Source: Solirubrobacterales bacterium
GTDB lineage: Bacteria; Actinomycetota; Thermoleophilia; Solirubrobacterales; 70-9
Assembly: GCA_036381235.1 (NCBI GenBank)
Contig: DASVDE010000014.1
Coordinates: 35,306 to 99,305 of the forward strand
DNA length: 64,000 nucleotides
Direction: 5' to 3'
Each line of letters begins with the position of its first letter. Positions within the stretch are counted from its first letter, which is position 1. Made by a program: the position numbers and the translations under genes. The notes under the pieces are model-generated. The model had not been told where the DNA came from. It saw only the letters and a list, made by a program, of their open reading frames with translations, and did not search any database. Below, one piece after another: positions 1 through 64,000 of this stretch.

Positions 1-227
1 ATCGGCTCCATCTCCGTCACCGGGGGGCGATCGAAGGAGACACCGCGAAACTTGGGCGGGATCACCGAGGCGACGCCCTTGTTTCGGCCACGGCGAAGGC
101 GCTGCTCGCGGCACTCGCAGGGCCGCGCCACGTCCTCCGGACCGAGGATCCAACCGGAGCCGTCGCAGACGCCCAGCGGGCACGCCTGCTCGCGGAAGGG
201 CTCGCTGCGAGCCACCGCCCCGGCCAC
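1..227 (-). CDS. Partial ORF (first 75 codons, runs off the window): putative DnaC/DnaI/IstB-like helicase-loader N-terminus with a zinc-binding motif
   Basis: GTG at 227-225 overlaps the dnaB TAG stop (229-227) by 1 nt. The frame stays open to position 1. My translation is VAGAVARSEPFREQACPLGVCDGSGWILGPEDVARPCECREQRLRRGRNKGVASVIPPKFRGVSFDRPPVTEMEP. It has a Cx4C...CxC cysteine cluster and an IPxxF..SF motif that recall DnaC/DnaI-type loaders. Third-position GC bias is strong. The AAA+ domain is not in the window. Confidence 0.35.
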   Translation of the reverse strand, partial: MAGAVARSEPFREQACPLGVCDGSGWILGPEDVARPCECREQRLRRGRNKGVASVIPPKFRGVSFDRPPVTEMEP

Positions 228-1651
228 TAGAACTCTGGCCCCGCTGTGGCCACGTCCGCGATCGGCGGGCCCTCCCCGGCGGGCAGCTCGACCGGCCGTT
301 CCTGGCCGGCAAAGTCGGCGAACTTCGGAAAGCGGTCGAGGAATACGAGCTTGCGGGTGCCGATCGGCCCATTGCGGTGCTTGGCCACGATCAGGTCGGC
401 AAGGCCGTCCGGCTCATCCTCGGGGTCGCGGTAGTAGTCCTCGCGGAAGAGAAAGGCGACCAGGTCGGCGTCCTGTTCGAGCTGGCCGGACTCGCGCAGG
501 TCGGAGAGTTGCGGCTTGGGCGGATGGCGCTGCTCCGGCGCACGGGAGAGCTGGGAGATCGCCAGCACCGGCACCTCCAGCTCCCGGGCGAGGATCTTAA
601 GTCCGCGACTCATCTGGCCGACCTGCTCAACCCGGTTGGCGCGGTGGTCGTCGGATCGCATCAGCTGCAGGTAATCGACGATCACAAGCCCCAGCCCACC
701 CTTGTCCTGTTCCTGAGCGTGCAGGCGGCGCGCCTTGGCACGCAGATCGAGGATGCCGAGGTCGGAGGAGTCGTCAAACCACAGCGGCGCCTCCTCGAGC
801 TCGTTGCAGGCACGCACCACCTTCGGCCAGTCCTTCTGCGCCACCTGCCCCTTGCGCAGCTTGTCGCCCGAGATCCGCGCCCGGCAGGCGATGAAGCGCT
901 GCGCCAGCTCGACCTCGGACATCTCCAGAGAGAAGAACGCGACCGGCAGCTTGCGCTTGACCGCCACGTTCTCGGCGATGTTGGCGACCAGCGCCGACTT
1001 CCCCATCGCCGGCCTTGCCGCGACGATGATCAGGTTACCGGGCTGAAAGCCGCCGGTGATCGCGTCGATGTCCTTGAAGCCGGAGGGGGTGCCGGTCAGC
1101 TCGGTCTCGCCGGTAGAGAGCTTCTCGAGGCGATCGACCTCGTCGTGGAGGATCTCCGAGAGGAGGCGGAAGTCGCTCGCCTGCTCTTTGTGGGCGACGT
1201 CGAAGAGGAGCTTCTCGGCGCGCTCGGAGAGCTCGCGGGGCTCGCCGTCGCGCTCGTGGACCCAACCCTGGATCTGTTGACCGGCGCCGAGCAGGCGCCG
1301 CAGCAGCGAGTTCTGCTGGACGATCTCCGCGTAGTGCTTTGCGTTGCCGGCGGCGGGGACCTTGGCGGCCAGCTCGGAGACGTAGTGCTTGCCGCCCGCG
1401 TCTTCGATCCGGTTGCGTTGCGTGAGCGCCTCGGAGACGCTCAGTTCGTCGACCGGCTTCGACTCTGCGTAGAGGTCGTGAACGCACTCGAAGATCGCCC
1501 GGTGCTTGTCGAGGTAGAAGTCCTCGGCGTTCAGCTTGACCTCGTCGATGACGCGGGTCAGCGAGGATTCGGCGACCAGCATCGCCCCCAGCACCGACTC
1601 CTCGGCTTCGATGTTCTGAGGCGGGACGTGGGCTGTGGGTGCTTGGGCCAT
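227..1651 (-). CDS. dnaB: Replicative DNA helicase DnaB
   Basis: 474 aa. N-terminus PPQNIEAEESVLGAMLV, Walker A ARPAMGKSAL, and RecA-like C-terminal motifs (SLEMS, IVDYLQLM, ISQLSR) typical of DnaB. Confidence 0.95.
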   Translation of the reverse strand: MAQAPTAHVPPQNIEAEESVLGAMLVAESSLTRVIDEVKLNAEDFYLDKHRAIFECVHDLYAESKPVDELSVSEALTQRNRIEDAGGKHYVSELAAKVPAAGNAKHYAEIVQQNSLLRRLLGAGQQIQGWVHERDGEPRELSERAEKLLFDVAHKEQASDFRLLSEILHDEVDRLEKLSTGETELTGTPSGFKDIDAITGGFQPGNLIIVAARPAMGKSALVANIAENVAVKRKLPVAFFSLEMSEVELAQRFIACRARISGDKLRKGQVAQKDWPKVVRACNELEEAPLWFDDSSDLGILDLRAKARRLHAQEQDKGGLGLVIVDYLQLMRSDDHRANRVEQVGQMSRGLKILARELEVPVLAISQLSRAPEQRHPPKPQLSDLRESGQLEQDADLVAFLFREDYYRDPEDEPDGLADLIVAKHRNGPIGTRKLVFLDRFPKFADFAGQERPVELPAGEGPPIADVATAGPEF

Positions 1652-1758
1652 TAACTCAGTGTCCGGGGACCACCGGCGGCAATCCCGAGGGTGAGAACGT
1701 AGCCAAGGGGATCCTGTTTCGTGTAACCAAACCCGCCCTTTGCGACCGAATTCATCGG

Positions 1759-2076
1759 TCAGCGGAGATCGAGGACAAGGCCAAGGGCGTCATCGATCGT
1801 GGCGATCTCCTCCAAGGTCAAATGGCCAATCTGGGCCCCCAGCTTGCGAGCATCCACGGCGCTTGCCATCTCGCAAAGGACGCGCGTTGGCTCGTCGGTG
1901 AGACTCACCTCCGGATGAAAGGTTGCCGGCGGGGCCGACTGAGAAGTGGGACAGACAAGAACGGTCGAAAGGGCTAGCAGGTCGTCTGCCTGCACAACCA
2001 CCGCATAGCGACGTCCATGCTGAGCATGGCCACGCTTCCGGGGGAGGGCAATCTCGTGAACGTCACCCCGAACCAC
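1759..2076 (-). CDS. MazF/PemK-family toxin (type II TA)
   Basis: 105 aa starting at a GTG. The pattern RGDVHEI...GRRYAVVVQADDL...VLVCPTS is typical of PemK/MazF endoribonucleases. It overlaps the upstream RHH gene by 14 nt. Confidence 0.65.
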   Translation of the reverse strand: MVRGDVHEIALPRKRGHAQHGRRYAVVVQADDLLALSTVLVCPTSQSAPPATFHPEVSLTDEPTRVLCEMASAVDARKLGAQIGHLTLEEIATIDDALGLVLDLR

Positions 2077-2365
2077 GCAACTCCTCCATCAGCTCTGCCA
2101 CTTCACGAGCTTCTTTTATGTAGGCGGGATCGGCCATCAGCTGCCGCGCTTCGGCTGCCAGGCCAGCGCGCCGGCGTTCTCTCTGGGCGGCTTCGTCAAT
2201 CGCTTGACGAGCGGCCTCGGCGCGATTGATTCCTCGCCGCCGAGCCAAATACTCCAGGTCTCGGGCTCTCTCACGGCCGAGGCGCAACGACAGTGGAGAT
2301 GGAGCGGGAGCCACTTCGCGAAGTGTAGCGCAATTCGCACTACGGACTGAAACGAGACTGTCCAT
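2063..2365 (-). CDS. Ribbon-helix-helix (CopG-like) antitoxin
   Basis: 100 aa. The segment LSLRLGRERARDLEYLARRRGINRAEAARQAIDEA looks like an RHH DNA-binding fold with an acidic C-terminal tail. It overlaps the toxin start. The exact start is uncertain: ATG at 2365 or an internal GTG. Confidence 0.55.
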   Translation of the reverse strand: MDSLVSVRSANCATLREVAPAPSPLSLRLGRERARDLEYLARRRGINRAEAARQAIDEAAQRERRRAGLAAEARQLMADPAYIKEAREVAELMEELRGSG

Positions 2366-2444
2366 CGCCCAAGGCTGACCGACGCGATCTCGCGCATGTG
2401 CAAAGGGGGTCAGAAAGGCGCGACGTCTTTGTCACGAATGACGC

Positions 2445-3167
2445 CTATGCCGTTGGGGACGAACTCGCAGCGTCGGGTGGGGGGATCAGGCCCTCCCGCT
2501 CCTGATGGCGCTCGCCGCGGCGGAGCATGCGCTGGGTGAGGATGGCGATGCTGAGGATCGCGGTTGCGCCGAGGCTGAGCTGGATGCTGAGCAGGCCCTC
2601 GCGGGTCCAGTAGACGTCGCGCAGGTCCAGCAGAAGGGCTGCCTCGTCGAAGGTGAGGCCCATGCCGACGCCCATCGGGATTGCGAGACGATCCTCGAGA
2701 GTGTCGTCGTCGGTGAGCAGCGCCGTGGTGCCGGCGGCGAAGGCGATCAGGATTCCGGGCACGAAGTGGTGGATGTGGCGGCCGCCGACGCTGAAGTTGC
2801 GAAACGGGCCCCAGTCGTCCCGGATCCCCAGTGTCGAGAGGCGAACGAAGGCGAAGGCGCCGAGGAAGCCCGCGAGCAGGTTGAAGAGCACCGTCTCGCT
2901 GCGCGGCGTATCGGCATAGCCGCGGACCGCGACGCCGACCGTGTCGAGCGCCGCCGCGGGGGCCGCCTCGACCAACCCCTCTTTTCCGTCGCGCTCGTGG
3001 GAACGACGGCGCAGCATGCGGCCGAACTGCCCCGCCAACACCGTGCCGGCGCCGGCGAGCGCAACCGTGGCGAGACCGACGGTGGCACGCTCCGAGCGCG
3101 CCCAGCCGAAGCGCGCCCGCGCCCGGGCACGGCGGGTGATGCGGTTCGGCAAGCGCCGCGAAGCCAC
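2445..3167 (-). CDS. Integral membrane protein of unknown function
   Basis: 240 aa with several hydrophobic helices (VLFNLLAGFLGAFAFV, HHFVPGILIAFAAGTTALL, LSIQLSLGATAILSIAILT) and codon bias consistent with coding. The GTG start leaves only 34 bp to divergent purA, so the start is uncertain. Confidence 0.5.
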   Translation of the reverse strand: MASRRLPNRITRRARARARFGWARSERATVGLATVALAGAGTVLAGQFGRMLRRRSHERDGKEGLVEAAPAAALDTVGVAVRGYADTPRSETVLFNLLAGFLGAFAFVRLSTLGIRDDWGPFRNFSVGGRHIHHFVPGILIAFAAGTTALLTDDDTLEDRLAIPMGVGMGLTFDEAALLLDLRDVYWTREGLLSIQLSLGATAILSIAILTQRMLRRGERHQEREGLIPPPDAASSSPTA

Positions 3168-3180
3168 AGTGGCAGCCTAA

Positions 3181-4557
<1,377 letters not shown>

Positions 4558-4586
4558 AAAAGGCGGCCCGAAGGCCGCCCTTTCTT
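4558..4586. terminator. Bidirectional intrinsic-terminator-like hairpin between convergent purA and a secreted-protein gene
   Basis: AAAAGGCGGCC-cgaa-GGCCGCCCTTTCTT: a 7-bp GC stem and 4-nt loop, with an A-tract upstream and a T-rich tract downstream. Confidence 0.6.
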
Positions 4587-4646
4587 CCCTTGATGCTGCT
4601 TACCGAATACCCGTGGTCCCCCTTGCGGGAATGAACCGTGCCCTGC

Positions 4647-5423
4647 TCAGCCCGCCTGAATGCAGGCCCTGACTACGTCGCCGGCGACGCGAGTGCCGTC
4701 GCTGAAGGCGGCGACACCGTGCGCATATAGGTGCTTGGTTGGGCATTTCGCGGTGAGCAGGCTCTGCTTCTTGCCTTTGTAGGTGAATTTCCGGTCCACC
4801 GTGAGGCTGAAGGAGACAGCCGAGCCGGCGCCGCCGGCGATCGTCGGAACCGAGGCAACCGCTTCATACCCGAACTTGCCTTTGTTGATTTTCTTGACCT
4901 TGACCGTGGTGACGATTGCGGTCGGGGTCGGCACGCTGACGTAGGCGTGGACGAACATCGTCGTCACGCCGCCCTTGACGCCGCCGTTGAAGAGGACGAG
5001 GGGGCCCTTGGCGGTGAAGGGCGAGGAGTCCTCAAACTGAACCTCGACCTCGGTATCGCCCTTGCCGATGATCGCCGTGGGGCAGGCCTTCTTCGCGCTC
5101 TCCGTGTCGCGGGCCTGGAGCTGGCCTGACTTGCAGACGGGAAGCCCCTTGGCGTTGATCACCCCGTTCTTGTCGAAGTCGAGGATCACCTGTTTAATCG
5201 CCGGCGGATGGGTGCCGTCGGCGGTAGCGAGCTTGCCGCTCGCCTGAAGCTTGATCGGCGCGTAGGTGTTCTTCGGAAGCTTCTTGGGCACGACGTCGCC
5301 GTTGAAGGTAAGGATCAGATTGCCGGCGCGGACGACGGTCGGCTTCGACGCGACCGCGACCCCGGCGACGGCGACGGCGACTACAGCGGCCAGAGTCAGT
5401 ATCCGGATCAAGTTCTTGCGCAT
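4647..5423 (-). CDS. Secreted four-Cys protein, paralog 1 of 3 (unknown family)
   Basis: I chose the ATG at 5423, which is preceded by AAGGAGAG. Signal peptide MRKNLIRILTLAAVVAVAVAGVAVAS. It shares motifs with the ORFs at 15271 and 19663: GLPxC...C..A.IGxG, FNG, IAGG.GA, and F.YKGKK.S...A.C...........DG......C. Confidence 0.7.
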   Translation of the reverse strand: MRKNLIRILTLAAVVAVAVAGVAVASKPTVVRAGNLILTFNGDVVPKKLPKNTYAPIKLQASGKLATADGTHPPAIKQVILDFDKNGVINAKGLPVCKSGQLQARDTESAKKACPTAIIGKGDTEVEVQFEDSSPFTAKGPLVLFNGGVKGGVTTMFVHAYVSVPTPTAIVTTVKVKKINKGKFGYEAVASVPTIAGGAGSAVSFSLTVDRKFTYKGKKQSLLTAKCPTKHLYAHGVAAFSDGTRVAGDVVRACIQAG

Positions 5424-5575
5424 TTCCCTTGCATCTCTCCTTTGCGGCCGGCCTTCCCAGCCGACATCTAGGCCCTTGGCAACCCTCCAACGACTCAAAT
5501 TACCAGCATCGCCCTATAGATAAACCCGATGATTCCCTATTTGGAGCGGGTTAACGTGGGGAAAATCTTCGCGAA

Positions 5576-6295
5576 TCAGGCAGTTTCCGGCGAACCGGCG
5601 TCCCGGATCGCGTTGAGGATCTCCAACCGGACCCTCTCGCGCTCCGCTGCCGCCCCTTCTGCGCCGAGGAAGGGGAGGCTGATCCAGAACATCAGGTCCG
5701 GCAATCGGCTGGGGAGGCGGGATGCTGCTCCATGCAGGATCTCGCTGTAGAGCAGCTCGTTGACGCCACCGGCCAGCGAGAGCGAAGTGATGCCCGGTAG
5801 CTCGACTGAGGTCTCCGCCCGACCGGCGTCGAGAAACCCGGTGAACTGGCGCAGAGCGGCATCGCGGCGGGCGAGGGCCTTGGGACCCGCCGCCAGCACC
5901 TCGACGATCGCGAATCGCGCCTCATCGGGATGCTCGGCAAGGTGCTGAAGCAGCGCGCCGAGACCCGCAGAGACGCGCTCGGACCATGGCGCCCCCGGCT
6001 TTGACTCGAAACCGGTCGCCGTATCGCCAAGCAGGTTGCCGAGCAGCACGTCGTAAGTGGCGAGGAAGCAGTCCTCCTTGCTGTCGAACAGCTCGTAAAA
6101 AGTCTTTCTCGAAACCCCGGCGACGCCGATCACGTCGACCACCCGGGTCTCGGGATAGCCACGCTCGGAGACCACCTCGATCATCGCTTGGTGGATGCGT
6201 TTGCGCTGCGACTCGGTTACTGCCTCCCGCGTGAGTCCGTGTCGCCCCCGAGGTAGCTGCTCACTTAATCGCGATGCACGTCTACCGGAAGCCAC
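5576..6295 (-). CDS. TetR-family transcriptional regulator
   Basis: The HTH region IHQAMIEVVSERGYPETRVVDVIGVAGVSRKTFYELFDSKEDCF is typical TetR_N. The start is set at the in-frame GTG at 6295, since the longer 347-aa ORF prefix is Arg/Pro-rich junk. It lies directly downstream of the last mce gene on the same strand. Confidence 0.8.
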   Translation of the reverse strand: MASGRRASRLSEQLPRGRHGLTREAVTESQRKRIHQAMIEVVSERGYPETRVVDVIGVAGVSRKTFYELFDSKEDCFLATYDVLLGNLLGDTATGFESKPGAPWSERVSAGLGALLQHLAEHPDEARFAIVEVLAAGPKALARRDAALRQFTGFLDAGRAETSVELPGITSLSLAGGVNELLYSEILHGAASRLPSRLPDLMFWISLPFLGAEGAAAERERVRLEILNAIRDAGSPETA

Positions 6296-6366
6296 TCCCG
6301 AAACTGTAGAGCAGAAAGCCAAAAAACTCGACCGCAGAGGCCTGGAGCAATCAGGAGAAAAGCGGT

Positions 6367-7920
6367 TTATCCCCCCTGCTGAGGGAAGACATGCTGGTAG
6401 GTGGAGGGACCACCGGTTTTGCCGATCGGGGCGAAAGGCGGCTGCTGGGTGCAGCCGGGTGCAGGGATCGAACCGGAGTTGTCCTGATTGGCGAACGCGT
6501 ATTGCTTGAGGCGGTTGAAGAAATCGGTGGCCTCGTCGACGTTGCCGCCGGTTCGAGCGTTGAAGGCTGGGTTGTTGGGGGTATCGGGATCCAACGAGGC
6601 GGTGATCCCGGAGCTGCACTGGCGAGTCTCGAAGCTGGGCAGGCCGGACGCGAGCGAATTCGAGGCGAGGGGCTGAGGGTAGGCGTTTGCGCGGTTGGTG
6701 GTAAGGCGATTGGCATAGGTGGCGATTGCGTCGGGGCCGAGGTATCCCTGCGTCCGTAGGAAGTGAACCTGCTTGTCGCCTCCTGAGGGGCTAATCGCGA
6801 CCGAGTTGAAGGTCGCCGCGACGTTGGCCATCAAAGCGGTGACCTCGTTCTTGTAGAGATCGAGGCCTGTCAGGAGCGGGTTGAAGTTGCGCAGGAACGG
6901 GTCCAGGGCGCGCAGAATCGGCGGGAAGTCGTCACGGAAGAGCTTGCGCAATGCCGGGAAGGCGCGGGGCGAGAGGTCGACGACCGGGGTGAAGCCTTCG
7001 AAGAAGCCCTGTGCCTGCGGCGCCAGCTTCGCGAGAGCAATCAGCGTCGGCGAGAGCTGCCGGGCAGCGGGCACCAACTGCACCATCAACGGGTCGGCGT
7101 TCAGTGCGAAGGATTTGAGCCGCTCCACGGTCATCTTCGACTCGTCGAGGAAGGTCGGGAAGGCGCGGAACAGCGCCTCGATGTCGCGGTTGCGCGCCGC
7201 GGTGGTCGCGAAGACGGTGTTGGAGCTGTCGATCAGGTTCGCCAGCTCGCCATTGCGGCCGCGCAAGGCGCGCAGGCTGACCGAGCCGTTGCTGAAGAGC
7301 TGGCGGACGGCAAGCCGCTGGGTGTCCAGCACCCGGAAGAGTCGGTCGAAGGACTCGAAGGTCGGCTGGAACTCGCCGAAGGCGTTGGAGAGGCTCTGGC
7401 CCTGGCCGCCTATTGCGACCGAGGCCTCCTGCATCCAGGTCTGGAAGGCAGCGCGGGTGCGGGGACCGAAGGTGCGGAAGATCTCATCGAGCTGCACCGA
7501 CTTCGCGACCTGGGCGAAGGGAAGGGTGCCACCGTCGGGGAGATCCGGCGTCTCGTCGGTGGACGGGGTCAGCTCGACGTAGGTCTCGCCGAGCAGCGTT
7601 TTGGTGCGCAGGATGGCCCGGGTGTCGCGCGGGATCGGGGCGTAGCGATCCTCGATGTCGATCGTCGCCAGCGCCTGCTTGCCGTTCGGCGCCAGCTCGA
7701 TGCTCTTTACCTTGCCGACGTTGACCCCGGAGATGCGCACGTCGGACTGCTGAGCGAGCTGGGTCGCCTCATCGAAGGGGATCTTGATCTCGTAGGGCTT
7801 CGCCCGGAACGGCGTCGGTCCGCCGAAGGTGACCCAGAGGAAAAGCAGGATGCCGAAGCACGACAGCGCGAAGCCGGCGATGACCAGAAGCTGTCCTGTG
7901 CTGGGGGCTTGCTTGCTCAT
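6367..7920 (-). CDS. MCE/MlaD-domain protein (sixth of six, MceF-like position)
   Basis: The ATG at 7920 overlaps the upstream stop as ATGA. It has an N-terminal TM helix (LLVIAGFALSCFGILLFLWV) followed by the MCE core YEIKIPFDEATQLAQQSDVRISGVNVGKVKSIEL, and then a long helical/extended C-terminal region. Confidence 0.85.
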   Translation of the reverse strand: MSKQAPSTGQLLVIAGFALSCFGILLFLWVTFGGPTPFRAKPYEIKIPFDEATQLAQQSDVRISGVNVGKVKSIELAPNGKQALATIDIEDRYAPIPRDTRAILRTKTLLGETYVELTPSTDETPDLPDGGTLPFAQVAKSVQLDEIFRTFGPRTRAAFQTWMQEASVAIGGQGQSLSNAFGEFQPTFESFDRLFRVLDTQRLAVRQLFSNGSVSLRALRGRNGELANLIDSSNTVFATTAARNRDIEALFRAFPTFLDESKMTVERLKSFALNADPLMVQLVPAARQLSPTLIALAKLAPQAQGFFEGFTPVVDLSPRAFPALRKLFRDDFPPILRALDPFLRNFNPLLTGLDLYKNEVTALMANVAATFNSVAISPSGGDKQVHFLRTQGYLGPDAIATYANRLTTNRANAYPQPLASNSLASGLPSFETRQCSSGITASLDPDTPNNPAFNARTGGNVDEATDFFNRLKQYAFANQDNSGSIPAPGCTQQPPFAPIGKTGGPSTYQHVFPQQGG

Positions 7921-9329
7921 GGCGCGAAGGAGCCGCAACCGCCGACAGCCTGCAGCTGCGGATCGGGTGGGATGTCGGGCATGGCCTTGGGGTCGGGGAT
8001 GTTCGCCGCCTGCAGGACCGTTTTCAGGAATGGTTTGGCGTTGGCGAAGCCGAAGCCGAGCACGGAGCCGTTGCAGGTAAGCAGCACGAGGCCACGGCGG
8101 ACCGGGCCCTCGGCGTCCTGAAGATAAGTGGAGTTGAGGTCGTGGTTGAGCCAACCGAGATAGAAGAGGCCGCTCTCCTTGCTACCAGAGGGGTTGTAGG
8201 CGAGCACGTTGAGGGCGGTGTTGAGGCCACCCAGCGAGTTGCCGAAGCCCTTGACCGAGGTGCTGAGGTCACTCGAGCCCTGACTGAGATGGGTCAGCAC
8301 CGGCCGGATCTGTCGGGTGAAGGGGCGGATCTGATCGCGGATCGGCGCGGTCGTCTCGGCGAAGAAACGCTTGGTCGCATCGAGGGCGGGGCCCAGCGCC
8401 TGGGCCTGCGGAATCAGCTTCAGCAAAGCCGGGCGGGCGGCACTGGAGAAGCGGTTTGAGCTGGCAAAAGCCCCCTGTGCCACCTGCAGGGTGGAGGGAA
8501 GCTCCACCAAAGCATCCTGGATCGATTGTTGCTGTGCGGCGAAGTCGCCCAGAGCGTCTTTGGAGGACGTGACGAAGCGCTCGATCTGGGTATCGCGGCG
8601 GCCCAGCTCAGTGGTCAGCAAGCCGAAGTCGTGGATGACGCGCGCGAGGGCGACACGGCGCTTTGCGATCTCCCGGTTGAGGTCGCCGACGTAGTGGGCG
8701 AAGGGCTGCAGGCGACGAAGGGCGTTGCCGAACTGCTTGCCGCGCCCACCGATCCCCTCAGCACCACCCGCGAGCAGAAGCTGTAGGTACTGCTGGGTGT
8801 CGGCGTCGAGGGTGGCGAGGAAGGCATCGAGGTTGACGTTCGGCTGGGTGCGTGAGAGCGGGACGTTGGCGCCCTCTTCGATGTGCCCGGGCGCCTTGCC
8901 GGGATCGACCTCGACGACCATGTCGTTGAGGTTCGTCTTCGGTCGCAGCAGAAGGGTGGCGTCGGGGTGGATCAGCTCCAGGTACTTGGGCTCGATGTCC
9001 ATGCCGACCACCGCGTGGCCGTCCTCGAGCTCGACCGAGGAGACTTTGCCGATCTGCACGCCGGCGATGTCGACCGCCTGGCCCTGTCCCGGAGTGACCG
9101 CCTGGGCGGAGGTGAACTCACCGGTGAGGTGGACGAAGTCCTTGCCGACGAAAGGAGCCCAGGAGGGAACCGCTTTCTGCTGGGTGAAGATCCACAGCAT
9201 CATCGCGATCCCGGCGACCAGCAGGACGGCGATCGCGATCGTGTCTTTGCTGCGACCGCGCGCCTGGCGGGCCAGCGAGGTGCGGAAGTGCTGCCAGCGG
9301 GACACGTCGGGCTCCCTCTGCTCGCTCAT
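7917..9329 (-). CDS. MCE/MlaD-domain protein (fifth, MceE-like position)
   Basis: 470 aa with a TM helix (IAIAVLLVAGIAMMLWIF) and the MCE core AVDIAGVQIGKVSSVELEDGHAVVGMDI. ATGA overlaps link it to both neighbours. Confidence 0.85.
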   Translation of the reverse strand: MSEQREPDVSRWQHFRTSLARQARGRSKDTIAIAVLLVAGIAMMLWIFTQQKAVPSWAPFVGKDFVHLTGEFTSAQAVTPGQGQAVDIAGVQIGKVSSVELEDGHAVVGMDIEPKYLELIHPDATLLLRPKTNLNDMVVEVDPGKAPGHIEEGANVPLSRTQPNVNLDAFLATLDADTQQYLQLLLAGGAEGIGGRGKQFGNALRRLQPFAHYVGDLNREIAKRRVALARVIHDFGLLTTELGRRDTQIERFVTSSKDALGDFAAQQQSIQDALVELPSTLQVAQGAFASSNRFSSAARPALLKLIPQAQALGPALDATKRFFAETTAPIRDQIRPFTRQIRPVLTHLSQGSSDLSTSVKGFGNSLGGLNTALNVLAYNPSGSKESGLFYLGWLNHDLNSTYLQDAEGPVRRGLVLLTCNGSVLGFGFANAKPFLKTVLQAANIPDPKAMPDIPPDPQLQAVGGCGSFAP

Positions 9330-10837
9330 GGGGTCACCGCCGCGGGGTCGGGGGCTCCGGGTTGGCCAAGCGGGCCGTTGAGATCGGAAACCGACTGCTT
9401 GTAACAGAGGGCGCCGGGCTTCTTCGGCGGCGCGCCGCCGAGCTGGGGCTGAACACCGAGCGGAGCGGCGACCGTGTTGGAGAAGAAGTTCTTCTCGGTG
9501 GTGAGGTTGCCGTTGGGGCTGGGCGTCGCGGCCATCTGCGGGCCGCCTCCGGCCTGGAGGCGAAGGTAGGGGCCGTTGCCGTCGAAGTTCTGGCTCTCCC
9601 CGGCGAACTGCGTCAACCAGTAGAAGAACTCGCGGTAGCTGGGGCCGCCGGTGCTGAACTGGTCATTAATTGTCTGGCTGCCGGTTGGGACGAAGACCCT
9701 GGAGGTGCAGAGGCTGAGCTGGTTGAGCTGCGGCAGCGCAACCGCCTTGCCGGCCTGAGCGGCGCCGGCGAGGCCGGGAGTGGACTTCGCCAGCAGCTTC
9801 GCGGTGCCGCCTCCCTCCTTGCCGGAGAGCAGCGGCCGGGCCTGCTCGAGGAAGGGACCCGAGGCATCGATCAGGCTGGGCAGCTCGGCGACCGAGGGCC
9901 TCAGCTCGATCGCCCAGGCGCGCAGCGGCGGCAGGGTGCGGTTGAGGCTGACCAGAGAGGTGCGGGCGGTCTGCAGGAAGGGGGCGAGGAAGCGAACGGT
10001 GGCGGAGAGGTTCGCGGACTGGGCTGCGAGGGCGCCCGTGAAGGTGTCGAAGTTGACGATCAGGCCCTGCAGGTCGGCCTCGTTGTGAGCCAGGGCGCCA
10101 AAGGTGCGGCCGGCGCCGGCGACGAGGCGGGAGAGGTCGTGGGGCTGGGTGCCAAGCAGGGCGTTGGTCACCTGGGCGCTGTAGCGGCCGGCATCCCCGC
10201 CGTACTTGAAGGCCCCGTTGAGCGCCTCCCCGGCGGTCTTGCCCTGCACCTCGGGCTCCTGGGTGGCGTCCTCGGCGGCCGTCGGCTCATGGGTGAGGGC
10301 GGTTCCCCAGCTCTCCAGCAGACGACTGAGGTCGGCCCGGACCGGCGACTGAAGCGCGGTGAGGATCTCGTCGAGCTGGACCGCGGTGGAGGTGTGGCTG
10401 ATCGGGATCGTGCCGCCGCTGTCCAGCTCCGCCGCGCTGGGGCTGCCGGGATCGAGGTCGATGAAGAAGTTCCCCTCGAGGAAGATCCGCGGGCGGATCT
10501 GGGCGAAGGCGTCGGTGTGGATTGGCCGCCCGGCGTCGTCGACGGTGAACGTAACCGTCGTGTTGTTCCCGTCCCGGTCCACCGAGGTGACCGTGCCGAC
10601 GTTGACTCCGGCGATCCGGATCGGCGATTTGGTCGCGATGTTGACCGCGTTGGAGAAGGTCGCCTTCACCTGGTAGCCGTAACTGGTGAACGGGACGTGT
10701 TTGGTGAATGCCAGGTACGGCCCGACCGTGAAGACGATGAGGAAGATCGCCGCGATCAGGGCATTGCTCGGGTGCCACTTGATCAGCCCCCGTGGCTCGT
10801 TCTGAGCTCTGAGATCGCGCTCCGGGAGGCGGGTCAC
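9326..10837 (-). CDS. MCE/MlaD-domain protein (fourth, MceD-like position)
   Basis: The GTG at 10837 overlaps the upstream TGA as GTGA and is preceded by AAAGGAGGA with a 5-nt spacer. TM helix ALIAAIFLIVFTVGPYLAF, then the MCE core YQVKATFSNAVNIATKSPIRIAGVNVGTVTSVD. The C-terminal tail is Pro/Gly-rich. Confidence 0.85.
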   Translation of the reverse strand: MTRLPERDLRAQNEPRGLIKWHPSNALIAAIFLIVFTVGPYLAFTKHVPFTSYGYQVKATFSNAVNIATKSPIRIAGVNVGTVTSVDRDGNNTTVTFTVDDAGRPIHTDAFAQIRPRIFLEGNFFIDLDPGSPSAAELDSGGTIPISHTSTAVQLDEILTALQSPVRADLSRLLESWGTALTHEPTAAEDATQEPEVQGKTAGEALNGAFKYGGDAGRYSAQVTNALLGTQPHDLSRLVAGAGRTFGALAHNEADLQGLIVNFDTFTGALAAQSANLSATVRFLAPFLQTARTSLVSLNRTLPPLRAWAIELRPSVAELPSLIDASGPFLEQARPLLSGKEGGGTAKLLAKSTPGLAGAAQAGKAVALPQLNQLSLCTSRVFVPTGSQTINDQFSTGGPSYREFFYWLTQFAGESQNFDGNGPYLRLQAGGGPQMAATPSPNGNLTTEKNFFSNTVAAPLGVQPQLGGAPPKKPGALCYKQSVSDLNGPLGQPGAPDPAAVTP

Positions 10838-12258
10838 TTCGATCCTCCTTTCAGCTGGCCGGAGGTGGTCGTGCCCCATAGCTGAGCCGGATGGCCGATC
10901 ACTGTCTGGCCGGGCGCGTACTTCTCGTTGCCGGCCTCGCAAACTCCCTTGGGCTGACCGGGAGAGGCTGTGTTCGGGTAGGGGTTGTAGTGGAGGTGGT
11001 TGTTGCGCTCGGGGCCGTTGGCGGGCGCAGAGGCGGGGGACCCCTCGTTGTTGGGCCCGCTGGGCGGCACGAAGTTGATGAAGCTGAGCCAGTTGGCCAC
11101 TCCGTTGCCCTCGCTGGCGGCGCTTGCGACGTTGTTGAAGGCGAGGGTCAGGTAGTTGCAGGTGGTCTGCGCAGGGGCGATGAAGCTGATTCCCGGGTCG
11201 AGCGTGTCGTTGGTGTCGATCAGCAGGTCGAGCCCGTTGAAGACGCCCGGGGCGTCCTGGAAGGCGAGCAGGGCGTCGGCAGTCGGCACCAGCTGGGCAT
11301 TGAAGGCGGGAGAGGAGTTGAGCACTGGGATGCCGGCGCGCTCGGCAGCGACGAACGTCGGCGAGGTGTCCGCGAGCGCCTTGCTGCCCGGGCGCAGGGC
11401 GGCGAAGAACTGAGCCGAGTGATCGAAGAAGGGACGGATCGCGGGGAAGTCGTCGATCGCCACCTGCTCGGTTGGGGCGCTCTTGACGATCGTCTGCTGG
11501 ATGAAGGGTCGAGAGACCCGGGCGAAGGCGCCGAAGGTGACGTCGAGGCCGACGAACAGACTCGCCTGCGCCTCGGCCACCGGCGCCAGGGTGGCGTTCA
11601 GCGCCGCGAGCGATCGCCAGAACTCACCGAAGCGGGTCGAGGGGGCGACGATGTCCGACAGCGTCGGCTGGGCGATCTCGACCAGGTTGCGCAGGGCACC
11701 TAAGGCGCCGTTGATCTGCGGCCCGCGGCCGGCCAGGGCGTTGCCGAAGCCGGCTTGGTTCTTTCGAATCGCGACCCGCGTCTCCTCGTCGAACATGTTG
11801 AAGAACTGATCGATGTCGACCGGCTCCGGGCGGGCGGCGGAGGTCGGGATCGTGTCGCCGGGAGCGAAGCCCTCGCTGGAGTCGCCGGGGACGATCTGCA
11901 GGTACTTGAGCCCAAGCGCCGACTTCGGCCGGATGATCATCGTCGAGTCGACCGGCAGCGGCTCGACGCTCTTGTCGAGGCGCAGGTCTAGCTTGGCCGC
12001 GATCCTGCCGTCGCCGAGCTGGACTGGGGCGACCGACCTGACGATGCCGACGCGGACGCCGCCGATCCGCACCTCGTTGCCCTTGACCAGCGCGTTGGCG
12101 TTGGGCACCTCGGCGGTGAGGTTGTAGGTGGAGACGAACGGCAGGCCGTTGTTGGCGTTGTAGGCGAGGAAGACAGCGACGATCACGACCAGGACAGTCA
12201 CCGCCCCGACCAGGACCGGGCTGCTTGCCGCTCCCTGTATGCCGCCTCGTTTCCTCAT
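10834..12258 (-). CDS. MCE/MlaD-domain protein (third, MceC-like position)
   Basis: The ATG at 12258 overlaps the upstream stop as ATGA. TM helix VLVGAVTVLVVIVAVFLAY, then the MCE core YNLTAEVPNANALVKGNEVRIGGVRVGIVRSVAP. Confidence 0.85.
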   Translation of the reverse strand: MRKRGGIQGAASSPVLVGAVTVLVVIVAVFLAYNANNGLPFVSTYNLTAEVPNANALVKGNEVRIGGVRVGIVRSVAPVQLGDGRIAAKLDLRLDKSVEPLPVDSTMIIRPKSALGLKYLQIVPGDSSEGFAPGDTIPTSAARPEPVDIDQFFNMFDEETRVAIRKNQAGFGNALAGRGPQINGALGALRNLVEIAQPTLSDIVAPSTRFGEFWRSLAALNATLAPVAEAQASLFVGLDVTFGAFARVSRPFIQQTIVKSAPTEQVAIDDFPAIRPFFDHSAQFFAALRPGSKALADTSPTFVAAERAGIPVLNSSPAFNAQLVPTADALLAFQDAPGVFNGLDLLIDTNDTLDPGISFIAPAQTTCNYLTLAFNNVASAASEGNGVANWLSFINFVPPSGPNNEGSPASAPANGPERNNHLHYNPYPNTASPGQPKGVCEAGNEKYAPGQTVIGHPAQLWGTTTSGQLKGGSK

Positions 12259-13688
12259 GGTCCCAACAAGTAGTCGAGGATTGGCGCGGAGGTGCCGCCG
12301 CCTTCGGAGGTGGTCGGCTGGACCCGTGCCAGCTCCTCCTGAATGTGGCGGTAGATGTCGGAGGCGCTTGCGGTAGAAGGCTGCGAGGCGTTGGGGCCGT
12401 TGAACCGGGCGACACAGCCCGAGCCAACCGATGGGCCAGCGCTGGCCTCGTAGTCGAGACAGTTGGTTAGGAGCACGGCGCCGCGGGTGAAGTGGCCGTA
12501 TTTGTCGAAGCCGTTGACCACGGCGGTCGTGTTGTAGATCAGGTCGAGGAGGCCATTCCAACCGCCGGTCTGCTTGATGTTGACGAGGAACTTGGCGAGC
12601 TGGCTGGTCGGGTGGGCTCCGCTCTTGGCGAGGTCACGGGCCTTCTTCACGATCGGGTCGGCGGCGCGGAACTTCGGCCCGGCGATCTCACCGGTGGCGC
12701 CGAGCGACTTCAGCGCCACGGTGGAGGCGGCGGAGAACGGCTTCAGCAGACGGGTCGCCTCGGTGAAGGCCGGGGTGGCGTCGTCGAGGTTGCTGAAGAC
12801 CGGCGCGGCGGCGTCGGAGAAGCCTTTGAGGCTTGTCATCGTGGTGCGGAACTGGCGCAGGAACTCGGGGAACTTGCTGAGGGCGGCCTGCAACTGAGTT
12901 CCCTTCTCCGCGGTCGCCTGGGCAGATGCCCCCGCGTTGCTGAAGAAGCCGGCGAAATGGGCTCGCTCACGGGAGAGTGGCCCCAGGACCTGCTCGGAGT
13001 CGGCCGCGAGCTGGGCGAGCTCGCGACGCTGGTCGCGGAGGATGCCGAAGATCCTGTCGGCATCGCGCAGAACCGGGTTGGCGCGCTTGACGACCTCTTC
13101 GAGGTCATCGCCACGGCCGGCAAGGCCCGCGCCGAGCTCGTTGAAGATGATCCGGAAGCGCTGAGCGTAGGGGAGGCTCTGGATGTCGTTGATCAGGTCG
13201 GGGTCGACGCTGGTGCTGTTGTTCTCCAACGGCAGCAGGTACTGGCCGGCGCCGGGCTCGCCATCCGGGACCTTTTTCAGGGGTGGAGGCGGCTCGGAAC
13301 CGGGGGCGCGTGGCAGGGTGGGACGGCAGTCGACGAACTTCTCGCCGATCAGCGACTGTGGGCGGATCAAGCAGCTGGCGTCGCTGCGGAAGTCCTGGAA
13401 GCCGGGGTCGGTGATTTTCATGACGATCACCGCTTTGGCGGGGGTCGCCACCGGCTTGCCGGCGGCCGTGTAGCCGACCGTCTCGCCGGGCGCGGTCACG
13501 TCGACCGATTCGATCTCACCGACGTTGGCGCCCGCGACGCGGACCTCCTCGCCCTGGACCATGAAGCCGCCGCTGTCGAAGATCGCGCGCACGGTGTAGC
13601 CGTCGCTGCTTCCGCCGCCACCGGAGGCGAGCAGGACAACAGCCACCACAGCGGCCACCAGGAGGGCTGCGATCAATCCCTTTCTCAT
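12255..13688 (-). CDS. MCE/MlaD-domain protein (second, MceB-like position)
   Basis: 477 aa beginning MRKGLIAALLVAAVVAVVLLASG, followed by YTVRAIFDSGGFMVQGEEVRVAGANVGEIESVDV. It overlaps the upstream gene as ATGA. Confidence 0.85.
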   Translation of the reverse strand: MRKGLIAALLVAAVVAVVLLASGGGGSSDGYTVRAIFDSGGFMVQGEEVRVAGANVGEIESVDVTAPGETVGYTAAGKPVATPAKAVIVMKITDPGFQDFRSDASCLIRPQSLIGEKFVDCRPTLPRAPGSEPPPPLKKVPDGEPGAGQYLLPLENNSTSVDPDLINDIQSLPYAQRFRIIFNELGAGLAGRGDDLEEVVKRANPVLRDADRIFGILRDQRRELAQLAADSEQVLGPLSRERAHFAGFFSNAGASAQATAEKGTQLQAALSKFPEFLRQFRTTMTSLKGFSDAAAPVFSNLDDATPAFTEATRLLKPFSAASTVALKSLGATGEIAGPKFRAADPIVKKARDLAKSGAHPTSQLAKFLVNIKQTGGWNGLLDLIYNTTAVVNGFDKYGHFTRGAVLLTNCLDYEASAGPSVGSGCVARFNGPNASQPSTASASDIYRHIQEELARVQPTTSEGGGTSAPILDYLLGP

Positions 13689-15088
13689 GGGCCGGGCGGC
13701 ACGTCGGCCGGGTCGCAGGTGGACGAAGGGGCGCCGCCGGCACTCGGCGGGTCGACGAACGGATTGGAGCCGTCGGGCGCGGGCTGGGAGGCACCACCGG
13801 GGCAGCGACGGAACGTATGCGGGGGGCCGAAGGCGTCGTACTGCTGGCTCGGTTCAATCGGGTCGAGCACCCCGGTTCCCGTGTTGAAGTTGAAGAGATT
13901 GAGGTCGGTGGGCTGGGCGCGGGCATAGTGGCCATTGGCGTCGTAGTAACCGGTGATCTGGCCGAGCTTGCCGAAGCCGTTGAAGAAGTCCGGCGTGTAG
14001 GCGCGAAGGAGGTCGAGGTTCGGCTGGAAGTCGACGATCGCCTGTTCAGCATGGGGGAAGGCGGTGGAGGCCCGCTGTTGCACGGTGGGCAGCGCGGCGA
14101 AGAGCTCCCCTGCGTCGTTGGCCTTGCCGGGACGACGCACGGTGAGGCGCAGGTTCTTGAACACCGGCACCGCTTTGGAGACGACCGGACGGAGGTCGGC
14201 CAGGAACGGGGCGAGGTCCTTGGTCGCGGGCTTGGCGGTGTCGATCAGGGGGTCGAGATCGTCGAGTGCCGCGCGGAGGTTGACGAAGGTCGTGTTGCCC
14301 TGACGGAAGAAGGAAGGCAGCACCTGCAGAGACCGGTCGAGGGCGGCGTTCTGGCTGGCGATCGCGCCAAAGGCCGTGCTGGCGTTGTCGATTGCGCTGG
14401 AGAGCTGGGCGCCGCGCTGGGCGACGACCGTGGCGAGCTTGCTGGAGCTGACGATGAAGCGCTCGAAGAGACGCTGATCGGCGTTGAACTCGCTGACGAA
14501 CGCGTTGGTGCGGTTGAGCCCCGGCGCGAAGTACTTGAAGGTCTGGTTGGCGTCGCGGCCGCGGCCGGCGTAAGTGGTGGAGAAGCCGCGAATGAACTGG
14601 CCAAGGCCGCGCCGCACCGGGGTGGGGAAGGTGTTGAACAGCTGATCGATGTCGACCGGCGTGGTGGTATCCGCCAGGCCCAGGGTGGCGCCGTCGTCGA
14701 GGGGCGGGTTGCTGTTTGGGCCGGGGCTTACCGAGACATAGTGGTTGGCAACGCCGGAAAGCGAGGTGGCGCGGATCACCGCGGTCGATCCCTCGTGCAA
14801 CTGCTGGTCGACGGTTACCTTGACGAGGGCGAGGTTGTCGTCGGTGAGATCGATCTCGTCGACGCTGCCGACCGGGGCACCGCCGATCAGCACCTGGTTG
14901 CCGGAGACGAGCTGGCTGGCGTTCTGGAAGAGAAGGTCGTACTTGTGGCTGCCGTTGCCGCTGAAAAAGGCAACGTAGGCGAGCGCGATGACCGCCGCGG
15001 CAAGGGCCGCAACCACCGCAATTCTGGCGGGGGCGATGCTCCGGCTGGGCGCCGGATTGTTCTCCTCGCCTGAGGGGTTAGCAGCCAC
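13685..15088 (-). CDS. MCE/MlaD-domain protein (first, MceA-like position)
   Basis: 467 aa starting at a GTG. TM helix IAVVAALAAAVIALAYVAFF, then YDLLFQNASQLVSGNQVLIGGAPVGSVDEIDL. No yrbE-like permease gene lies upstream of it; the next gene is divergent. Confidence 0.85.
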   Translation of the reverse strand: MAANPSGEENNPAPSRSIAPARIAVVAALAAAVIALAYVAFFSGNGSHKYDLLFQNASQLVSGNQVLIGGAPVGSVDEIDLTDDNLALVKVTVDQQLHEGSTAVIRATSLSGVANHYVSVSPGPNSNPPLDDGATLGLADTTTPVDIDQLFNTFPTPVRRGLGQFIRGFSTTYAGRGRDANQTFKYFAPGLNRTNAFVSEFNADQRLFERFIVSSSKLATVVAQRGAQLSSAIDNASTAFGAIASQNAALDRSLQVLPSFFRQGNTTFVNLRAALDDLDPLIDTAKPATKDLAPFLADLRPVVSKAVPVFKNLRLTVRRPGKANDAGELFAALPTVQQRASTAFPHAEQAIVDFQPNLDLLRAYTPDFFNGFGKLGQITGYYDANGHYARAQPTDLNLFNFNTGTGVLDPIEPSQQYDAFGPPHTFRRCPGGASQPAPDGSNPFVDPPSAGGAPSSTCDPADVPPGP

Positions 15089-15270
15089 GGATCGTCGCCT
15101 TCCGCTCCACGGCCTCCGACCCAGTGGAACGGCGGGCGAATCGTATCCAAGGCACAGGCGCCAAGCGTGCGTGCAGGGGGTCTTAACTCGAATTCAACGC
15201 GCTACTCTGGTCATGCGGTTCGGTTATGACACCGGGAGGCGCTTTGGCAATCGAATGGAGGAGTAGCCAA

Positions 15271-16056
15271 ATGCGCAAACAGATGACTCTGACCCTCGCC
15301 TTGGCGGTGGCTGTAGCCGGCGCGGTCGTCGCTTCGACCGCGCTCGCAGCATTGGGGCCGACCGTGGTCGGCCCGGACGGAAACACCCAGGCGATCGATG
15401 TGAAGCTCTCGCCGAAGAAGCTCTCCAGGAGCACGGGAACCCCAGCCTCCTTGAAAGTGACCACGAAAACCACGACCACGACAAACGCGAACGGCGTGCC
15501 CTCGCCCGCCGTGCGGGCGGTGGTCGACTTCCCCAAAGGCGTGAGGCTGTTCGCGAAGGGGCTGCCCACCTGCGACGCCGGTCAGCTTCAAAACATCTCG
15601 ACCGACCAAGCGCTGCAGCTCTGCGGCGACGCCAAGATCGGCAGCGGCGCGGCGACGGCGCTGATCCCGGTTGGAGCCCAGGTCTTCACCGAGAACACGA
15701 CCGTGACCGCGTTCAACGGCAAGCCGCAGGGCAAGAAGCCCACGGTCCTGCTGCACACCTACGGTCAGGCGCCGGTGCAGGTGACCCTGGTGCTGAACGG
15801 AGTGATCAGCAACTACGACAAGCAAGGATACGGCCCGCGCTTGGACATCGGCATCCCGCTGATCGCGGGTGGCACCGGGGCGCTGACCGACTTCCAGACC
15901 ACGATCAACAAGAAATTCACCTACAAGGGGAAGAAGCGCAGCTTCGTGACGGCGATGTGCGCGAATTCTCCCCTGAAGTCGCGCGGCGCGTTCACCTTCA
16001 TGGATGGCGTGACGCTGACCGCGAAGTCGCAGCACGGCTGCACGAAGAAGAAGTAG
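15271..16056 (+). CDS. Secreted four-Cys protein, paralog 2 of 3
   Basis: The ATG at 15271 follows GGAGGA. Signal peptide MRKQMTLTLALAVAVAGAVVASTALA. It has the same motif set as 4647-5423 and 19663-20433: GLPTC...LC, FNG, IAGGTGA, FTYKGKKRS..TAMC...GC. It is divergent from the first mce gene. Confidence 0.7.
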   Translation: MRKQMTLTLALAVAVAGAVVASTALAALGPTVVGPDGNTQAIDVKLSPKKLSRSTGTPASLKVTTKTTTTTNANGVPSPAVRAVVDFPKGVRLFAKGLPTCDAGQLQNISTDQALQLCGDAKIGSGAATALIPVGAQVFTENTTVTAFNGKPQGKKPTVLLHTYGQAPVQVTLVLNGVISNYDKQGYGPRLDIGIPLIAGGTGALTDFQTTINKKFTYKGKKRSFVTAMCANSPLKSRGAFTFMDGVTLTAKSQHGCTKKK

Positions 16057-16066
16057 CCGCCGGCCT

Positions 16067-16181
16067 TAGCCCCCATCCGGTGAGGGTTTCGCTTAACTTT
16101 TTCGATGGTGCGGTTGCGGCTGTCCGCGATCGGGACGCCGAAAAAGTACAAGACGCTCCACCCTCGCCGGATGGGGGGCTA
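16067..16181 (+). repeat. Structured repeat element, copy 1 (long hairpin; possible ncRNA, 3'UTR element or MITE-like insertion)
   Basis: The outer stem pairs 16067-16087 with 16160-16181: 21 bp with one G-T wobble and one bulged G. The inner conserved blocks CGCTTAACTTTTTCGA (16090-16105) and CGAAAAAGTACAAGACGCTCC (16139-16159) are identical to those of copy 2. ACTTTTTCG pairs with CGAAAAAGT. The element starts 11 nt after the stop of the co-oriented gene at 15271-16056. Confidence 0.7.
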
Positions 16182-16212
16182 CCGACGCTCAGCTGAGCAG
16201 CCCGGCTCGGGG

Positions 16213-19200
16213 TTACTCGACGTTCAGTTTGGGCATGGCGCGGTCGAGCCATTTCGGCAGCCACCAGACCCGGTCGCCTGCCAGCAACATCAGCGCCGGC
16301 AGCAGGACGATGCGGACGACGGTCGCGTCGAGGAACACGGCCACGGTCAGTCCGACACCCAACTGGCTGGTGGTGGCGATCGGCGCACCGGCGAAGGCAA
16401 TGAAGACGGCGAGCATGATCGTCGCCGCTCCGGTGATCACCCTGGCCGTCTTCTCGAGACCGAACTTGATCGCTTCGGCGTTGTCCCCGTGCTGTTCGTA
16501 GTGCTCGCGCATCCGCACCAGGAGGAAGACCGCATAATCGATCGAGAGCCCGAAGATGACACCGAACATCATCGTCGCCCCAACCGCGTCGACGTAAGTG
16601 CGTCCGCCCAGCGGCCAGCCCTCGGGCACGTTGAAGAGCAGAGTGAGCACGCCGAAGGCAACCGCGACCGAGGCGAGGTTGAGCCCCACTGCGATAGCGG
16701 CGAGCGGTATCGCACGGAGGACGAGGAGCATGACGAGGAAGGTGGCAATCGTGATCGCGGTTACGACGATCGGTATCCGGTCCCGGGCGACGCGGCTGTA
16801 GGTGTTGAGCTGGGCGGTGCCGCCCGCGACCCCGGTCTTCAGATCCGCCTCCTCGCCCAGCGCCTTGGCGTCCTCGTCGAGCGTCTTGTTGAGCGCGATC
16901 GAGCCGGGTGAGTTGAGGCCGTACCTGGGAATCACGAAAAGGCTTGCCGCCTGGCCGCCGTTTTTCACGTCGACCGCCGTCGCAGCTTGATCGCGCAGCG
17001 ACCCCCGAGCCCCGTCGAGCGCTGAGAGCACGAAGTAGCCGGAGTCGAAGATGCCCGGGGTTTGGTTGCGGACCCGGTCGACCCTGCGGTTCAGTGAGGC
17101 GTTGTTGGCAACGACACGCGCCTGGATTCGTCGAAGGCCGGACTGCAGCGGATAGGAACGGTGGTAGGCCTCGCCGAGGCTCAGCTGCAGCTCGGTCGTC
17201 CCGCCGACCAGCTGTGAGAGGCCGCCGGAGAGCGAATCGGTGGCGCTGCCGAGTTGGACCAGCCCGTCGTTCAACTGGCCCATCGCGTCGGAGAGCTGTG
17301 TGGCGCCGCTGGACAGTTTCTTGCCGGCGGCGGCGATCTGATTCAGCCCATCATTGAGGCGATTCGCATTCGAGCTGAGCCGGTTCAGGTTGCCGATCTC
17401 GCTGGTCAGGAAGCTGGTTATCAGCTTCGATTGATTTGTGTCTTTGGCGAGACGCTTCTGCAGCTCCGTCAGCTCATTCGGCAGGCCGGTGTATTCCGCC
17501 GCATAGGGCTGGCCGGTTGCCGGATTGGTGCCGCTGACCGCAGCGAGCGCCTGCCGCACCGCAGCGAGCGCCGCGTCGTAGTTGGGATCGGTTTTTCCGA
17601 CGGTCATCGCGCCCAGCTGATCGAGGGCGGCCTGCAGCTGCTGCTGGGCGTCCTGGGCCGGCGGGATCAGCGTCGGGACCTTTAGCTTGGACTCCTCGTT
17701 GAGGGTTTTCTGCAGCTTGCGGGACCGCGCCAGTGGATTGTTGCGGAGGTTCCGAACCTCGTTTTTAAGCCCAACCTTGATCTGGAAAGACCCGACCGCC
17801 GCCTGCTCCTGGGCATCGGCCAGTCGCTCCGCGCCGGAGACAGACTTGTCGAGCGCCTTGACGATGCGCTCGCTGCCGGAGGTGGCCTTGCCGAGGCCCT
17901 GGGCGATGGCCACCGCCCCGTCCTCCGCCTGCCCGGAGCCGTCGACCAACAGCCCGGCGCCATATGTCGCCTGGGATATGCCGTCGCGCAGCGCCGTGAC
18001 TCCGGTGGCGGCGCGACCGAGGTTGACACCGAGCCTGTCGAGAGTTGCCAGCGGGCTGGCGTCGCCGGGGGCAAGGACACTGTTGCCGAATCTCTGCAGA
18101 GGTTTGACCGATTTGGCGACCTGATCGGGGCCGACCACCGCCTGCACGCCGGGCGTGTTGGCGATCTTCCGCTGCCAACGAGTCAAGGCGGAGAGGGTGT
18201 CGGGGTCGGTGATCGCGCCGTGGTCGGTGGCGGCGACGATCGTGAAGGGCGCGTCGAAGCCGGCGCCGATCGTCTGCGTGATCAGGTCGTAGTCCTCACG
18301 CGCGGGGTCGTCGTGGGGCAGCTGCCCGGGGCTGAGAGGCCCCGTCTTCAAAGCGACAGCCGGCGCGGCGAGGACGAGGACGATGAGCCCAATCACCGCG
18401 GCAACCGGGGCGGGACGGCGCAGCGCCGCGGAGACCATGATCATCAGCCGCGAGCGGCTCTCGTCGGCAGGCGGCGTGCCGATCCGCCAGCGATCGATGT
18501 TGGACCCAACCATGACGAGGAGCGGCGGGCCGATCAGGATTGCGACGAGCACGCTGAGCACGACGACCATCGCCAGCGTCGCTGCCAACGAGGCGAGCAG
18601 TGCCCCGGGGACGACGAAGAAGGCGACCGTCATCGAGAGGACCAGGGTGCTGCCGGCGAAAATGACAGTCTTGCCGGCGGTGCGACGGGTGACTATCGCC
18701 GCGTCGATCGGGTCGGCCCCGCCGCGCAACTCCTCACGGAAACGAGAGACGATCAGCAGCGCGTAGTCGACGCCGAGGGCGAGGCCCATCATCGTGCAGA
18801 CGGTCAGCGCGAGGGCGTCGACGGTGAACCAGTGGGTGAGCAGCGAGAGCAGCCCGCTGGAGACGAACACCGTGGTGGCGCCGAAGGCGAGTGGGATCGC
18901 TGCGGCGATCGGCGATCGGAAGACCAGCAGCAGGACGATAAGCAGGATCGGGAGCGCGATCAGCTCGCTGCGCTCGCTGGCGGAGATCGACTCGTCCTGG
19001 ATCGCCCGCGAAATGGTGGCGAAGCCGGTCTGGGTGGAGACAACCGGCGAGTGGACGTGCTCGGCCAGCGTCTCGTTGACCAAATCGACTTTCTCGTTTA
19101 CCGCCTCTTCCACGCCAACGTGGAAGTCGACAACGACCAAGGCGCGACGCGGGGATGGGCGAAGCGCCGCGACAGAGCCGCGATCCCAGGGCGACAGCGT

Positions 19201-19467
19201 GGTAACCGCGGGGTCTTCGCGGAATACGCGGACCAGGTTCTGGCCCTGCCGGTTGATCTCGCCGGTCGGCCCACGCAGGAGGATCGCGAAGGTCGCGGTC
19301 TCACCGAAGTGGTCGCGCAGGATCTCGTTGGCCCGCGAGGCGTCGGTGCCGGAGATATCGAGACTGCTGGGCGCGAGTTGCTCCTCGACGTTCAACCCGA
19401 TGACGCCGAGCACAGCGAAGATCAGCAGCGCGACGGCAAGCACCCGGCGCGGGTACCGCAGCATCAT
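16213..19467 (-). CDS. MMPL/RND-superfamily membrane transporter with a large coiled-coil heptad-repeat insertion
   Basis: There are two MMPL-type 6-TM bundles (near the N-terminus and at the C-terminus). A central extracytoplasmic region of about 400 aa is rich in xxxLxxG-type heptads (LSSGATQLSDAMGQLNDGLVQLGSATDSLSGGLSQLVGGTTEL), as seen in YhgE/Pip-like proteins. The start is placed at the ATGATG (19467), giving MMLRYPRRVLAVALLIF. The longer ORF reaching 19593 is Arg-rich. Confidence 0.8.
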   Translation of the reverse strand: MMLRYPRRVLAVALLIFAVLGVIGLNVEEQLAPSSLDISGTDASRANEILRDHFGETATFAILLRGPTGEINRQGQNLVRVFREDPAVTTLSPWDRGSVAALRPSPRRALVVVDFHVGVEEAVNEKVDLVNETLAEHVHSPVVSTQTGFATISRAIQDESISASERSELIALPILLIVLLLVFRSPIAAAIPLAFGATTVFVSSGLLSLLTHWFTVDALALTVCTMMGLALGVDYALLIVSRFREELRGGADPIDAAIVTRRTAGKTVIFAGSTLVLSMTVAFFVVPGALLASLAATLAMVVVLSVLVAILIGPPLLVMVGSNIDRWRIGTPPADESRSRLMIMVSAALRRPAPVAAVIGLIVLVLAAPAVALKTGPLSPGQLPHDDPAREDYDLITQTIGAGFDAPFTIVAATDHGAITDPDTLSALTRWQRKIANTPGVQAVVGPDQVAKSVKPLQRFGNSVLAPGDASPLATLDRLGVNLGRAATGVTALRDGISQATYGAGLLVDGSGQAEDGAVAIAQGLGKATSGSERIVKALDKSVSGAERLADAQEQAAVGSFQIKVGLKNEVRNLRNNPLARSRKLQKTLNEESKLKVPTLIPPAQDAQQQLQAALDQLGAMTVGKTDPNYDAALAAVRQALAAVSGTNPATGQPYAAEYTGLPNELTELQKRLAKDTNQSKLITSFLTSEIGNLNRLSSNANRLNDGLNQIAAAGKKLSSGATQLSDAMGQLNDGLVQLGSATDSLSGGLSQLVGGTTELQLSLGEAYHRSYPLQSGLRRIQARVVANNASLNRRVDRVRNQTPGIFDSGYFVLSALDGARGSLRDQAATAVDVKNGGQAASLFVIPRYGLNSPGSIALNKTLDEDAKALGEEADLKTGVAGGTAQLNTYSRVARDRIPIVVTAITIATFLVMLLVLRAIPLAAIAVGLNLASVAVAFGVLTLLFNVPEGWPLGGRTYVDAVGATMMFGVIFGLSIDYAVFLLVRMREHYEQHGDNAEAIKFGLEKTARVITGAATIMLAVFIAFAGAPIATTSQLGVGLTVAVFLDATVVRIVLLPALMLLAGDRVWWLPKWLDRAMPKLNVE

Positions 19468-19490
19468 GGGATGGCGACGCTCGCCATCCC
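19468..19490. promoter_or_regulatory. Perfect 10-3-10 palindrome abutting the MMPL start codon (operator-like or RBS-occluding hairpin)
   Basis: On the gene (minus) strand it reads GGGATGGCGA-gcg-TCGCCATCCC, immediately 5' of ATGATG. No Shine-Dalgarno is visible outside the 3' arm. Confidence 0.45.
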
Positions 19491-19662
19491 GCTCTGGGCG
19501 AACGCGATCCTTCCGCCTCCCCCTGCTCCTCCTCCACACAGGCACGAACCATAGTTTGGCGGTTCGGCGAAAAAAAGGCGCCGCGAAACGCAAAAGACTC
19601 TGTTAAGAACAGGCGCATCCCGAGCGCGCGCAACATTTGACGCTAGCCTCGGTTCGAGGAGC

Positions 19663-20433
19663 ATGGGTATCCAGGGGAAGAGCCTGCGGGCACTGCTCGC
19701 TGTTATCGCGCTGAGCGCGGCGCTGGCCGGGGGCGCTCACGCGGCGATGATCAAGGTCGGCGACCTGGTTCTGCGCGCCGACGGTGGGTTCACACCGAAC
19801 ACCCTTCCCCGCAACGAGTTCGTGCCGATCAAGTTCCAGGCTCATGCGGACCTCTCGCGCACGGGTGGAGGAACGCCGCCGGCCCTGCAGCAGGCGATCC
19901 TCGACTTCGATCGCGACGGACGGCTGACCGCAGCGGGCCTGGCCCGCTGCTCTCCGGAAGAGATCGACACCGCGTCGCCCAGGCAGGCGCGGCGCATCTG
20001 CAGCGAGGCGATAGTCGGCAAGGGTCATGTGAGGGCGTTGGTGACTGTTCCCTTCCTCGGCTCGTTGCCGGCATCGTCGGCTCTCACCATGTTCAATGGC
20101 CCACCCCAGGCTGGCAATCCCACGGTCGTGCTGCACGCCCAGATGACGAGCCCCGCTTTCCAGACCTTCGCGGTCGTCGTGCCGATCGAGCAGCGCCGGC
20201 ACGGTCAGTTTGGCTACCGCGCGACGGTGAACCTCCCCCCGATCGCAGGCGGCCTCGGTGCCCTAACCCACGTCGACATGGAGGTCGGCAGGCGCTTTAA
20301 AGCCAAGGGGAAGGAGCGCAGCTACGTCTCCGCCCGCTGCCGCGACGGCATCTTCGACACTCACGGCCGCTTCACCTTCGACGATGGCACGGTCATGGAT
20401 GGCGCCGTGCAGAAGGCCTGCAACGTGCGGTGA
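19663..20433 (+). CDS. Secreted four-Cys protein, paralog 3 of 3
   Basis: 256 aa with signal peptide MGIQGKSLRALLAVIALSAALAGGAHA. Shared motifs: GLARC...IC..AIVGKG, FNG, IAGGLGA, FKAKGKERSYVSARC...DG...AC. It is divergent from the MMPL gene, and its stop lies 2 nt from the tRNA-Lys 3' end. Confidence 0.7.
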   Translation: MGIQGKSLRALLAVIALSAALAGGAHAAMIKVGDLVLRADGGFTPNTLPRNEFVPIKFQAHADLSRTGGGTPPALQQAILDFDRDGRLTAAGLARCSPEEIDTASPRQARRICSEAIVGKGHVRALVTVPFLGSLPASSALTMFNGPPQAGNPTVVLHAQMTSPAFQTFAVVVPIEQRRHGQFGYRATVNLPPIAGGLGALTHVDMEVGRRFKAKGKERSYVSARCRDGIFDTHGRFTFDDGTVMDGAVQKACNVR

Positions 20434-20434
20434 G

Positions 20435-20507
20435 TGGGCCGTGAAGGGCTCGAACCTTCGACCTTGAGATTAAGAGTCTCCTGCTCTACCAACTGAGCTA
20501 ACGGCCC
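20435..20507 (-). tRNA. tRNA-Lys (anticodon CUU)
   Basis: The reverse complement is GGGCCGTTAGCTCAGTTGGTAGAGCAGGAGACTCTTAATCTCAAGGTCGAAGGTTCGAGCCCTTCACGGCCCA. It folds as a cloverleaf with a 7-bp acceptor stem, a GTTCGAG T-loop and the anticodon loop CTCTTAA. CCA is not encoded. Confidence 0.9.
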
Positions 20508-20530
20508 CGAGAGAGCAAGTATAGGAATGG

Positions 20531-21322
20531 CTAGGGGCCGGTGCCGGAGAGGCCGCCCAGCGGGTTTTGCAGCTGCTGTTTGCCCTGGCCCTTGGTCGCC
20601 TTGGCGTAGGCCTCCAGCTGCTTCTGGAATTTCTTCGCTTCCTTGCGAATGCTCGCGAGCTGCTTCTTGACGCTCTTCGCCTGGGACTTCGAGGTTGTCT
20701 TGGCCTGAGCCTGGGCGGCGGCCTCGTCGCCGCCCTTGAAGTCGAAGGAGTAGTAGTCGTAGATGGCCAGAGTGCTGAGGGTGCCGAGATTGCGGCGCGA
20801 GTCGGCGACGATCTGCTGGGCCCCGGCGGCATCCCTGACGTCGGCCACCGACTCGGTGCCGGTGGGCGCGGTCTGGGCGAGGCTGAAGAGGGCGCCGGCG
20901 ACGAGCTGCGCGAGAGAGGGGCTGGGGTCTTCGGCAACCTCGAGATAGCGCTCCCAAGAATCGGCCGCCTGCTGGTACTCGGCGCGGGCCTCGGGGGTGA
21001 CCGTCTGCCGGCTGGTGGCGGGGTCGATCTCCACCCGAGCGTTGCCGGCGCTGATCCTGGTCCGGGTGAGGGCGAGCAGCAGCGCTTCGTCGTTCGGGTT
21101 CTGCTTCAGCTTGCGTTGAACGTTGGCCGCCTGCTTGTCGAGAGCGTCTGCGGCGCTGTTGGCCGCGTCCTGGGTGGAGAAGATGTCGCCGATGCTGACC
21201 GGCCCGACGACGAGCAGCAGGCTGGCCCCCATGATCACGGCGAGGAATCCGTAGACGACCTGCACGACGCGCTTGCGCCGTCCGCTGGTGTCGAAGACCA
21301 TCCGACGCTCGCCATCCGCCAT
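20531..21322 (-). CDS. Membrane-anchored hypothetical protein (downstream of tatC)
   Basis: 263 aa with one N-terminal TM helix (VVQVVYGFLAVIMGASLLLVVGPV), then an Ala/Gln/Lys-rich helical region. I recognised no family. Confidence 0.5.
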   Translation of the reverse strand: MADGERRMVFDTSGRRKRVVQVVYGFLAVIMGASLLLVVGPVSIGDIFSTQDAANSAADALDKQAANVQRKLKQNPNDEALLLALTRTRISAGNARVEIDPATSRQTVTPEARAEYQQAADSWERYLEVAEDPSPSLAQLVAGALFSLAQTAPTGTESVADVRDAAGAQQIVADSRRNLGTLSTLAIYDYYSFDFKGGDEAAAQAQAKTTSKSQAKSVKKQLASIRKEAKKFQKQLEAYAKATKGQGKQQLQNPLGGLSGTGP

Positions 21323-21327
21323 CTAAG

Positions 21328-22101
21328 TCACCGCTCCTGGGTCGAGGGCTCCGCTGTTGCACCCGGCGCCTTCGGTGTTCCGAAGGCGCGCGCGAGCAAG
21401 ATACTCAACTCGTAGAGAACCATGAGGGGGACCATCTCGATCAGCATCGAGATCGGGTCGACGCCAGGCAGAGCAGCGGCCAACACGGCGATCGCCAGGT
21501 AGGCGTAGCGGCGGTTGGCGGTCAGCTGTGAAACCTTGACGATGCCGAGGCGGGTGACGGCGAGGATCGCCAGCGGCAGCTGGAAGACGATGCCGCCGGC
21601 AAGCAGCGTGGTGGAGAAGAAGCCGTAGTAGTCGCGGGCGCGAACCTGGACGTTGAACTGGCTGTCGTTGAAGCCCAGCAGGAACTTGACGGCGGCCGGC
21701 ATGACGATGAAGTAGGCGAAGGCGACGCCGGCGAGGAAGAGGATCGGGGCGAGCAGGAGGATCGGCAGGATCACGCGGCGCTCGGCATCGCTGAAGGCGG
21801 GCAGCACGTAGGCGTAGGCCTGGTAGAGGAGGATCGGCAGGGAGAGAATCAGCGCGCCGTATATCGCGACGGTAAGCGTCGTTGTGAAGGGCTCGGTGAC
21901 GCCGAAGGTGAGGAGCTTCTGGTGGTCCGCCGGAAGCGGGTTGGAGGCGATCTCCAGCAACAGGTGGTTCTGCCAGAAGCAGAGCGCCAAAGCAACGCCC
22001 AGCACCGCGATGCAGACGACTATGCGGGCGCGCAGCTCATCGAGGTGCTCCACCAGGGTGAGGCGATCCTCATGGGAGACCGCCCTGACACGGCGGACCA
22101 T
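21328..22101 (-). CDS. tatC: Twin-arginine translocase subunit TatC
   Basis: 257 aa. It has LTLVEHLDELRARI at the N-terminus and a six-TM pattern typical of TatC. Confidence 0.9.
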   Translation of the reverse strand: MVRRVRAVSHEDRLTLVEHLDELRARIVVCIAVLGVALALCFWQNHLLLEIASNPLPADHQKLLTFGVTEPFTTTLTVAIYGALILSLPILLYQAYAYVLPAFSDAERRVILPILLLAPILFLAGVAFAYFIVMPAAVKFLLGFNDSQFNVQVRARDYYGFFSTTLLAGGIVFQLPLAILAVTRLGIVKVSQLTANRRYAYLAIAVLAAALPGVDPISMLIEMVPLMVLYELSILLARAFGTPKAPGATAEPSTQER

Positions 22102-22112
22102 CCCGACCGGCC

Positions 22113-22352
22113 TCAGGTCCGCTTCTGGCCGACCGTCTCGCCCTTGGGCGCGGTCTCACCACGACCGGCGTCGAGCTCGGGGGACGAACGGCGGTCGTCG
22201 TCGTCGTCGGCATCGCCCGAGACCGAGCCGCGGAACTCGCGGATTCCCTTGCCCAGCGAGCGGCCGAGCTCGGGAAGGCGCTTGGGCCCGAACACCACGA
22301 GGGCGATGATCAGGACGACGATGATCTCCAGGGGACCGATATTTCCGAGCAT
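22113..22352 (-). CDS. tatA: Twin-arginine translocase subunit TatA/E
   Basis: From the ATG at 22352 the product reads MLGNIGPLEIIVVLIIALVVFGPKRLPELGRSLGKGIREF, the canonical TatA TM helix plus amphipathic helix. The longer ORF prefix was discarded. Confidence 0.9.
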   Translation of the reverse strand: MLGNIGPLEIIVVLIIALVVFGPKRLPELGRSLGKGIREFRGSVSGDADDDDDRRSSPELDAGRGETAPKGETVGQKRT

Positions 22353-22491
22353 CGACCCATGGTAACGGCCACCCGCCGCGATTGGATCACCCCAAAGCGG
22401 GGACCGGGGGACTACCCGGTAATTGGGTTTTCTCGAACTCTTCGGAAAACAGCGGATGGAGTGGCCCCCTCGCGGGTTCGATAAGTGAGGA

Positions 22492-22821
22492 ATGCGACAC
22501 ACTCACCACCAGACCAAGACCGACCAGGGCCTTCACGTTTGCTCGGCATGCGGATCGGGGCTGGTGCAGCCGACGCGCTGGGAACAGACGGCGGACAGGT
22601 CGCACTGGCGCTTGTGGCGACGCTGCCCCGAATGCGGGTGGGAGTGCGACGGGGTCCACGGCGGGGGCGAGATCGACGCGTTCGACGAAGAGCTGGACCG
22701 CGGCGCCGAGGCCTTGAACGGGGTGTTGAAGGCCCTGGAGCGGGAGAGCATGGAGAACGTGGCGAAATCGTTCGCGACCGCGCTCCAAGCGGATCTGATC
22801 ACTGCCGACGACTTCCGCTGA
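22492..22821 (+). CDS. Small zinc-ribbon protein, unknown function
   Basis: 109 aa with paired CxxC motifs (CSAC...CPEC), an acidic helical C-terminus, and good third-position GC bias. The overlapping antisense 291-aa ORF is Arg-rich and was rejected. Confidence 0.5.
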   Translation: MRHTHHQTKTDQGLHVCSACGSGLVQPTRWEQTADRSHWRLWRRCPECGWECDGVHGGGEIDAFDEELDRGAEALNGVLKALERESMENVAKSFATALQADLITADDFR

Positions 22822-22832
22822 CAGGCGAGCGG

Positions 22833-23825
22833 TCAGCTGTAGCGCTGGACAACGCCGTCGGCTACCAGGTCGAGCAGGCGGCGCTGTTCGGTGTCGAAGA
22901 CCGGGGAGTCGAGCAACCGCTTGGCGCCGGCCACCATCTCGAGAGCGCGTGAGCGGACCCGACCGAGGGCGCCGGTGGCGGCGATTCGGTCGCAAAGAGC
23001 CTCTGCCCCGGCACCGTCGAGCGACCGCAGATCCGTATTGCGAATCGCAGGCTCGATTTCGGCGGCGGCGATCAGCGGCAGCGTGACGGTGCCGTCGAGC
23101 AGATCGGTGCCGCGCGCCTTGCCGGTGCGCTCCGGTGGTCCGGAGACATCGAGGACATCGTCGAGCAACTGAAAGGCGAGACCGACTTCTGCGCCGAATT
23201 CCGCCACCTCTTCCGCTCCCCCCGTCCGGGGGCGGCGGGTGGCCGACCAGCCCAAGGAGCAAGCGCAGGAGAAGAGGGCTGCGGTCTTCAGGCGGCAGCG
23301 CTCGAGGTAGCGCTCCTCGGGGATCGAGATGTCGAAGGCGTCCTGACGCTGAGCCAGCTCGCCACGAGCGAGGGAGGTCGAGGCCTCGGCGAGCAGGGCA
23401 ACCGCGCGCTCGTCCCCCGCCTCGGCGAGCAAAGCGAAGGCGCGGGCGAAGAGCAGGTCGCCGACAGCCACCGCGCGTGCTCGACCGGAGGCCGCGGCGA
23501 CGGTTGGGCGTCCGCGGCGCAGCGGAGCGTCGTCGAGAACATCGTCGTGAACGAGCGTGGCCATATGGACCAGCTCGACCGCAGCGCCGGCGCGCACCGC
23601 CTCCTCCCCCCCTTCCGGGCCGGCGCAGAGCAGGACGAGCAGCGGCCGCAGGCGCTTGCCGCCGGCGGCGAGCGTGGCGCCGGCATCCCCCGCGAGCAAC
23701 TCACCGTGGCCGGCGCTTTGCTCCCGCAGCAGCTCTTCCACCTCGCCCAGGCGAGCCGGAAGCCAGCGGCTCGAAGCGTCGAGCACCGCGGTGACCGGCG
23801 GCGGTACGGCGCTGCGCTTGGTCAC
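22833..23825 (-). CDS. Trans-polyprenyl diphosphate synthase (HepT/IspB-like, long chain)
   Basis: 330 aa with both Asp-rich motifs (LVHDDVLDD and FQLLDDVLD). GTGA overlap with menG. Confidence 0.85.
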   Translation of the reverse strand: MTKRSAVPPPVTAVLDASSRWLPARLGEVEELLREQSAGHGELLAGDAGATLAAGGKRLRPLLVLLCAGPEGGEEAVRAGAAVELVHMATLVHDDVLDDAPLRRGRPTVAAASGRARAVAVGDLLFARAFALLAEAGDERAVALLAEASTSLARGELAQRQDAFDISIPEERYLERCRLKTAALFSCACSLGWSATRRPRTGGAEEVAEFGAEVGLAFQLLDDVLDVSGPPERTGKARGTDLLDGTVTLPLIAAAEIEPAIRNTDLRSLDGAGAEALCDRIAATGALGRVRSRALEMVAGAKRLLDSPVFDTEQRRLLDLVADGVVQRYS

Positions 23826-24592
23826 GCCCGAGCGCCGCTGTGGATCGCGATGATCCCCCCGGCCAGCACGGTGTAGCGGATCTTCTCCAACCCGGCGGCG
23901 TCCATCATCTCCGCCAGTCGACGGGGATTCGGGAAGCCCCGGACCGATTCAGGCAAATAGGAGTAGGCATCGGAGTCGCCGGCAAAGGCGCCCAACACCG
24001 GCACGAGACGATCGAACCAGAGCGAGTAGAAGGTCGAAAGGGGTGGCCGGGTCGGCTGGGTTATCTCGAGGATTACGAGGCGACCACCCACCCGCAGAAC
24101 GCGGGTCATCTCGCGCAGCCCGTGCTCAAGGTCAGAGAGGTTGCGTATCCCGAAGCCGACTGCGACGGCGTCGAAGCGGCCGTCGTCGTAGGGGAGCTGG
24201 AGGGCATCGGCCCATTCGAACCGGACCCCGGTCGCGCCCTGTTCGCGGGCCTTCTCTCGAGCCAGGTCGAGCATTGGCTCGGAGAAATCGCAGCCGACGA
24301 TGCTGCCGTTGGGACCGACGTGGGAAGCCAGTGCCAGAGAGAGGTCGCCGGTGCCGCAGCAGACATCGAGAGCGGCGTCGCCTGGATGCAATTCGGCGCG
24401 ATTTGCAGCCCGTTCGCGCCAGCGATGGTGCATGCCGGCCGTCATCACGGAGTTCATCGCGTCATAGCGTCCGGCGATGCGGTCAAACATGCGGTTGACC
24501 TGCCCGGCGAACTGCGCCGAGTCTCGCGATGGCCTAGTCGAGTGAGGAGAGGAAATCGGCGAGCTCGTTGAGCTTTTTGGGCGGAAGGTCAC
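23822..24592 (-). CDS. menG: Demethylmenaquinone methyltransferase (UbiE/MenG family)
   Basis: It has MFDRIAGRYDAMNSVMTAGMHHRWR and the SAM-binding motif LDVCCGTGD. The start is ambiguous: GTG at 24592 overlaps qcrC by 59 nt, and ATG at 24490 is the alternative. Confidence 0.85.
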   Translation of the reverse strand: MTFRPKSSTSSPISSPHSTRPSRDSAQFAGQVNRMFDRIAGRYDAMNSVMTAGMHHRWRERAANRAELHPGDAALDVCCGTGDLSLALASHVGPNGSIVGCDFSEPMLDLAREKAREQGATGVRFEWADALQLPYDDGRFDAVAVGFGIRNLSDLEHGLREMTRVLRVGGRLVILEITQPTRPPLSTFYSLWFDRLVPVLGAFAGDSDAYSYLPESVRGFPNPRRLAEMMDAAGLEKIRYTVLAGGIIAIHSGARA

Positions 24593-25235
24593 GATAGGAC
24601 GGCATGATGCCTGGGCCGATCTCGACTGAGCGGAGGATCGCGGCGCGGGGGATGCGCTGGGCGATGTGGGTCAACTCCGGACCGGGGCCATTGTTGCCGT
24701 TTTCGCCTAGCTTGTGGCAGGCGAGGCAGCCGGACCCGGCAACCACCTCCTTGCCCGCCTCATACCGGGCCGGGACCGCCATCTCGATCTCGGTCGGCGA
24801 GCCGCCGGTGGCGCCGAGGTAGGTGAGATAGGCCATCGCAACGATCGTCAGGCAGCCGGCGGTGGTGGCGATCGGACGGCGCTCGGGACGGCGCTCGGGC
24901 CCGCGGTCATAGAAGGGCAGCAAAAGCAGCAACACCATGCAGATGGTCGGGATCCCGATCGTCGCGATCGGGACCAGTTGCGGCGGCTTGATCACCCGCA
25001 GCACCTCGAAGAGGAAGAAGAAGTACCACTCGGGGCGTGGCACGTAGGTGGTGCTGGTCGGGTCTGCCTTCGGCCCCTGCTCGGCGCCTAGTATCAGCGA
25101 CATCGCGATGATCACGCCGACGACGATCAGCGCCATCGTCGAGTCCTTCATCACCGCGTAGGGGAAGAAGGGCTTGCCCTTCTTCTTGAGGAGCTCGTAC
25201 TCCTCCAGGTAGGCCTGCTTGTCGGCGGGCTTCAT
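24534..25235 (-). CDS. qcrC: Menaquinol:cytochrome c reductase subunit QcrC (subunit IV-like domain fused to a monohaem cytochrome c)
   Basis: 233 aa. The N-terminal part carries PEWYFFFLFEVLR, the motif of the C-terminal half of cytochrome b (subunit IV), with 3 TM helices. The C-terminal part carries CLACH (CxxCH) and a GIMPSY Met ligand. Confidence 0.8.
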   Translation of the reverse strand: MKPADKQAYLEEYELLKKKGKPFFPYAVMKDSTMALIVVGVIIAMSLILGAEQGPKADPTSTTYVPRPEWYFFFLFEVLRVIKPPQLVPIATIGIPTICMVLLLLLPFYDRGPERRPERRPIATTAGCLTIVAMAYLTYLGATGGSPTEIEMAVPARYEAGKEVVAGSGCLACHKLGENGNNGPGPELTHIAQRIPRAAILRSVEIGPGIMPSYRDLPPKKLNELADFLSSLD

Positions 25236-26119
25236 CGGGCGGAGGCTCCGTTGCCCTCGACACCGGCGTCGAGCTGGGAGACCGGCGTCGCGGGCTTGGG
25301 CTTCTCAGCCCGCAGCCAGGGCGGAGCGGTGGTGCCGAGCTTGACGACCAGGTAGAGGTGAGCGCCGATCAGGGCGATGATCGCGCCCGGGATGAGCAGC
25401 ATGTGGATCGCGTAGAAACGCGAGAGGGTGGTGGCACCCAACTCGGGGCCGGCGCGCAGGAAGTCGCTGAGGTAGGGGCCGAGGATGGGACCGGTGCCGT
25501 TGATGTTGATGCCGACGACCGAGGCCCAGAAGGAGCGCTGGTCGAAGGGCAGCAGGTAGCCGGTGAAGGCCATCGTCATGGTGAGGATGAGCAGCACGAC
25601 GCCGATCACCCAGTTCAGCTCACGGGGGTACTTGTAGGCGCCGAAGAAGAAGGTCCGCCCCATGTGGAGGAAGATCAGGATGACCATCACGCTCGAGCCC
25701 CACTTGTGCATGCCGTGCACGAAGGCGCCGAGGAAGACGTCGTTGTTGATGTGGGAGATCGAGGCGTAGGCCTGGGTCGTCGACGGCGTGTAGAACATCG
25801 CCAGGAAGACGCCGGTAGTCGCCTGCACTATGAAGGCGAAGAGGGTGGCGGAGCCGAGCGTGTAAAACCAGTTGGTCCCCTTCGGCACCTTGCGGAAGAG
25901 CATTCCGGTGAGGAAGCCGCTGGCCGCGGTGCGCTGGTCCAACCAGGCAAGGGCGTCCGCGGGGGCATCCTTGGCGCGATCGCCGAGCCGGGCCGCGTCG
26001 GATGGACGCTCGGGCGGGGAGGTCTTCAAGTCGGCCGGAGCGGACCCCTTGGCTCCGTTGCCCTGGCCCGGCTTGGCCGGTTTGCGGAGGGGGGCGGGGA
26101 TCAACGAGTCGAGTTTCAT
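25232..26119 (-). CDS. qcrB: Cytochrome b6-type subunit QcrB (split cytochrome b, N-terminal half)
   Basis: 295 aa with FYTLGSATLFAFIVQATTGVFLAMFY, HKWGSSVMVILIFLHMGRTFFFGAYK and LPFDQRSFWA, which are typical of the four-helix haem-binding core of cytochrome b. Confidence 0.9.
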   Translation of the reverse strand: MKLDSLIPAPLRKPAKPGQGNGAKGSAPADLKTSPPERPSDAARLGDRAKDAPADALAWLDQRTAASGFLTGMLFRKVPKGTNWFYTLGSATLFAFIVQATTGVFLAMFYTPSTTQAYASISHINNDVFLGAFVHGMHKWGSSVMVILIFLHMGRTFFFGAYKYPRELNWVIGVVLLILTMTMAFTGYLLPFDQRSFWASVVGININGTGPILGPYLSDFLRAGPELGATTLSRFYAIHMLLIPGAIIALIGAHLYLVVKLGTTAPPWLRAEKPKPATPVSQLDAGVEGNGASAR

Positions 26120-26132
26120 CGTCGGCTAGCCC

Positions 26133-26813
26133 TCAGTTGCTCGGCGGAGGGAAGGTCGAGGGGCGAGGCGGATAGAGATACTCCCAGACACCGCCGGTGA
26201 ACTCACCGGGATCGCGCGCGCGAACCGGCTCCAGCTGAGAGGTAACGCTGTAGCGGGGGCCGAGCTCGACCTGGCCGTTGCGAACGCGAGCCTGAAACTG
26301 GTCGAGGGGACGAACCGGTGGACCGCCGATCCGCTTGCCCTGGAAATCGTAGACGCCACCGTGGCAGGGACAGATGAAGTTGCCGGCGGCCTCGACGAAG
26401 CGGACCGGGCAACCGAGGTGGACGCAGCGGTTTGAGATGGCGACGATCTCGTTCGGATTCTCCCCCAACTCCTTGGCGCCCTTGCGGACGTAGGCGGTGG
26501 TCTTGCCGGCATCGCCGATCCCCTCGGTTTCGGTGAAGACGACCTGGCGGTAGGTGTCGACCACGAAGTCGTCGACCGGGCCGACAGCCTCCCAGCGCTC
26601 CTTGCCGCGATGGAAGATCGGGGCGACGGCGAAACCGACGGCGGGGAGCACGATGGCGGCGCCGGCGAGGCCGCCGAGAGCCTGGCTGGCGATCGTAAAA
26701 GCGTGGCGGCGAGTCATCGACTCGCCCTCGAAATAGCCGGGCGGAGCGGGCTTCGCCCGCTCGTGTCCCGAGGGCGTCTCGGCCCCGTTGCGCTTGTCCG
26801 ACTCGTCAGCCAC
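26133..26813 (-). CDS. qcrA: Rieske [2Fe-2S] subunit QcrA
   Basis: 226 aa with the Rieske boxes CVHLGCPV and CPCHGGVY and an N-terminal TM anchor. Confidence 0.9.
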   Translation of the reverse strand: MADESDKRNGAETPSGHERAKPAPPGYFEGESMTRRHAFTIASQALGGLAGAAIVLPAVGFAVAPIFHRGKERWEAVGPVDDFVVDTYRQVVFTETEGIGDAGKTTAYVRKGAKELGENPNEIVAISNRCVHLGCPVRFVEAAGNFICPCHGGVYDFQGKRIGGPPVRPLDQFQARVRNGQVELGPRYSVTSQLEPVRARDPGEFTGGVWEYLYPPRPSTFPPPSN

Positions 26814-26841
26814 GATTCAGCTCAATCCAGGACCGGGGAGT

Positions 26842-27273
26842 TTATTCGTCGGCCGCGTCGAACGCGCCGCCGACCGCCGCGGCGGACGAGCGCCAGATGC
26901 CTGGAGCCTCTTCCTCGCGCCCTTCGACATGGAGCTGGGCGCTTCGCGCGATCAGCTCCGCGAGTTCAGCGAGCGCCGCCATGTCGCCGAGCGCGGCGAG
27001 GCGCTCGATGCCGAGCGCATAGAGATAGTCGCCGGCCAGAAGCGCGAGGTCGGAGTCGTGACCGGCGAGCAAGCGCGACTCTCCGTAGTGAAGGAGATAG
27101 CCCTCGCGGACCGACTCGACGACCAGGGAGTAGTCCTCCGGGGCAGCCGCCGCGCGCGGACCGGCGGCGGCGATAGGGCCGAACTCCAGCTCATCGGGAG
27201 ATGGGCCAACATGAGGCGAGATCGGCGTTCCCTCCTCGCGCAGCTGGGTGGCCAGAGTCTCGAGCGCGTTCAC
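26842..27273 (-). CDS. Hypothetical protein, translationally coupled to hemL (possible HepS-like small subunit)
   Basis: 143 aa. The GTG at 27273 overlaps the hemL TGA as GTGA. The motif DLALLAGDYLYALGIERLA resembles the LAGDYFSGLYY motif of the Bacillus heptaprenyl diphosphate synthase component I. The similarity is short, so the assignment is weak. Confidence 0.4.
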   Translation of the reverse strand: MNALETLATQLREEGTPISPHVGPSPDELEFGPIAAAGPRAAAAPEDYSLVVESVREGYLLHYGESRLLAGHDSDLALLAGDYLYALGIERLAALGDMAALAELAELIARSAQLHVEGREEEAPGIWRSSAAAVGGAFDAADE

Positions 27274-28547
27274 GCGAAAGCCTCGTTGAGAGCCTCGGCG
27301 GCGGCTTCAAGGGTACGGTCGATCGCGGCCTCGTCGTGGGCGAGGGAGGGGAACCACGCTTCGAACTGCGAGGGGGGCGGGTAGACCCCGCGCTCGAGCA
27401 GGGCGCGGCAGAAGGCGGCGTGAGCCTCAGTGTCGCAAGCCGAGGCTCCAGCGAAGTCGTGAACCGGCACCTCGCTGAAGAAGAGGGTGAACAGGCCGGG
27501 GACCGAGGCAACCTGGAGCGGGCGGTCCCGGACCAACTCCGAAAAGCCCGCCGTAAGCCGATCGGTGAGCTCTCCCAGCCGTCGGTAGGCATCGCCATCG
27601 AGGCGGCGCAGCGTGACGAGACCGGCAGCGACCGCGACGGGGCTGCCGGAGAGGGTCCCCGCCTGGTAGACGTCGCCAACAGGGGAGATCCGCTCCATCA
27701 GATCGCGGCGGCCGGCGAAGGCAGCCGCCGGGAGGCCGCCCCCCAGCACCTTGCCGAGCACGGTGAGGTCGGGCTCGACCCCGTAGAGCTGCTGAGCGCC
27801 GCCGCGGGAGAGGCGGAAGCCGGTGATCACCTCGTCGAAGACGAGAAGGGCGCCGGCGGCCGTGGTGGCGTCGCGAAGGAACTCAAGGAAGCCGGGCTCA
27901 GGCGGGACGATCCCCATGTTGGCTGCGACCGGCTCGGCGATCAGGGCGGCGACCGGATGGTCGAGCAGGGCGCGGCGCACCGCGTCGCGGTCGTTCCAAG
28001 GAACGACGACGGTGGTGGCAGTCTGGCCGGCGGTGACACCGGGGCTGGCCGGTATCGCGAGTGTCGCGAGGCCGGAGCCGGCGTCTGCCAGCAGCCCATC
28101 GGAATGGCCGTGGTAGGCGCCGGCGAACTTGACGACGACCTCGCGGTCGGTTGCAGCGCGGGCGAGGCGGATGGCGCTCATCGCCGCTTCGGTTCCGGAG
28201 CTGGTCATCCGCGCCATCTCAACCGAGGGGACGCGGGCGACAACCTCTTCGGCCAGCTCGACCTCGTCCTCGGTCGGGGCGCCGAAGCTCGAACCGCGAG
28301 CGGCGGCCCCGGCGGCGGCGGCAACCACCTCGGGGTCGGCGTGGCCGAGGATCAGCGGCCCCCATGAGCCGACCCAGTCGATGTACCGATTGCCGTCGAC
28401 GTCGACGAGCTCGCAGCCCTCGCCGCGCTCGATGAAGACCGGATCGCGGCCGATCTGGCGCATCGCGCGGACGGGGCTGTTCACACCCCCCGGCAGTACT
28501 TTCAGCGCACGGCGGTAGAGCTCACCGGAGCGCTCGTAGCTAGGAAT
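27270..28547 (-). CDS. hemL: Glutamate-1-semialdehyde 2,1-aminomutase
   Basis: It has ...YERSGELYRRALKVLPGGVNSPVRAM..., GSWGPLILGHADP, and a class-III aminotransferase body. No ATG/GTG/TTG lies at the expected N-terminus. The start is placed at ATT 28547 (GGGAGG plus a 6-nt spacer); the alternative is CTG 28565 (GAGGA plus a 5-nt spacer). The 574-aa ORF in the track is an artefactual extension across ahbAB. Confidence 0.85.
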   Translation of the reverse strand: MPSYERSGELYRRALKVLPGGVNSPVRAMRQIGRDPVFIERGEGCELVDVDGNRYIDWVGSWGPLILGHADPEVVAAAAGAAARGSSFGAPTEDEVELAEEVVARVPSVEMARMTSSGTEAAMSAIRLARAATDREVVVKFAGAYHGHSDGLLADAGSGLATLAIPASPGVTAGQTATTVVVPWNDRDAVRRALLDHPVAALIAEPVAANMGIVPPEPGFLEFLRDATTAAGALLVFDEVITGFRLSRGGAQQLYGVEPDLTVLGKVLGGGLPAAAFAGRRDLMERISPVGDVYQAGTLSGSPVAVAAGLVTLRRLDGDAYRRLGELTDRLTAGFSELVRDRPLQVASVPGLFTLFFSEVPVHDFAGASACDTEAHAAFCRALLERGVYPPPSQFEAWFPSLAHDEAAIDRTLEAAAEALNEAFA

Positions 28548-29634
28548 GCTCGGCCTCCCAGGCAGCGTAGTCCTCGGTGAAGTAGTGGAGGCGGATCTTC
28601 TTGTACTCGGTCGAGGAGTAGAGGGTGGCGCGGTCGTCGGGGCCCATCCCGCACTCCTCGGCGATCGAGTCGAGGATCGCGTCACATTCCTCCTTGGAGC
28701 GGCCGTGGGCCATGGTGAAGACGCTGTAAGGCCAATCTTCGTAGGTCGGACGCTGGTAGCAGTGGGAGATGCCGCGGAAGGAAGCCATCCGGCGGCCGGT
28801 CTGCATGATCTCTGTCTCGGACACCTTCCAGACCCCCATGCCGTTTGCCGAGAAGCCGGCGCGGCGGTGGAAGAGGATCGCCGCGACGCGACGCAGGATC
28901 TTGCGGTCGGCCATCCCGCGCAGATGCGCGAGCAGGTCCTCGGTGGAGAGTCCGATCTCGGCCGCGGCGGCGTCGTAGGGCCGCTCCACCGCATCCATCG
29001 GCCCCTGCAGGGCGCGGATCACCGCGATGTCGCGCTCGTCGTAGGGCTGGGCCTCCAGCTCACGGGGGGGTGAGGCGTCGACCGCGGCGGAGAGCGCCTC
29101 TGTCCCCTTCTCCATCTCCAGGTTCATGTTGATCTTGAACAAGGTCAGGGTGGGCAACTGGCGCATCGACTCGGCGCCGGTCTCCCGCATCAGCACGTCG
29201 AGGGTCCCATCCAAACCCAGCTTGGAGTCAGGCGGGGTGGCAATCGTGAACCAGAGGTTGAAATCGTGGGTGCGCAGGTAATTGTGGGAAACGCCCGGAT
29301 GGGAGTTGACGATCGCCGCGGCGCGTTGGGGGTTCTCGGCGTCGACTTTGGCGGCGACCAGCATCGACTCGTAGCCGAGCGCGCGGGTGTCGAAGATCGG
29401 GGTGATCTCACGGATGATTCGCTCGTCAAGGAGACGGCGGGTGCGGGTGAGAACATCGTCCAGCTCCAGCTCGGCCTCGGCGGCAACCGAGGCGAAGGGC
29501 TCGGCGGCGAGCGGAAAGCTCGACTGGAGCAGGTTCATCAGCCGCTTGTCGGTCTCGTCAAGCGGAATCGCGGCGCCGTCCTTGCGGGAGCGGGCCTTCG
29601 ACTGGGGGACCTTGGGGGTTCCTACCGAAGCCAC
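28540..29634 (-). CDS. ahbAB: Fused AhbA/AhbB (NirD/L-like) sirohaem decarboxylase, two tandem Lrp/AsnC-like modules
   Basis: 364 aa made of two repeats, each an HTH followed by the signature HPGVSHNYLR...FNLWFTIA in the first and ISHCYQRPTY..WPYSVFTMAHG in the second. It sits between hemB and hemL. Confidence 0.7.
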   Translation of the reverse strand: MASVGTPKVPQSKARSRKDGAAIPLDETDKRLMNLLQSSFPLAAEPFASVAAEAELELDDVLTRTRRLLDERIIREITPIFDTRALGYESMLVAAKVDAENPQRAAAIVNSHPGVSHNYLRTHDFNLWFTIATPPDSKLGLDGTLDVLMRETGAESMRQLPTLTLFKINMNLEMEKGTEALSAAVDASPPRELEAQPYDERDIAVIRALQGPMDAVERPYDAAAAEIGLSTEDLLAHLRGMADRKILRRVAAILFHRRAGFSANGMGVWKVSETEIMQTGRRMASFRGISHCYQRPTYEDWPYSVFTMAHGRSKEECDAILDSIAEECGMGPDDRATLYSSTEYKKIRLHYFTEDYAAWEAEHS

Positions 29635-30593
29635 GCAGCGGCCTCCTTCGCGTAGTAGGTGACGATCGCGTCGGCGCCGGCGCGGCGGATCGAGGTCAGC
29701 GTCTCCAACACGGCGGCGCGCTCATCGATCCAGCCGTTAGCGGCGGCGGCCTTCAGCATCGAGTACTCGCCGGAGACGTGGAAGGCGGCGAGCGGTGCGC
29801 CGGTCTCCTCCTTGACGCGCCGGACGACGTCCAGATAGGGAGTGGCGGGCTTGACCATCAGCATGTCCGCGCCCTCCTCGAGATCGAGCCGGGCCTCGCG
29901 GATTGCCTCGGCGGCATTGGCCGGATCCATCTGGTAACCGCGGCGGTCGCCGAACTCCGGGGTCGACTCGGCAGCGTCGCGGAAAGGGCCGTAGAAGGCG
30001 GAGGCGTACTTCGCGCTGTAGGCGACGATCGGTACGCCGGCGTGGCCCTCCTCGTCGAGTTGGTGGCGGATCGTGCCGACCCGGCCATCCATCATGTCGC
30101 TGGGGGCAACGGCGTCGGCGCCGGCCTCCGCATGGGAGACCGCTGTTTTTGCCAGCAGCTCGACGGTGATGTCGTTGTCGACCTCGCCATCGCGCAGGAA
30201 GCCGCAGTGGCCGTGCGAGGTGTACTCGCAGAGGCAGACGTCGGTGATGACGATCAGATCGGGGTGCGCCTCCTTCAGCGCACGGACCGCCATCTGAACG
30301 ACCCCTTCATCGTCATAGGCCCCCGACCCGGTCTCGTCCTTTGACGCCGGAATCCCGAAGAGCAGAACCGCTTCAATGCCCGCAGCCGCAATCTCGGTGC
30401 ACTCCCCCACCAGCTCGGAGATCGAAAACCTCTCGACGCCGGGCATCGACTCGACCTCTTCGCGGACGCCTTCCCCAGTCACCACGAAAAGGGGTTGAAT
30501 CAGCTGCCGCGGAAACAGTTCTGTTTCGCGGACGAGCCCTCTCAGGGCCTCGGTGCGGCGCAATCTCCGCATGCGTGTTGCTGGGAACGGCAT
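29622..30593 (-). CDS. hemB: Porphobilinogen synthase (delta-aminolevulinate dehydratase), Zn-type
   Basis: 323 aa with RMRRLR, the cysteine-rich metal site DVCLCEYTSHGHCG, and the active-site MVKPA. Confidence 0.95.
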   Translation of the reverse strand: MPFPATRMRRLRRTEALRGLVRETELFPRQLIQPLFVVTGEGVREEVESMPGVERFSISELVGECTEIAAAGIEAVLLFGIPASKDETGSGAYDDEGVVQMAVRALKEAHPDLIVITDVCLCEYTSHGHCGFLRDGEVDNDITVELLAKTAVSHAEAGADAVAPSDMMDGRVGTIRHQLDEEGHAGVPIVAYSAKYASAFYGPFRDAAESTPEFGDRRGYQMDPANAAEAIREARLDLEEGADMLMVKPATPYLDVVRRVKEETGAPLAAFHVSGEYSMLKAAAANGWIDERAAVLETLTSIRRAGADAIVTYYAKEAAAWLR

Positions 30594-30640
30594 CGTCGCG
30601 ATTGTAGGTGGGGGGGCAATCGGGCACCCCCCTCCCTTAT

Positions 30641-31990
30641 CTAGACGACAGAGAAGCGGCGAAGGGCAAAGCGGGCAATGACCCCGTAGGCGATAGCAAG
30701 CGCCGCGAGGTGGAGAAGAGCCTGGCCCAGGGACGGGCCGGAGGCGTCGAGGGCGGCGGTCATCGCCTGCAGCGCCGGCTTGAACGGGAACAGAGCCGTA
30801 ACGAGCCGGATCGCGTCGAAGAGGGTCGGGCCAACGGCGCCGGAGGGGACAAGGGAAAGGAAGGCGATCGGCAGGGTGATCATGAAGGCAAGGAGGGAGA
30901 CGGCGCGGACCTCGCGGGCGGCGGCACCCAAGGCTGCTCCGGCTGCCGCAAAGGCCGCTCCGCTAAGCAGGATCGCCACCAGCCAAAGTGGGAACCGGCC
31001 CCAGTGGAGCGGGACGAAGAGGGCGAGGCCGGCGAGCATCAGCAGCGTCACGACCAGGCCCACCGCCATGCCCAAACCGACCTTCTCGCCGAGCAGGCCG
31101 GCGCGGGAGACGAGCCCGCGGGTGAGCCGGGGAAAAGCGTTTTCCTCCCTCTCCAGGGCGAGGGAGCCGGCGACCAGGAGGACGACGACGAAGGTGAGGA
31201 CGAAGGTCGCGGCGACGGCGATCGCGAAGGTGTCGAGCGGCGGAGTCGAGCCGCTGACCACCTGCTTGTCGACGGTGATCGGCTGCGCGATGCGGTCGAT
31301 CAGCGGGCCCGCGACATCGAGGTTGTTGCGAGCGCGCGTGGCGAAACGGATCACCTGGTCAAGAGCGACTCGCTGCTGTGGGGTCAGCGCCGGCCTGATC
31401 GCGGTGAGTATCCGAGCGGTGGCTCTCAGGCCGAGGACGTCGATCGTCTGGCCGACCAGGTTGAAGCGGCCGCCGTCGATCAGCAGGTTGAGGTATTTCC
31501 CTCCCGCGGTCGCAATCCGGCGGGCGATCAGCAGGTTGGCCTGGGCGAGCAACGTGTCGATCCGGTCGTTGACCAGGCGCGCCTTGACCGGGTCCTCCTG
31601 ATTGACGATCACCTCGACCCCCGGCGTCCCGGGGGTGAGCGTCGAGAGCGAGTTGAGCTGATCGACCAAGTCGGCGGGAAGGACCACGGCGGCGAGGGCG
31701 CCACCTGAGCGCACCTCGTCGACCGCCTCGGCGCGATTCTTCACCCTGATGCACTCGACCCGGGCACAGATCCGGTCGTTGACGCCGATCGCCGGCAGCT
31801 GCGCCCCGCCGACGAGGACCCGGCTGTCTGACGGCACCTCGTTGAGGAACGCCACTCGTGGCTTGCCCGGGTCGCGCGAAATAGCGAAGCCGACCAGAAC
31901 GGCGATCAGGACCGGGTAGAGGACCAGCAGCGCGGCCTGGAGTGGCGACCGACGCAGGATCTGGAGGTCCTTGAGGAGCAGCCAGCGCAT
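30641..31990 (-). CDS. ABC-2 type transporter permease with a large extracytoplasmic loop
   Basis: From the ATG at 31990 the product begins MRWLLLKDLQILRRSPLQAALLVLYPVLIAVLVGF. It has a first TM helix, a loop of about 230 aa, and then 5 TM helices, the YbhS/YbhR-like architecture. Confidence 0.8.
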   Translation of the reverse strand: MRWLLLKDLQILRRSPLQAALLVLYPVLIAVLVGFAISRDPGKPRVAFLNEVPSDSRVLVGGAQLPAIGVNDRICARVECIRVKNRAEAVDEVRSGGALAAVVLPADLVDQLNSLSTLTPGTPGVEVIVNQEDPVKARLVNDRIDTLLAQANLLIARRIATAGGKYLNLLIDGGRFNLVGQTIDVLGLRATARILTAIRPALTPQQRVALDQVIRFATRARNNLDVAGPLIDRIAQPITVDKQVVSGSTPPLDTFAIAVAATFVLTFVVVLLVAGSLALEREENAFPRLTRGLVSRAGLLGEKVGLGMAVGLVVTLLMLAGLALFVPLHWGRFPLWLVAILLSGAAFAAAGAALGAAAREVRAVSLLAFMITLPIAFLSLVPSGAVGPTLFDAIRLVTALFPFKPALQAMTAALDASGPSLGQALLHLAALAIAYGVIARFALRRFSVV

Positions 31991-31994
31991 CTGT

Positions 31995-32735
31995 CTAATG
32001 CCCCCGGTGGTGAAGGTAGGCGACGAATGCGGACTCGAAGTCCCTGTCGGCGGCGCTCGGCGCCTCGGCCTCGCGGCGGACCGCTTCGCGGAGCTCTTCG
32101 GAGGAGCCGTCGAAGAGCGCCTCACCGTCGGCGAGGACCAACACCCGTTGTCCGTATCGCTCGGCCTCCTGAATGTCATGAGTCGAGAAGATCACGGTCG
32201 TGCCCTGGCCCGCGAGGCCGAGGACGAACTCCCAAAGCCGAGCACGCTGGCGGGGGTCCAGGCCAACGCTCGGCTCGTCGAGCAGCAAGACGACGGGGCG
32301 GGAGAGCAGTCCGATCGCGATGTTGATCCGCTGCTGGTTGCCTCCCGAGAGGCGGGCGACAACCTCGGTGCGGCGCTCCGCGAGGCCAGTCAGCTCCAAC
32401 ATCTCCTCAGCCGAAGCGCGTGGATCCTCGTGCTTCTCCAGCCGGGCGAAGAGCAGCAGGTTCTCTTCGACGGTCAGCCGCCGGTAGAGGGCCGCCTGCT
32501 GGGGCACCCAGCCGACCTCGCCCTGCGGGAGATGAACCTCGCCCCCATCGGCGCCGACGATCCCGGCGAGGATTGAGAGCAGCGTCGTCTTGCCGGCTCC
32601 GTTCGGCCCAATGACCGCCAGCAACTCACCCGGGTGGGCAGCGAAGTCGACCCCTCGCAGAGCATCGTGCTCGCCGTAGCGCTTGACCAGGCCGCGTGCC
32701 TCCAGTGCGGCCGCCCTGGTTCCGGTCGCTGCCAT
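31995..32735 (-). CDS. ABC transporter ATP-binding protein
   Basis: 246 aa with Walker A GPNGAGKTT, signature LSGGNQQR and Walker B LLLDEP. Confidence 0.9.
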   Translation of the reverse strand: MAATGTRAAALEARGLVKRYGEHDALRGVDFAAHPGELLAVIGPNGAGKTTLLSILAGIVGADGGEVHLPQGEVGWVPQQAALYRRLTVEENLLLFARLEKHEDPRASAEEMLELTGLAERRTEVVARLSGGNQQRINIAIGLLSRPVVLLLDEPSVGLDPRQRARLWEFVLGLAGQGTTVIFSTHDIQEAERYGQRVLVLADGEALFDGSSEELREAVRREAEAPSAADRDFESAFVAYLHHRGH

Positions 32736-32772
32736 CGCCGCCGAACGCTACTCGCGAGTTAGGGTCCCCCGC

Positions 32773-33552
32773 ATGAAGGTTCTGTTCATCGGAGACGTGG
32801 TAGGCGGTCCGGGTCGGCGTGGGTTGCGGGATGCGATGCCGGGGCTGCGGGAACAGCATGCGCCCGATCTGGTCATCGTCAACGGGGAGAACTCGGCCGG
32901 GGGAATGGGGATTACGGAGAAGACGGCCAACGAACTGTTCGAGGCCGGCGCCGGCGCGATCACCACCGGCAACCACGTCTATCGCCACAGAGAGGTCTAC
33001 GACTACCTCGACCGAGCCGAGCGGGTGATCCGGCCGGCGAACTACCCCCACGCCAACCCGGGGAAGGGTCATGTCATCCTCGACGCGGCGGGGATTCGAG
33101 TCGGGATCGTCAATCTGAGCGGCGCCGTCGGGCTGACCGTCGCGCGCAGCCCCTTTCACGAGGTCGACGCGATCCTGGCGCGCCTGGGGGACGAGGCTGA
33201 CGCGTTTTTGGTCGACTTCCATGCCGAGGTGACCAGCGAAAAGGTGGCGATGGGGTGGCACCTCGACGGGCAAGTCGCGGCGGTGCTGGGAACCCACACT
33301 CACGTGCCGACGGCGGACGCCAGGGTGCTGCCGAAGGGGACCGCCTACATCTCCGACGTGGGGATGACCGGATCGCGGACCAGCGTGCTCGGGGTCAAGC
33401 CGGAGCAGGTGCTGGAGCGGTTCATCACCCAGATGCCGGTTCGGTTCGAGACTGCCGAGGAGGACGTGTGGGTCATGGGAGCGGTGGTCGACGTCAACGA
33501 TCGGGGGTTGGCCAACTCGATCGAGCAGGTGATGGTTCCCGTCGATCCTTGA
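32773..33552 (+). CDS. YmdB-like metallophosphoesterase (2',3'-cyclic-nucleotide phosphodiesterase family)
   Basis: From the ATG at 32773 the product reads MKVLFIGDVVG...VIVNGENSAGG.GIT...GNH...DFHAE.TSEK...GTHTHV.TAD, which matches the TIGR00282-type pattern. Confidence 0.8.
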   Translation: MKVLFIGDVVGGPGRRGLRDAMPGLREQHAPDLVIVNGENSAGGMGITEKTANELFEAGAGAITTGNHVYRHREVYDYLDRAERVIRPANYPHANPGKGHVILDAAGIRVGIVNLSGAVGLTVARSPFHEVDAILARLGDEADAFLVDFHAEVTSEKVAMGWHLDGQVAAVLGTHTHVPTADARVLPKGTAYISDVGMTGSRTSVLGVKPEQVLERFITQMPVRFETAEEDVWVMGAVVDVNDRGLANSIEQVMVPVDP

Positions 33553-34882
33553 CGCCACCCAGTGCAACGAGGAGCAGCGGATAGAACCAGACGATGTAGA
33601 GGTAGAACCAGTGCTGGGCGGTCAGCTGCAACCCGATCAGCAGCGCGGCACCCAATGCCGCCACCTGCACCAGGGTCTTCTTGCGCGGTCGAAACGCCAG
33701 CAGAACGGACAGCGCTCCAACGACAGTGAGGATCGCGACCCGCAACGGCTCCAGACTGCTGACCTGACCCCAGATGCTGAACGGAGAATCTCTGCCGGCC
33801 TGGTAGGCGATCGTCCGGTCGTAGAACGTTGAGATCCCCGGATCGATCAGGGCCCAGGCCATCACTGCCGTTGAGGCGATGACAAATGCGCCGGCGAATA
33901 GTGCCGCGGGTGGCAGGGGGGGAGGGGGGTCGAGGACAGCCCGTGGACTGCCCGCAGGGCCCCCCTCCCCCCCTGCCACCCGCGGTCTATACGTCGCGAG
34001 CATCGGAACCAGCAGGACCGGAGCGAACTTCGTGAAGACGGCCAGAGATGCAAGCGCGCCCCGTGCAATCGGGCGGGCGAGGAGCAGCAGGGTGGCGACC
34101 AAAAGCAAGGCGACGAGGGAGTCGTTGGAGTTGGACTGCAGGACGAAGTCGGTGTATGGGTAGGCGGCCCAGCCGAAGGCGAAAGTGGCGCCCAGTTTCT
34201 GGCCGGAGGGTCCGGGGCGGATGCGGCGGCCGAGGAGGAAAAGCAGGGCGAAGGTGGCGAGGTCGAAGAAGACTGCGGCGCCGTGGGCGGCGGGGAGATC
34301 GTTCCACGTCCCCGACCAGGGCCAGATCCGCTCGAAGGGAACGTAGGCGTAGTAGTTGACCGGGCCATAGGTGTCGCCCTGGGAAACGTCGTCGGGGAAG
34401 TTGCCGTAGATCGGCTCGCCGTGGGCGATGCGGTTGGCGCCCACCTCGCTCGCGTAACCGACGTCGATCACACCCGAGTCGGCCATGTTGAGGCCGACTC
34501 GGAAACCGACCAGGAAGAGAGCGGCGATCAGCAGCCAGGTCGCCGGCCAGACTGGGCGCAGCCCCTCCCCCCCGCCGCGGAAGCCGATCCACAACGCACG
34601 GCAGAGGAGGTAGAGCAGCGGTGGGTACTGGAGGGGAACGGAGACGCCGATCTCACCGCGGTTGAACCAGATGTGGGAGAGGCCGAAGGCGAGCAGGACC
34701 AACAGGTCGAGGTTGGCGATACGCCAGGGGCGGCGCCAGTCGACTAGGCCAGCGAGGAACATCGCGCAGAGCGGAACGAAGACGTAGGGGGCGTTGAGCT
34801 TGTGACCGAACTGGCCCTCATAACCGCGCGCCATCTCCCAGGCGGCCTGATAGCCGTGCCAGACGGTCTCCGGGTCGGTCAC
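33494..34882 (-). CDS. Polytopic membrane protein, possible GT-C-type glycosyl/mannosyltransferase
   Basis: 462 aa with more than 10 predicted TM helices. The function is only a guess from the architecture. Its 3' end overlaps the convergent ymdB-like gene by 59 nt. Confidence 0.4.
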   Translation of the reverse strand: MTDPETVWHGYQAAWEMARGYEGQFGHKLNAPYVFVPLCAMFLAGLVDWRRPWRIANLDLLVLLAFGLSHIWFNRGEIGVSVPLQYPPLLYLLCRALWIGFRGGGEGLRPVWPATWLLIAALFLVGFRVGLNMADSGVIDVGYASEVGANRIAHGEPIYGNFPDDVSQGDTYGPVNYYAYVPFERIWPWSGTWNDLPAAHGAAVFFDLATFALLFLLGRRIRPGPSGQKLGATFAFGWAAYPYTDFVLQSNSNDSLVALLLVATLLLLARPIARGALASLAVFTKFAPVLLVPMLATYRPRVAGGEGGPAGSPRAVLDPPPPLPPAALFAGAFVIASTAVMAWALIDPGISTFYDRTIAYQAGRDSPFSIWGQVSSLEPLRVAILTVVGALSVLLAFRPRKKTLVQVAALGAALLIGLQLTAQHWFYLYIVWFYPLLLVALGGVKDRREPSPARSSWPTPDR

Positions 34883-36423
34883 TGCCCCGCTTTCGCCTCA
34901 ACACCGAAGTGCTCGAGAACGATCGACGCCACGTCGCGCAACGCCCACTGATCGCGCTCGGCGGCGTTCGCCGGGCCGCAGCCGACGAAGAGCAGCGGGC
35001 CGAGCGAGTCGCCGCGGCGCAGGGAGCCGTGGCTGCCGCCGGGCACATGGGTTACCCCGCCCCAGTCCACCGCCTCGTAACCGGGCGCCAGGGAGACGAC
35101 GAAGTCGCCCGCCTGAGGCGCGCTCAGCGCCGACCAGACGCGGCCCAGCGGGTCGGGGAACTCGTCACTGCGAAGACGGTTGTCTTCGATCTCGGCCTCG
35201 ACGACCCCCGGCTCACCCTCGATCCGCCAGAGCCCGCCGCGGAGATCCCCGACCGGGCCGCCGGGTCGAAAGCGCAGCCGCTCGCCGCGGCGCTCGATCA
35301 CGGCGATCTCCCCTCCCCCCGCCGCCAGCCCCGGCTCGCGTCGCTCCAGCGGCATACCGGCGGCGTCCTCCAGCCAGCACACCAACTCGACCCCCTCGGT
35401 CTCGGCTAGGCGGCCGCCGACCGCGAACGGGTCGGCCGGGTCGCTCGCTTCCGGCAGGAGATAAACGTGCGCCGCGCGGCCGCTGGGGCTGACCGCGAGC
35501 TGCGCCTCCCCCGGCCGGTCCTCGGAGGGCTGCAGGACCTCCCATTCGCGGGCGAGGATCTGCGCCAGCGGCAGGCCGCGGTCGACGGGAGTCTGGGCAT
35601 GGTCGGCGAGCAGGATCAGGGCGTGGGAGTCGAGGAACTCGTCGAGCCCGCCGGCTGCCTCGAACAACTTGCCGAGGCATTGGTCGGCGCGGGCGATCGA
35701 CTCGACCGTTGCCTCGGGGCCGTGGCGGTGGGAGTAGTTGTCGTTGTCGGGCAGGGAGAGAAGGAGGAAGTCGAAGAGGCCCTCGCGCACCAGCTCCGCG
35801 GCGCAACAGGCCGAGTAGCCGTCGCGGTTGCCCGGGATCGAGGTCGACTTGCAGGGAACGTCGCGGCTGGCGTAGAGGTCGCCGTAGAAGAGCTCGCGCG
35901 GGCCCCAGGTGTGATGGTGAAACTTGAGCCGAGTGGCGTCGACGGCGCGTTTCATCAATCCCTCGAGCGAGACCTGGTGGCGATGGCGGCCGCGGTAGAT
36001 CAAGAACGGCGTGCAGGCGGTGCGGGCGCCGGCGTCGTCGAGCGCTTCGAACAGGGTCCGGACCTCAGAGCTGAGGTGGGCCAGGTTCATGTTGTAGACG
36101 AGGTCGTAGAGGGCGCGAAAGACCCCGACCGCACGGGTCGCCTCCAGCGAAGAGCCGTATTCGACGTAGCGGCGCTCCAGCCGGTGGTACCAGTTCATGC
36201 CGCTTATCCAGTGCCGGTCGGCGCCGACCCCGGTGACCATCTCGGCGCAGGCGACCGGGGTCACCGAAGGGAAGCTGGAAACGCAGTCGGGAACCAGCAC
36301 TCCGCGCTCCAGCAAAGCCCCGAGGGCGGGGGCTCGCCCCCCGGCGACGGCCCGCTCCAGCATGTCGGTGCGCAGCGAGTCGACGTAGGCGAGGACGAGC
36401 TTCTTCGAAGCGGGGGCGCTCAC
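34879..36423 (-). CDS. Alkaline-phosphatase-superfamily (type I phosphodiesterase / nucleotide pyrophosphatase-like) protein
   Basis: 514 aa with SFPSVTPVACAEMVTG (the metal/nucleophile region) and LSLPDNDNYSHRHGP...LLADHAQTP, typical of AP-superfamily metal sites. Confidence 0.6.
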   Translation of the reverse strand: MSAPASKKLVLAYVDSLRTDMLERAVAGGRAPALGALLERGVLVPDCVSSFPSVTPVACAEMVTGVGADRHWISGMNWYHRLERRYVEYGSSLEATRAVGVFRALYDLVYNMNLAHLSSEVRTLFEALDDAGARTACTPFLIYRGRHRHQVSLEGLMKRAVDATRLKFHHHTWGPRELFYGDLYASRDVPCKSTSIPGNRDGYSACCAAELVREGLFDFLLLSLPDNDNYSHRHGPEATVESIARADQCLGKLFEAAGGLDEFLDSHALILLADHAQTPVDRGLPLAQILAREWEVLQPSEDRPGEAQLAVSPSGRAAHVYLLPEASDPADPFAVGGRLAETEGVELVCWLEDAAGMPLERREPGLAAGGGEIAVIERRGERLRFRPGGPVGDLRGGLWRIEGEPGVVEAEIEDNRLRSDEFPDPLGRVWSALSAPQAGDFVVSLAPGYEAVDWGGVTHVPGGSHGSLRRGDSLGPLLFVGCGPANAAERDQWALRDVASIVLEHFGVEAKAGQ

Positions 36424-36453
36424 TCCCCGAATGATCCCGACCGCGCTCCCCGC

Positions 36454-36894
36454 CTACCTGAGGACGCGGAGGCCGGCGTGTTTGCGCTGGGCGCGGCGGC
36501 GGCGGGCGGCGCCGAGCCAGATCAGCCCGGCGATGACCAGCAGCGACAGGAACGGCAGCAGGATGGCGAGGCCGACGACGACGAGGGCTGCCAACGAGAC
36601 CATGAACCCCAGCGCGCCGGAACCGCCTCCCTCGCGCCGTCCGGCGCCGTGCACCACGTCGCTGATCACTATGCAGGCGACGACGGCGCCGAGCAAGCAG
36701 AAGAAGGCGCCGGCGCCGGCGGAGACGTCGGCGGTGCCGGCGAGCAGGAAGCCGACGACGAGACCGATCGCGCCGGCAAGCAGGGTCATACGCCCACGGG
36801 CCGAGCCACGCAGGCCTGTGGAGCCGGTCAGCATGCCGATCGCGAGGCCGATGCCGAGGACGAGAAAGATGCCGGAGAGCGATCCCACGCCCAA
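36454..36894 (-). CDS. Small membrane protein (4 TM helices), unknown function
   Basis: 146 aa, Gly/Ala/Leu-rich hydrophobic segments with a basic C-terminal tail. TTG start. Confidence 0.45.
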   Translation of the reverse strand: MGVGSLSGIFLVLGIGLAIGMLTGSTGLRGSARGRMTLLAGAIGLVVGFLLAGTADVSAGAGAFFCLLGAVVACIVISDVVHGAGRREGGGSGALGFMVSLAALVVVGLAILLPFLSLLVIAGLIWLGAARRRRAQRKHAGLRVLR

Positions 36895-36942
36895 AACCTA
36901 ACTCCCCTGGCGGGTCGGCGCCGATTCGGCCACACTGTTCCA

Positions 36943-38361
36943 ATGCCCGAACCGCCCCACCGACGCCGCGCTCATACCCGCACCCGCGACCTCGAGCGCT
37001 ACGCGGGTCTGTTCGCGGAGCGGACGCGGGTGATGCGCTCCTCGGCGATGCGCGACCTGATGGCGGTGACCGCGCGGCCCGAAGTGATCTCGCTGGCAGG
37101 TGGCCTCCCCGACACCTCGACCTTCCCGCCGCAGAGCTTCGCCGCGCAGATGACGCGGATCGCCCAGGAGTCGGCTGCCGAGGCGCTCCAGTACGGGCCG
37201 ACGGAGGGCTTCGAGGAGACCAAGGACTGCATCCTGCAGGTGATGGGCGCCGAGGGCATGCTCCCCGAGCCCGAGGACATCATCGTCACCACAGGCGGAC
37301 AACAGGCGATCGACCTCGCCTGCAAGACGCTCGTCGACCCGGGCGACGTGGTGATCTGCGAGGCCCCCACCTACCCCGGCGCGGTGCCGGTCTTTTGCAG
37401 CTACCAGGCCGACGTAGTGCAGATCGAGTGCGATGACGAGGGGATGCGAATGGGGGAGCTGGAAGGTGTACTGGAAGAGCTCGCCGCCGACGGGCGACGC
37501 CCGAAGTTTGTCTACTCGGTGCCGAGCTTCCAGAACCCGGCGGGGGTGACGATGTCCTTTGATCGCCGACGCCGCCTGGTCGAGCTGGCGCGACAGCACG
37601 AGCTGCTGGTGATCGAGGACAACCCCTACGGACTGTTGCGCTACTCGGGCGAGGAGCTGCCGCCGCTCTACCAGCTCGACGGGGGCGACTTCGTGATCTA
37701 CATCGGAACCTTCTCGAAGATCCTCTCCCCAGGCATCAGGCTCGGCTGGATGGTGGCGCCGCCGCCGGTGATGGAGAAGGTCGTGCTCGGCAAGCAGGCC
37801 GCCGACCTCTGCACCTCGACGCTGACCCAGTACTTCGTGCGCGAGTACTTCGCCGAAGGGCGCTGGCGCGACTACATAGAGAGCTTGGTAGAGATCTACC
37901 GCGGACGGCGAGACGCGATGGTGGAGGCGCTGGTCGAGCACTTCCCGGCGCAGGCGACCTGGACCGAGCCGGAGGGCGGCCTGTTCATTTGGGCGACGCT
38001 GCCGGAGTACATCGAGACCGGCGACCTGCTGGCGAAGGCACTGCGCGAGGACGTCGCTTTCGTTCCCGGGCAGGCGGCCTACGTCGACGGCCGTGGCCGC
38101 AACTCGATGCGCCTCAACTTCTCCGGCGTCAACGAGGACGAGATCCGCGAGGGAATCCGGCGGATCGGCAAGGTGATCGGCGAGCAGGTCGAGCTTTACG
38201 GTGCCCTCACCGGAGAGGACGTCACCACCGCCTCCGCTCCCGCTCGGCCGCAGGAATCAGATATGGATGCGGCGGGGCTCCCGCGTCCGGGGGTGGCGGG
38301 GTTGGAGAAGGACGGCGGAGAGGTTCTTCCCTTCAGGAAGACGGGAGAGGGCAGCGCGTGA
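36943..38361 (+). CDS. PLP-dependent aminotransferase, class I/II (2-aminoadipate/MocR-type fold)
   Basis: From the ATG at 36943: SLAGGLPD..FP, QYGPTEG, TTGGQQAIDL, NPAG, and the PLP-lysine region GTFSKILSPGIRLGW. The 964-aa ORF in the track is an upstream extension antisense to the preceding genes. Confidence 0.8.
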   Translation: MPEPPHRRRAHTRTRDLERYAGLFAERTRVMRSSAMRDLMAVTARPEVISLAGGLPDTSTFPPQSFAAQMTRIAQESAAEALQYGPTEGFEETKDCILQVMGAEGMLPEPEDIIVTTGGQQAIDLACKTLVDPGDVVICEAPTYPGAVPVFCSYQADVVQIECDDEGMRMGELEGVLEELAADGRRPKFVYSVPSFQNPAGVTMSFDRRRRLVELARQHELLVIEDNPYGLLRYSGEELPPLYQLDGGDFVIYIGTFSKILSPGIRLGWMVAPPPVMEKVVLGKQAADLCTSTLTQYFVREYFAEGRWRDYIESLVEIYRGRRDAMVEALVEHFPAQATWTEPEGGLFIWATLPEYIETGDLLAKALREDVAFVPGQAAYVDGRGRNSMRLNFSGVNEDEIREGIRRIGKVIGEQVELYGALTGEDVTTASAPARPQESDMDAAGLPRPGVAGLEKDGGEVLPFRKTGEGSA

Positions 38362-39290
38362 AGGTCGCGGTGCTAAAGGGCGGACGGTCGTTGGAGCGCG
38401 GTGTCTCGCTGCGCTCCGGAGCGCGGGTCGAGGAGGCGCTGGAGCGTCTCGGACACGATGTGGTCGCGATCGATGCGGACGGCGAGCTGGTCAAGCGACT
38501 GATCGCCGCTCGCCCCGACGTCGCCTTCATCGCGATGCACGGCCCGGGAGGCGAGGACGGCACAGTGCAGGAGCTGCTCGAGATCCTCGGCATCCCCTTC
38601 ACCGGCCCGGGGGTCGCCGCCTGCGGGCGCTGCATGGACAAGGTGCTGGCCAAGCACGAGCTGCGCGAGGCGGGGATTGCAACTCCGGACTGGTTTGCCT
38701 TCAACGAGACGGCCTTTCGCGAGCTTGGCGCCGCCGATGCGCTGAGTGGAATCGAAGAGCGGTTCGGCTTCCCCCTGGTGGTCAAGCCCAGCCGCGGCGG
38801 CTCGGCGCTGGGGGTGAAGTTCGCGGCGAGCTGGCTGGAGGTTCCAGAGGCGCTGGTCGCGGCTTTCAGCTACGACGACCGGGTCCTGCTGGAGCGCTTC
38901 GTCGAAGGGCGCGAGCTGGCGGTCAGCGTCCTCGGCAGCGAGCCGCTCCCGATCGTCGAGGCGGTGCCGGCAGAGGGCGATCGCTATGACTTCGAAGCGC
39001 GTTACGAGATCGGGCGCACCACCTTTGCCTGCCCGGCGGATTTGGAAGAGACAGAGGCCGCCGCGGTGACGGAGGCGGCACTCGCCGCCTACGACGCGCT
39101 CGGCTGCGCCGGCTTCTCTCGGGTCGACCTGATCCTCGACGAAGACGGGCCGCAAGTGCTGGAGGTCAACGCGATTCCCGGCCTAACCGACACCAGCCTC
39201 CTACCCCAGGCGGCTGAGGCGGCCGGCATGTCCTTCGAAGAGCTGGTCGAGAAGATCCTCGACCTCGCGCTGAAGCCCGCGGCCGCTTAA
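38358..39290 (+). CDS. ddl: D-alanine--D-alanine ligase
   Basis: The GTG at 38358 overlaps the upstream TGA as GTGA and follows GGGAGAGGG. The product begins VKVAVLKGGRSLERGVSLRSG and has an ATP-grasp body (HGPGGEDGTVQELLE, VVKPSRGGSALGV, EVNAIPGLT). Confidence 0.9.
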   Translation: MKVAVLKGGRSLERGVSLRSGARVEEALERLGHDVVAIDADGELVKRLIAARPDVAFIAMHGPGGEDGTVQELLEILGIPFTGPGVAACGRCMDKVLAKHELREAGIATPDWFAFNETAFRELGAADALSGIEERFGFPLVVKPSRGGSALGVKFAASWLEVPEALVAAFSYDDRVLLERFVEGRELAVSVLGSEPLPIVEAVPAEGDRYDFEARYEIGRTTFACPADLEETEAAAVTEAALAAYDALGCAGFSRVDLILDEDGPQVLEVNAIPGLTDTSLLPQAAEAAGMSFEELVEKILDLALKPAAA

Positions 39291-39781
39291 CCGTCCTCGC
39301 CTTGGGCGAAGTCCTCCGGGGTCACCTCGTCGAGGAACTCCTTGAACTTGTCGACGACTTCCTCGGTGTCCTCGACTTCGTGCTCGAACTCGATCGCCGA
39401 CTCCTCGATCACCTCGTCGGCGGCGAAGATCGGCGCCGAGACACGAACGGCGAGGGCGAGGGCATCAGAGGGGCGGGAGTCGATCTCGATCTCCGTGCCG
39501 TTGACCGAGACCGTGATCGAGGCAAAGAAGGTGTTGTCGCGCAGCTCCGTCACCGAAACCCGCTCGCACTTGGCGTCGAGTTGTTCGAGCAGGTCAGAGA
39601 GCAGGTCATGGGTCATCGGCCGGGGGGTGCTCGCCCCCTGCAGCTTCATCAGAATCGCCGCCGCCTCGGGGTGGCCAATCCAAATCGGCAGAAAGCGATT
39701 GCCGTCAACCGTCTTCAGCAAGACGATCGGCTGCTTGCCGACCATGTCGAAGCTGACGCCGTAGATCTGCATCTGCTGCAC
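39287..39781 (-). CDS. Bifunctional nuclease (BFN/DUF151) domain protein
   Basis: 164 aa with PIVLLK....R.LPIWIG..EA.AI......TPRPMTHDL and an acidic C-terminus. Start at GTG 39781 or ATG 39772. Confidence 0.7.
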   Translation of the reverse strand: MQQMQIYGVSFDMVGKQPIVLLKTVDGNRFLPIWIGHPEAAAILMKLQGASTPRPMTHDLLSDLLEQLDAKCERVSVTELRDNTFFASITVSVNGTEIEIDSRPSDALALAVRVSAPIFAADEVIEESAIEFEHEVEDTEEVVDKFKEFLDEVTPEDFAQGEDG

Positions 39782-39784
39782 GAG

Positions 39785-39858
<74 letters not shown>

Positions 39859-39918
39859 ACGATCCCCCGCTTCGGGGTGGCCGATGATAGCGGCAGGATG
39901 CGGGCCTCAGGCGACGCG

Positions 39919-40827
39919 TCAGGCGCGTCGGCGGGCCAGCTTGCGGGCCAAGGCGAGGGCTTCATCCAGGTCGGCGAAGCGGATCTCGACCGCGATTTCC
40001 TCTCCCTTCGGGTGGACGCGGACCTCGTGACCGATAGCGGACTCGAAATGGTCGGCGGTGGCGCGCATCGCCTCCATCTCCTCAGAGCTGTGCGTCCTTC
40101 GAGGCCTCTTCTCCTTCTTTGGCTGGCTGGCCAGCTTAGCCCGTGTCTCCAGCTCGCGAACCGACCATCCGCCCTTTGCCGCATCGCGAGCCAGACGCCG
40201 CCGGACGTCGTTGCCGGGGGCGGCAAGCAGGGCGCGGCCGTGGCCTTCGCTGAGCTCGCCGGACTCGAGCAGGGCGAGAGCTTCGTCGGGAAGGTCGAGT
40301 AGTCGGATGAGGTTCGAGACAGCCGGGCGGCTGCGCCCGACGCGCTTGGCCAGCTCCTCGCGCGAGAGCCCCAGCTCGTCAACCAGCGCCGCGCAGGCGC
40401 GTGCCTCGTCGACCGGGTTGAGGTCCTCGCGGACCATGTTCTCGATCAGCGCCACCTGCAGCCGCTCCGCCTGCTCGGAGTCGCGAACGATCGCCGGCAC
40501 CCTTTCCAGGCCTGCCTGCTGCGCCGCGCGCCAGCGGCGCTCGCCGGCGATCAGCTCGTAACTACCGTCGGGTAGAGGGCGGACGAGCAGTGGCTGCACA
40601 ACACCGCTGCTCTCGATCGAAGAGGCAAGCCCGGCGAGCGTCTCGGGGTCGAACGTCTTCCGAGGCTGGTTGGGATTGGGCTTGATCGTGGCGACCGGCA
40701 GCTCGCGCAGCTCACCCGCGTCTTCGGCGACGGTTTCGGGCAGGATCGCCGATAGGCCGCGCCCGATTCCCCGCTTGGTGTCGCTAGCCACGTCGCTCCA
40801 GCTCCTTGGCGAGGGCGCGATAGGCAT
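39919..40827 (-). CDS. parB: Chromosome partitioning protein ParB
   Basis: It has RGLSAIL, KPNPNQPRK.F, and LIAGERRWRAAQQAG (the GERRxRA box). An alternative GTG start at 40791 would reduce the overlap with parA. Confidence 0.9.
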   Translation of the reverse strand: MPIAPSPRSWSDVASDTKRGIGRGLSAILPETVAEDAGELRELPVATIKPNPNQPRKTFDPETLAGLASSIESSGVVQPLLVRPLPDGSYELIAGERRWRAAQQAGLERVPAIVRDSEQAERLQVALIENMVREDLNPVDEARACAALVDELGLSREELAKRVGRSRPAVSNLIRLLDLPDEALALLESGELSEGHGRALLAAPGNDVRRRLARDAAKGGWSVRELETRAKLASQPKKEKRPRRTHSSEEMEAMRATADHFESAIGHEVRVHPKGEEIAVEIRFADLDEALALARKLARRRA

Positions 40828-41542
40828 CGGACCCGCGCGATCGGGGTGAGTGCTCGGTCACGGGCAGACCATAGCTCGGCGCCTCGGCGACTCTGACGCT
40901 GCGAGGGATGACGGTTTCGAAGACCATTTCGGGAAAGTGCCGGCGCAGCTCCTCCTCGACGTCTTGGGCGAGGCGGGTGCGCTCATCGTGCATGGTGATC
41001 AACAGGCCCGACACTTCCAGGCCGGGGTTCAGATCGCGACGGATCATCCCCAGTGTCTCGAGGAACTGGACCAGGCCTTCGAGCGCCAGATACTCGGCCT
41101 GAACCGGGACGATGACCCTGTCGGCCGCGACCAGTGCGTTGACGCTTACCGGCCCCAGGGACGGCGGGCAGTCGAGCAAAGTGAAGGAGAAGCGCTCCCT
41201 GACCGGGCCGAGCCTCTCCCGCAGCCTCGTCTCCGACGCCTCGATCCGCGGCAGCTCGACTGCCGCGCCGGCAAGATCGCGGTTGGCCGGGACCAGCCAG
41301 AGGTTGTCCGGGCCCGCGGGTCGGGCGGCTTCGGCGACGGAGACATCGCCAGTCAGACAGTCGTAAGAGGATGGATGCAGGTCGCGGTCGTGGCCGAGGG
41401 CAACGGTGGCGTTGCACTGGGGGTCGAGATCGACCAGCAGGGTCTGGGCGCCGGACTTTGCCACGCAGGCGGCGAGATTGACCGAGGTCGTCGTCTTGCC
41501 GACGCCGCCCTTCTGGTTCGACACTGCGTAGACAAGGCCCAT
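40784..41542 (-). CDS. parA: Chromosome partitioning ATPase ParA/Soj
   Basis: 252 aa with the deviant Walker A NQKGGVGKTT and LLVDLDPQCNAT. Confidence 0.9.
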   Translation of the reverse strand: MGLVYAVSNQKGGVGKTTTSVNLAACVAKSGAQTLLVDLDPQCNATVALGHDRDLHPSSYDCLTGDVSVAEAARPAGPDNLWLVPANRDLAGAAVELPRIEASETRLRERLGPVRERFSFTLLDCPPSLGPVSVNALVAADRVIVPVQAEYLALEGLVQFLETLGMIRRDLNPGLEVSGLLITMHDERTRLAQDVEEELRRHFPEMVFETVIPRSVRVAEAPSYGLPVTEHSPRSRGSDAYRALAKELERRG

Positions 41543-41554
41543 GCGGGGCGCAGC

Positions 41555-42283
41555 CTAGTGGGACCCACGGGGGCGCTTCTTGGCCATGCCCGGTCGGCGG
41601 GGGAGATCTGCAGGAGTTGTGCCCGTCTTGCGGACTACGTGGAGATGGCGGTGCTCGCTGCCTGCGCGGGGGCCGACGGGGAGGATCTGCTCGGGGCGCA
41701 TCCCTAACTGAGCCGCGGCTCTATCCAGCTGCTGCTCTTCGTCGGGGTCGCGCCTTCCCTTCCAGGCGACCAGCACCCCGCCTTCTCGCAGAAGCGGAGA
41801 GGCCAGCTCGGCGAGAGTCGAGAGGCGGCCCACCGCGCGCGCGGTGACCGCCCCGTAGGCCTCGCGACCTTCGCCCCCCGCGAGCTCCTCCGAGCGCGCG
41901 TAGATCACATGCGCGTTCGAAATTCCCGAAGCATCGACCGCCCGTTGCATGAAGTCGCACTTGCGGCCGATCGACTCGACTAGATCTACCTGAGCTTGAG
42001 GGTTAGCCGCGGCGATTACCAGGCCGGGAAACCCAGCCCCAGAGCCAATATCCGCGATTCGATCGGCTTCGCGAAGCTCCGGAACCTCAAGCCCGGTGAG
42101 GCTGTCCTCGACATGGACCCGCCAAGCTCTTTCGTCCGTAATCGAGCTTACCGAGGCTCGCTCGCTCGCCAGAAGCTCCAAGACGCGCGCGATCGTCGCG
42201 CGCTGGGCGGGCTCGAGGGAGGGTCCCGGTAGGGGCGGAGCGTCTTGTACTTTTTCGTCGTCAGCCATCGTCCATCGCCGCAT
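41555..42283 (-). CDS. rsmG: 16S rRNA (guanine527-N7)-methyltransferase RsmG (GidB)
   Basis: It has HVEDSL and the SAM motif DIGSGAGFPGLVIA. Both candidate ATG starts (42283 and 42268) lie inside the loop of repeat-element copy 2, so the N-terminus is uncertain. Confidence 0.85.
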   Translation of the reverse strand: MRRWTMADDEKVQDAPPLPGPSLEPAQRATIARVLELLASERASVSSITDERAWRVHVEDSLTGLEVPELREADRIADIGSGAGFPGLVIAAANPQAQVDLVESIGRKCDFMQRAVDASGISNAHVIYARSEELAGGEGREAYGAVTARAVGRLSTLAELASPLLREGGVLVAWKGRRDPDEEQQLDRAAAQLGMRPEQILPVGPRAGSEHRHLHVVRKTGTTPADLPRRPGMAKKRPRGSH

Positions 42284-42328
42284 AGGCAGCTTCGAAAAAG
42301 TTAAGCGGAGTCCCTACCGGGACCCTCC
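42218..42328 (-). repeat. Structured repeat element, copy 2 (long hairpin between the jag stop and rsmG)
   Basis: A perfect 17-bp outer stem: GGAGGGTCCCGGTAGGG (minus strand, 42328-42312) pairs with CCCTACCGGGACCCTCC (42234-42218). The inner blocks are identical to copy 1: plus-strand 42292-42307 is the reverse complement of CGCTTAACTTTTTCGA, and 42237-42257 is the reverse complement of CGAAAAAGTACAAGACGCTCC. Confidence 0.7.
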
Positions 42329-42810
42329 TACTCGGAGACCAAGGGCGCGACGACCACACAGCGGCGAGGCTCGTCGCCCTCGCTGTAAGTCTCGACCCCG
42401 GAGCGCTCCTTCAGGTGCTCATGGACTACGCGGCGCTCCTGGGCTGTCATCGGATCCATTTCGACAGTGTGGCCGGCGGCGAGGGCCTGCTCGGCGGCGC
42501 GGTCGGCGCGGGCGACCAATGCCTCGCGGCGGCGCTCCCGGTAGCCGGCGGCATCGACGATGACTCGCTTGCGATCCCGCATCCCGCGGAAAGCTGCCTG
42601 ATAGCAGAGGAGTTGAAGAGCATCGATCGTTTGGCCGCGCTTGCCGATCAGCAGCCCGTAGTCGTCATCCCCCTCGACGATCGCCTCTATACGGCCGTCG
42701 TCCTCGCGTATCTCGACCTCCCCATCGAGATCGAGCTCGTCAAGCACGCCTTCGACGAGCTCTCGAACCCGCTCGGCGGGCTCTTGCGGCCAATCCGTCA
42801 TCTCGCTCAA
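42328..42810 (-). CDS. jag: Jag-like KH/R3H RNA-binding protein (lacks the Jag_N domain)
   Basis: 160 aa with a KH-like segment LLIGKRGQTIDALQ and an R3H-like segment ERRVVHEHLKE. It occupies the conserved position downstream of yidC. TTG start. Confidence 0.75.
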   Translation of the reverse strand: MSEMTDWPQEPAERVRELVEGVLDELDLDGEVEIREDDGRIEAIVEGDDDYGLLIGKRGQTIDALQLLCYQAAFRGMRDRKRVIVDAAGYRERRREALVARADRAAEQALAAGHTVEMDPMTAQERRVVHEHLKERSGVETYSEGDEPRRCVVVAPLVSE

Positions 42811-42811
42811 G

Positions 42812-43591
42812 CTACCGCCTCTTCTTCCGCTTTTTTTTCGGGGGCGGCGGCGGCGGTTTGGCCGCTGCTTTCTCTTCGGGTGTGGGAGCGTGTGGAGCGG
42901 GGATCATCCTTTGGATCGTGTACTGCTGGCCGATCGTCCAAACGTTTGTGGTGATCCAGTAGAGGACGAGGCCGGCAGGGAAGCTGATCACGAAGGGGAC
43001 GAAGATCAGCGGCAGGACGAACATCATCGTCCGTTGACTTTTGTCGGCGGTGACCGCCATCACCAGGCCGGAGATCAGCTGCGTGCCCACGTAGAGGATC
43101 AGTAGCGCGATCAAAACGCCGCCGGTTGCCTTAGCCGTCAGGTCGGGGATGAAGAGGAAGCTCTCCCCCCAATTGCCCGGTGGGACCTCGCTGCAGACCT
43201 TCGCGGTCTGGCCGCAGATGTCGAAGCGGAGATCGTGCTGAAGGACGTAGAAAAGCGTGATGAAGACCGGCAGCTGCGCTAGAAGCGGAATGCAGGAGGC
43301 GAAGGGGTTGACTTTGTTCTCCTGGTAGAAGCGCATCATCTCCTGCTGCATGCGCTGCCGGTCGTTTTTGTATTTCGCCTGGATCTCTTTGATCTGGGGC
43401 TGGAGAGCCTGTAGCGCGCGCATCCCTTTCAGCTGTTTGTAGGTGAGGGGGATGAGCAGCGTGCGGGTGACGATCGTCAGGGCGATGATCGCGCCGCCCC
43501 AGCTGAGGCCCACGTCGTGGAAAAAGTTGAGGACCTCGTCGGCGATGTCGACGAGGAACTGTGGGGCGAGCTGAAATCCGAGCGGCAGCAT
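42812..43591 (-). CDS. yidC: Membrane protein insertase YidC (short, Gram-positive type)
   Basis: 259 aa with IALTIVTRTLLIPLTYKQ...MQ.LQP....IQ.KYK.D, a 5-TM pattern, and a Lys/Arg-rich C-terminal tail. Confidence 0.9.
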   Translation of the reverse strand: MLPLGFQLAPQFLVDIADEVLNFFHDVGLSWGGAIIALTIVTRTLLIPLTYKQLKGMRALQALQPQIKEIQAKYKNDRQRMQQEMMRFYQENKVNPFASCIPLLAQLPVFITLFYVLQHDLRFDICGQTAKVCSEVPPGNWGESFLFIPDLTAKATGGVLIALLILYVGTQLISGLVMAVTADKSQRTMMFVLPLIFVPFVISFPAGLVLYWITTNVWTIGQQYTIQRMIPAPHAPTPEEKAAAKPPPPPPKKKRKKRR

Positions 43592-43863
43592 CAGCCGTGG
43601 GTCTCCCCGTGGTACTCAGCCGGATCGACCGGTCCGACCCGCAGCGTGAAATGGGACGGGACAGGATCGAAGCCGCCATGGCTGAAGGGATTGCAGCGCA
43701 GCAGGCGCCAGGCGGCGAGCAGCCCGCCGCGGGTGACTCCGAAGCGCTCGATTGCCTCGGTCGCATAGGCAGAGCAGGTTGGCTCGTAGCGGCAGCGGCG
43801 GGTGCGGGAGGAGGAGATCCAGCGCTGATAGCCGCGGATCGGGAGCAGGACGAGGCGTTTCAC
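43591..43863 (-). CDS. yidD: Membrane protein insertion efficiency factor YidD
   Basis: 90 aa with [12 protein letters not shown]......[15 protein letters not shown]...G...A..R..RCNPF..GG.DPVP. Confidence 0.9.
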
Positions 43864-44234
43864 GTGGAACGCCTCGTCCCCGAAGACCCTGCGAGAGCCT
43901 CCTCGATACTGGCGCTGACACCACTTGCTCCTTCGCGCTCGATCAGCTCGCCGATTTCGGGGCGGGCGACGAGGACGAAGTCGTAACCGGGAGGAAGCCG
44001 GTCAGAGAGCTCCCAGAAGGCCTCGCGCAACACCCGCTTGACGCGGTTGCGATCGACAGCACCGCCGATCTTGCGGCTGGCGGAGACTCCAAGCCTCACC
44101 TCGCGGTCCCCTTCCTCATCCGCGCTGCGAGGGAAGCTGTAGAGGACGAGGTAACGAGTCGCCTGGGAGGAGCCGTCGCGATAAACACGGTCGAACTCGC
44201 CGCTGCGTGAGAGGCGGCGTCGCCTTGCCGCCAT
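43860..44234 (-). CDS. rnpA: RNase P protein component
   Basis: 124 aa with [13 protein letters not shown]...[25 protein letters not shown]. It lies between rpmH and yidD. Confidence 0.9.
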
Positions 44235-44369
44235 TTAGACGGTCAGGCGCTTCCGGCCCTTGCGCCGGCGTCGCTTGAGGATGGCGCGACCGCCGCGGGT
44301 GCTCATCCGGGCTCTGAAGCCATGGGTCTTCGCCCGCTTGCGCTTCTTTGGCTGGTAGGTGCGCTTCAT
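44235..44369 (-). CDS. rpmH: 50S ribosomal protein L34
   Basis: It is not in the ORF track because it is under 60 aa. My translation is [44 protein letters not shown]. The TAA stop abuts the rnpA ATG. Confidence 0.95.
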
Positions 44370-44446
44370 CCGGCGCGCAGTATACGCGCGGAAAAGAGAC
44401 CGGGGCGCTTTGCCCGCGGAAGACCGGCTGATGTTTTCCGCGCGAT

Positions 44447-45826
44447 TTGCGTCGAAGCTCGGTGCCGGGGCGAGCGGCGGCGTTATGGTCGCTCGTCGTG
44501 CCTGACGGAGCCAGCTCAGCAGACCTTGACGCCATTTGGCGAGAGGTTCGGGGGCGGCTGCGGGCTTCGGTTCCCGAGTCGACCTACAAGCTGTGGCTCG
44601 AGCCCCTCAGGGCGGAGGGAATGCGGGCGGAGACGCTCTATCTGTCGGCTCCAGAGGGAATTCGGGCTTGGGTCGAGCGACGTTACTCGGAACTGATTCG
44701 GGAGACGCTGAAGGGGACCGGGCTGCGGGAATTGAGCTTCGCGCGGGTCGAGGAGGGCGCGCTCGAAAGCGCGCCCTCCGAGGTGGAGCTGAACCCGAGC
44801 TACACCTTCGAGCGATTCGTGATCGGCGAAGGAAACCGAATGGCCCATGCGGCTGCGCTGGCCGTCGCCGAGGCCCCCGGCGAGGCCTACAACCCCCTGT
44901 TTCTGCATGGCCCCCCGGGGCTGGGAAAGACCCATCTGCTGGTGGCGATCGCCAACTACCTGCGCACCAACGCACCCGGCTTGAGCGTCCGCTACACGAC
45001 CGCCGAGCGCTTCACCAACGAGTTCGTTGGCGCCCTGCGCCGCGCCGGCGTCGAGGCATTCAAGAGCCGCTACCGCGATATCGACGTGCTGTTGATCGAC
45101 GATGTCCAGTTCCTCGAGGGCAAGCAGCGAACCGAGGAGGAGTTCTTTCACACCTTCAACGCCCTGTATGAAGCCGGCAGTCAGCTGGTTCTCTCCGCCG
45201 ATCGCCTGCCGAGCGAGCTGGCCGACCTCGAGTCGCGCCTGCGCGACCGCTTTGAGTGGGGGCTTACGGTCGCGGTCGATCAACCCACCCTGAACACCCG
45301 CCTGGCGGTGCTGCGACGTCTGGCAAGCGAGGCGGGTGTCGACATCGCCGACAACCAGGCGCTCTCCGAGCTGGCGCACCGGATCGACGCCAACGTGCGA
45401 CAGTTGCACGGAGCGCTGACTCGGGTGATTGCCCATGCCTCGCTGATGGCAAAGCCGCTCAACTCCGAACTGATCGCCGAAGTCATCCCGAACGTCTCCC
45501 GTTCGGCGCGCCCCACAACTGTCGAAGAGATCCAGCAACGCGTCGCCTCTTCCTTCGGCGTCTCGCGCGGCGAGCTGGTCGGCTCGACCAGGGCGGCAAC
45601 TCCGTTGCGCGCCAGGCAGGTCGCCATCTTCCTCACCCGTGAGCTGACCGACCTCTCGCTTCCTCAGATCGGCCGCCTCTACGGTGGCCGCGACCACTCG
45701 ACCGTGCTCAACTCGCTGCGTCGTGTCGAAGCGGGACTGGCCGAGGATCCGAATCTCTCCGAACGAGTTCGTGAGCTGCGCGAGGCAATCCACATCTCCC
45801 CACAGCACAAGCCTGACAGCCGATAG
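44447..45826 (+). CDS. dnaA: Chromosomal replication initiator DnaA
   Basis: It has the AAA+ motifs [10 protein letters not shown] and LLIDDVQFL, and the domain IV segment [32 protein letters not shown]. The start is uncertain: TTG 44447, GTG 44462 or GTG 44498. Confidence 0.95.
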
Positions 45827-45919
45827 CGATGCAAGAATCGACGGTCTCCCACAGCCCTCTCCACAAGCGTCAAGTCGCTTTCCAGCGCCAAGTCACCCAT
45901 GCCCACGGCGATTTCCACA
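45786..45919 (+). promoter_or_regulatory. Cluster of DnaA-box-like 9-mers (candidate oriC core)
   Basis: All in the same orientation: CAATCCACA (45786-94), TCTCCCACA (45845-53), CTCTCCACA (45857-65) and ATTTCCACA (45911-19), plus CTCCCCACA (45796-804). The reference consensus is TT(A/G)TCCACA. An AT-richer stretch follows at 45920-45952. Confidence 0.5.
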
Positions 45920-45952
45920 GGAACTAATCCAACTCAAGAAGGCATTCATCAC

Positions 45953-47059
45953 TTGAAGCTGACCACGAAACGCGAAGAACTCGTCTCCAAGCTGTCGATC
46001 GTTTTCCGAGCGGTCTCGAATCGGGCCGCGACCCAATCGTTGTCGGGAATACTCCTCACCGTGTCAGGAGACGGCGTCGCCCTTCGTGCCACCGACCTCG
46101 AGATGGGTCTGGAGACCGGGCTCGAGGCGGAGGTCGCCGACGAAGGCGTGGCGCTACTGCCCGGCCGGCTTCTCTCCGAGGTCGCCCGCTCGCTGCCGGA
46201 GGCGGCGGTGGAGATCGAAGCGCGTGAGGCGGAGCACGATGTGGAGATCCGCTGCGGCGGCTCCAGCTTCCACCTCCGGACCCTGCCGCCGGAGGATTTC
46301 CCGAAATTCCCGGACGAGGAAGGCGAGCCGCTGAAAATCCCGGCGGCAGCGCTTGCCGAGACCGTGGAGATCGTGGCCCGAGCCGCCTCGCGCGACGATA
46401 TGCGGCCGGTGCTGACCGGTGTTCTCGTCAGCGCCAGCGGCAGGGAGATGACGATGGTCGCGACCGACAGCTACAGGCTTGCGGTGAAGCGAACGGAGCT
46501 GGAAACCGAAATTGGCGGAGAGCTGGAGGCGAACATTCCCGCTCGCGCCCTGCGAGAGCTGGCCCGGATTCTCGCTTCGGAGGGCATCGAGGAAGTCTCC
46601 GTGGCGCTGCTGCCCAACCAGGCGATTTTCAAGGCAGGGGCAATCGTCCTCAACACGAGGCTGATCGAGGGACAGTTCCCCAACTTTCGACAGCTGCTGC
46701 CAGAGTCCTACGAGCACGATGTGCGGTTGCCCCGCACGGACTTTCTCGACGTGGCCCGCCGTGTCAGCCAGCTGGCACAGCGCAACGCGCCGCTGCGCCT
46801 CGCCTTCTCCTCCGGTGAGCTGACCGTCGCGGCGGAGACGCCCGATGTGGGTGACGCGCAGGAGACGATTCCCGCCGCCTTCGAGGGAGAGCCGTTGGAG
46901 ATCGGCTTCAATCCGGAGTTCCTCAAGGAGGGGATCGAGAGCGTCGAGGGCGATGAGCTGGTGCTGCGGCTGATCTCACCGCTGCGCCCGGGCCTACTTC
47001 AGCCGGTCGACAACGAGGACTTCCGCTACCTGGTGATGCCCATTCGCCTCAACGTCTAG
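45953..47059 (+). CDS. dnaN: DNA polymerase III beta sliding clamp
   Basis: From the TTG at 45953 the product begins (M)KLTTKREELVSKLSIVFRAVSNRAATQSLSGILL, the canonical DnaN N-terminus. The C-terminus is MPIRLNV. The upstream ATG at 45899 would add 18 non-conserved residues. Confidence 0.9.
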   Translation: MKLTTKREELVSKLSIVFRAVSNRAATQSLSGILLTVSGDGVALRATDLEMGLETGLEAEVADEGVALLPGRLLSEVARSLPEAAVEIEAREAEHDVEIRCGGSSFHLRTLPPEDFPKFPDEEGEPLKIPAAALAETVEIVARAASRDDMRPVLTGVLVSASGREMTMVATDSYRLAVKRTELETEIGGELEANIPARALRELARILASEGIEEVSVALLPNQAIFKAGAIVLNTRLIEGQFPNFRQLLPESYEHDVRLPRTDFLDVARRVSQLAQRNAPLRLAFSSGELTVAAETPDVGDAQETIPAAFEGEPLEIGFNPEFLKEGIESVEGDELVLRLISPLRPGLLQPVDNEDFRYLVMPIRLNV

Positions 47060-47071
47060 GGCGGCTGACCG

Positions 47072-48163
47072 GTGCTGGTCACCGCCGTCGAAGCGAGGCC
47101 GCTCCGCAGCCTCGAGAATGCTCGGGTCGAGCCGGCGCCGGGGATAACCAGCCTGATTGGGCCGAATGGGGCCGGCAAGACCAACTTTCTCGAGGCGCTC
47201 TACTTCGGCCTCACCGGCCGCTCCTTTCGCACTGCCGACCGGCGGGAGCTGATCCCCTTCGGCGGCTCGCTGGCGCGAGCTGAGGTGATGGTCCATGACG
47301 GCGATGTCGCCAGGCATCGTTTCCTCGCCTCGGTCAGCCGCGCGGAGGGCCGCCGCCACCTGCTCGACGGCAGCCCGGCCGAGGCGGCGACCGCCGCCCG
47401 CCACCGCCCGCCGGTTGCGGTCTTCTCTCCTGACCGACTGACGCTGGTCAAGGGCCCGCCGGCGGAGCGGCGCTCTCATCTCGACCTCTATGTGGCGGCC
47501 CGTTGGCCCTCGCGCACGGAGCTGCGTCGACGCTACAGCCAAGCGCTGGCGCAACGCAACGCGTTGCTGTCACGGGTCGCCGCTGGACATACGGCGGCCG
47601 CCGAGTTGGATGTCTGGGACGCGACGGTCGCCGAAGCCGCGGCGCCGCTGATCGCCGCTCGCCGCGAGGCGGCAGAGGAGCTCGCGGCGCCATTTGCGAC
47701 CGCGGCGTTGGATTTGGGATTAGACGGTGTCGCGGCACTTTCCTACGCGCCCCGGGCCGATGGCTCGGCGGAGGAGCTGCGCGCGGGATTGGAGGAACGC
47801 CGCAACGCCGACCTGAAGCTGGGACGGGGTTCCTGGGGCCCGCACCTGGACGACCTGAAGCTGTCGATCGACGGCAAAGCGCTGCGCCGCTATGGCTCTC
47901 AGGGCCAGCAGCGGATGGCTCTCCTGGCGCTGCTGTTCGCCGAGCGCGACTCACTGCTGGCGGCTCGCCGCGTGGCGCCGTTGCTGCTGCTCGACGATGT
48001 GATGAGCGAGCTGGACCCGAGTCGGCGGGAGCGCCTGGTTGAGCGGTTGCGGAGCGACGGACAGACGCTGATCACCGCCGCTGATGAAAGCTCGGTGCCG
48101 GCCGCAGCCCGGGAAGCCACGGTGCGGATCGGCCCATGCACGCCCTTGCAGGCTGCCGCATGA
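47072..48163 (+). CDS. recF: DNA replication and repair protein RecF
   Basis: 363 aa with Walker A GPNGAGKTNFLEA, the signature GSQGQQR and Walker B LLLDDV. Confidence 0.9.
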   Translation: MLVTAVEARPLRSLENARVEPAPGITSLIGPNGAGKTNFLEALYFGLTGRSFRTADRRELIPFGGSLARAEVMVHDGDVARHRFLASVSRAEGRRHLLDGSPAEAATAARHRPPVAVFSPDRLTLVKGPPAERRSHLDLYVAARWPSRTELRRRYSQALAQRNALLSRVAAGHTAAAELDVWDATVAEAAAPLIAARREAAEELAAPFATAALDLGLDGVAALSYAPRADGSAEELRAGLEERRNADLKLGRGSWGPHLDDLKLSIDGKALRRYGSQGQQRMALLALLFAERDSLLAARRVAPLLLLDDVMSELDPSRRERLVERLRSDGQTLITAADESSVPAAAREATVRIGPCTPLQAAA

Positions 48164-48465
48164 CGCGCCGCCGCGCCCCGCGCCCCGCGGCGGGAGCGGT
48201 TCGAGCGGCGATGGAGCAAGCCGCCCCGAAGACGCGGCTGGCGGCCGCGCAGGCGGCCTGGGCGGCGGCGGTCGGAGAGACGCTCGCCGCGGCTGCCGAG
48301 CCGGCCTCCGAACGCGATGGGGAGTTGACAATCGACTGCGAGGATCCGGTTTGGGCGCAGGAGCTGGACTTAATGCAGGAGCAGCTCCTCGAGCGTTTAC
48401 GCGAGCAGCTTGGGAGGGAGGCTCCGGAGAGCTTGCGCTTTCGTGTGAAAAGGCCGGAGACCTGA
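48160..48465 (+). CDS. dciA: DUF721/DciA-like protein (the recF-gyrB intergenic gene typical of Actinobacteria)
   Basis: The ATG at 48160 overlaps the recF TGA as ATGA. It has W..AVGE.LA....P.....GELTI.C.DP.WAQEL.L......L...LG. This is the same position as Rv0004 in Mycobacterium. Confidence 0.65.
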   Translation: MTRRRAPRPAAGAVRAAMEQAAPKTRLAAAQAAWAAAVGETLAAAAEPASERDGELTIDCEDPVWAQELDLMQEQLLERLREQLGREAPESLRFRVKRPET

Positions 48466-48479
48466 GTGAGTTTATGCTT

Positions 48480-48504
48480 AATTTGCAGGGATTTTCTGCA
48501 AATT
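48480..48504. promoter_or_regulatory. Perfect 9-bp inverted repeat in an AT-rich island upstream of gyrB
   Basis: AATTTGCAG-ggatttt-CTGCAAATT, embedded in TTTATGCTTAATTTGCAGGGATTTTCTGCAAATTGAG. This is unusually AT-rich for this genome. Confidence 0.4.
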
Positions 48505-48624
48505 GAGCCGGCGTTCCGAGGTCCCGAACTGGTATCCTTATGTCAACTCGTGTTTCTGCCCCGATCCCCCGTGGCGCAGGTCCCAGGGCGGTCGGGGTTT
48601 TCTATGAGAAGCGGAAGGGTCTAA

Positions 48625-51054
<2,430 letters not shown>

Positions 51055-51066
51055 GGAGGCCGGCTG

Positions 51067-53592
51067 ATGGAAGGAGGGGGACTCGAAGCCCTGACCGGGC
51101 GGATCGAGGACCGCGAGCTCGAGAAGGAGATGCGCTCCTCCTACCTCGACTACGCGATGAGCGTGATCGTGGGGCGAGCGTTGCCCGATGTGCGCGACGG
51201 TCTGAAGCCGGTCCACCGCCGAGTGCTCTATGCGATGCACGACATCGGCCTGCAGCCGACCCGGGCCTACCGCAAGTGCGCCTTCATCGTCGGCGAGGTG
51301 ATGGGCAAGTACCACCCACACGGCGACTCGGCGATCTACGACACCCTGGTGCGGATGGCGCAGGATTTCTCCCTGCGCTACGTGCTGGTCGACGGCCAGG
51401 GCAACTTCGGCTCGATCGACGACGACCCGGCTGCCGCGATGCGCTACACCGAAGCGCGGCTGGGGCGGTTGGCGACCGAGCTGTTGCGGGACATCGACGC
51501 GGACACCGTCGACTTCGGCCCCAACTACGACGAGTCGACCCAGGAGCCGCTGATCCTGCCGGCGCGATTCCCGAACCTGCTGGTCAACGGGGCTTCGGGG
51601 ATCGCGGTGGGGATGGCGACAAACATCCCGCCGCACAACCTGCGCGAGGTGGCGGCCGCCGTCACCGCCTACATCGACGACCCCGGGACCGACCTGGCCG
51701 GGCTGATGGAGCACGTCAAGGGGCCCGACTTCCCGGGCGGCGGAATCATGAGCATGGAGGGGATTCGCGATGCCTACGCCTCGGGCCGGGGCAGCGTCAA
51801 GGTTCGGGCGCGCGCCCACGTCGAGCCGCTGAAGGGGGGCAAGGAGGCGATCGTCGTCACCGAGCTTCCCTTCATGGTCAAGAAGGGCGGCGACGGCGGG
51901 CTGATCACCAAGATCGCCGACCTGGTCCGCGACAAGAAATTGGAGGGGATCTCCGACCTGCGGGACGAGTCGGACCGTTCCGGGATGCGGTTGGTGATCG
52001 AGCTGAAGCGCGGCGGCCCGCCGGCAAAGGTGGTTCTCAACAACCTCTACAAGAAAACCGCGATGCAGACCAGCTTCGGCATCAACATGGTCGCGCTGGT
52101 CGATGGGGTTCCACGCACGCTCAGCCTGCTGGAGCTGGTCCACCACTATGTCCAGCACCAACGCGAGGTCGTCACCCGTCGCACCCAGTACGAGCTGCGT
52201 CGCGCCGAGGCTCGGGCCCACATCCTCGAGGGGCTGCTTGTCGCGCTCGACAACCTCGACGCGGTGATCAAACTGATCCGCGCCTCCTCGGACCCCGACG
52301 AGGCGCGCGACGGGCTGATGAGCAAGTTCGAGCTCTCGCGGGAGCAGGCGCAGGCGATCCTCGACATGCGCTTGCAGCGCCTCACCGCGCTGGAGGCCGA
52401 CAAAGTCCGGGCCGAGCACGCCGACCTGCTTGAGCGGATCGGCGAGCTACGAGCGATCCTCGGCGACGAGGCAAGAGTGCTGAGCTTGGTCAAGGAGGAG
52501 TTGGCCGAGATCGTCGAGTCCTACGGCGACGAGCGGCGCACCGAGTTGGCCCACTTCGAGGGCGACGTCGGGATCGAGGACATGATCGCCGACCAGCAGA
52601 TGGTGATCTCACTGACCGCCTCCGGTTACGTGAAGCGACTGCCGCTGGCGACCTATCGCCAGCAGCGCCGCGGCGGCGTCGGGGTGATGGGGATGAACAT
52701 GAAGGAGGACGACTACATCGCCCATCTCCACATCTGCTCGACCCACGACTACCTGCTGTTCTTCACCAACCGCGGCAAGGTCTACCGGCTGAAGGTCTAC
52801 GAGTTGCCGGAGGGCTCGCGCACCGCGAAAGGCAGCGCCCTGGTCAACCTCTTGCCGCTGCGCGAGGGGGAGAAGGTGATGGCGGTGATCCCGACTCGTG
52901 ACTTCAAGGAGAACAAGTACCTGGCATTTGCCACCGCCAAGGGGCAGATCAAGAAGACCGAGTTCCTCGCCTACAACACGCCCATTCGCGCCGACGGGAT
53001 CATTGCGATCAAGGTTCGCGACGGCGACGAGTTGGTCCAGGTGCGTCTGACATCGGGCGAGGAGGACATCCTGATGGTCTCCCACTCCGGCCACGCTTCG
53101 CGCTTCTCGGAGAAGCTGGTGCGGCCGATGGGGCGCGACACCAGCGGGATCAAGGGGATGAACGTCTCCGGCAAGGACAACCGGGTGCTGGCGATGGACA
53201 TCGCCCGCGATGACACCGAGTTGTTCGTGGTGACCGAGAACGGCTACGGCAAGCGGACGCCGGTTGCCGAGTATCCGGTGAAGGGACGCGGCACCAAAGG
53301 CGTGCTGACGGCGAAGCTGACCGAGAAGAAGGGCGGCCTGGCGGGGGCGCTGATCGTCCGCGAGCATCAGGACCTGTTGTTCATCTCTCAGAACGGGATG
53401 GTGCAGCGGACCTCGGTCGGCGGCATCTCGCAGATGGGCAGACCCACCCAGGGAGTGCGGGTGATGAACATCAAGGACGACGATCGCGTCAGCGCCGTCG
53501 CTCTGGTCGTGGAATCCGACGATGGCCCGCCGCCGGATGAGCTGGAGGCCGGGGAAGGCGCCACCCCTTCGCCGGACTCGCAGTCCAGCTAG
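51067..53592 (+). CDS. gyrA: DNA gyrase subunit A
   Basis: 841 aa with [20 protein letters not shown] (the QRDR), AMRYTEARL (the catalytic Tyr), and a C-terminal beta-pinwheel repeat region. Confidence 0.95.
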
Positions 53593-53600
53593 CTCTCGGG

Positions 53601-54107
53601 TCAGGCAGCCGCCGGTAGATACTGCTGCCAGGCCGGAGGGATCGACGGGCTGGCGACCTGGATAAAGGTGGTTGGGCCGGGGGCCTTCGGGGATGTTCTC
53701 GGGTGCATCTGGATCTCGCGAGGGAGACGGTTTCCCTTGCGGCGGTTGCAGGTTGCGCAGGCGGCGACGATGTTCTCCCAGACGGATTTGCCGCCGCGGC
53801 TGCGGGGAATGACGTGGTCGACGGTGAGGCCTGACTTGGTGGAGCCGCAGTACTGGCAGGTCCAGGAATCACGGGCGAGGACGGCCCGCCGCGTGATCTT
53901 CCGACGGTGAGCCTCGCGTGGGATGCGGACGTAGCTGACGAGGCGGATCACGTCCGGCTTCTCCATGGTCATCCGCTCGGAGTGAAGCGCCCCCGCCTGC
54001 TGTTCGAGCAGCTCCGCCTTTTCCTTCAACAGCAGCACTGCAGCGCGCCTGAGAGTGCAGACGTTGATCGGCTCATACGTCGCGTTCAGCACCAGGACAC
54101 GCGCCAT
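53601..54107 (-). CDS. HNH endonuclease-family protein
   Basis: From the ATG at 54107 the product begins MARVLVLNATYEPINV. It has CQYCG....LTVDHVIPRSRGG...WENIVAACATCNRRKGN, the HNH ββα-metal motif. The longer ORF prefix was discarded. Confidence 0.8.
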   Translation of the reverse strand: MARVLVLNATYEPINVCTLRRAAVLLLKEKAELLEQQAGALHSERMTMEKPDVIRLVSYVRIPREAHRRKITRRAVLARDSWTCQYCGSTKSGLTVDHVIPRSRGGKSVWENIVAACATCNRRKGNRLPREIQMHPRTSPKAPGPTTFIQVASPSIPPAWQQYLPAAA

Positions 54108-54120
54108 GGTGCTGGAGATT

Positions 54121-54957
54121 CTAGGCGACGGGGTAGGAACCCAAAATCCGAACCGACTCGGCCTTTGCTCGAAGGGCCTGCAGAGCCTCGGCGACGGGCG
54201 CCTCGGAAACGCCTCCCTCGAGGTCGCAAAAGAACATGTAACGGCCCAAGCCGAGGCGCAACGGACGGGACTCGATTCGGCTGAGGTTGACCCCGCGGCT
54301 GGAGAATTCTCTAAGCGCCTCGACCAGGGCCCCCGGGTGATCCTCGCCGAGCTCGGAGAAGACCAGCGCTGTCTTCCAGGGCCCCTCCCCGGTGGGGGGC
54401 TCTGTTCCCTCGGGGGCGATCCAGACGAAGCGGGTGACGTTGCCGGCCTCGTCCTCAATGCCCTCGCGCAAGATCGTGCAGCCGTAGAGCTCCGCCGCCG
54501 AGCGAGCGCCGATCGCCGCCCAGGGGCGGACCGATTCGCCGACCATGCGCACCGCCGCCGCGGTGCTGCTGACCGCCCGCCGCTCGACGCCCGGCAACTG
54601 CTCGCGGAGGAAACGCGCGCACTGGGCGAGGGGCTGAGGGTGGGAGAGCACCGCCTCGATTTCCTCCAGCTCGATCGGCTCCCGGGCGATCAGGTGGGCG
54701 CGAACCTCGAAGTCGTGCTCGCCGACGATCGTCACCGCCTTGGCTTCGAAGGCGAGCGTGTCGAGGGTGCTGCGAACCGATCCCTCGATCGAGTTCTCGA
54801 AAGGGACCAGCGCGCGATCGGCCTCACCGCGCTCGACGGCAAGGATCGCGTCGTGGACCGTCGGTGTGCGCAGGGGCTCGAACGACTCATCGCCCCAGGC
54901 TTCGACCAGCGCGTCCTCGGTGAACGTCCCGGCCGGCCCGAGGTAGGCGATCTTCAT
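54121..54957 (-). CDS. pheA: Prephenate dehydratase (PDT plus ACT domains)
   Basis: 278 aa with IAYLGPAGTFTE, VPFENSIEGSV and TRFV, plus an ACT-domain C-terminus (ESRP......Y.FF.D.EG). Confidence 0.9.
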   Translation of the reverse strand: MKIAYLGPAGTFTEDALVEAWGDESFEPLRTPTVHDAILAVERGEADRALVPFENSIEGSVRSTLDTLAFEAKAVTIVGEHDFEVRAHLIAREPIELEEIEAVLSHPQPLAQCARFLREQLPGVERRAVSSTAAAVRMVGESVRPWAAIGARSAAELYGCTILREGIEDEAGNVTRFVWIAPEGTEPPTGEGPWKTALVFSELGEDHPGALVEALREFSSRGVNLSRIESRPLRLGLGRYMFFCDLEGGVSEAPVAEALQALRAKAESVRILGSYPVA

Positions 54958-54964
54958 CTCGGCC

Positions 54965-56005
54965 CTACAGCTGGAAGTCGACGGTGTAGCTGGCCTTGTT
55001 GTTGCTGGAGACCTGCTCGCCGGGGACCGGTTGCACGTCCACGTCGAGGGTCACCTGCCCCGTCGGGGCTGGAGTCAGCGGGATCGTGACGGTCTGTGTC
55101 TCCCCGGGGCCGATGGTGCTGATGTCCTGTTCCAGGGCGTTGCCGTTGACGCTTACAGTCACGGTGACGCCGTTCTCGGTCGAGTCGCCCTGGTTCTGAA
55201 CCTGGGCCTCGACCTCGGGGGTGTCTCCCGCCGCCACGGTCGTGAGGGAGTCGGCGGTCAGCGGCGTGCCGTTGACGCTTACCCCGATCAGGCCCATTCC
55301 GTGGATGCCCGGCGTCGCCGCGCCGGTGGCGCCGCTCACCGAACCGAGCGCGGCGCTGACCGTGGTCGCGTCGAGCCACCTGGTCTCATCGGGGAGAAAG
55401 ACGCTCGTCGGCACGTCGCTGCCCTCGATGCCGTTGTCGGCGAGCACCCCGTCGATCTCCGGCCGCACCACCTCGGCGTAGAGGACGTCGCTCGTCAGCA
55501 GCTTCCGCATCTGGTTGGCGATTGCGACCATCGCCTTCTCAGACCCGACGTCGCCGAGCGCGGTGCTCATTCTGTTGGCGATCGTCGTCATCGCACTGCT
55601 GCGCAGCTCGTAGGTCAGCTCGAGGACGGCCTGCGCGTGACTCATGTCCCCGGGGGCGTCGAGGCCGTCGACCCGCGTCGCGTAGTTGTCCATCGCGCTG
55701 CGGTCGGCGTTCACCTGGTCGACGAAGTCGGTGACCGAGAGGCTGCCCGGATCGTCGAGCTTCCCAAAGAACGATTCGCTGGTCTGCTGGGTCTCGTCGA
55801 CGATCTGGGAGACGTTGCCGGCGTAATCGGTCAGCGCCCGGTCCTTACGGGCGTTGAGGCAGCCTTTGACACCGAGCACGAGCAGGATCAGCACCAACAG
55901 GCCAGCGCCCAGCGCCAGGCCGCGCCGCAGCAGGATCTGCTGGCGCTCGGGACGACGGGGTGGGCGTGGCCGGCGGACCGGGCGCGCTGCTGACGATTCC
56001 TCCAA
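54965..56005 (-). CDS. Membrane-anchored protein with a C-terminal CARDB/Ig-like beta domain, unknown function
   Basis: It has an Arg/Pro-rich cytoplasmic N-terminus, one TM helix (GLALGAGLLVLILLVLGV), a helical ectodomain, and then VEAQVQNQGDSTENGVTVTVSVNG...IGPGETQTVTIPL. The preferred start is TTG 56005 (AGAGG plus a 5-nt spacer); GTG 56047 is the alternative. Confidence 0.5.
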   Translation of the reverse strand: MEESSAARPVRRPRPPRRPERQQILLRRGLALGAGLLVLILLVLGVKGCLNARKDRALTDYAGNVSQIVDETQQTSESFFGKLDDPGSLSVTDFVDQVNADRSAMDNYATRVDGLDAPGDMSHAQAVLELTYELRSSAMTTIANRMSTALGDVGSEKAMVAIANQMRKLLTSDVLYAEVVRPEIDGVLADNGIEGSDVPTSVFLPDETRWLDATTVSAALGSVSGATGAATPGIHGMGLIGVSVNGTPLTADSLTTVAAGDTPEVEAQVQNQGDSTENGVTVTVSVNGNALEQDISTIGPGETQTVTIPLTPAPTGQVTLDVDVQPVPGEQVSSNNKASYTVDFQL

Positions 56006-56096
56006 GACTGCCTCTCTGAAGCCTTTGACTGGGCGGGAAGTATGCACGGTGGCGGGGTCGAGTCGCAAAGAACCGCAGCAAAGGTTGCTTTTTTGC

Positions 56097-57053
56097 GTGG
56101 CAGGAGCCCATCGCGCCACGTCGAAGCCGGTTTGTGCTTTGGTCGGCTCTTTGGTCCTCAACCGCTTCCTGATCGAGCGCCGAATCGGCAGCGGCGGCTT
56201 CGGCGTCGTCTACGAGGCCTGGGATGGGAGGCTGGAGCGCCCAGTCGCGGTGAAGGCGATCGAGTCGCGCGGCCCGGCCCGGCGACGGGTGCTGCGCGAG
56301 GCGCAGGCCGCGGCGCGCCTCAACCACCCCGGCATCGTCACCCTCTACGAGATGGGCGAGGAGGAGGGCAACGCGCTGCTTGTCACGGAGATGGTGGACG
56401 GTTCAACCCTGGCGGAATTGAGCGCCGAAGGCTCGCTCAGCGATCGCGAGATAGGGGAGATAGGCGCCGATCTCTGCGAGGCGCTCGACCATGCCCACTC
56501 CCGCTCGGTCGTACACCGCGACATCAAGCCGCAGAACGTCCTCGTCACCGAGGCCGAGTCGCGCGCCAAGCTGATGGACTTCGGCGTCGCCCGCCTTACC
56601 GACGCCGCGGCGCTGACCGCTCCCGGCGACGTGGTCGGCACCCTCGCCTACATGTCGCCCGAGCAAGCCGAAGGGCACTCGGCCGGGCCCGAGGCCGATG
56701 TCTACTCGCTGGCGTTGATGCTCTATGAGTGCTGGAGCGGTGAGAATCCGAATCGCCGGGCGACGCCGGCGGCGACGGCGCGGGCGATCGGCGCCCGTCA
56801 CCGGCCGTTGCGAAGGGTGCGGCCGGACCTGCCACCGGACCTGACCGCCACGATCGACAGCTGCCTCGCCCCTCGACCCAGTCACCGTCCGGGGCTTGAG
56901 GAACTGGGAACGGCGATCGAGGAGGCCCTCGAACGACTTGACGAACATCCGCGCGAGACAGCGCGACCGCTGGGCATGAGGCTCACGGCGCTGGCGACCG
57001 CGGCAGCACTCGGCGCTTGGCTGGCGATCGGCCACGGAGCCCTGCTGCCGTAG
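56097..57053 (+). CDS. Ser/Thr protein kinase, short, C-terminally tail-anchored
   Basis: It has IGSGGFGVVYEA, VAVK, HRDIKPQNVL, DFGVA and YMSPEQ, and a terminal hydrophobic segment LTALATAAALGAWLAIG. The start is ambiguous: GTG 56097, TTG 56139 or TTG 56151. Confidence 0.8.
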   Translation: MAGAHRATSKPVCALVGSLVLNRFLIERRIGSGGFGVVYEAWDGRLERPVAVKAIESRGPARRRVLREAQAAARLNHPGIVTLYEMGEEEGNALLVTEMVDGSTLAELSAEGSLSDREIGEIGADLCEALDHAHSRSVVHRDIKPQNVLVTEAESRAKLMDFGVARLTDAAALTAPGDVVGTLAYMSPEQAEGHSAGPEADVYSLALMLYECWSGENPNRRATPAATARAIGARHRPLRRVRPDLPPDLTATIDSCLAPRPSHRPGLEELGTAIEEALERLDEHPRETARPLGMRLTALATAAALGAWLAIGHGALLP

Positions 57054-57062
57054 GATTTCTGC

Positions 57063-57090
57063 GGGTTTCCACCGATGGGAAACCCTTTTT
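57063..57090 (+). terminator. Intrinsic terminator downstream of the kinase gene
   Basis: GGGTTTCC-accgatg-GGAAACCC followed by TTTTT. It begins 10 nt after the kinase stop. Confidence 0.7.
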
Positions 57091-57111
57091 CCATCCCAAA
57101 GGAGCCCCCCG

Positions 57112-57888
57112 ATCGGCGTTTTCAGCAACCTCGAAGCTCGGATCGAAGGCCTCGTCGAGGGTGTCTTCAGTCGTGCCTTCAGCTCTGAGGTGCAGCCGGT
57201 CGAGCTGGCCCGGAAGCTGGCCAAGGAGATGGATGCGCACAAGACCGCCTCCGTAGCCCGCGTCTATGTGCCGAACGAGTACACGGTGTTCCTCTCGACC
57301 AGGGACCGCTCGAAGTTGGAGGGTTATGAGCGTTCTCTGGAACAGGAGCTGTCCGGGTATCTGCTCGAGCATGCGCGCAGACGCAGCTACGACCTGCTGA
57401 CCCGCCCGGCCGTCGAGTTCAAGACCGACGAGCGACTGCGCCTGGGGGAGTTCGGGATCCAGACGCGGTTGGTGAAGCCGCCGGTCCACGAGGGGGAGCG
57501 GCCGCGCCAGGGCGAGGAGGGCCACACGATGGTCTACTCGGCCGTTCGCGAGCGCGACTCCGACCGACCAAAGCGCCCCGAGCAGGCAGTCGGGGCGCTT
57601 GTCTCCACCCGCGCTGTCGTCACCCTCGACGATCGTCGCTACGTCTTGGAGGGCCCGCGGGCCACGATCGGCCGCTCGAAGGATGCGGAGTGCGTGTTGC
57701 GCGATCCGAACGTGAGCCGCCGCCACGCCGAGCTGCGACGCGGGGCCAACGGCGACTGGACGATCGCCGACCTCGGCTCCACCAACGGGGTGAAGGTGAA
57801 CGGCCGGCGGGTGGCCTCGACGCGGCTCAGCCCCGGCGATGAGGTGACTGTCGGGACCACGACCTTCAGGTTCGACATCGAGTCATGA
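57112..57888 (+). CDS. fhaA: FhaA-like protein (DUF3662 N-domain plus C-terminal FHA domain), apparent ATC initiation codon
   Basis: The FHA domain is IGRS.....VL.D..VSRRHAEL.......I.DLGSTNGV.VNG. The conserved N-terminal segment (I/M)GVFSNLEARIEGLVEGVFSRAFSSEVQPVELA lies upstream of the first GTG (57190). AAAGGAG at 57098-57104 with a 7-nt spacer precedes ATC 57112. Confidence 0.8.
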   Translation: MGVFSNLEARIEGLVEGVFSRAFSSEVQPVELARKLAKEMDAHKTASVARVYVPNEYTVFLSTRDRSKLEGYERSLEQELSGYLLEHARRRSYDLLTRPAVEFKTDERLRLGEFGIQTRLVKPPVHEGERPRQGEEGHTMVYSAVRERDSDRPKRPEQAVGALVSTRAVVTLDDRRYVLEGPRATIGRSKDAECVLRDPNVSRRHAELRRGANGDWTIADLGSTNGVKVNGRRVASTRLSPGDEVTVGTTTFRFDIES

Positions 57889-57917
57889 GCGTGGAGCGAG
57901 CAAGCGTCGCAATTTGG

Positions 57918-57947
57918 TGTTTCGCGCAGCGAGCGAAGCGCGAAACA
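57918..57947 (+). promoter_or_regulatory. 10-bp perfect inverted repeat in the fhaA-fhaB spacer (hairpin, weak terminator or attenuator)
   Basis: TGTTTCGCGC-agcgagcgaa-GCGCGAAACA followed by TTT. Confidence 0.4.
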
Positions 57948-57974
57948 TTTACTGCCCAGTAGCGTGCGGATCGC

Positions 57975-58445
57975 GTGGACTACGACCCCATTTCAGTGGC
58001 TCTCAAGTTCGGCTTCCTGGCCGTCCTCTACCTGTTCCTGCTCTTCATCGCCCGCAGCGCGCTGAAGGACCTGCGCCGGACCGTCACCCCCGCCCCCGAT
58101 GCGACCGGCTTCCACCCGACGCCGGCATTCGGCGCCGGGTCGGGCGACGGCGATTCCTGGTTGATCGCCGAGCGCGGCGGCGGCCTGCAGCCCGGCGAGC
58201 GGTTCGATCTGATCGGTGGCCTCTCGATCGGGCGCTCCGGCGAGTCCGACGTGCGGATCGACGATCGCTACGCCTCCGGTCTGCACGCGAGGATCTTCGC
58301 CCGTGAGGGGCGCACCTACATCGAGGATATGAACTCCACCAACGGCACCCTGCTCAACGACGCCGAGCTGAAGGGGGAGGCGGAGCTGATCGACGGCGAC
58401 GTGGTGAGGATCGGCGACACCGAGTTCAGGTTCGAGGTGGGCTAG
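57975..58445 (+). CDS. fhaB: FhaB/FipA-like membrane-anchored FHA-domain protein
   Basis: 156 aa with an N-terminal TM helix (ALKFGFLAVLYLFLLFIA) and a C-terminal FHA domain (IGRS..SDV.IDD.Y.S..HA.I......Y.ED..STNGT.LN). Confidence 0.85.
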   Translation: MDYDPISVALKFGFLAVLYLFLLFIARSALKDLRRTVTPAPDATGFHPTPAFGAGSGDGDSWLIAERGGGLQPGERFDLIGGLSIGRSGESDVRIDDRYASGLHARIFAREGRTYIEDMNSTNGTLLNDAELKGEAELIDGDVVRIGDTEFRFEVG

Positions 58446-59624
58446 ATGCTGCGCGTCGACGACCAGGCCTTTCAGACCGACACCGGCCGCCAGCGGAATG
58501 CCAACGAGGACTCTTACTTCGCGCGCTCTCCGATCTTCGTCGTCGCCGATGGGATGGGGGGCGCGCAGGCAGGTGAGGTCGCTTCGAAGACAGCGGCCGA
58601 GGCGTTCGACCGCGACCTGCCGGCCGGCTCGCCGGAGCGCACCCTGCGGGAGACGATCGAGGCGGCAAACAGGCAGATCAACGAGCGCGCCCATTCCGAT
58701 CCTTCGCTGGCCGGGATGGGGACGACGATCACAGCGGCGATCGTCGACGCGCAGGGCGAAGAGGTTGCGATCGGCCACGTCGGCGACAGCCGCGCCTACC
58801 GCCTGCGCGGCGGGAAGCTGGAGCGCCTGACGCGCGATCACTCGCTGGTCGAGGAGATGAGGCGCAAGGGCCAGCTGACCGATGCCCAGGCCGAAGATCA
58901 TCCGCAGCGCTCGATCATCACGCGGGCCTTGGGCCCCGAGCCCGAGGTCGACGTCGACGTGCAGACGGTTCCGGCGTCGCCAGGCGATGTCTTCCTGCTG
59001 TGCTCGGACGGGCTGACCACGATGATCGCCGATGACCGGATCGGCCGCATGCTCGCCGGTGCCACCTCGATGCAGGCGGCGGTGCGAGCGCTGATCGACG
59101 AGGCAAACCGCGCCGGAGGCCGCGACAACATCACGGCGCTCGCCTTTCGGCTGGAGGACTCCGAGGCACCGGCGCGGGCGCCGGAGGGGGCGACGCTGAT
59201 CGGGGACTCCGCCGAGGAGGCGGGACTGACCGCGACCGAGGTCCGCCGCCGCGCCGCCGCCGAAGCCGCACGCAAGCGGCGGGAGGAACAGGCAGCGAAA
59301 CCGACTCGGCGGGGATTGAAGCGCGCGGCGAAGGCACTCGCCGCGCTGGCTGTCCTGGCGGCCATCGCCTTCGGCGCTTGGTACGGCAACCGCCAGATCT
59401 GGTTCCTGGGCACCGACGAAGGCGGCCGGGTGGCGCTCTACCGCGGTCTGCCCTATGAGCTTCCCTTCGGCGCAAAGCTCTACAGCGAGCGTTACGCAAG
59501 CCCGATCCAGACGAATTCCCTGCCTCCTAAGCGACGCGATTCGGTCACCGGTCACGACCTGCGCTCCCGCAGTGACGCTGTCTCGCTGATCGAGGACATC
59601 CAGACGAGTCAGGGAGTTCCTTGA
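58446..59624 (+). CDS. pstP: PP2C-family Ser/Thr phosphatase (PstP-like) with a C-terminal TM segment
   Basis: 392 aa with NEDS, VADGMGG, GDSR.Y, LCSDGL and DNIT, then a TM helix ALAALAVLAAIAFGAWY and an extracytoplasmic tail. Confidence 0.9.
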   Translation: MLRVDDQAFQTDTGRQRNANEDSYFARSPIFVVADGMGGAQAGEVASKTAAEAFDRDLPAGSPERTLRETIEAANRQINERAHSDPSLAGMGTTITAAIVDAQGEEVAIGHVGDSRAYRLRGGKLERLTRDHSLVEEMRRKGQLTDAQAEDHPQRSIITRALGPEPEVDVDVQTVPASPGDVFLLCSDGLTTMIADDRIGRMLAGATSMQAAVRALIDEANRAGGRDNITALAFRLEDSEAPARAPEGATLIGDSAEEAGLTATEVRRRAAAEAARKRREEQAAKPTRRGLKRAAKALAALAVLAAIAFGAWYGNRQIWFLGTDEGGRVALYRGLPYELPFGAKLYSERYASPIQTNSLPPKRRDSVTGHDLRSRSDAVSLIEDIQTSQGVP

Positions 59625-60958
59625 GGTCAGCGGCGCGCAACCGGGAGCTGGTCGCACTGGTTCCCGTCGCCCTGCTCCTCACCGCCGGCTTCGCCGCGGT
59701 CTTCGCGCAGGAGAGCACGCGGCTGGACAACCTCAGCCTGATCTACGGCGCTTACTTCCTGGCGATCTGCCTCGCCGCCCACATCTACCTGCGGATGCGG
59801 CTTCCCGACGCCGATCCTTACCTCTTCCCGCTGGTCGCGCTGCTGACCGCCTTCGGGCTGGTGATGGTCTACCGGATCGACGCCGACCTGGCCCGCGATC
59901 AGGCCAACTGGTTCGTGCTGGGTCTAGTCCTCTTTGCCCTGACGATCCACTTCCTGCGCGATTACGACGTTCTGGAGCGCTACCGGTACACGATCGCCGC
60001 AGTCGGCATCCTGCTGCTGCTGGCGCCGCGACTGCCGGGGATCGGCCAGCAGGTCAACGGCGCCTTTCTGGGGGTAAAGATCGGCCCGTTGCAGTTCCAG
60101 CCGGCCGAGTTCGCGAAGATCTGCCTGGTCGTATTCCTCGCCAGCTACCTGCGCGAGCACCGCGAGGTCCTGATCGTCGGCGCGCGGCGTGTGCTCGGTG
60201 TGACGCTGCCGCCGCTCAAGCACTTCGGCCCGATGCTGGTCGTCTGGGGCGCATCGATGTTCATGCTCGTCTTCATCCGCGACCTCGGCAGCTCGCTGAT
60301 GTTCTACGCGGCATTCCTGGCGCTGCTCTACGTGGCGACAGGGCGCTTTTCTTTCGTCGCGATCGGGATGGCGATGTTCCTGCTCGGCGCCTGGTTCTTT
60401 GCCTCGACCGTCCCGCATGTACACGACCGGGTCGAGATCTGGCTCGATCCCTATCGGGACCCGGCCAACACCGGGTACCAGATCCTCAACTCGATCTTCG
60501 CCCAGGCCGATGGCGGATTGTTCGGCCAGGGCTTCGGTCAAGCGCTGATCACGATTCCCGGCACCGACCGGGCGCTGTTGCCGGCGGCGCAGACCGACAC
60601 GATCTACTCGCTGATCGTCAACGAGCTGGGCCTGTTCGGAGGCTGCGCCGTCGTCCTCATCTACCTACTGATCGCCGCGCGGGGCTTCAAGATCGCGCTG
60701 CTCGCCGACGACGGCTTCTCGAAGCTGTTGGCCACCGGGCTGACCGCCGTATTCGCGATTCAGGCCTTCGTCATCATCGGCGGGGTGACCCGGGTGATCC
60801 CGCTCACCGGCGTCACGCTTCCGTTCATCAGCTACGGCGGCAGCTCGATCGTCGCCAACTTCGTGCTGCTGGCGTTGCTGCTCCTGATCTCCGACCGGGC
60901 GCGGCGTGAGGCCGAAGCCCCTGTACCGGGCACCGTTGCCGCTCTGGGGGAGTCGTGA
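59621..60958 (+). CDS. rodA: SEDS-family peptidoglycan polymerase (RodA/FtsW)
   Basis: 445 aa. The TTG start overlaps the pstP stop. It has 10 TM helices, QPAEFAKI, and GVTLPFISYGGSS. Confidence 0.9.
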   Translation: MRSAARNRELVALVPVALLLTAGFAAVFAQESTRLDNLSLIYGAYFLAICLAAHIYLRMRLPDADPYLFPLVALLTAFGLVMVYRIDADLARDQANWFVLGLVLFALTIHFLRDYDVLERYRYTIAAVGILLLLAPRLPGIGQQVNGAFLGVKIGPLQFQPAEFAKICLVVFLASYLREHREVLIVGARRVLGVTLPPLKHFGPMLVVWGASMFMLVFIRDLGSSLMFYAAFLALLYVATGRFSFVAIGMAMFLLGAWFFASTVPHVHDRVEIWLDPYRDPANTGYQILNSIFAQADGGLFGQGFGQALITIPGTDRALLPAAQTDTIYSLIVNELGLFGGCAVVLIYLLIAARGFKIALLADDGFSKLLATGLTAVFAIQAFVIIGGVTRVIPLTGVTLPFISYGGSSIVANFVLLALLLLISDRARREAEAPVPGTVAALGES

Positions 60959-62415
60959 ACCGTCAGATAGTCAAGCTGTTCGCCTTCGTCGTCGTCCTCT
61001 TCGCGGTCCTGGTCGGATTCACTTCGTACTGGGCGGTGTTCGACGCGCAGGCGCTGAAGGAGAAGACGGCCAACAAGCGGCCGTTATTCGAACAGCAGCG
61101 AGTCCGCCGCGGGCGGATCCTCGCCGACGACGGGACGGTGATCGCCCGCTCGGTGGCGAAGGGCAGCGGCGACGCGCTGCGCTACGTGCGCCGCTACCCG
61201 GAGGGCTCGCTCTACGGCCACCCGATCGGCTACAGCTTCGTGCGCGAGGGCGACAGCGAGTTCGAGAAGTTTCACAACGACGAGCTGGTCGGCGAGGAGT
61301 CGGAGTTCACATCGATCCTCGACGAGCTGCGCGGGCGCCGACAGGAAGGCAACGACATCGTCACCAACCTCGATCCGGCGGCGCAGCAGCTGGCGCTCGA
61401 CGAGTTGGAGGCACAGGGCTTCGGCGCAGTGGTGGCGCTCGAGCCGAAGACGGGAAGGGTGCGGGTGCTGGCGTCCAACCCGCCATATGACCCGAACCGG
61501 ATCCCTTACGACCTCTCCGACCTCAACGTCGATCCGACCTCCCCGCTGCTGGACCGCGCAACCCAGGGTCAGTACCCGCCCGGCTCGACCTTCAAGGTGG
61601 TGACGGCGGCGGCGGGGCTCGACAGCGGCACGATCACGCCGGAGACGCCAATCGACGCGCCGGGGACGTTGGACGTCCAGGGTCGGCCGCTGAGCAACGA
61701 CTTCAACCTGGACTTCTTCGGCGCCACCCTCGATACCGCGCTGACCAACTCGGTCAACACCTGGTTCGCCCAGCTCGGCCAGCAGGTCGGCGAGGAGACG
61801 ATGTTCAAGTACATGGACCGCTTCGGCTTCGGCTCGACGCCTCCGATCGACCTCCCCGACAGCCAGGTCTACAAGAGCGGCCTGTTCGAGGACCGCGACC
61901 TGCTCGGACCCGGCGACCCGGTCGACCTCGCCCGCCTTGCGATCGGCCAGGAGCGGCTGGCGGTGACCCCGCTGCAGATGGCGATGGTCGCTTCGGCTGT
62001 CGCCAACGGCGGGAAGCTGATGAAGCCGCAGATCTGGAGCCGGGTGGTGGACCCCGACGGGCGCGTGACCAAGCGCCTCGACCCCTCCGAGTACAGCGAG
62101 CCGATCAGCGAGGAGACTGCGACCGAGCTGAACGCGGCCATGCAGGACGTGGTCAACAGCGGCACCGGCACCAACGCGGCAATCCCCGGCGTCGCCGTCG
62201 CCGGCAAGACCGGAACCGCCGAGACGCCCTTCAACGAGGACTGTGGAGGCGGCAGCGACGAGAACCAGGCATGGTTCATTGGCTTCGCGCCGGCCGATGA
62301 CCCGCAGATCGCGATCGCGGCGACCGTGGAGTGCACGACCGGATTCGGCGGCGATGTGGCGGCGCCGATCTTTCGCGACGTCGCGGAGGCGCTCTTGAAT
62401 GGAGCTGAACAGTGA
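60955..62415 (+). CDS. pbpA: Class B penicillin-binding protein (PbpA-like transpeptidase)
   Basis: 486 aa with a GTGA overlap with rodA. Catalytic motifs STFK, SVN and KTGT are present. Confidence 0.9.
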   Translation: MNRQIVKLFAFVVVLFAVLVGFTSYWAVFDAQALKEKTANKRPLFEQQRVRRGRILADDGTVIARSVAKGSGDALRYVRRYPEGSLYGHPIGYSFVREGDSEFEKFHNDELVGEESEFTSILDELRGRRQEGNDIVTNLDPAAQQLALDELEAQGFGAVVALEPKTGRVRVLASNPPYDPNRIPYDLSDLNVDPTSPLLDRATQGQYPPGSTFKVVTAAAGLDSGTITPETPIDAPGTLDVQGRPLSNDFNLDFFGATLDTALTNSVNTWFAQLGQQVGEETMFKYMDRFGFGSTPPIDLPDSQVYKSGLFEDRDLLGPGDPVDLARLAIGQERLAVTPLQMAMVASAVANGGKLMKPQIWSRVVDPDGRVTKRLDPSEYSEPISEETATELNAAMQDVVNSGTGTNAAIPGVAVAGKTGTAETPFNEDCGGGSDENQAWFIGFAPADDPQIAIAATVECTTGFGGDVAAPIFRDVAEALLNGAEQ

Positions 62416-62433
62416 GACGAGGAGGGGTGGGGA

Positions 62434-64000
62434 TTGGCTGAGGTGAGCGAAGGCAGCGTCGTCGACGGGCGCTACCGGGTGCTGCAGAGGCTCGGATCGG
62501 GCGGCATGGCGGACGTCTGGCTGGCCGAGGACACGCACCTTCAGCGGCGCGTTGCGCTGAAGGTTCTGCACAGCCGCTTCGTCCAGGATCGCGAGTTCGT
62601 CGAGCGCTTTCGCCGCGAGGCCGAGCATGCGGCGGGCCTCCAGCACCCGAACGTCGTCGCCGTCTTCGACCGCGGCGAGTTCGAAGGCACGTACTACATC
62701 GCGATGCAGTACGTGGAGGGCAACTCGCTGAAGGCGCTGATCGACGCCGGGCTGGCGCCCGAGCAGGCGGTTCATCTCGTCAGGCAGGTGCTGGAGGCGG
62801 CGCGCTTCGCCCACCGGCACGGGGTCGTCCACCGTGACCTGAAGCCCCAGAACGTGATCGTCGATCCCGAGGGCAAGGCGGTCGTCACCGACTTCGGCAT
62901 CGCCCGCGCCGGCGCTTCGGAGATAACCCAGGCGGGTTCGGTGATGGGCACCCCCCACTACCTCTCCCCCGAGCAGGCGCAGGGGATGGACGTGACGCCG
63001 GTTTCCGATCTCTACTCGATCGGGGTGATCCTCTACGAGGCGCTGACCGGGCGGGTTCCGTTCGAGGCCGAGAGCGCGGTGGCGATCGCGATGAAGCAGG
63101 TCTCTCAAACCCCCCAGAGGCCCAGCTCGATCGATCCGCAGGTCTCTCCCGCGCTCGACGCGGTCGTGATGCGGGCCTTGGAGAAGGACCCAGGCCAGCG
63201 CTTTCAGAGCGCCGACGCCTTCATCGCCGCGCTCGACGCGGCGATGAAGGAGCCAGACGCACCGGGCGGGGACACGGCCGCCTTCGCGCCGCTTCCCCCG
63301 GTCGTGGCCGGGGAGGCAATGGCGGAAGAGGAACCCGAGGAAGAGGCATCCCGTCGCTGGTGGTTGGCTCTGATCGCCGCCGCCGTGTTGATCGGAGCCC
63401 TGCTTGGCCTCGCGCTGACCCGTGACACGACCACCGAGGTCCCCGAAGTGACCGGCAACCAACTGAACGTGGCGATCTCGTTGCTCCAGCAGGATGGGTT
63501 CGAAATCGGCGACGTCAACCGGGTCGAGCGCGACGCGGCGGCCAATACCGTCCTCGAGCAGGACCCCTCGGCCTCGCCGCCCGGCGAGGAGGCGGAGCTG
63601 GATTGCTCCTTCCTCACCTTCTTCTGCTCGAAGCCGCCGGTCACCCTGACCGTGAGCTCCGGGCCGGGCACCGCCGAGGTTCCGCCGACGGCTGGCCTCG
63701 AGCGCGACGCCGCGATCTCGGAGCTGAAGGACGCCGGCTTCTCGCCCCAGCTGCAGACCGCGAACTCCGACACGGTCGACGCGGGTCTGGTGATCTACTC
63801 CGACCCCTCCGCCGGAACGACTCTTACGCGAGGATCTGCGGTCACCCTGTACGTCTCCCTCGGTCAGAAGCTGGCCAAAGTGCCGGTCCTGGTCGGCACT
63901 CAGCGATCGGTCGCCGTGCAGCAGATCCGCGGCCGCGGCCTGGTGCCCAGCGTCAGTGAGGAGGAGAGCTCCGCGCCGGCCGGCGAGGTGATCCGCCAGT
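62434..64000 (+). CDS. pknB: Ser/Thr protein kinase PknB with PASTA repeats (3' end outside the window)
   Basis: It is not in the ORF track because no stop falls in the window. My translation from TTG 62434 (GAGGAGG lies 9 nt upstream) or GTG 62443 reads ...YRVLQRLGSGGMADVW...ALKVL...HRDLKPQNV..DFGIA...GTPHYLSPEQ, then a TM helix WWLALIAAAVLIGALLGLAL, then PASTA-like repeats (VPEVTGNQL..A...L...GF). Confidence 0.9.
   Translation, partial: MAEVSEGSVVDGRYRVLQRLGSGGMADVWLAEDTHLQRRVALKVLHSRFVQDREFVERFRREAEHAAGLQHPNVVAVFDRGEFEGTYYIAMQYVEGNSLKALIDAGLAPEQAVHLVRQVLEAARFAHRHGVVHRDLKPQNVIVDPEGKAVVTDFGIARAGASEITQAGSVMGTPHYLSPEQAQGMDVTPVSDLYSIGVILYEALTGRVPFEAESAVAIAMKQVSQTPQRPSSIDPQVSPALDAVVMRALEKDPGQRFQSADAFIAALDAAMKEPDAPGGDTAAFAPLPPVVAGEAMAEEEPEEEASRRWWLALIAAAVLIGALLGLALTRDTTTEVPEVTGNQLNVAISLLQQDGFEIGDVNRVERDAAANTVLEQDPSASPPGEEAELDCSFLTFFCSKPPVTLTVSSGPGTAEVPPTAGLERDAAISELKDAGFSPQLQTANSDTVDAGLVIYSDPSAGTTLTRGSAVTLYVSLGQKLAKVPVLVGTQRSVAVQQIRGRGLVPSVSEEESSAPAGEVIRQ

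Follow-up and report, generated by a model that had tools for sequence, protein, structure and literature searches.

A family of palindromic repeats of about 118 bp in the Solirubrobacterales

The two long hairpins found in a window of 64,000 nt of DNA from a Solirubrobacterales bacterium (class Thermoleophilia) are members of a previously undescribed family of palindromic repeats of about 118 bp. The order is a group of actinobacteria that abound in soil and are represented chiefly by MAGs, and no repeat family had been reported from it; searches of the literature on the order, on actinobacterial REPIN/RAYT systems and with the sequence blocks themselves gave no description of the element. 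The evidence points to an origin as mobile DNA, which is well supported, and we consider it probable that these are the members of an old, order-wide family of non-autonomous palindromic DNA repeats, similar to REPINs or Rickettsia palindromic elements (RPEs) and mostly sedentary.

Copy 1 (about 115 nt, 16067-16181 on the forward strand) was recognised by the covariance model R1 at 102.3 bits (E = 7e-24). It is flanked by the stop of a forward ORF (15226-16056) and by that of a convergent MMPL-type ORF on the reverse strand (16213-19593), and begins 11 nt past the TAG at 16054-16056. The 5' arm of its outer stem, P1 (TAGCCCCCATCCGGTGAGGGT), occupies 16067-16087, as given by the minimum-free-energy folds and by P1 columns 3-23 of alignment A2. 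The 5' half of the core, TT-CGCTT-A-ACTTTTTCG (16088-16104), comprises a pyrimidine internal loop, the 5' arm of P2 and the 5' arm of P3, in columns that are invariant or conserved to 90% or more across 121 copies. A variable apical region of 34 nt with a weak central motif, GCTGTCCGC, follows at 16105-16138, then the 3' half of the core, CGAAAAAGT-AC-AAG(A)CG-CTCC (16139-16159), and lastly the 3' arm of P1 (ACCCTCGCCGGATGGGGGGCTA, 16160-16181), all on the forward strand. As had been claimed, the outer stem has 21 pairs, including one G-T, and one bulge, which is a G in the 3' arm.

Copy 2 (42218-42328, reverse strand, 103.9 bits with R1) lies between jag/khpB and rsmG, two genes on the same strand; the upstream ORF carries the Pfam domains KH and R3H. 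The stem starts 0 nt from the stop, the first base of the 5' arm of P1 (GGAGGGTCCCGGTAGGG, 42312-42328) being the G of the jag stop codon (TAG, 42330-42328). On the same strand lie the 5' half of the core (ACTC-CGCTT-A-ACTTTTTCG, 42293-42311), an apical region of 35 nt (42258-42292), the 3' half of the core (CGAAAAAGTACAAGACGCTCC, 42237-42257) and the 3' arm of P1 (CCCCTACCGGGACCCTCC, 42218-42235). Two ATGs in the apical region, at 42283-42281 and 42268-42266, each open a reading frame that crosses the 3' half of the element and continues into rsmG. Orthologues of this copy occupy the same site at loci L089 and L095.

The original prediction, made from the letters of the window, held for the positions of both loci, the convergent genes around copy 1, the distances of 11 and 0 nt from the stop codons and the loop lengths of 34 and 35 nt. 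Its two repeated blocks each occur exactly twice in the window, CGCTTAACTTTTTCGA at 16090-16105 and 42292-42307 and CGAAAAAGTACAAGACGCTCC at 16139-16159 and 42237-42257, and no third match to either was found there with 3 mismatches allowed. Their recurrence is, as had been argued, far above chance, dinucleotide shuffles giving expectations of 0.12 and 0.00, respectively. In both copies the fold of minimum free energy is the nested hairpin. RNA folding gives -74.0 kcal/mol (z = -6.5) for copy 1 and -63.1 kcal/mol (z = -5.6) for copy 2; as DNA, the two strands fold at -39.2 and -33.2 kcal/mol for copy 1 and at -34.8 and -33.1 kcal/mol for copy 2.

The element is not private to the window. The search for further copies returned at least 120 true copies at no fewer than 118 loci in at least 72 MAGs (18-mer scan), and the taxon labels of the MAGs, among the copies listed, are nearly all Solirubrobacterales or Thermoleophilia. 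Seed copies were chosen by exact 18-mer match, which exaggerates how invariant the 3' block looks. Over about 920 kb, R1 found a further 17-20 copies free of that bias, a density of about one per 46 kb; in each half of the core these have 0-5 mismatches, with higher numbers in types III and IV. Subfamilies II-IV are present, as are truncated, tandem and internally deleted copies, and the copy number is roughly 50 or more per genome. R1 scores approximately 100-119 bits on the sense strand against 18-48 bits on the antisense strand. The element is an easy order-specific marker, detected by R1 at more than 90 bits. At gathering thresholds, Rfam found only two tRNAs in the whole window, and with E values up to 10 nothing overlapping copy 1. 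There was no match to the element in a plasmid collection; three 18-mer matches in viral contigs were not recognised by R1 and are taken as chance matches.

The unit consists of the outer stem, an invariant, asymmetric, AT-rich core, and a variable tip of 33-38 nt. P1 is a terminal inverted repeat of 21 ± 2 bp which can have almost any sequence yet is Watson-Crick perfect. Pairing is about 90% up to position 18 and falls to background by position 21, with a modal length of 21 bp. Paired cells make up 94.7% of P1, compared with 76.9% in shuffles and 40-53% when the partners are slid. Alignment and a covariance test of the copies revealed massive compensation, with double changes at 20 of the 21 outer-stem pairs (695 cells, against 200 in shuffles). 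The claim that the outer stems are copy-specific was upheld in part; they are not wholly so, since the 121 copies drift about a consensus, (T)GAGGGCCnnTCCCGGYAGGGG.

The P2 and P3 pairs of the core are unchanged in at least 116 of the 121 copies and 8 of the 12 pairs never vary, which suggests sequence-specific and not purely structural recognition. From the stem inwards the order is a UCC/UCC internal loop, a GC/GC mini-helix, an asymmetric loop and a 9-bp helix, ACTTTTTCG/CGAAAAAGT. Covariation is seen at G2':C9 (G:C in 125 copies, A:T in 8, other in 3; Fisher 4e-12). The two halves are unequal, the spacing from P3 to P1 being 9 nt in one and 13 nt in the other, and this 4-nt asymmetry is conserved. 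The AT-rich blocks lie in DNA of about 61-70% GC. The tip keeps a length of 33-38 nt and carries no more than about 1 bit per position; the possibility of a conserved hairpin at the apex (P4) was rejected, the loop having a minimum free energy of -11.19 compared with -11.23 for shuffles.

Comparison of filled and empty sites indicates that the entire unit, stems included, was inserted as DNA without target-site duplication. Locus L063 is filled, and the orthologous site in the window, at about 28540, is empty and lacks the hairpin. Loci L061, L007 and L067 are filled in frame within a gene whose ORF is empty and continuous in L073. These three and L114 hold an in-frame copy in a membrane-protein gene, and L080 has one in the linker of a GT4 glycosyltransferase, between Glyco_transf_4 and Glycos_transf_1; in the two unrelated genes the element encodes ...ASCTFS...KKLSG(T/P)P.... 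Among about 140 copies these are the two robust gene families with intragenic copies. For any one filled/empty pair insertion and precise deletion cannot be told apart, and one locus (L003) is a clear deletion remnant. Two permutation tests, anchored on the stem end and on the core, gave no target-site duplication, the sole signals being self-complementary dinucleotides inside the stem; the TAG...TAG around L063 is therefore treated as incidental.

These results bear on two proposals concerning small MITEs. The check for an ordinary MITE, with identical termini and target-site duplications, was negative. The idea of a small MITE aimed at existing hairpin loops survives in its mobile-DNA part, which is well supported; the targeting part does not, because the hairpin is absent from the clean empty sites (those in the window and in L073) and the outer stem arrives with the element, so insertion into existing hairpins is rejected for new insertions. 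There is a weaker version, in which the inner module may be swapped among resident copies while the outer stem stays. At L099 and L103 the inner 94 nt are 92.6% identical and the outer arms are unrelated, and all three copies in that genome carry a private P3 variant; orthologous copies have different loop classes and retain similar outer arms.

No autonomous partner came to light. An IS200/Y1-type gene was sought by tblastn in the window and about 1 Mb of loci, with an IS200 TnpA as query (Pfam Y1_Tnp at 131 bits), and no match had an E value below 6. The IS1595-like transposase between two copies at L010 was rejected because it has its own, unrelated 24-bp inverted repeats. In each of the 120 copies listed with the exact 18-mer the 5' block lies within about 35 nt, so none of these encloses a gene. 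Half-elements flanking a gene were likewise discarded: only two orphan 5' blocks were found, and each adjoins a full copy.

Most copies are old. Loop identity is 0.63 between orthologous pairs against a background of 0.59, and copies in the same genome (loop 0.62, P1 0.57) are no more alike than copies from different genomes (0.59 and 0.54); orthologues are common to species that have reached saturation at neutral sites. Orthologous copies keep the core, the stem pairing, the stem length and the total length while their loops are saturated. Among the copies listed the only near-identical pair within one genome is L028/L118, in which 111 nt are 97.3% identical, with ends at the P1 boundaries and unrelated flanks. 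No other pair looks recently duplicated, and current mobility is putative.

Neighbouring genes were called with a crude GC3 caller, in related sequences that are all MAGs. Among the copies listed, about 85% or more are intergenic, with a few in-frame exceptions, and the contexts are convergent in 43, sense tandem in 37 and divergent in 5. The first stem base lies inside a stop codon in about 30 of the copies listed, and downstream genes start 9-30 nt past the element. The neighbours are housekeeping genes (jag-rsmG, ftsH-folP, ylqC-trmD, xerD-fpg), with the copies single and dispersed. The element marks gene ends in very compact genomes. Gene callers will misannotate it, either as an in-frame insert or as a spurious extension at the N or C terminus. 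Of the 53 tandem copies listed, 37 are sense and 16 are antisense to both neighbours, a non-random division which fits a bias at the RNA level or one linked to replication. The sense strand of the element tends to be the G-rich strand (61 versus 35). GC skew was set aside as a replichore marker, as it is confounded with gene orientation and the window has no skew switch at the dnaA/jag region.

Such positions could suggest a host cis-acting RNA, a long gene-end hairpin of 3' UTRs and intercistronic regions that would act as a transcription terminator or insulator, as a barrier to 3' exonucleases or as the substrate of a double-strand-specific RNase. A protein would then recognise the conserved core and the stem, whose 21 bp make two helical turns, and the many copies would stem from an ancient spread, with each locus kept by selection afterwards. 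The excess of convergent and sense tandem contexts, the stop-codon overlaps, the close downstream starts and the preservation of core, pairing and lengths in orthologues with saturated loops are all in its favour, as are the unrelated hairpins found at the corresponding intergenic sites of related genomes (L043, L065). Stem mismatches are also fewer between convergent genes than in tandem contexts (2.1% against 4.4% among the copies listed), as expected if both transcripts must fold. However, there is no U-tract 3' of the stem, where T is enriched at the first position only (44/115), and terminator scans gave no site built on the outer stem; the terminator-like site at copy 1 is outside the element, that at copy 2 is a short stem within the core on the antisense strand, and the numbers of such sites at both copies are within the shuffle range. 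The 16 tandem copies antisense to both neighbours are difficult to accommodate, as are the intact copies within conserved coding regions, which a strong terminator would not allow. In addition, mispairs in P1 among the copies listed are A-C in 39 cases and G-U in 12, and in the sense-transcribed tandem context they are A-C in 19 and G-U in 4. G-U has no advantage over A-C, which speaks against selection acting on the sense strand as RNA, and we infer that selection on the sense transcript fails to explain the complementarity of the arms. The earlier suggestion of a structured RNA kept by compensatory change is thus borne out for the compensation, which is massive, and contradicted for sense-RNA selection by the G-U counts, the antisense copies and the in-frame copies. 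We regard a gene-end RNA as a rather unlikely explanation. It accounts for maintenance and not for origin, and we would sooner treat it as a secondary, exapted function of the mobile element than as a genuine rival; since copies occupy the sites of terminator-type hairpins in related genomes, it is possible that they double as gene-end hairpins in a putative secondary capacity.

Stand-alone structured ncRNA genes (sRNA or ribozyme-like), with the core as functional centre and compensated stems, would account for the very strong covariation, for an internal-loop core that is conserved with a covarying closing pair and for the preference of R1 for the sense strand. Against this, no Rfam family was found, the scan gave no promoter-like sites near the element, some 50 or more copies per genome lie against stop codons, copies also occur within ORFs and in both orientations to transcription, the wobble signature is absent and indeed reversed, and the invariant core helices suggest sequence-specific recognition; this explanation is hardly credible. 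A duplex-DNA site bound by a dimer of a chromosomal protein, of nucleoid-associated, partition or topoisomerase type, in which the hairpin is incidental, is also very unlikely. The core can be read as an imperfect inverted repeat of invariant AT-rich blocks in GC-rich DNA, the G2'/C9 change is identical on both half-sites and the stems are equivalent on both strands; E. coli REP/BIME elements, similarly, are bound by gyrase and IHF. Such a site gives no reason for 21 bp of hypervariable yet self-complementary sequence or for a fixed stem length, and the conserved 4-nt asymmetry means that the half-sites are not equivalent in the duplex.

For the old family of palindromic DNA repeats that we prefer, the following mechanism may be suggested. 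The complementarity of the arms would be maintained at the DNA level, through a requirement for the hairpin or through arm-to-arm correction by template switching. The core is probably read by a conserved, putative protein; it would be the recognition site of a trans-acting factor which reads the folded strand, for example a hairpin-specific transposase or recombinase. The third of the original suggestions, a protein-binding inverted repeat, is a plausible reading of the invariant core, with the protein itself putative. Truncated copies break at TTAAC, and nicking near that motif is our guess on this account. The core and loop may be homogenised or exchanged among resident copies through gene conversion, which would keep old copies intact. 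Intact cores and perfect pairing in very old copies could equally reflect selection for a host function at each copy. The family points to a putative hairpin-recognising protein, and offers a natural data set for separating the maintenance of palindromes in DNA from compensatory evolution in RNA.

A two-layer system is more speculative and, in our opinion, distinctly unlikely. A putative order-wide protein would recognise the folded asymmetric core on one DNA strand, by its UCC/UCC loop, GC/GC pair and AT-rich helix, and would move the inner module between resident hairpins. Homing-like conversion, with nicking near TTAAC, would copy or exchange core and loop, fold-back correction would keep the 21-bp arms of each locus free of mismatches and the copies would have been domesticated as gene-end punctuation. 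If true, recombination or transposition would here be directed by hairpins in a new way, unlike that of RAYT, IS200/IS605 or integron integrases.

Several known systems share features with the preferred mobile repeat family. In integron attC sites the folded strand has two short helices, unpaired or extrahelical bases and a variable terminal structure whose length also varies, just after stop codons; the boxes R'' (RYYYAAC) and R' (GTTRRRY) lie at the base of the folded site, and the cassette arrays are beside IntI. The folded-strand layout of the present family is similar, GCTTAAC fits the inverse-core RYYYAAC and breaks occur at TTAAC. However, GTACAAGACGC stands on the 3' side in place of GTTRRRY, the boxes lie away from the base of the structure, there is an additional 21-bp outer stem, and the copies are single and dispersed, with no cassette arrays and no integrase seen. 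MIRUs are direct tandem units of 40-100 bp, intercistronic in actinobacteria, whose ends overlap the flanking stop and start codons. Copy 2 resembles them, P1 beginning within the jag stop and the loop supplying an in-frame ATG that could start rsmG, but the family consists of long hairpins rather than direct tandem units.

Classical MITEs are DDE-transposase derived, with a target-site duplication of fixed length and conserved terminal inverted repeats that they share with an autonomous IS. Bacterial MITEs such as Correia, ERIC and Nezha are small, non-autonomous, intergenic elements with terminal inverted repeats and hairpin-forming transcripts, which insert into each other and can influence how mRNAs are processed or terminated (PMC10969869). 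The family shares the small size, lack of autonomy, intergenic location and terminal inverted repeats; it differs in having no target-site duplication and hypervariable termini, and the search for a parent IS with the same ends was negative, the inverted repeats of the L010 IS1595-like element being unrelated. RPEs are palindromic repeats of about 100-150 bp which can sit in frame in coding genes and add a peptide segment (PMC10969869), and the present element likewise can leave the ORF open as an in-frame palindrome. RPEs belong to a different phylum, so the likeness is one of functional class and a sequence relationship is not expected. In the present family intragenic copies are exceptional, most being flush with stop codons, and it has an invariant core between hypervariable perfect arms, which is not described for RPEs. 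The REP-RAYT system has a single-copy RAYT gene (Y1/HUH tyrosine transposase), as a rule flanked by the repeats. Its REPINs are hairpin-forming inverted doublets of about 100 nt, present in tens to hundreds of copies, mostly extragenic and at gene ends, without target-site duplication, with several sequence groups per genome and long vertical persistence; they too combine conserved blocks with a spacer constrained in length and pairing only, and compensatory changes are common (Bertels & Rainey 2011, PMC3116915). The present family has a long hairpin with two conserved inverted blocks. In REPINs, however, the ends are conserved and the centre is variable, whereas here the ends (P1) are hypervariable and the core lies between P1 and a variable tip. 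The core halves are strongly asymmetric and the blocks internal to a variable outer stem, genome-mates share only the core and do not cluster around a master sequence, no RAYT/Y1 gene was found near the copies with the IS200 query in about 1 Mb, and some copies are intragenic. In kind, the family is closest to the REPINs/REPs and the Rickettsia palindromic elements.

The two copies of the element in the window, at 16067-16181 on the plus strand (copy 1) and 42218-42328 on the minus strand (copy 2), have the sequences originally described. Copy 1 separates the stop of an ORF at 15226-16056 from that of a convergent MMPL-type ORF at 16213-19593; copy 2 starts on the final base of the stop codon that ends jag/khpB, an ORF with KH and R3H domains (Pfam), and is followed by rsmG. 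Each of the two blocks they share occurs exactly twice in the window (shuffle expectations 0.12 and 0.00), and no further block match was found there with up to three mismatches allowed. The proposed nested hairpin is the minimum-energy RNA fold of both copies (z = -6.5 and -5.6), and DNA folding of both strands gave -39.2/-33.2 kcal/mol for copy 1 and -34.8/-33.1 kcal/mol for copy 2.

The 18-mer CGAAAAAGTACAAGACGC was scanned across 185,579 species genomes, giving at least 118 loci (L-numbers below denote loci fetched around these matches). A complete element is present at all listed loci but one, L066, a chance 18-mer match, so that the search for further copies in relatives yielded at least 120 copies in at least 72 genomes, the relatives' sequences being MAGs throughout. 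The finding made in the window is real, and the family is much larger than the window alone reveals. Among the matches listed, host labels are almost exclusively Solirubrobacterales, Thermoleophilia, Conexibacteraceae or unresolved 'Actinomycetes'. Typical copies also occur in L049 (JBLMYD01, labelled Chloroflexota) and L006 ('uncultured bacterium'); mislabelling of the contig or bin is probable, because the contexts are orthologous to the Solirubrobacterales loci L034 and L046. The window also contains a perfect 26-bp inverted repeat at 33904-33985, rich in G and C runs (CCGCGGGTGGCAGGGGGGGAGGGGGG and its complement, separated by a 30-nt spacer); it has no relation to the element, and none of the fetched loci contains it.

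Seed copies were chosen by exact 18-mer match. A covariance model built from 121 copies (alignment A2) found the two known copies in the window and no others, and on about 920 kb of fetched loci it found 17-20 more copies without the exact 18-mer, adding about one copy for every 46 kb. Extrapolation from this density and from the two copies per 64 kb of the window, rather than a census, would put a genome of 2.5-3 Mb at some tens of copies. Subfamilies are visible among the model-found copies, which are free of 18-mer selection: type II (CCACTT...GACGTTCC, 8 copies), type III (L097:7417 and L084:6671) and a distant relative, type IV (L002:3877 and L078:444), which retains only the T5/A5 helix and a loop motif. 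The type IV hairpins (L002 3877-3996, L078 444-564) score 32-36 bits with the covariance model, carry GGGTTTTTCGCC...GGCGAAAAAG with the loop motif CCGTCCGAGAT, have a long outer stem of their own and share a genome with types I and II.

Pairing in the outer stem (P1) stays near 90% as far as position 18, drops to 74% and 60% at positions 19 and 20, and then falls to background (about 35%); the stem's modal length is 21 bp, with 19-23 bp in 105 of 135 copies. Its sequence is not random but drifts around the consensus (T)GAGGGCCnnTCCCGGYAGGGG, with almost no variation in the four G:C pairs adjoining the core. Inside it lies the core, TTCCGCTTAACTTTTTCG ... CGAAAAAGTACAAGACGCTCCA, whose predicted pairs (P2/P3) never vary in 8 of 12 cases and are each unchanged in at least 116 of 121 copies. 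The invariance of the 3' block is in part ascertainment, as this block was the search key; the 5' block was outside that selection. One core position does covary, the G of CGCTT with the last C of GACGC (125 G:C, 8 A:T, 3 other; Fisher 4e-12), which suggests that the two bases pair and so close a symmetric UCC/UCC internal loop. Both states occur at one orthologous site, G:C in L065:4500 and A:T in L101:6587, with flanks about 91% identical. The middle bases of the two UCC strands (A2 columns 25/102) show a correlated but non-complementary C/T variation (CC 87, TT 17, CT 19, TC 13; odds ratio 6, p 8e-5), the states being grouped by genome. The apical region is constrained in length (33-38 nt, mode 34). 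No structure beyond that of shuffles was found in it (-11.19 vs -11.23 kcal/mol), and its information is at most about 1 bit per position except for a weak central GCYGNC motif.

Three readings had been offered for the pair: a structured RNA, a small MITE that targets hairpin loops, and a protein-binding inverted repeat. The last survives for the core. The first draws on the covariation of P1, where changes on both sides occur in 20 of 21 pairs, 94.7% of cells are paired compared with 76.9% in shuffles and 40-53% with slid partners, and 695 cells are double-changed compared with 200 in shuffles. However, selection on a sense-strand RNA predicts the opposite of the mismatches seen in P1 (columns 3-23/104-124), namely 12 G-U and 39 A-C on the sense strand (4 and 19 in tandem sense-only contexts), A-C being G-T on the opposite strand. 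One orthologous group and a single polymorphic position account for part of the A-C excess; C.A is conserved in the group L031/L037/L090/L107 and therefore appears as G.T wobbles on the other strand. A strand-specific function or a mutation bias could be the source of the excess. The missing G-U preference is robust, G-U making up approximately 1.7% of P1 cells, and the RNA reading is weakened. We prefer to attribute P1 complementarity to a hairpin requirement at the DNA level, to template-switch correction of one arm by the other, or to both. Such correction of quasi-palindromes is established in E. coli genetics; it would stop at non-complementary flanks and so would hold the stem at its inherited 21 bp.

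The mobile-DNA reading was strengthened by filled and empty sites, though not its proposal of a pre-existing hairpin at the target. In L063 (347-465) a full copy directly follows a stop codon upstream of a hemL-like gene, and the orthologous window site (28520-28560, minus; TAG 28542-28540) is empty, with only TAG-CTACGAGCG... and no hairpin; the whole outer stem was therefore part of the insert, and stems travel with the element. Copies lie antisense within a large membrane-protein gene in L061, L007 and L067 and are read through in frame (...EYAGV-GVRAGGGASCTFSS...KKLSGTPRPHPAP-TFEARSS...); the same ORF is uninterrupted in L073 and in L003 carries only a remnant of the element, about 22 nt long. 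In L080 the linker of a GT4 glycosyltransferase carries another copy that is in frame and uses the same frame. Two loci of MAG JBJMKO01, L028 and L118, have 111 nt in common at 97.3% identity, ending at the P1 boundaries between unrelated flanks, a pattern that reads as the signature of a recent whole-unit duplication. Truncated 5' halves, ending ...CGCTTAAC or ...TTAACTTTTT(CG), adjoin full copies in L012, L016, L045, L077, L078 and L110. Where directly upstream of the full copy they break after TTAAC (L016, L045, L077) or after TTAACTTTTT(CG) (L078, L110), and in the latter two the orphan 5' arm matches that of the ortholog, as the full copy's 3' arm matches the ortholog's 3' arm. Breakpoints cluster at the TTAAC/T5 junction, and L020:1280-1343 lacks exactly P3 and the loop. 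Target-site duplications had been suggested as a check, and two permutation tests found no flanking direct repeat. Judged by these comparisons, the element behaves as inserted DNA. An IS1595-like element in L010 (1541-2584; transposase ORF 1607-2527, minus, 306 aa, zinc-ribbon N-terminus) has 24-bp inverted repeats of its own (TGGAGCTAAGCGGGTACGCACTAG) and additional solo ends (1382-1418, 1548-1571); a full copy of the palindromic element lies on either side of it, where other genomes have just one copy.

Copies within a genome are no more alike than copies between genomes (loop identity 0.62 vs 0.59, P1 0.57 vs 0.54). In 75 orthologous pairs with flanks mostly 75-90% identical, identity is 0.63 for the loop (background 0.59) and 0.53 for the outer P1 (background 0.39); the variable parts are therefore essentially saturated. 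Core, pairing and lengths, by contrast, are retained, and most copies are old. L099 and L103, from one genome, are 92.6% identical over the inner 94 nt and have unrelated outer arms; a P3 variant, AACTTCTTTCG, is private to that genome and present in all three of its copies. Orthologous copies behind the '...EIGIWFPELG*' gene have similar outer arms and different loop classes, which are seen again at unrelated loci. A core-plus-loop module may thus move between resident copies by non-allelic conversion or replacement.

With a crude GC3-based gene caller, 138 copies were placed between convergent genes (43), in tandem contexts (37 sense, 16 antisense), between divergent genes (5), beside one uncalled flank (19) or apparently within genes (18, robust in two gene families only). 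In about 30 copies the first base or bases of P1 are shared with the upstream stop codon, and likewise for convergent downstream genes; downstream starts are usually 9-30 nt past the element. Related genomes have small unrelated hairpins at the same intergenic positions. This, with the placement at gene ends, makes a secondary gene-end hairpin role plausible; the intact intragenic copies make strong termination unlikely, at least where a copy is antisense, and flank and terminator scans found no U-tract 3' of the stem. Two such hairpins of about 77 nt (L043 1133-1210, L065 1041-1118), at xerD-fpg and another convergent pair, are possibly ordinary terminators. At jag-rsmG (window 42266-42283 minus, L089, L095) an ATG in the apical loop is in frame with RsmG with no intervening stop, reading MA(A/D)DEKVQDAPP... 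through the 3' half of the element to the conserved ...RATIARVLELL...; in L089 it is the only in-frame ATG or GTG ahead of ...RATIA.... Here rsmG may owe its start, along with about 25-30 codons at the N-terminus, to the element.

No match to the element was found in Rfam, in plasmids and viral contigs, or in the papers searched, literal sequence blocks included. A classical MITE was rejected on target-site duplication and conserved termini, and an attC site on the R' box, arrays and integrase. The nearest kind are REPINs, which are likewise hairpin doublets without target-site duplication and of long persistence, and which show compensatory changes in a spacer where length and pairing alone matter (PMC3116915). 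The element departs from REPINs in how its conserved and variable parts are laid out and in that same-genome copies form no cluster about a master sequence; a search of about 1 Mb of sequence surrounding the copies found no Y1 transposase. In-frame intragenic occurrence is common to the element and RPEs (PMC10969869). Because of these likenesses, the failure of the MITE and attC alternatives and the lack of a database match, the element is filed beside REP, REPIN and RPE sequences, as one of their kind outside every named family.

Follow-up and report, generated by a model that had tools for sequence, protein, structure and literature searches.

A previously undescribed palindromic repeat family of the Solirubrobacterales has a copy at the jag-rsmG junction that probably supplies the rsmG start codon

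ERIC/IRU, RU-1 (127 bp), Correia (NEMIS), and pneumococcal RUP elements are multicopy repeats of ~100 to 150 nt that form one long imperfect hairpin and sit in transcribed spacers between genes. The Correia and ERIC hairpins are processed by RNase and change the expression of neighboring genes. In all these families, the conserved part is the termini (terminal inverted repeats [TIRs]), flanked by a TA or other direct duplication. Mycobacterial MIRUs are intergenic repeats within operons, and their small ORFs overlap the flanking stop and start codons, preserving translational coupling; they are tandem direct repeats and not palindromic hairpins. REPs are shorter (20 to 40 nt), carry an unpaired GTAG or CGTC tag, and, like other GTAG-tagged palindromic repeats, are mobilized by RAYT transposases. 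One account of such repeats places most of them 3' of coding regions, in spacers separating unidirectional or convergent ORFs, with a few inside genes (PMC3733652), and enterobacterial repeat units are described as sometimes intragenic and able to carry open frames (PMC2759123). In the Rickettsia RPE and the Coxiella MITEs, a palindromic repeat has been absorbed in frame into coding sequence, giving peptide segments, and the Coxiella MITEs are presented as having implications for protein evolution (PMC5896051).

Here we describe a hairpin between jag and rsmG in a 64,000-nt stretch of Solirubrobacterales DNA (the window) and show that it is one copy of a palindromic interspersed repeat family of ~115 nt found across the Solirubrobacterales. 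In the window, jag/khpB (42328 to 42810, minus strand; KH and R3H domains; stop codon at 42328 to 42330) is followed by rsmG (41555 to 42268, minus strand; GidB domain). A first-pass annotation of the same DNA had drawn a structured element across this junction, and its description of the hairpin proved accurate throughout. On the minus strand, the left (5') outer arm GGAGGGTCCCGGTAGGG (42312 to 42328) and its exact complement, the right (3') outer arm CCCTACCGGGACCCTCC (42218 to 42234), form a perfect 17-bp outer stem whose first base is the final G of the jag TAG; the right arm encodes RsmG residues ..PLPGPS. Inside this stem lie two conserved core blocks, CGCTTAACTTTTTCGA on the 5' side (42292 to 42307) and CGAAAAAGTACAAGACGCTCC on the 3' side (42237 to 42257; coding for ..EKVQDAP), also on the minus strand. 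These contain the arms of a 9-bp inner stem, ACTTTTTCG (42293 to 42301) and CGAAAAAGT (42249 to 42257), which pair around a 35-nt apical loop (42258 to 42292) of the type that we call A. Two ATG codons, at 42281 to 42283 and 42266 to 42268, lie within the loop, each in frame with rsmG. The complete element, from outer stem through core, loop, and core to outer stem, spans 111 nt (42218 to 42328, minus strand; copy 2). The minimum free energy of a 127-nt stretch containing it is -63.1 kcal/mol, compared with -40.8 +/- 3.4 kcal/mol for shuffled sequences (z = -6.58), and none of 200 shuffles folds as well.

A covariance model of the family finds exactly two copies in the window, with scores of 111 and 108 bits; the 111-bit match is copy 2 and extends from 42211 to 42334. 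Pattern searches of the window gave three matches to the GGAGGGTCCCGGTAGGG stem (0.45 expected with up to three mismatches) and two occurrences of the gapped inner-stem pattern (0 expected). Copy 1 (~16070 to 16177, plus strand) lies between convergent genes, one at 15226 to 16056 (plus strand) and an MMPL-like gene at 16213 to 19593 (minus strand). As had been noted, it has the blocks CGCTTAACTTTTTCGA and CGAAAAAGTACAAGACGCTCC in common with copy 2 and reads ATC where copy 2 has ATG. Its loop is 1 nt shorter, is of another type, and contains no ATG. Its outer stem is unlike that of copy 2 in sequence, yet is complementary. The EKVQDAPP likeness between the two translations therefore reflects nucleotide repetition, as proposed at first pass, rather than a conserved protein.

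The family comprises more than 130 copies in metagenome-assembled genomes (MAGs) of the Solirubrobacterales/Thermoleophilia. An exact-pattern scan with one genome per species returned at least 118 stretches, nearly all from such MAGs, with several copies per genome. Alignment of 123 full copies delineates a conserved, asymmetric core of ~70 nt, nearly invariant over many genera, that consists of ..YCRCTTAACTTTTTCG, a 30- to 40-nt loop of few subtypes, and then CGAAAAAGTACAAGACGYTYC... The core is enclosed by an outer stem of ~20 bp (median, 20 Watson-Crick pairs) whose sequence is copy specific and almost perfectly Watson-Crick complementary, bringing the total length to ~115 nt. Conservation thus peaks at the center of the element and falls off outward, and the termini differ between copies. 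Compensatory changes are present in 21 of 31 consensus pairs, including columns 9/125 (GC, 47; CG, 41; AU, 13; UA, 7) and 29/105 (GC, 65; AU, 56). The inner stem of diverged copies also compensates (TTTTTGG/CCAAAAA and TTTTTCTG/CAGAAAAA), and some other copies keep the core within completely different stems of 20 to 30 bp. Loop subtypes cluster by genome. Rfam 15 at gathering thresholds identifies only two tRNAs in the whole window, and a lenient Rfam scan of the element gives only chance-level matches (E > 0.8). Carriage by phage was considered and set aside, as the exact-pattern scan of viral contigs gave no matches. Full-text literature searches returned no description of the repeat in the Solirubrobacterales or Thermoleophilia, and the family is previously undescribed.

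In its length, copy number, single long hairpin, position in transcribed spacers, and ability to lie within genes and carry open frames, the family is like ERIC/IRU, RU-1, Correia, and RUP, with which it has no sequence similarity. Its layout is the reverse of theirs: the center is conserved, whereas the terminal ~10 to 20 bp are copy specific yet perfectly complementary. Similarly, it is short, noncoding, and present in many copies with presence/absence polymorphism at orthologous sites, as are MITEs, but its termini are inverted repeats only within each copy and differ between copies. The family resembles REPs in lying largely 3' of coding regions, in preserving the hairpin and not any particular stem sequence, and in carrying GTAG in many copies (CCGGTAGGGG), although only in about half of them (column 19 = T). 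At ~115 nt, with the GTAG base-paired in the stem, it does not have the 20- to 40-nt palindrome and unpaired terminal tag by which REPs are recognized. A general GTAG-type tag in this genome was also considered and discarded, since GGYAGGGG occurs in the window at about the chance frequency (7 occurrences, 6.3 expected). Like the Rickettsia RPE and Coxiella MITEs, the element can be absorbed into coding sequence; unlike them, it belongs to another phylum, has no sequence similarity to them, lies mostly just outside genes, abutting stop codons, and at rsmG would contribute the start codon, not an insert within the gene.

Comparison of jag-rsmG spacers places the element in 34 of 78 junctions from metagenomic relatives (Jag 79 to 88% identical). 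It is absent from the other 44 and from a further relative, L103. In all 34 filled junctions it lies directly 3' of the stop codon and in sense orientation. Most empty junctions read GAGTGA, with a GTG start overlapping the TGA stop (4-nt GTGA), and most of the RsmG N termini encoded there are V-S-x-D-P-T-A-x-L-D-P. This overlap and the different N terminus in empty junctions show that the element was inserted here and displaced the native rsmG start, which is lost from filled junctions. The first-pass suggestion that an insertion had provided a new 5' end is therefore strongly supported, also by the fixed distance of the loop ATG from the body of the gene described below. At least 11 changes between the filled and empty states are required on a neighbor-joining tree of Jag plus RsmG. 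Losses occur as well: in one close pair (L141, empty; L151, filled), the element has been deleted, leaving 6 nt of the right arm. Four loop types (A, B, C, and D) occupy the site, and pairing is kept at this orthologous position despite different stem sequences. No consistent direct repeats were found in 122 flanks or in filled/empty pairs, which are at most 90% identical and include some empty sites that are secondary deletions; no fresh insertion was found. Outward growth of the palindrome, with the rsmG codons Q-R-A-T-I arising as the antisense of jag C-V-V-V-A-P, was considered and is left unproven; the inverted jag/rsmG match GCGACGAYCACGC is present in several loci, its scores in filled loci (medians of 7 to 10) are not above those in native empty loci (median of 7), and its one variable position does not covary.

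The most likely rsmG start codon is the loop ATG at 42266 to 42268 (minus strand), where the NCBI protein HEX7059251.1 (237 amino acids) begins. Every one of the 24 type-A junction copies has an equivalent ATG, in frame and 28 codons before the conserved motif VLELL, while its spacing from the jag stop ranges from 58 to 64 nt. The upstream in-frame ATG (42281 to 42283, minus strand) opens the longest ORF but is found in this genome only. An in-frame stop upstream of the ATG sits in the left arm, and there is no other in-frame start before the conserved region. We infer that translation of rsmG starts at ATG 42268. Since its equivalent keeps the same frame and the same distance to VLELL, the 17 N-terminal residues of RsmG (MADDEKVQDAPPLPGPS; 42218 to 42268) are encoded by the element; they lie outside the GidB methyltransferase domain, whose profile aligns from RsmG residue ~48 (profile position 25). 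The Shine-Dalgarno-like sequences before both ATGs are weak, as had been pointed out; that of ATG 42268 reads GATGGACG-ATG, and relatives have GGAGGACG or GGGGGACC. A loop ATG is missing from junction copies of types B, C, and D, and so the loop start is not universal; these junctions must use other starts, namely a loop GTG, a GTG from a GTAC>GTGC change, or a right-arm ATG. Further, type-A copies elsewhere, at loci unrelated to this one, carry ATGG too, indicating that the loop ATG at rsmG is a family trait and no proof of selection.

The best explanation for these observations, and one that we consider probable, is that a copy of the repeat family inserted after the jag stop and that rsmG is now read from the loop ATG. 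The ancestral junction would have been the 4-nt GTGA stop/start overlap, implying translational coupling. Insertion of an element copy immediately 3' of the jag stop codon would have cost rsmG its native GTG start together with ~8 initial codons (S-x-D-P-T-A-x), and rsmG translation would now begin at ATG 42268, which happened to be present in the type-A loop. In the jag-rsmG transcript, the hairpin would replace direct coupling: once a ribosome had reached the jag TAG and was terminating there, its footprint would take in the first ~10 nt of the left arm, partly melting the stem and so exposing the loop start.

More generally, the family appears to spread as selfish or mobile DNA, a mobility suggested by its presence/absence pattern and by the clustering of loop subtypes within genomes. 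Even where copies are transcribed in sense, G·U pairs do not exceed A·C mismatches in frequency: 708 positions from copies that follow a sense gene contain 5 G·U and 15 A·C, and 714 positions from junction copies contain 5 G·U and 6 A·C. Selection at the RNA level was therefore rejected on the basis of this split by the direction of the neighboring gene, and palindromy is probably kept by a process acting on DNA, for which hairpin-dependent mobilization or arm-to-arm templated correction are candidates. The near-perfect stems of old orthologous copies and the order-wide conservation of the core could also mean that the element has a host function.

Such a function might lie at gene ends. Copies occupy unrelated loci in both orientations, including spacers of convergent gene pairs, 5' regions, and, in frame, the interior of ORFs, and in most copies the stop codon of the upstream gene ends no more than ~5 nt from the first paired base. 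In gene-context calls by a GC3/ORF heuristic, which leaves many boundaries unclassified, gene ends outnumber gene starts at both the left (47 versus 16) and the right (27 versus 20) boundary. Convergent spacers are overrepresented, divergent ones are underrepresented, and co-directional spacers favor the sense orientation (13:3 in one count, 37:16 in another). Together with the near-invariance of the core over many genera and the stems that are still perfect in old copies, this distribution would suit a host-selected element serving as a bidirectional terminator, a 3'-end mRNA stabilizer, or a protein-binding site, with the jag-rsmG copy acting as an insulator. We regard this as possible but doubtful. 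A hairpin next to a stop codon fits an intrinsic (Rho-independent) terminator, but the terminator scan finds no T run after the outer stem on either strand and does not call the main hairpin; its sole report, on the plus strand, is a small internal stem with GTACTTTTTC after it, and a classical terminator was rejected. Watson-Crick-only pairing argues against selection on RNA, and some copies lie upstream of genes or within coding sequence, as in L009 and L056, where the element forms part of the interior of a conserved membrane-protein ORF, in frame. Among close relatives, the element has a patchy distribution, with deletion remnants, and the clustering of loop subtypes by genome is expected of recent amplification. 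No promoter-like site was found inside the element. Where copies are paired, the 5' part of a protein ORF lies between them; a stable-RNA gene in that position was considered and dropped, as Rfam on five loci (L009, L114, L015, L056, and L082) identified only an unrelated c-di-GMP-I riboswitch.

A further-reaching reading, which we judge unlikely, is that the family represents a new type of hairpin-based genetic element whose core is recognized as folded single-stranded DNA and whose copy-specific stems are kept complementary, and extended outward to the flanking stop codons, by a DNA-level process. The fixed bulges TTA and ACAAGA resemble the extrahelical bases that single-strand hairpin recombinases read, and the stem process could be self-templated correction between the arms or insertion into existing hairpins.

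Still less probable is a dedicated cis-regulatory RNA for rsmG, that is, a translational operator or RNase processing site that sequesters or presents the start codon. Several features of the locus favor it: the hairpin is very stable, the start codon and its weak Shine-Dalgarno-like sequence are in the loop, the stem begins at the jag stop, where a terminating ribosome could open it, and junction copies keep both sense orientation (34 of 34) and pairing with differing stem sequences. However, more than 130 unrelated places have this element, including convergent spacers, 5' regions, and ORF interiors in both orientations, and it is missing from 44 of 78 junctions in close relatives, without any consistent gene or regulon, and so translational or processing control of rsmG is not why the element exists. 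Three of the four loop types at the site also lack a loop ATG, G·U pairs are not enriched, and no Rfam family corresponds. A regulatory side effect on rsmG is possible. Finally, a start downstream of the element, which would make the entire element a 5' untranslated leader, is very improbable: although both ATGs have weak Shine-Dalgarno-like sequences and type-B copies have an in-frame GTG or ATG past the element, 127 to 136 nt after the jag stop, the sole in-frame start after 42218 is a TTG inside VLELL that would delete L-E-P-A-Q-R-A-T-I-A-R-V, a segment conserved with element-free RsmG orthologues (L-E/D-x-x-x-R-x-x-I/L-x-x-V), and, across the 24 type-A junction copies, variation in length is confined to the left half of the element, as expected if the right half is translated.

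Taken as an inserted repeat read through from its loop, the element has a direct consequence for annotation: the first ~17 rsmG codons are repeat derived in these genomes, as probably are those of other element-adjacent genes, and start calls and the apparent conservation of EKVQDAPP therefore do not reflect protein homology. The junction records a complete cycle in which a coupled GTGA overlap was broken by a palindromic insertion, new starts were recruited, and the element was sometimes deleted with remnants left behind. At least four routes to a new rsmG start are represented: a loop ATG, a loop GTG, a GTG via GTAC>GTGC, and a right-arm ATG. The family is common to many uncultured soil Solirubrobacterales, inverts the usual MITE layout by combining a conserved center with hypervariable but perfectly paired ends, and maintains a complementarity that is Watson-Crick only. 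It thus offers a tractable case of how bacterial chromosomes create and keep long palindromes. If the hairpin-based element outlined above is real, it would systematically remodel gene ends and starts across a bacterial order.

The window spans the chromosomal origin region and has a G+C content of ~67%. dnaA (44447-45826) and dnaN lie on the plus strand, and rnpA, yidD, yidC (42812-43591), jag/khpB (42328-42810; KH and R3H domains), rsmG (41555-42283 as the longest open reading frame [ORF]; GidB domain), parA, and parB on the minus strand. At the jag-rsmG junction, all checkable details of the hairpin described in the first-pass annotation proved right. On the minus strand, GGAGGGTCCCGGTAGGG (42312-42328) is perfectly complementary to CCCTACCGGGACCCTCC (42218-42234); this outer stem starts at 42328, the G of the jag stop codon TAG. 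The inner stem, ACTTTTTCG (42293-42301) with CGAAAAAGT (42249-42257), closes a 35-nt loop in which two ATGs, at 42283 and 42268, are in frame with rsmG. The predicted fold has an energy of -63.1 kcal/mol and a z score of -6.6, and no shuffled sequence out of 200 was as stable. The other copy in the window (copy 1, ~16070-16177, plus strand), flanked by convergent genes, has CGCTTAACTTTTTCGA and CGAAAAAGTACAAGACGCTCC in common with the junction copy; its outer stem differs in sequence yet is complementary, and it contains no ATG.

The sole long local hairpin in the window besides these two copies is a perfect 26-bp inverted repeat at 33904-33985 (CCGCGGGTGGCAGGGGGGGAGGGGGG and its complement, 30-nt loop), with an interior unlike that of the element, a stop-like TAG immediately before it, and CTA immediately after. 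Two tRNA genes (39785-39858 and 20435-20507, both minus strand) are the window's only Rfam gathering-level matches. A 9-nt exact complementarity between 42193-42201 and 42345-42353 (TCGTCGCGC/GCGCGACGA) joins the 3' codons of jag with the 5' codons of rsmG in register with the element stem, and similar matches occur in three relatives' loci (L032, L168, and L192); such matches were not above background across all loci.

A gapped exact pattern derived from the two window copies, TTAACTTTTTCG-N20-50-CGAAAAAGTAC, matched at least 118 stretches in a one-genome-per-species collection. Among the matches listed, nearly all are from Solirubrobacterales/Thermoleophilia metagenome-assembled genomes (MAGs), often several per genome. 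The only listed copy outside Actinomycetota labels (L059, 7909-8000, truncated by the locus end) is on a contig labelled as a Chloroflexota MAG and may reflect a binning error or transfer. Alignment of 123 complete copies (137 columns) gave a consensus fold of 31 pairs, 21 of which show double compensatory changes. Most positions of the 20-bp outer stem take all four Watson-Crick pair types across copies, and one core pair shows a clean switch, being G-C in 65 copies and A-T in 56. The median ungapped outer stem comprises 20 Watson-Crick pairs, within a total of ~115 nt. Searching the fetched loci with a profile added 10 copies with inner stems that depart from the pattern but remain paired (TTTTTGG/CCAAAAA, TTTTTCTG/CAGAAAAA, and TTTTCGG/CCGAAAA), and further-diverged copies keep just a ~70-nt core within wholly different perfect stems of 20 to 30 bp. 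The architecture is thus a conserved asymmetric center, an apical loop with a few subtypes, and a basal stem that differs from copy to copy. Copies in the same genome tend to have the same loop subtype (e.g., four of OY969700.1 and two of OY970392.1).

Rfam 15 holds no family matching the element, the literature searched gave no description of it, and the pattern was not found in a viral contig collection. Its behavior resembles that of the long palindromic MITE-like repeats ERIC/RU-1, Correia, and RUP (PMC2759123), its presence within coding sequence that of Rickettsia RPEs and Coxiella MITEs (PMC5896051), and its placement downstream of genes that of REPs (PMC3733652). However, MITEs are characterized by termini conserved among copies and by direct target duplications, whereas the termini are the variable part of this element and no direct target duplication was seen at it. 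REPs are 20 to 40 nt long with an unpaired GTAG/CGTC tag, whereas the element is 115 nt long and its GTAG is paired; GTAG occurs in only about half of the copies and is not enriched. The element is therefore best classed as a variant of the palindromic interspersed-repeat kind, outside any named family.

At the jag-rsmG junction of relatives, the element occupies the equivalent position in two loci from the genome scan (L032 and L078) and is absent from a third (L103; Jag 83% identical). In L103, the jag TGA overlaps the rsmG GTG (GTGA), and RsmG begins V-S-R-D-P-T-A-A-L-D-P-A-G-R-E-A-L-G-R-V-L-E-L-L. A metagenome scan with Jag yielded 80 loci (79 to 88% identity), 78 of them informative, with the element present at 34 junctions and absent from 44. 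In all 34, it lies immediately 3' of the stop codon in sense orientation. The empty junctions mostly have the GTGA overlap and the N terminus V-S-x-D-P-T-A-x-L-D-P. This motif is found in diverse empty lineages and in no filled one, indicating that the GTGA arrangement is ancestral and the element an insertion that removed the native start and ~8 codons. The first-pass suggestion of an insertion donating a new 5' end to rsmG explains the finding.

On a neighbor-joining tree of Jag plus RsmG, a minimum of 11 changes is needed to explain presence or absence, and a minimum of 16 to explain loop subtype. Part of this repeated change is secondary loss. L141 and L151 are 90% identical, and L141 has lost the element except for the final 6 nt of its right arm; the jag stop and rsmG start of L141 are spanned by a perfect palindrome of 20 bp, GCTGAGTGAGCTCACTCAGC (~1975-2000). 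Junctions L135, L153, and L120 seem to retain comparable remnants of L168-, L183-, and L139-type copies, respectively, with L135 keeping GGGAG-GA-CTCCC just after the jag stop. Four loop subtypes occur at this single site (24 copies of type A and 4 each of types B, C, and D), which may reflect either independent insertions at a favored site or copies exchanging sequence.

A TAG in the left arm closes the rsmG frame of the window sequence, and ahead of the conserved body this frame offers no starts other than the ATGs at 42283 and 42268. The alternative that rsmG starts downstream of the element is not supported, as the next in-frame start, a TTG within VLELL, would remove L-E-P-A-Q-R-A-T-I-A-R-V, recognizable in element-free orthologues as L-D-P-A-G-R-E-A-L-G-R-V. 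All 24 type A junction copies, the subtype of the window copy, have an in-frame ATG at the 42268 position with VLELL 28 codons on, and the distance from the jag stop to this ATG takes seven values (58 to 64 nt). A right half fixed in length beside a left half free to vary is expected if the right half is translated. ATG 42283 has no counterpart in the relatives. NCBI annotation also starts rsmG at 42268, and HEX7059251.1 is the exact RsmG sequence from there. Together, the conserved ATG and this annotation indicate that the first 17 RsmG residues, MADDEKVQDAPPLPGPS, are encoded by the element. They precede the GidB domain, for which the profile alignment begins at residue 48 (profile position 25). 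The window has a weak Shine-Dalgarno-like sequence (GATGGACG), and some relatives have a better one (GGAGGACG).

Junction copies of types B, C, and D are without the type A ATG and have other in-frame starts: a loop GTG, a core GTG, a right-arm ATG, or codons just past the element. These alternatives indicate that rsmG regained a start in several ways. The core GTG arises from a change of the otherwise invariant GTAC to GTGC (L144, L172, L177, L183, L184, L190, L194, and L195), which creates an in-frame GTG (M-Q-D-A..) and, in type D copies, the sole in-frame start within the element.

Gene context across the family was called with a GC3/ORF heuristic. The first paired base usually lies no more than ~5 nt from the end of the upstream gene's stop codon, which, as at jag, is often part of the stem. 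The left boundary is a sense gene end in 47 cases and an antisense gene start in 16, and the right boundary an antisense gene end in 27 and a sense gene start in 20; a cruder classing gave 37 co-directional sense, 36 convergent, 16 co-directional antisense, and 12 divergent contexts. The element thus lies mostly at gene ends and favors the sense orientation, with exceptions. Oppositely oriented pairs 300 to 450 nt apart occur in L009 (4541-4659, plus; 4967-5093, minus), L056 (4119-4241 and 4572-4694), L114 (1310-1432 and 1745-1867), and L015 (7203-7328 and 7607-7732). In L009 and L056, the pairs whose ORFs were read, one copy is in frame within a long ORF with no Pfam match; to either side of the insert, the encoded protein is conserved between these two species, and the two inserts are in different reading frames over their first halves before converging on KKLSGTP. 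The other L009 copy immediately precedes an ORF that begins MADRTFAKFTFFKVDP and is putatively chlorite-dismutase/HemQ-like. L015, a Solirubrobacterales MAG locus, also has a c-di-GMP-I riboswitch (3285-3369, minus strand; 54.7 bits) with no relation to the element. The spacer after rsmG also takes one or two copies, in L161 (2758-2874), L147 (2662-2774 and 2821-2895), and L157. In L032, the rsmG-parA spacer (~1615-1784 of the extracted segment) contains a different long hairpin, whose stem is ~29 bp (GGAGGGTAGGGGGTCATCCCTGGAGTTCC..) and whose interior is unrelated.

Selection on a transcript predicts that G·U pairs are common and A·C mismatches rare on the transcribed strand. Copies downstream of a sense gene showed 5 G·U pairs and 15 A·C mismatches beside 674 Watson-Crick pairs and 14 mismatches of other kinds. 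For the 35 jag-rsmG junction copies, where transcription is necessarily in sense, the G·U and A·C counts were 5 and 6, beside 695 Watson-Crick pairs and 8 other mismatches. Complementarity is therefore strictly Watson-Crick, with every mismatch type rare. This pairing, together with the perfect copy-specific stems, suggests a DNA-level cause for the upkeep of the stems, candidates being folded-single-strand propagation, arm-from-arm correction, and frequent renewal.

At the junction, the insertion exchanged a 4-nt stop/start overlap, a classic arrangement for translational coupling, for a 59-nt spacer and a -63 kcal/mol hairpin with the start in its loop. A ribosome halted at the jag TAG would cover the next ~10 to 12 nt, most of the left outer arm, so jag translation should loosen the hairpin base and favor initiation in the loop, a form of indirect coupling. 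When jag is untranslated, the start would sit in the 35-nt loop behind an A/U-rich 9-bp closing stem that a 30S subunit could open. Long perfect duplexes are the substrate type of RNase III, and a cut in the long stem would separate the jag and rsmG cistrons; an outer-stem cut would, in addition, leave the rsmG body without its loop ATG. Scans of the element detected neither a sigma-70-like promoter nor a stem-plus-T-tract terminator.

The finding is real, and insertion with donation of a new 5' end explains it. A repeat remodelling a gene start is already known in kind; what goes further than the first-pass suggestion is the repeat family itself. For researchers of bacterial repeats and gene-start evolution, its interest lies in an architecture inverted relative to that of MITEs, in its Watson-Crick-only stems, and in a cycle of insertion, start replacement, and deletion documented at a conserved housekeeping junction.

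Follow-up and report, generated by a model that had tools for sequence, protein, structure and literature searches.

ATC as the very probable start codon of fhaA in a family of Solirubrobacterales

Conserved near-cognate start codons are textbook rarities. In E. coli and many other bacteria, translation of infC, the gene of IF3, starts at AUU, which is read by the initiator tRNA and disfavoured by IF3, and the output of the gene is low and IF3-dependent. The E. coli gene pcnB, which encodes poly(A) polymerase, also starts at AUU, and the weak start restrains the synthesis of a protein that is harmful in excess. To our knowledge, infC and pcnB are the only confirmed near-cognate cases in E. coli. 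The codon AUC has been examined in reporter studies. In Mycobacterium smegmatis, an ATC codon preceded by a Shine-Dalgarno site, meant as a negative control, gave a low initiation that was above background (PMC4633059), and in E. coli AUC reached 1-2% of the AUG level, with an N-terminal Met identified by mass spectrometry (bioRxiv 10.1101/063800). Nutrient limitation and ppGpp affect non-AUG mRNAs most severely (PMC5499595). Overexpression of FhaA in M. smegmatis results in a thicker envelope, shorter, deformed cells and mislocalised peptidoglycan synthesis (PMC11898655).

In the window, the stretch of 64,000 nucleotides analysed here from the genome of an uncultured soil actinobacterium of the order Solirubrobacterales, translation of fhaA very probably starts at the rare codon ATC. 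The locus resembles infC in that a conserved near-cognate AUH start follows a normal ribosome-binding site, and it differs in the codon, which is AUC and not AUU, and in that fhaA is not the gene of IF3, so that no feedback loop is closed. As with pcnB, the protein is harmful when overexpressed, as seen in mycobacteria (PMC11898655), and its output would be low; gene and codon differ. AUC behind a Shine-Dalgarno site, low initiation and an N-terminal Met, as found with the reporters (PMC4633059; bioRxiv 10.1101/063800), make up the mechanism proposed here. The reporters, however, were artificial constructs in which ATC served as a negative control, whereas in fhaA a core gene would naturally start at a conserved ATC.

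The identity of the gene product as FhaA is far beyond chance because its N-terminal part matches the Pfam family FhaA_N (PF12401) with an E-value of 4.5e-35, positions 1-114 of the 115-position profile covering residues 4-116 of the ATC-started protein. Residues 185-248 match the phosphothreonine-binding FHA domain (PF00498; E 1.2e-20). The structure of the N-domain of M. tuberculosis FhaA (2lc0) can be aligned with residues 6-117, and the C-terminal part matches the FHA structures of GarA and Rv0020c. Mycobacterium FhaA (Rv0020c) has the same domain pair, FhaA_N/DUF3662 plus FHA, and its operon the same gene order; the protein of the window differs in its shortness (258 aa) and the lack of the long linker, and its gene in the additional kinase gene upstream. 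fhaA heads a cluster in which the genes of an FHA protein, a PP2C protein and an FtsW/RodA protein follow directly 3' and two more long frames come after them. The three genes directly 3' of fhaA conform to the usual actinobacterial operon fhaA-fhaB-pstP-rodA-pbpA-pknB. The features of the locus are listed in Table 1.

Table 1. Features at and around the fhaA start in the window
Feature	Position	Strand	Basis
Ser/Thr protein kinase upstream of fhaA, open frame (start not fixed)	55854..57053	+	Pfam Pkinase, E 1.8e-50
Kinase stop codon TAG	57051-57053		
TAGGAT, probable -10 box of the fhaA operon, overlapping the kinase stop TAG	57051..57056	+	Conserved island; -10 hexamers of the genome
Hairpin GGGTTTCC...GGGAAACCC, then TTTTT	57063..57090	+	Terminator scan (stem-loop 57063-57085)
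Shine-Dalgarno site AAAGGAG	57098..57104	+	7 nt 5' of ATC; AAGGAG-type sites in relatives
ATC, proposed fhaA initiation codon (read as fMet)	57112..57114	+	Alignment with relatives; coding-score onset exactly there
fhaA coding sequence, 258 aa plus stop, FhaA_N and C-terminal FHA	57112..57888	+	Pfam; NCBI product
Codons 2-26, conserved N-terminal helix 5' of the first canonical start	57115..57189	+	Column entropy; invariant residues
GTG (Val27), first canonical in-frame codon, start of Prodigal-type calls	57190..57192	+	ORF list; database entries
fhaB	57975-58445	+	Pfam FHA
pstP (PP2C)	58446-59624	+	Pfam PP2C_2
rodA/ftsW	59621-60958	+	Pfam FTSW_RODA_SPOVE

A preliminary description of this DNA had proposed that fhaA starts at ATC 57112, with AAAGGAG 7 nt upstream and GTG 57190 as the first canonical codon, and all of these coordinates are right. 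The 7-nt spacer between AAAGGAG and ATC reads CCCCCCG. The 26 codons from ATC encode IGVFSNLEARIEGLVEGVFSRAFSSE, and the frame runs on into VQPVELARKLAKEMD. According to the ORF list of the window, GTG 57190 is the first ATG, GTG or TTG in the fhaA frame; the frame scan revealed no canonical start in the 44 open in-frame codons 5' of ATC and no ATG, GTG or TTG in the 25 codons after it. In a coding-score scan of the whole bin, the onset of the fhaA frame lies exactly at ATC. Among the relatives, the column entropies of codons 2-26 are 0.36, 0.19 and 0.84 at codon positions 1, 2 and 3, and those of the eight triplets upstream are flat at 1.55. Variation of the coding type thus sets in at codon 2 and is absent upstream, from which we conclude that translation very probably begins at codon 1. 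The upstream codons, which the preliminary description expected to be conserved, are indeed conserved as protein across the relatives: no other part of the protein is as well conserved as codons 2-26, most of whose variation is at third positions, and no variation across the order is seen at E8, E16, G17, F19, R21 and F23. AlphaFold predicts residues 1-24 to be helical with a pLDDT of about 40 (<50); with so low a value, the structure does not show the helix to be indispensable and is unusable as evidence.

The codon at residue 1 was compared at 110 loci, of which 108 are distinct, 99 from the window's own Solirubrobacterales family (sampled at the species level) and nine from sister families of the order. 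Within the family it is ATC at 85 loci, ATA at four, ATT at three, ATG at four, GTG at two and TTG at one. In contrast to the ATC of the window, the sister families have ATG (seven loci), GTG (one) and TTG (one). Over the 108 distinct loci the counts are ATC 85, ATA 4, ATT 3, ATG 11, GTG 3 and TTG 2, and no other codon, for example CTN or GTC, is found at residue 1; the internal Ile11, by contrast, varies to TTC, CTG and TTG. ATC is present in 16 of the 19 sampled genera of the family. In-frame stops two codons 5' of ATC (loci L007 and L015) or four codons 5' of it (L014 and about 34 others) make an upstream start impossible in those loci. The preliminary description had aligned ATC with the initiator Met of homologues and recommended a comparison of the aligned codon in close relatives. 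The comparison yields ATC, ATA or ATT in 92 of 99 family members and ATG, GTG or TTG in all other loci, which supports ATC as a genuine non-canonical initiation codon in the position of the homologues' initiator Met.

A maximum-likelihood tree was calculated from the coding DNA, with codon 1 left out. According to this tree, ATC arose once, on the branch that gave rise to the family (SH-aLRT 99), and there were about five returns to canonical codons, namely four to ATG and one in a GTG/TTG clade. One clade moved to ATA, and three shifts led to ATT. Every observed path of the residue-1 codon stays within codons capable of initiation. Since the odd start is common to about 90 related species, it is a real inherited feature and not a sequencing error.

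The start codon is accompanied by a particular ribosome-binding site. A leadered layout, with an AAGGAG-type site at a distance of 5-9 nt from the start, is found at 56 loci with AUH starts, among them the window. Three of the four ATG family members (L013, L018, L021) contain no recognisable ribosome-binding site, and the sister-family loci mostly lack one. What the comparison among relatives shows is where the start lies, how old it is and that it is paired with a strong ribosome-binding site. A weak start combined with a strong site, as against a strong start combined with a weak or absent site, looks like a compensation that would hold the output within bounds. An indirect argument for the idea, raised in the preliminary description, that the ATC sets a low or regulated FhaA level is that ATC occurs together with a strong AAGGAG site whereas the ATG relatives are mostly without one.

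The reading we favour, to which we assign a probability of about 0.8, combines a Shine-Dalgarno-led AUC start that replaced ATG once, a low FhaA output and a probable sensitivity to IF3 and ppGpp. The 30S subunit would be positioned by the strong AAAGGAG upstream of ATC 57112, the initiator tRNA would read AUC as a near-cognate start with a mismatch at the third base, and FhaA would begin with fMet-Gly-Val-Phe and contain the full FhaA_N domain. ATC would have replaced ATG at the base of the Solirubrobacterales family and been kept in most descendants. Because AUC initiates poorly, FhaA output would stay low compared with that of the other fhaA-fhaB-pstP-rodA-pbpA-pknB operon genes, and the strong ribosome-binding site would partly compensate for the weak start. 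FhaA synthesis would probably be sensitive to the IF3 level, nutrient limitation and ppGpp, like that of other genes with non-AUG starts. Decoding as fMet, low output and any regulation are what we infer from these relations; by keeping FhaA low relative to the co-transcribed genes, the weak start may tie FhaA to the growth state. The initiator tRNA gene is ordinary, with the three G-C pairs present, which rules out an odd initiator tRNA; the bin contains no 16S rRNA gene. infC, present in two copies in this genome, starts at GTG. An infC with an AUH start is thereby ruled out, and there is thus no sign of an IF3-centred circuit.

Translation from GTG 57190, as in Prodigal-type annotations, would turn the preceding 78 bases into an untranslated leader and yield a protein of 232 aa. 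This GTG is the first canonical codon, 232-aa products are recorded in ENA, Logan and JGI, and Val27 is encoded by GTG at 85 of 99 loci, above the prediction from codon usage since the other Val codons favour GTC, a point that counts against the ATC reading. Yet this start would remove the most conserved part of the protein, with its third-position variation, and the first 23 positions of the FhaA_N profile to which codons 2-26 belong. GTG 57190 is not preceded by a ribosome-binding site at a workable spacing. Moreover, codon 27 is GTC, GTT or GTA in the other 14 of the 99 relatives, and the downstream GTG is therefore not a conserved start. We consider GTG 57190 a very improbable main start; a minor, shorter FhaA isoform starting at Val27 is conceivable. 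Even less probable is the synthesis of FhaA by ribosomes arriving from the kinase gene, through read-through of its stop or re-initiation, in place of independent binding at AAAGGAG. The kinase gene does lie directly upstream of fhaA in all family loci, and in 11 relatives its TAG is in frame only four codons before ATC. In the window, however, the kinase stop is located 61 nt upstream (58 nt between) in another frame, with the hairpin and the T-run in between; across the relatives it is 12-228 nt away in all three frames, and the upstream DNA is without a coding pattern. The stops two to four codons upstream in many loci, the occurrence of the kinase stop in all three frames and the missing coding pattern rule out an upstream in-frame start or a fusion with the kinase. 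The preliminary description had also raised the question of a base-call error, ATC for ATG. The genome is a soil metagenome bin of 2.1 Mb; its contamination of 4% and the duplicate infC make an error of base calling or assembly thinkable in principle. Against this, the same codon occurs in about 90 independently assembled genomes from short-read and long-read projects, the source run contains the same letters at a word depth of 33.7 with no alternative letter at 57114, and a 151-nt contig from an independent soil run (X2) has the same ATC and differs only in the C6 run of the spacer, which is shorter by one C. The chance of a sequencing error is thus practically nil, and we regard it as ruled out by the assemblies and run X2. 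No RNA runs containing the fhaA stretch were found.

A serious rival accepts ATC as the start and denies that it is a regulatory device. According to this scenario, drift fixed a change from ATG to ATC at the base of the family, a stronger ribosome-binding site rendered it harmless, and it simply persists; as a neutral, compensated substitution it would imply that only the expression level matters and not a sensitivity to IF3 or ppGpp. The conservation of ATC at codon 1 does not exceed that of the codon for the ordinary residue Ile11 (85 of 99 each). The case for selection of ATC over ATG therefore consists only of the persistence of the codon and of its pairing with the ribosome-binding site. 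Five lineages returned to ATG, GTG or TTG with no visible harm, and since the ATG-start relatives are without a Shine-Dalgarno site, the conserved property may be the total strength. Other near-cognate starts of the genome, those of a glyoxalase and a lipoprotein, are singletons absent from relatives. Arguing against drift is the retention of ATC, ATA or ATT in 92 of 99 species and of ATC in 16 of 19 genera, although a single C-to-G change restores ATG. In addition, clpX keeps CTG in 14 of 23 genera, which suggests that weak starts are maintained on dosage-sensitive regulators. Taken together, we rate drift as possible but rather unlikely and prefer the reading in which the weak start itself keeps FhaA low.

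Upstream of fhaA, the only island conserved across the order is TAG[GC]AT; the remaining upstream DNA varies freely and without period. Sister families without an upstream kinase have the island in the form TAGCAT, and it is likewise retained where the kinase stop lies elsewhere. In the genome of the window, TANNNT shows a sharp peak 12-15 nt before 305 of 1,744 predicted starts, which means that leaderless or near-leaderless genes are common; for 94 starts the peak is at -12, and among the hexamers that precede leaderless-type starts TAGGAT ranks third in frequency. TAGGAT at 57051-57056 is therefore a probable -10 box of the fhaA operon, and the transcript would in that case start near 57063. 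The preliminary description saw a terminator between the upstream gene and the Shine-Dalgarno site. A hairpin followed by TTTTT is indeed located there, and its assignment is less clear: it may be the terminator of the kinase gene and/or, because it lies just downstream of the conserved TAGGAT box, the 5'-terminal stem-loop of the fhaA mRNA. No other copy of the hairpin exists in the genome, which rules out a mobile repeat. In an alternative fold, GGGUUUC pairs with GGAGCCC of the ribosome-binding site. The stability of the 5' leader has a median z-score of only -0.34 against shuffled sequences over 54 loci; as the leader is no more stable than the shuffles across the family, we make no structural claim.

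The distance between the box and the start defines two layouts. In leadered loci, the TAG[GC]AT box lies 45-85 nt upstream (48 of 59 loci). Thirty-five ATC loci have no leader and are compact, with TAGGAT-N6-ATC in 34 and N7 in one, which is the spacing that marks leaderless genes in this genome. The tree contains about nine switches between the leadered and the compact layout, all with retention of ATC; in L002, from the window's own genus, an independent deletion again gives N6. Provided that TAGGAT acts as their promoter, a role it must have in the loci with the box 45-85 nt upstream, the 35 compact relatives might translate a leaderless mRNA beginning with 5'-AUC. This we hold to be doubtful, one of two readings of these loci; in the other, FhaA is translated from transcripts reading through from the kinase gene, and AGGA within TAGGAT serves as the ribosome-binding site. 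In mycobacteria, leaderless starts function only with a 5' AUG or GUG (PMC4633059), and the only known setting of 5'-terminal AUH starts is that of mammalian mitochondria, with leaderless initiation at AUA and AUU (PMC11775629). If leaderless, the TAGGAT-N6-ATC relatives would have their analogue in the mitochondria, which use a different translation system, and they would break the rule that bacterial leaderless mRNAs require a 5' AUG or GUG. The window itself does not have this geometry. Its TAGGAT precedes ATC by 55 nt, and it therefore has a leader with a ribosome-binding site.

Prompted by fhaA and hemL, the preliminary description had suggested that the organism tolerates AUH or CUG starts more than gene finders assume. 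hemL in the window probably starts at ATT behind GGGAGG; its relatives have ATT in five genomes and CTG in others, and the N-terminus is variable. The coding-score scan of the bin detected 29 genes, fhaA included, with a coding signal at least eight codons before the first canonical start. In seven genes besides fhaA, a Pfam domain begins before any canonical start: clpX (candidate start CTG or ATT), pth (CTG), an SDR gene (ATC), the gene of an FHA/zinc-ribbon protein (ATT), a NadB-like oxidase gene (ATA), maf (start uncertain, candidate CTG) and a glyoxalase gene (ATC). About ten of roughly 1,860 genes (about 0.5%) seem to need near-cognate starts. Among 23 genera of the family, the aligned codon of clpX is CTG in 14, GTG in six, TTG in two and ATG in one, and the seven sister-family loci have ATG (six) or GTG (one); on this alignment, clpX appears as a second conserved near-cognate start in the family. 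The ATC starts of the glyoxalase and lipoprotein genes, which have leaderless geometry, were rejected as conserved cases since the relatives have ATG or GTG, and they thus provide no second conserved example of leaderless AUC. An apparent ATC start of thrS was a false positive with an ATG two codons upstream. While these genes, and above all clpX, speak for the suggestion, the genome-wide counts do not. Ribosome-binding sites were found before 4.9-6.5% of the ATC, ATT and CTG codons and before 2.3% of the ATA codons near coding onsets, compared with 6.1% of background codons, and -10 boxes before 1.8% of ATC, ATT, ATA and CTG codons near coding onsets, compared with 1.6% of the background, which is no enrichment in either case. 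A pervasive use of AUH or CUG starts is thereby ruled out, and near-cognate starts are exceptions and not a relaxed rule.

The ATC of fhaA is a well-conserved addition to the near-cognate starts that has been captured by one annotation pipeline and is undescribed in the literature, in which we found no description of an AUC start for fhaA. Across an entire family of abundant soil actinobacteria, a core cell-envelope regulator appears to have retained AUC or a different AUH start, and clpX of the same family keeps CUG. The fhaA start offers a natural case for studying why weak starts persist on dosage-sensitive regulators, and an evolutionary trade-off between the strength of the start codon and that of the ribosome-binding site is visible at this gene. 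For annotation, the consequence is that FhaA of these genomes loses its 17-26 most conserved residues in Prodigal-type pipelines but not in the NCBI pipeline. The forms in ENA, Logan and JGI are mostly truncated (211-241 aa), and a few are extended upstream (264-290 aa). The NCBI annotation of the contig holds exactly the 258-aa product started at ATC, and a congener has a 258-aa product there as well (HWO15198.1, 'DUF3662 and FHA domain-containing protein').

Candidate start codons outside the canonical set occur in the window and its genome (G000, a soil metagenome bin) in genes other than fhaA. The start of hemL is probably an ATT, which lies 6 nt past GGGAGG and overlaps the stop codon of the preceding gene. 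Five genomes from three genera have this ATT context in common; in other relatives CTG, ATG, GTG or TTG occurs near that point, and the N-terminus is variable. In clpX of G000 the zinc-finger domain has no canonical start ahead of it, and a CTG following AAGGAGG is positioned 12 codons 5' of the CSFCGK motif. The aligned codon is CTG in 14 of the 23 genera of the family, with GTG, TTG or ATG in the remainder, and in the sister families of the same order (7 loci) it is ATG, except for one GTG.

Locations of genes in the window, in G000 and in a relative (G020)
Gene	Location	Position	Strand	Remark
hemL	window	27273-28547	-	start near 28545-28547
clpX	G000 C22	42996-44195	-	locus L111, outside the window
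pth	G000 C16	49598
SDR	G000 C21	23151	-
FHA/zinc-ribbon protein	G000 C25	5326	-
NadB-like oxidase	G000 C22	166319
maf	G000 C22	37785	-
Glyoxalase	G000 C4	97475-97849	+	ATC at expected start
Lipoprotein	G000 C8	3576-4352	+	ATC at expected start
infC, copy 1	G000 C11	22622-23110	-
infC, copy 2	G000 C2	3094-3588	-
fhaA	G020 C1	1837230-1837988	-

In five more genes of G000 the Pfam domain begins 5' of any canonical start. The candidate starts are a CTG preceded by GGGGAG (pth), an ATC preceded by GAGAGGAGG (SDR), an ATT preceded by GGAAGGAG (FHA/zinc-ribbon protein) and an ATA (NadB-like oxidase); maf is the fifth. The ATC codons of the glyoxalase and lipoprotein genes, located 7 nt and 6 nt, respectively, past a TANNNT box, have no ribosome-binding site. 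They are recent changes, since relatives carry ATG or GTG there, and might reflect lost expression, an error or the toleration of weak starts.

Throughout G000 a TANNNT peak is seen 12-15 nt 5' of 305 of the 1,744 predicted starts, such that about one-sixth of the genes appear to have little or no leader. The favoured -10 form is TAGNNT: 180 of the 305 boxes have G as their third base. Just upstream of fhaA, 35 loci (L002 and L033-L109) share a compact TAGGAT-N6-ATC arrangement without a leader, and in 11 of them the TAG is the stop of the upstream kinase gene, in frame with fhaA. Relatives in which fhaA starts with GTG or TTG (L072, L079, L090) have a spacing of N7-N8, not N6. The tree shows about nine switches between leadered and compact layouts.

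The two closely similar infC copies of G000, both apparently starting at GTG, suggest that the bin contains two related strains or is partly contaminated. The fhaA gene of G020 is probably frameshifted or misassembled because its matches fall into three pieces in different frames.

The terminator-like hairpin of the fhaA leader has an alternative: in the minimum-energy fold (window 57063-57107), a 5' GGGUUUC pairs with GGAGCCC at the ribosome-binding site. Several relatives have a 5' GGUUUCC or GCUC able to pair with their own GGAGC; overall, the leader is not more stable than its shuffles. An independent soil sequencing run (X2) contains the same region, but its spacer separating the ribosome-binding site from the ATC (57105-57110) has five C versus six, and the spacer length therefore differs among close strains. 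Val27 of fhaA (57190-57192) is encoded by GTG at 85 of the 99 family loci, in contrast to the strong preference of adjacent Val codons for GTC; this bias may be a remnant or hint at a minor internal start.
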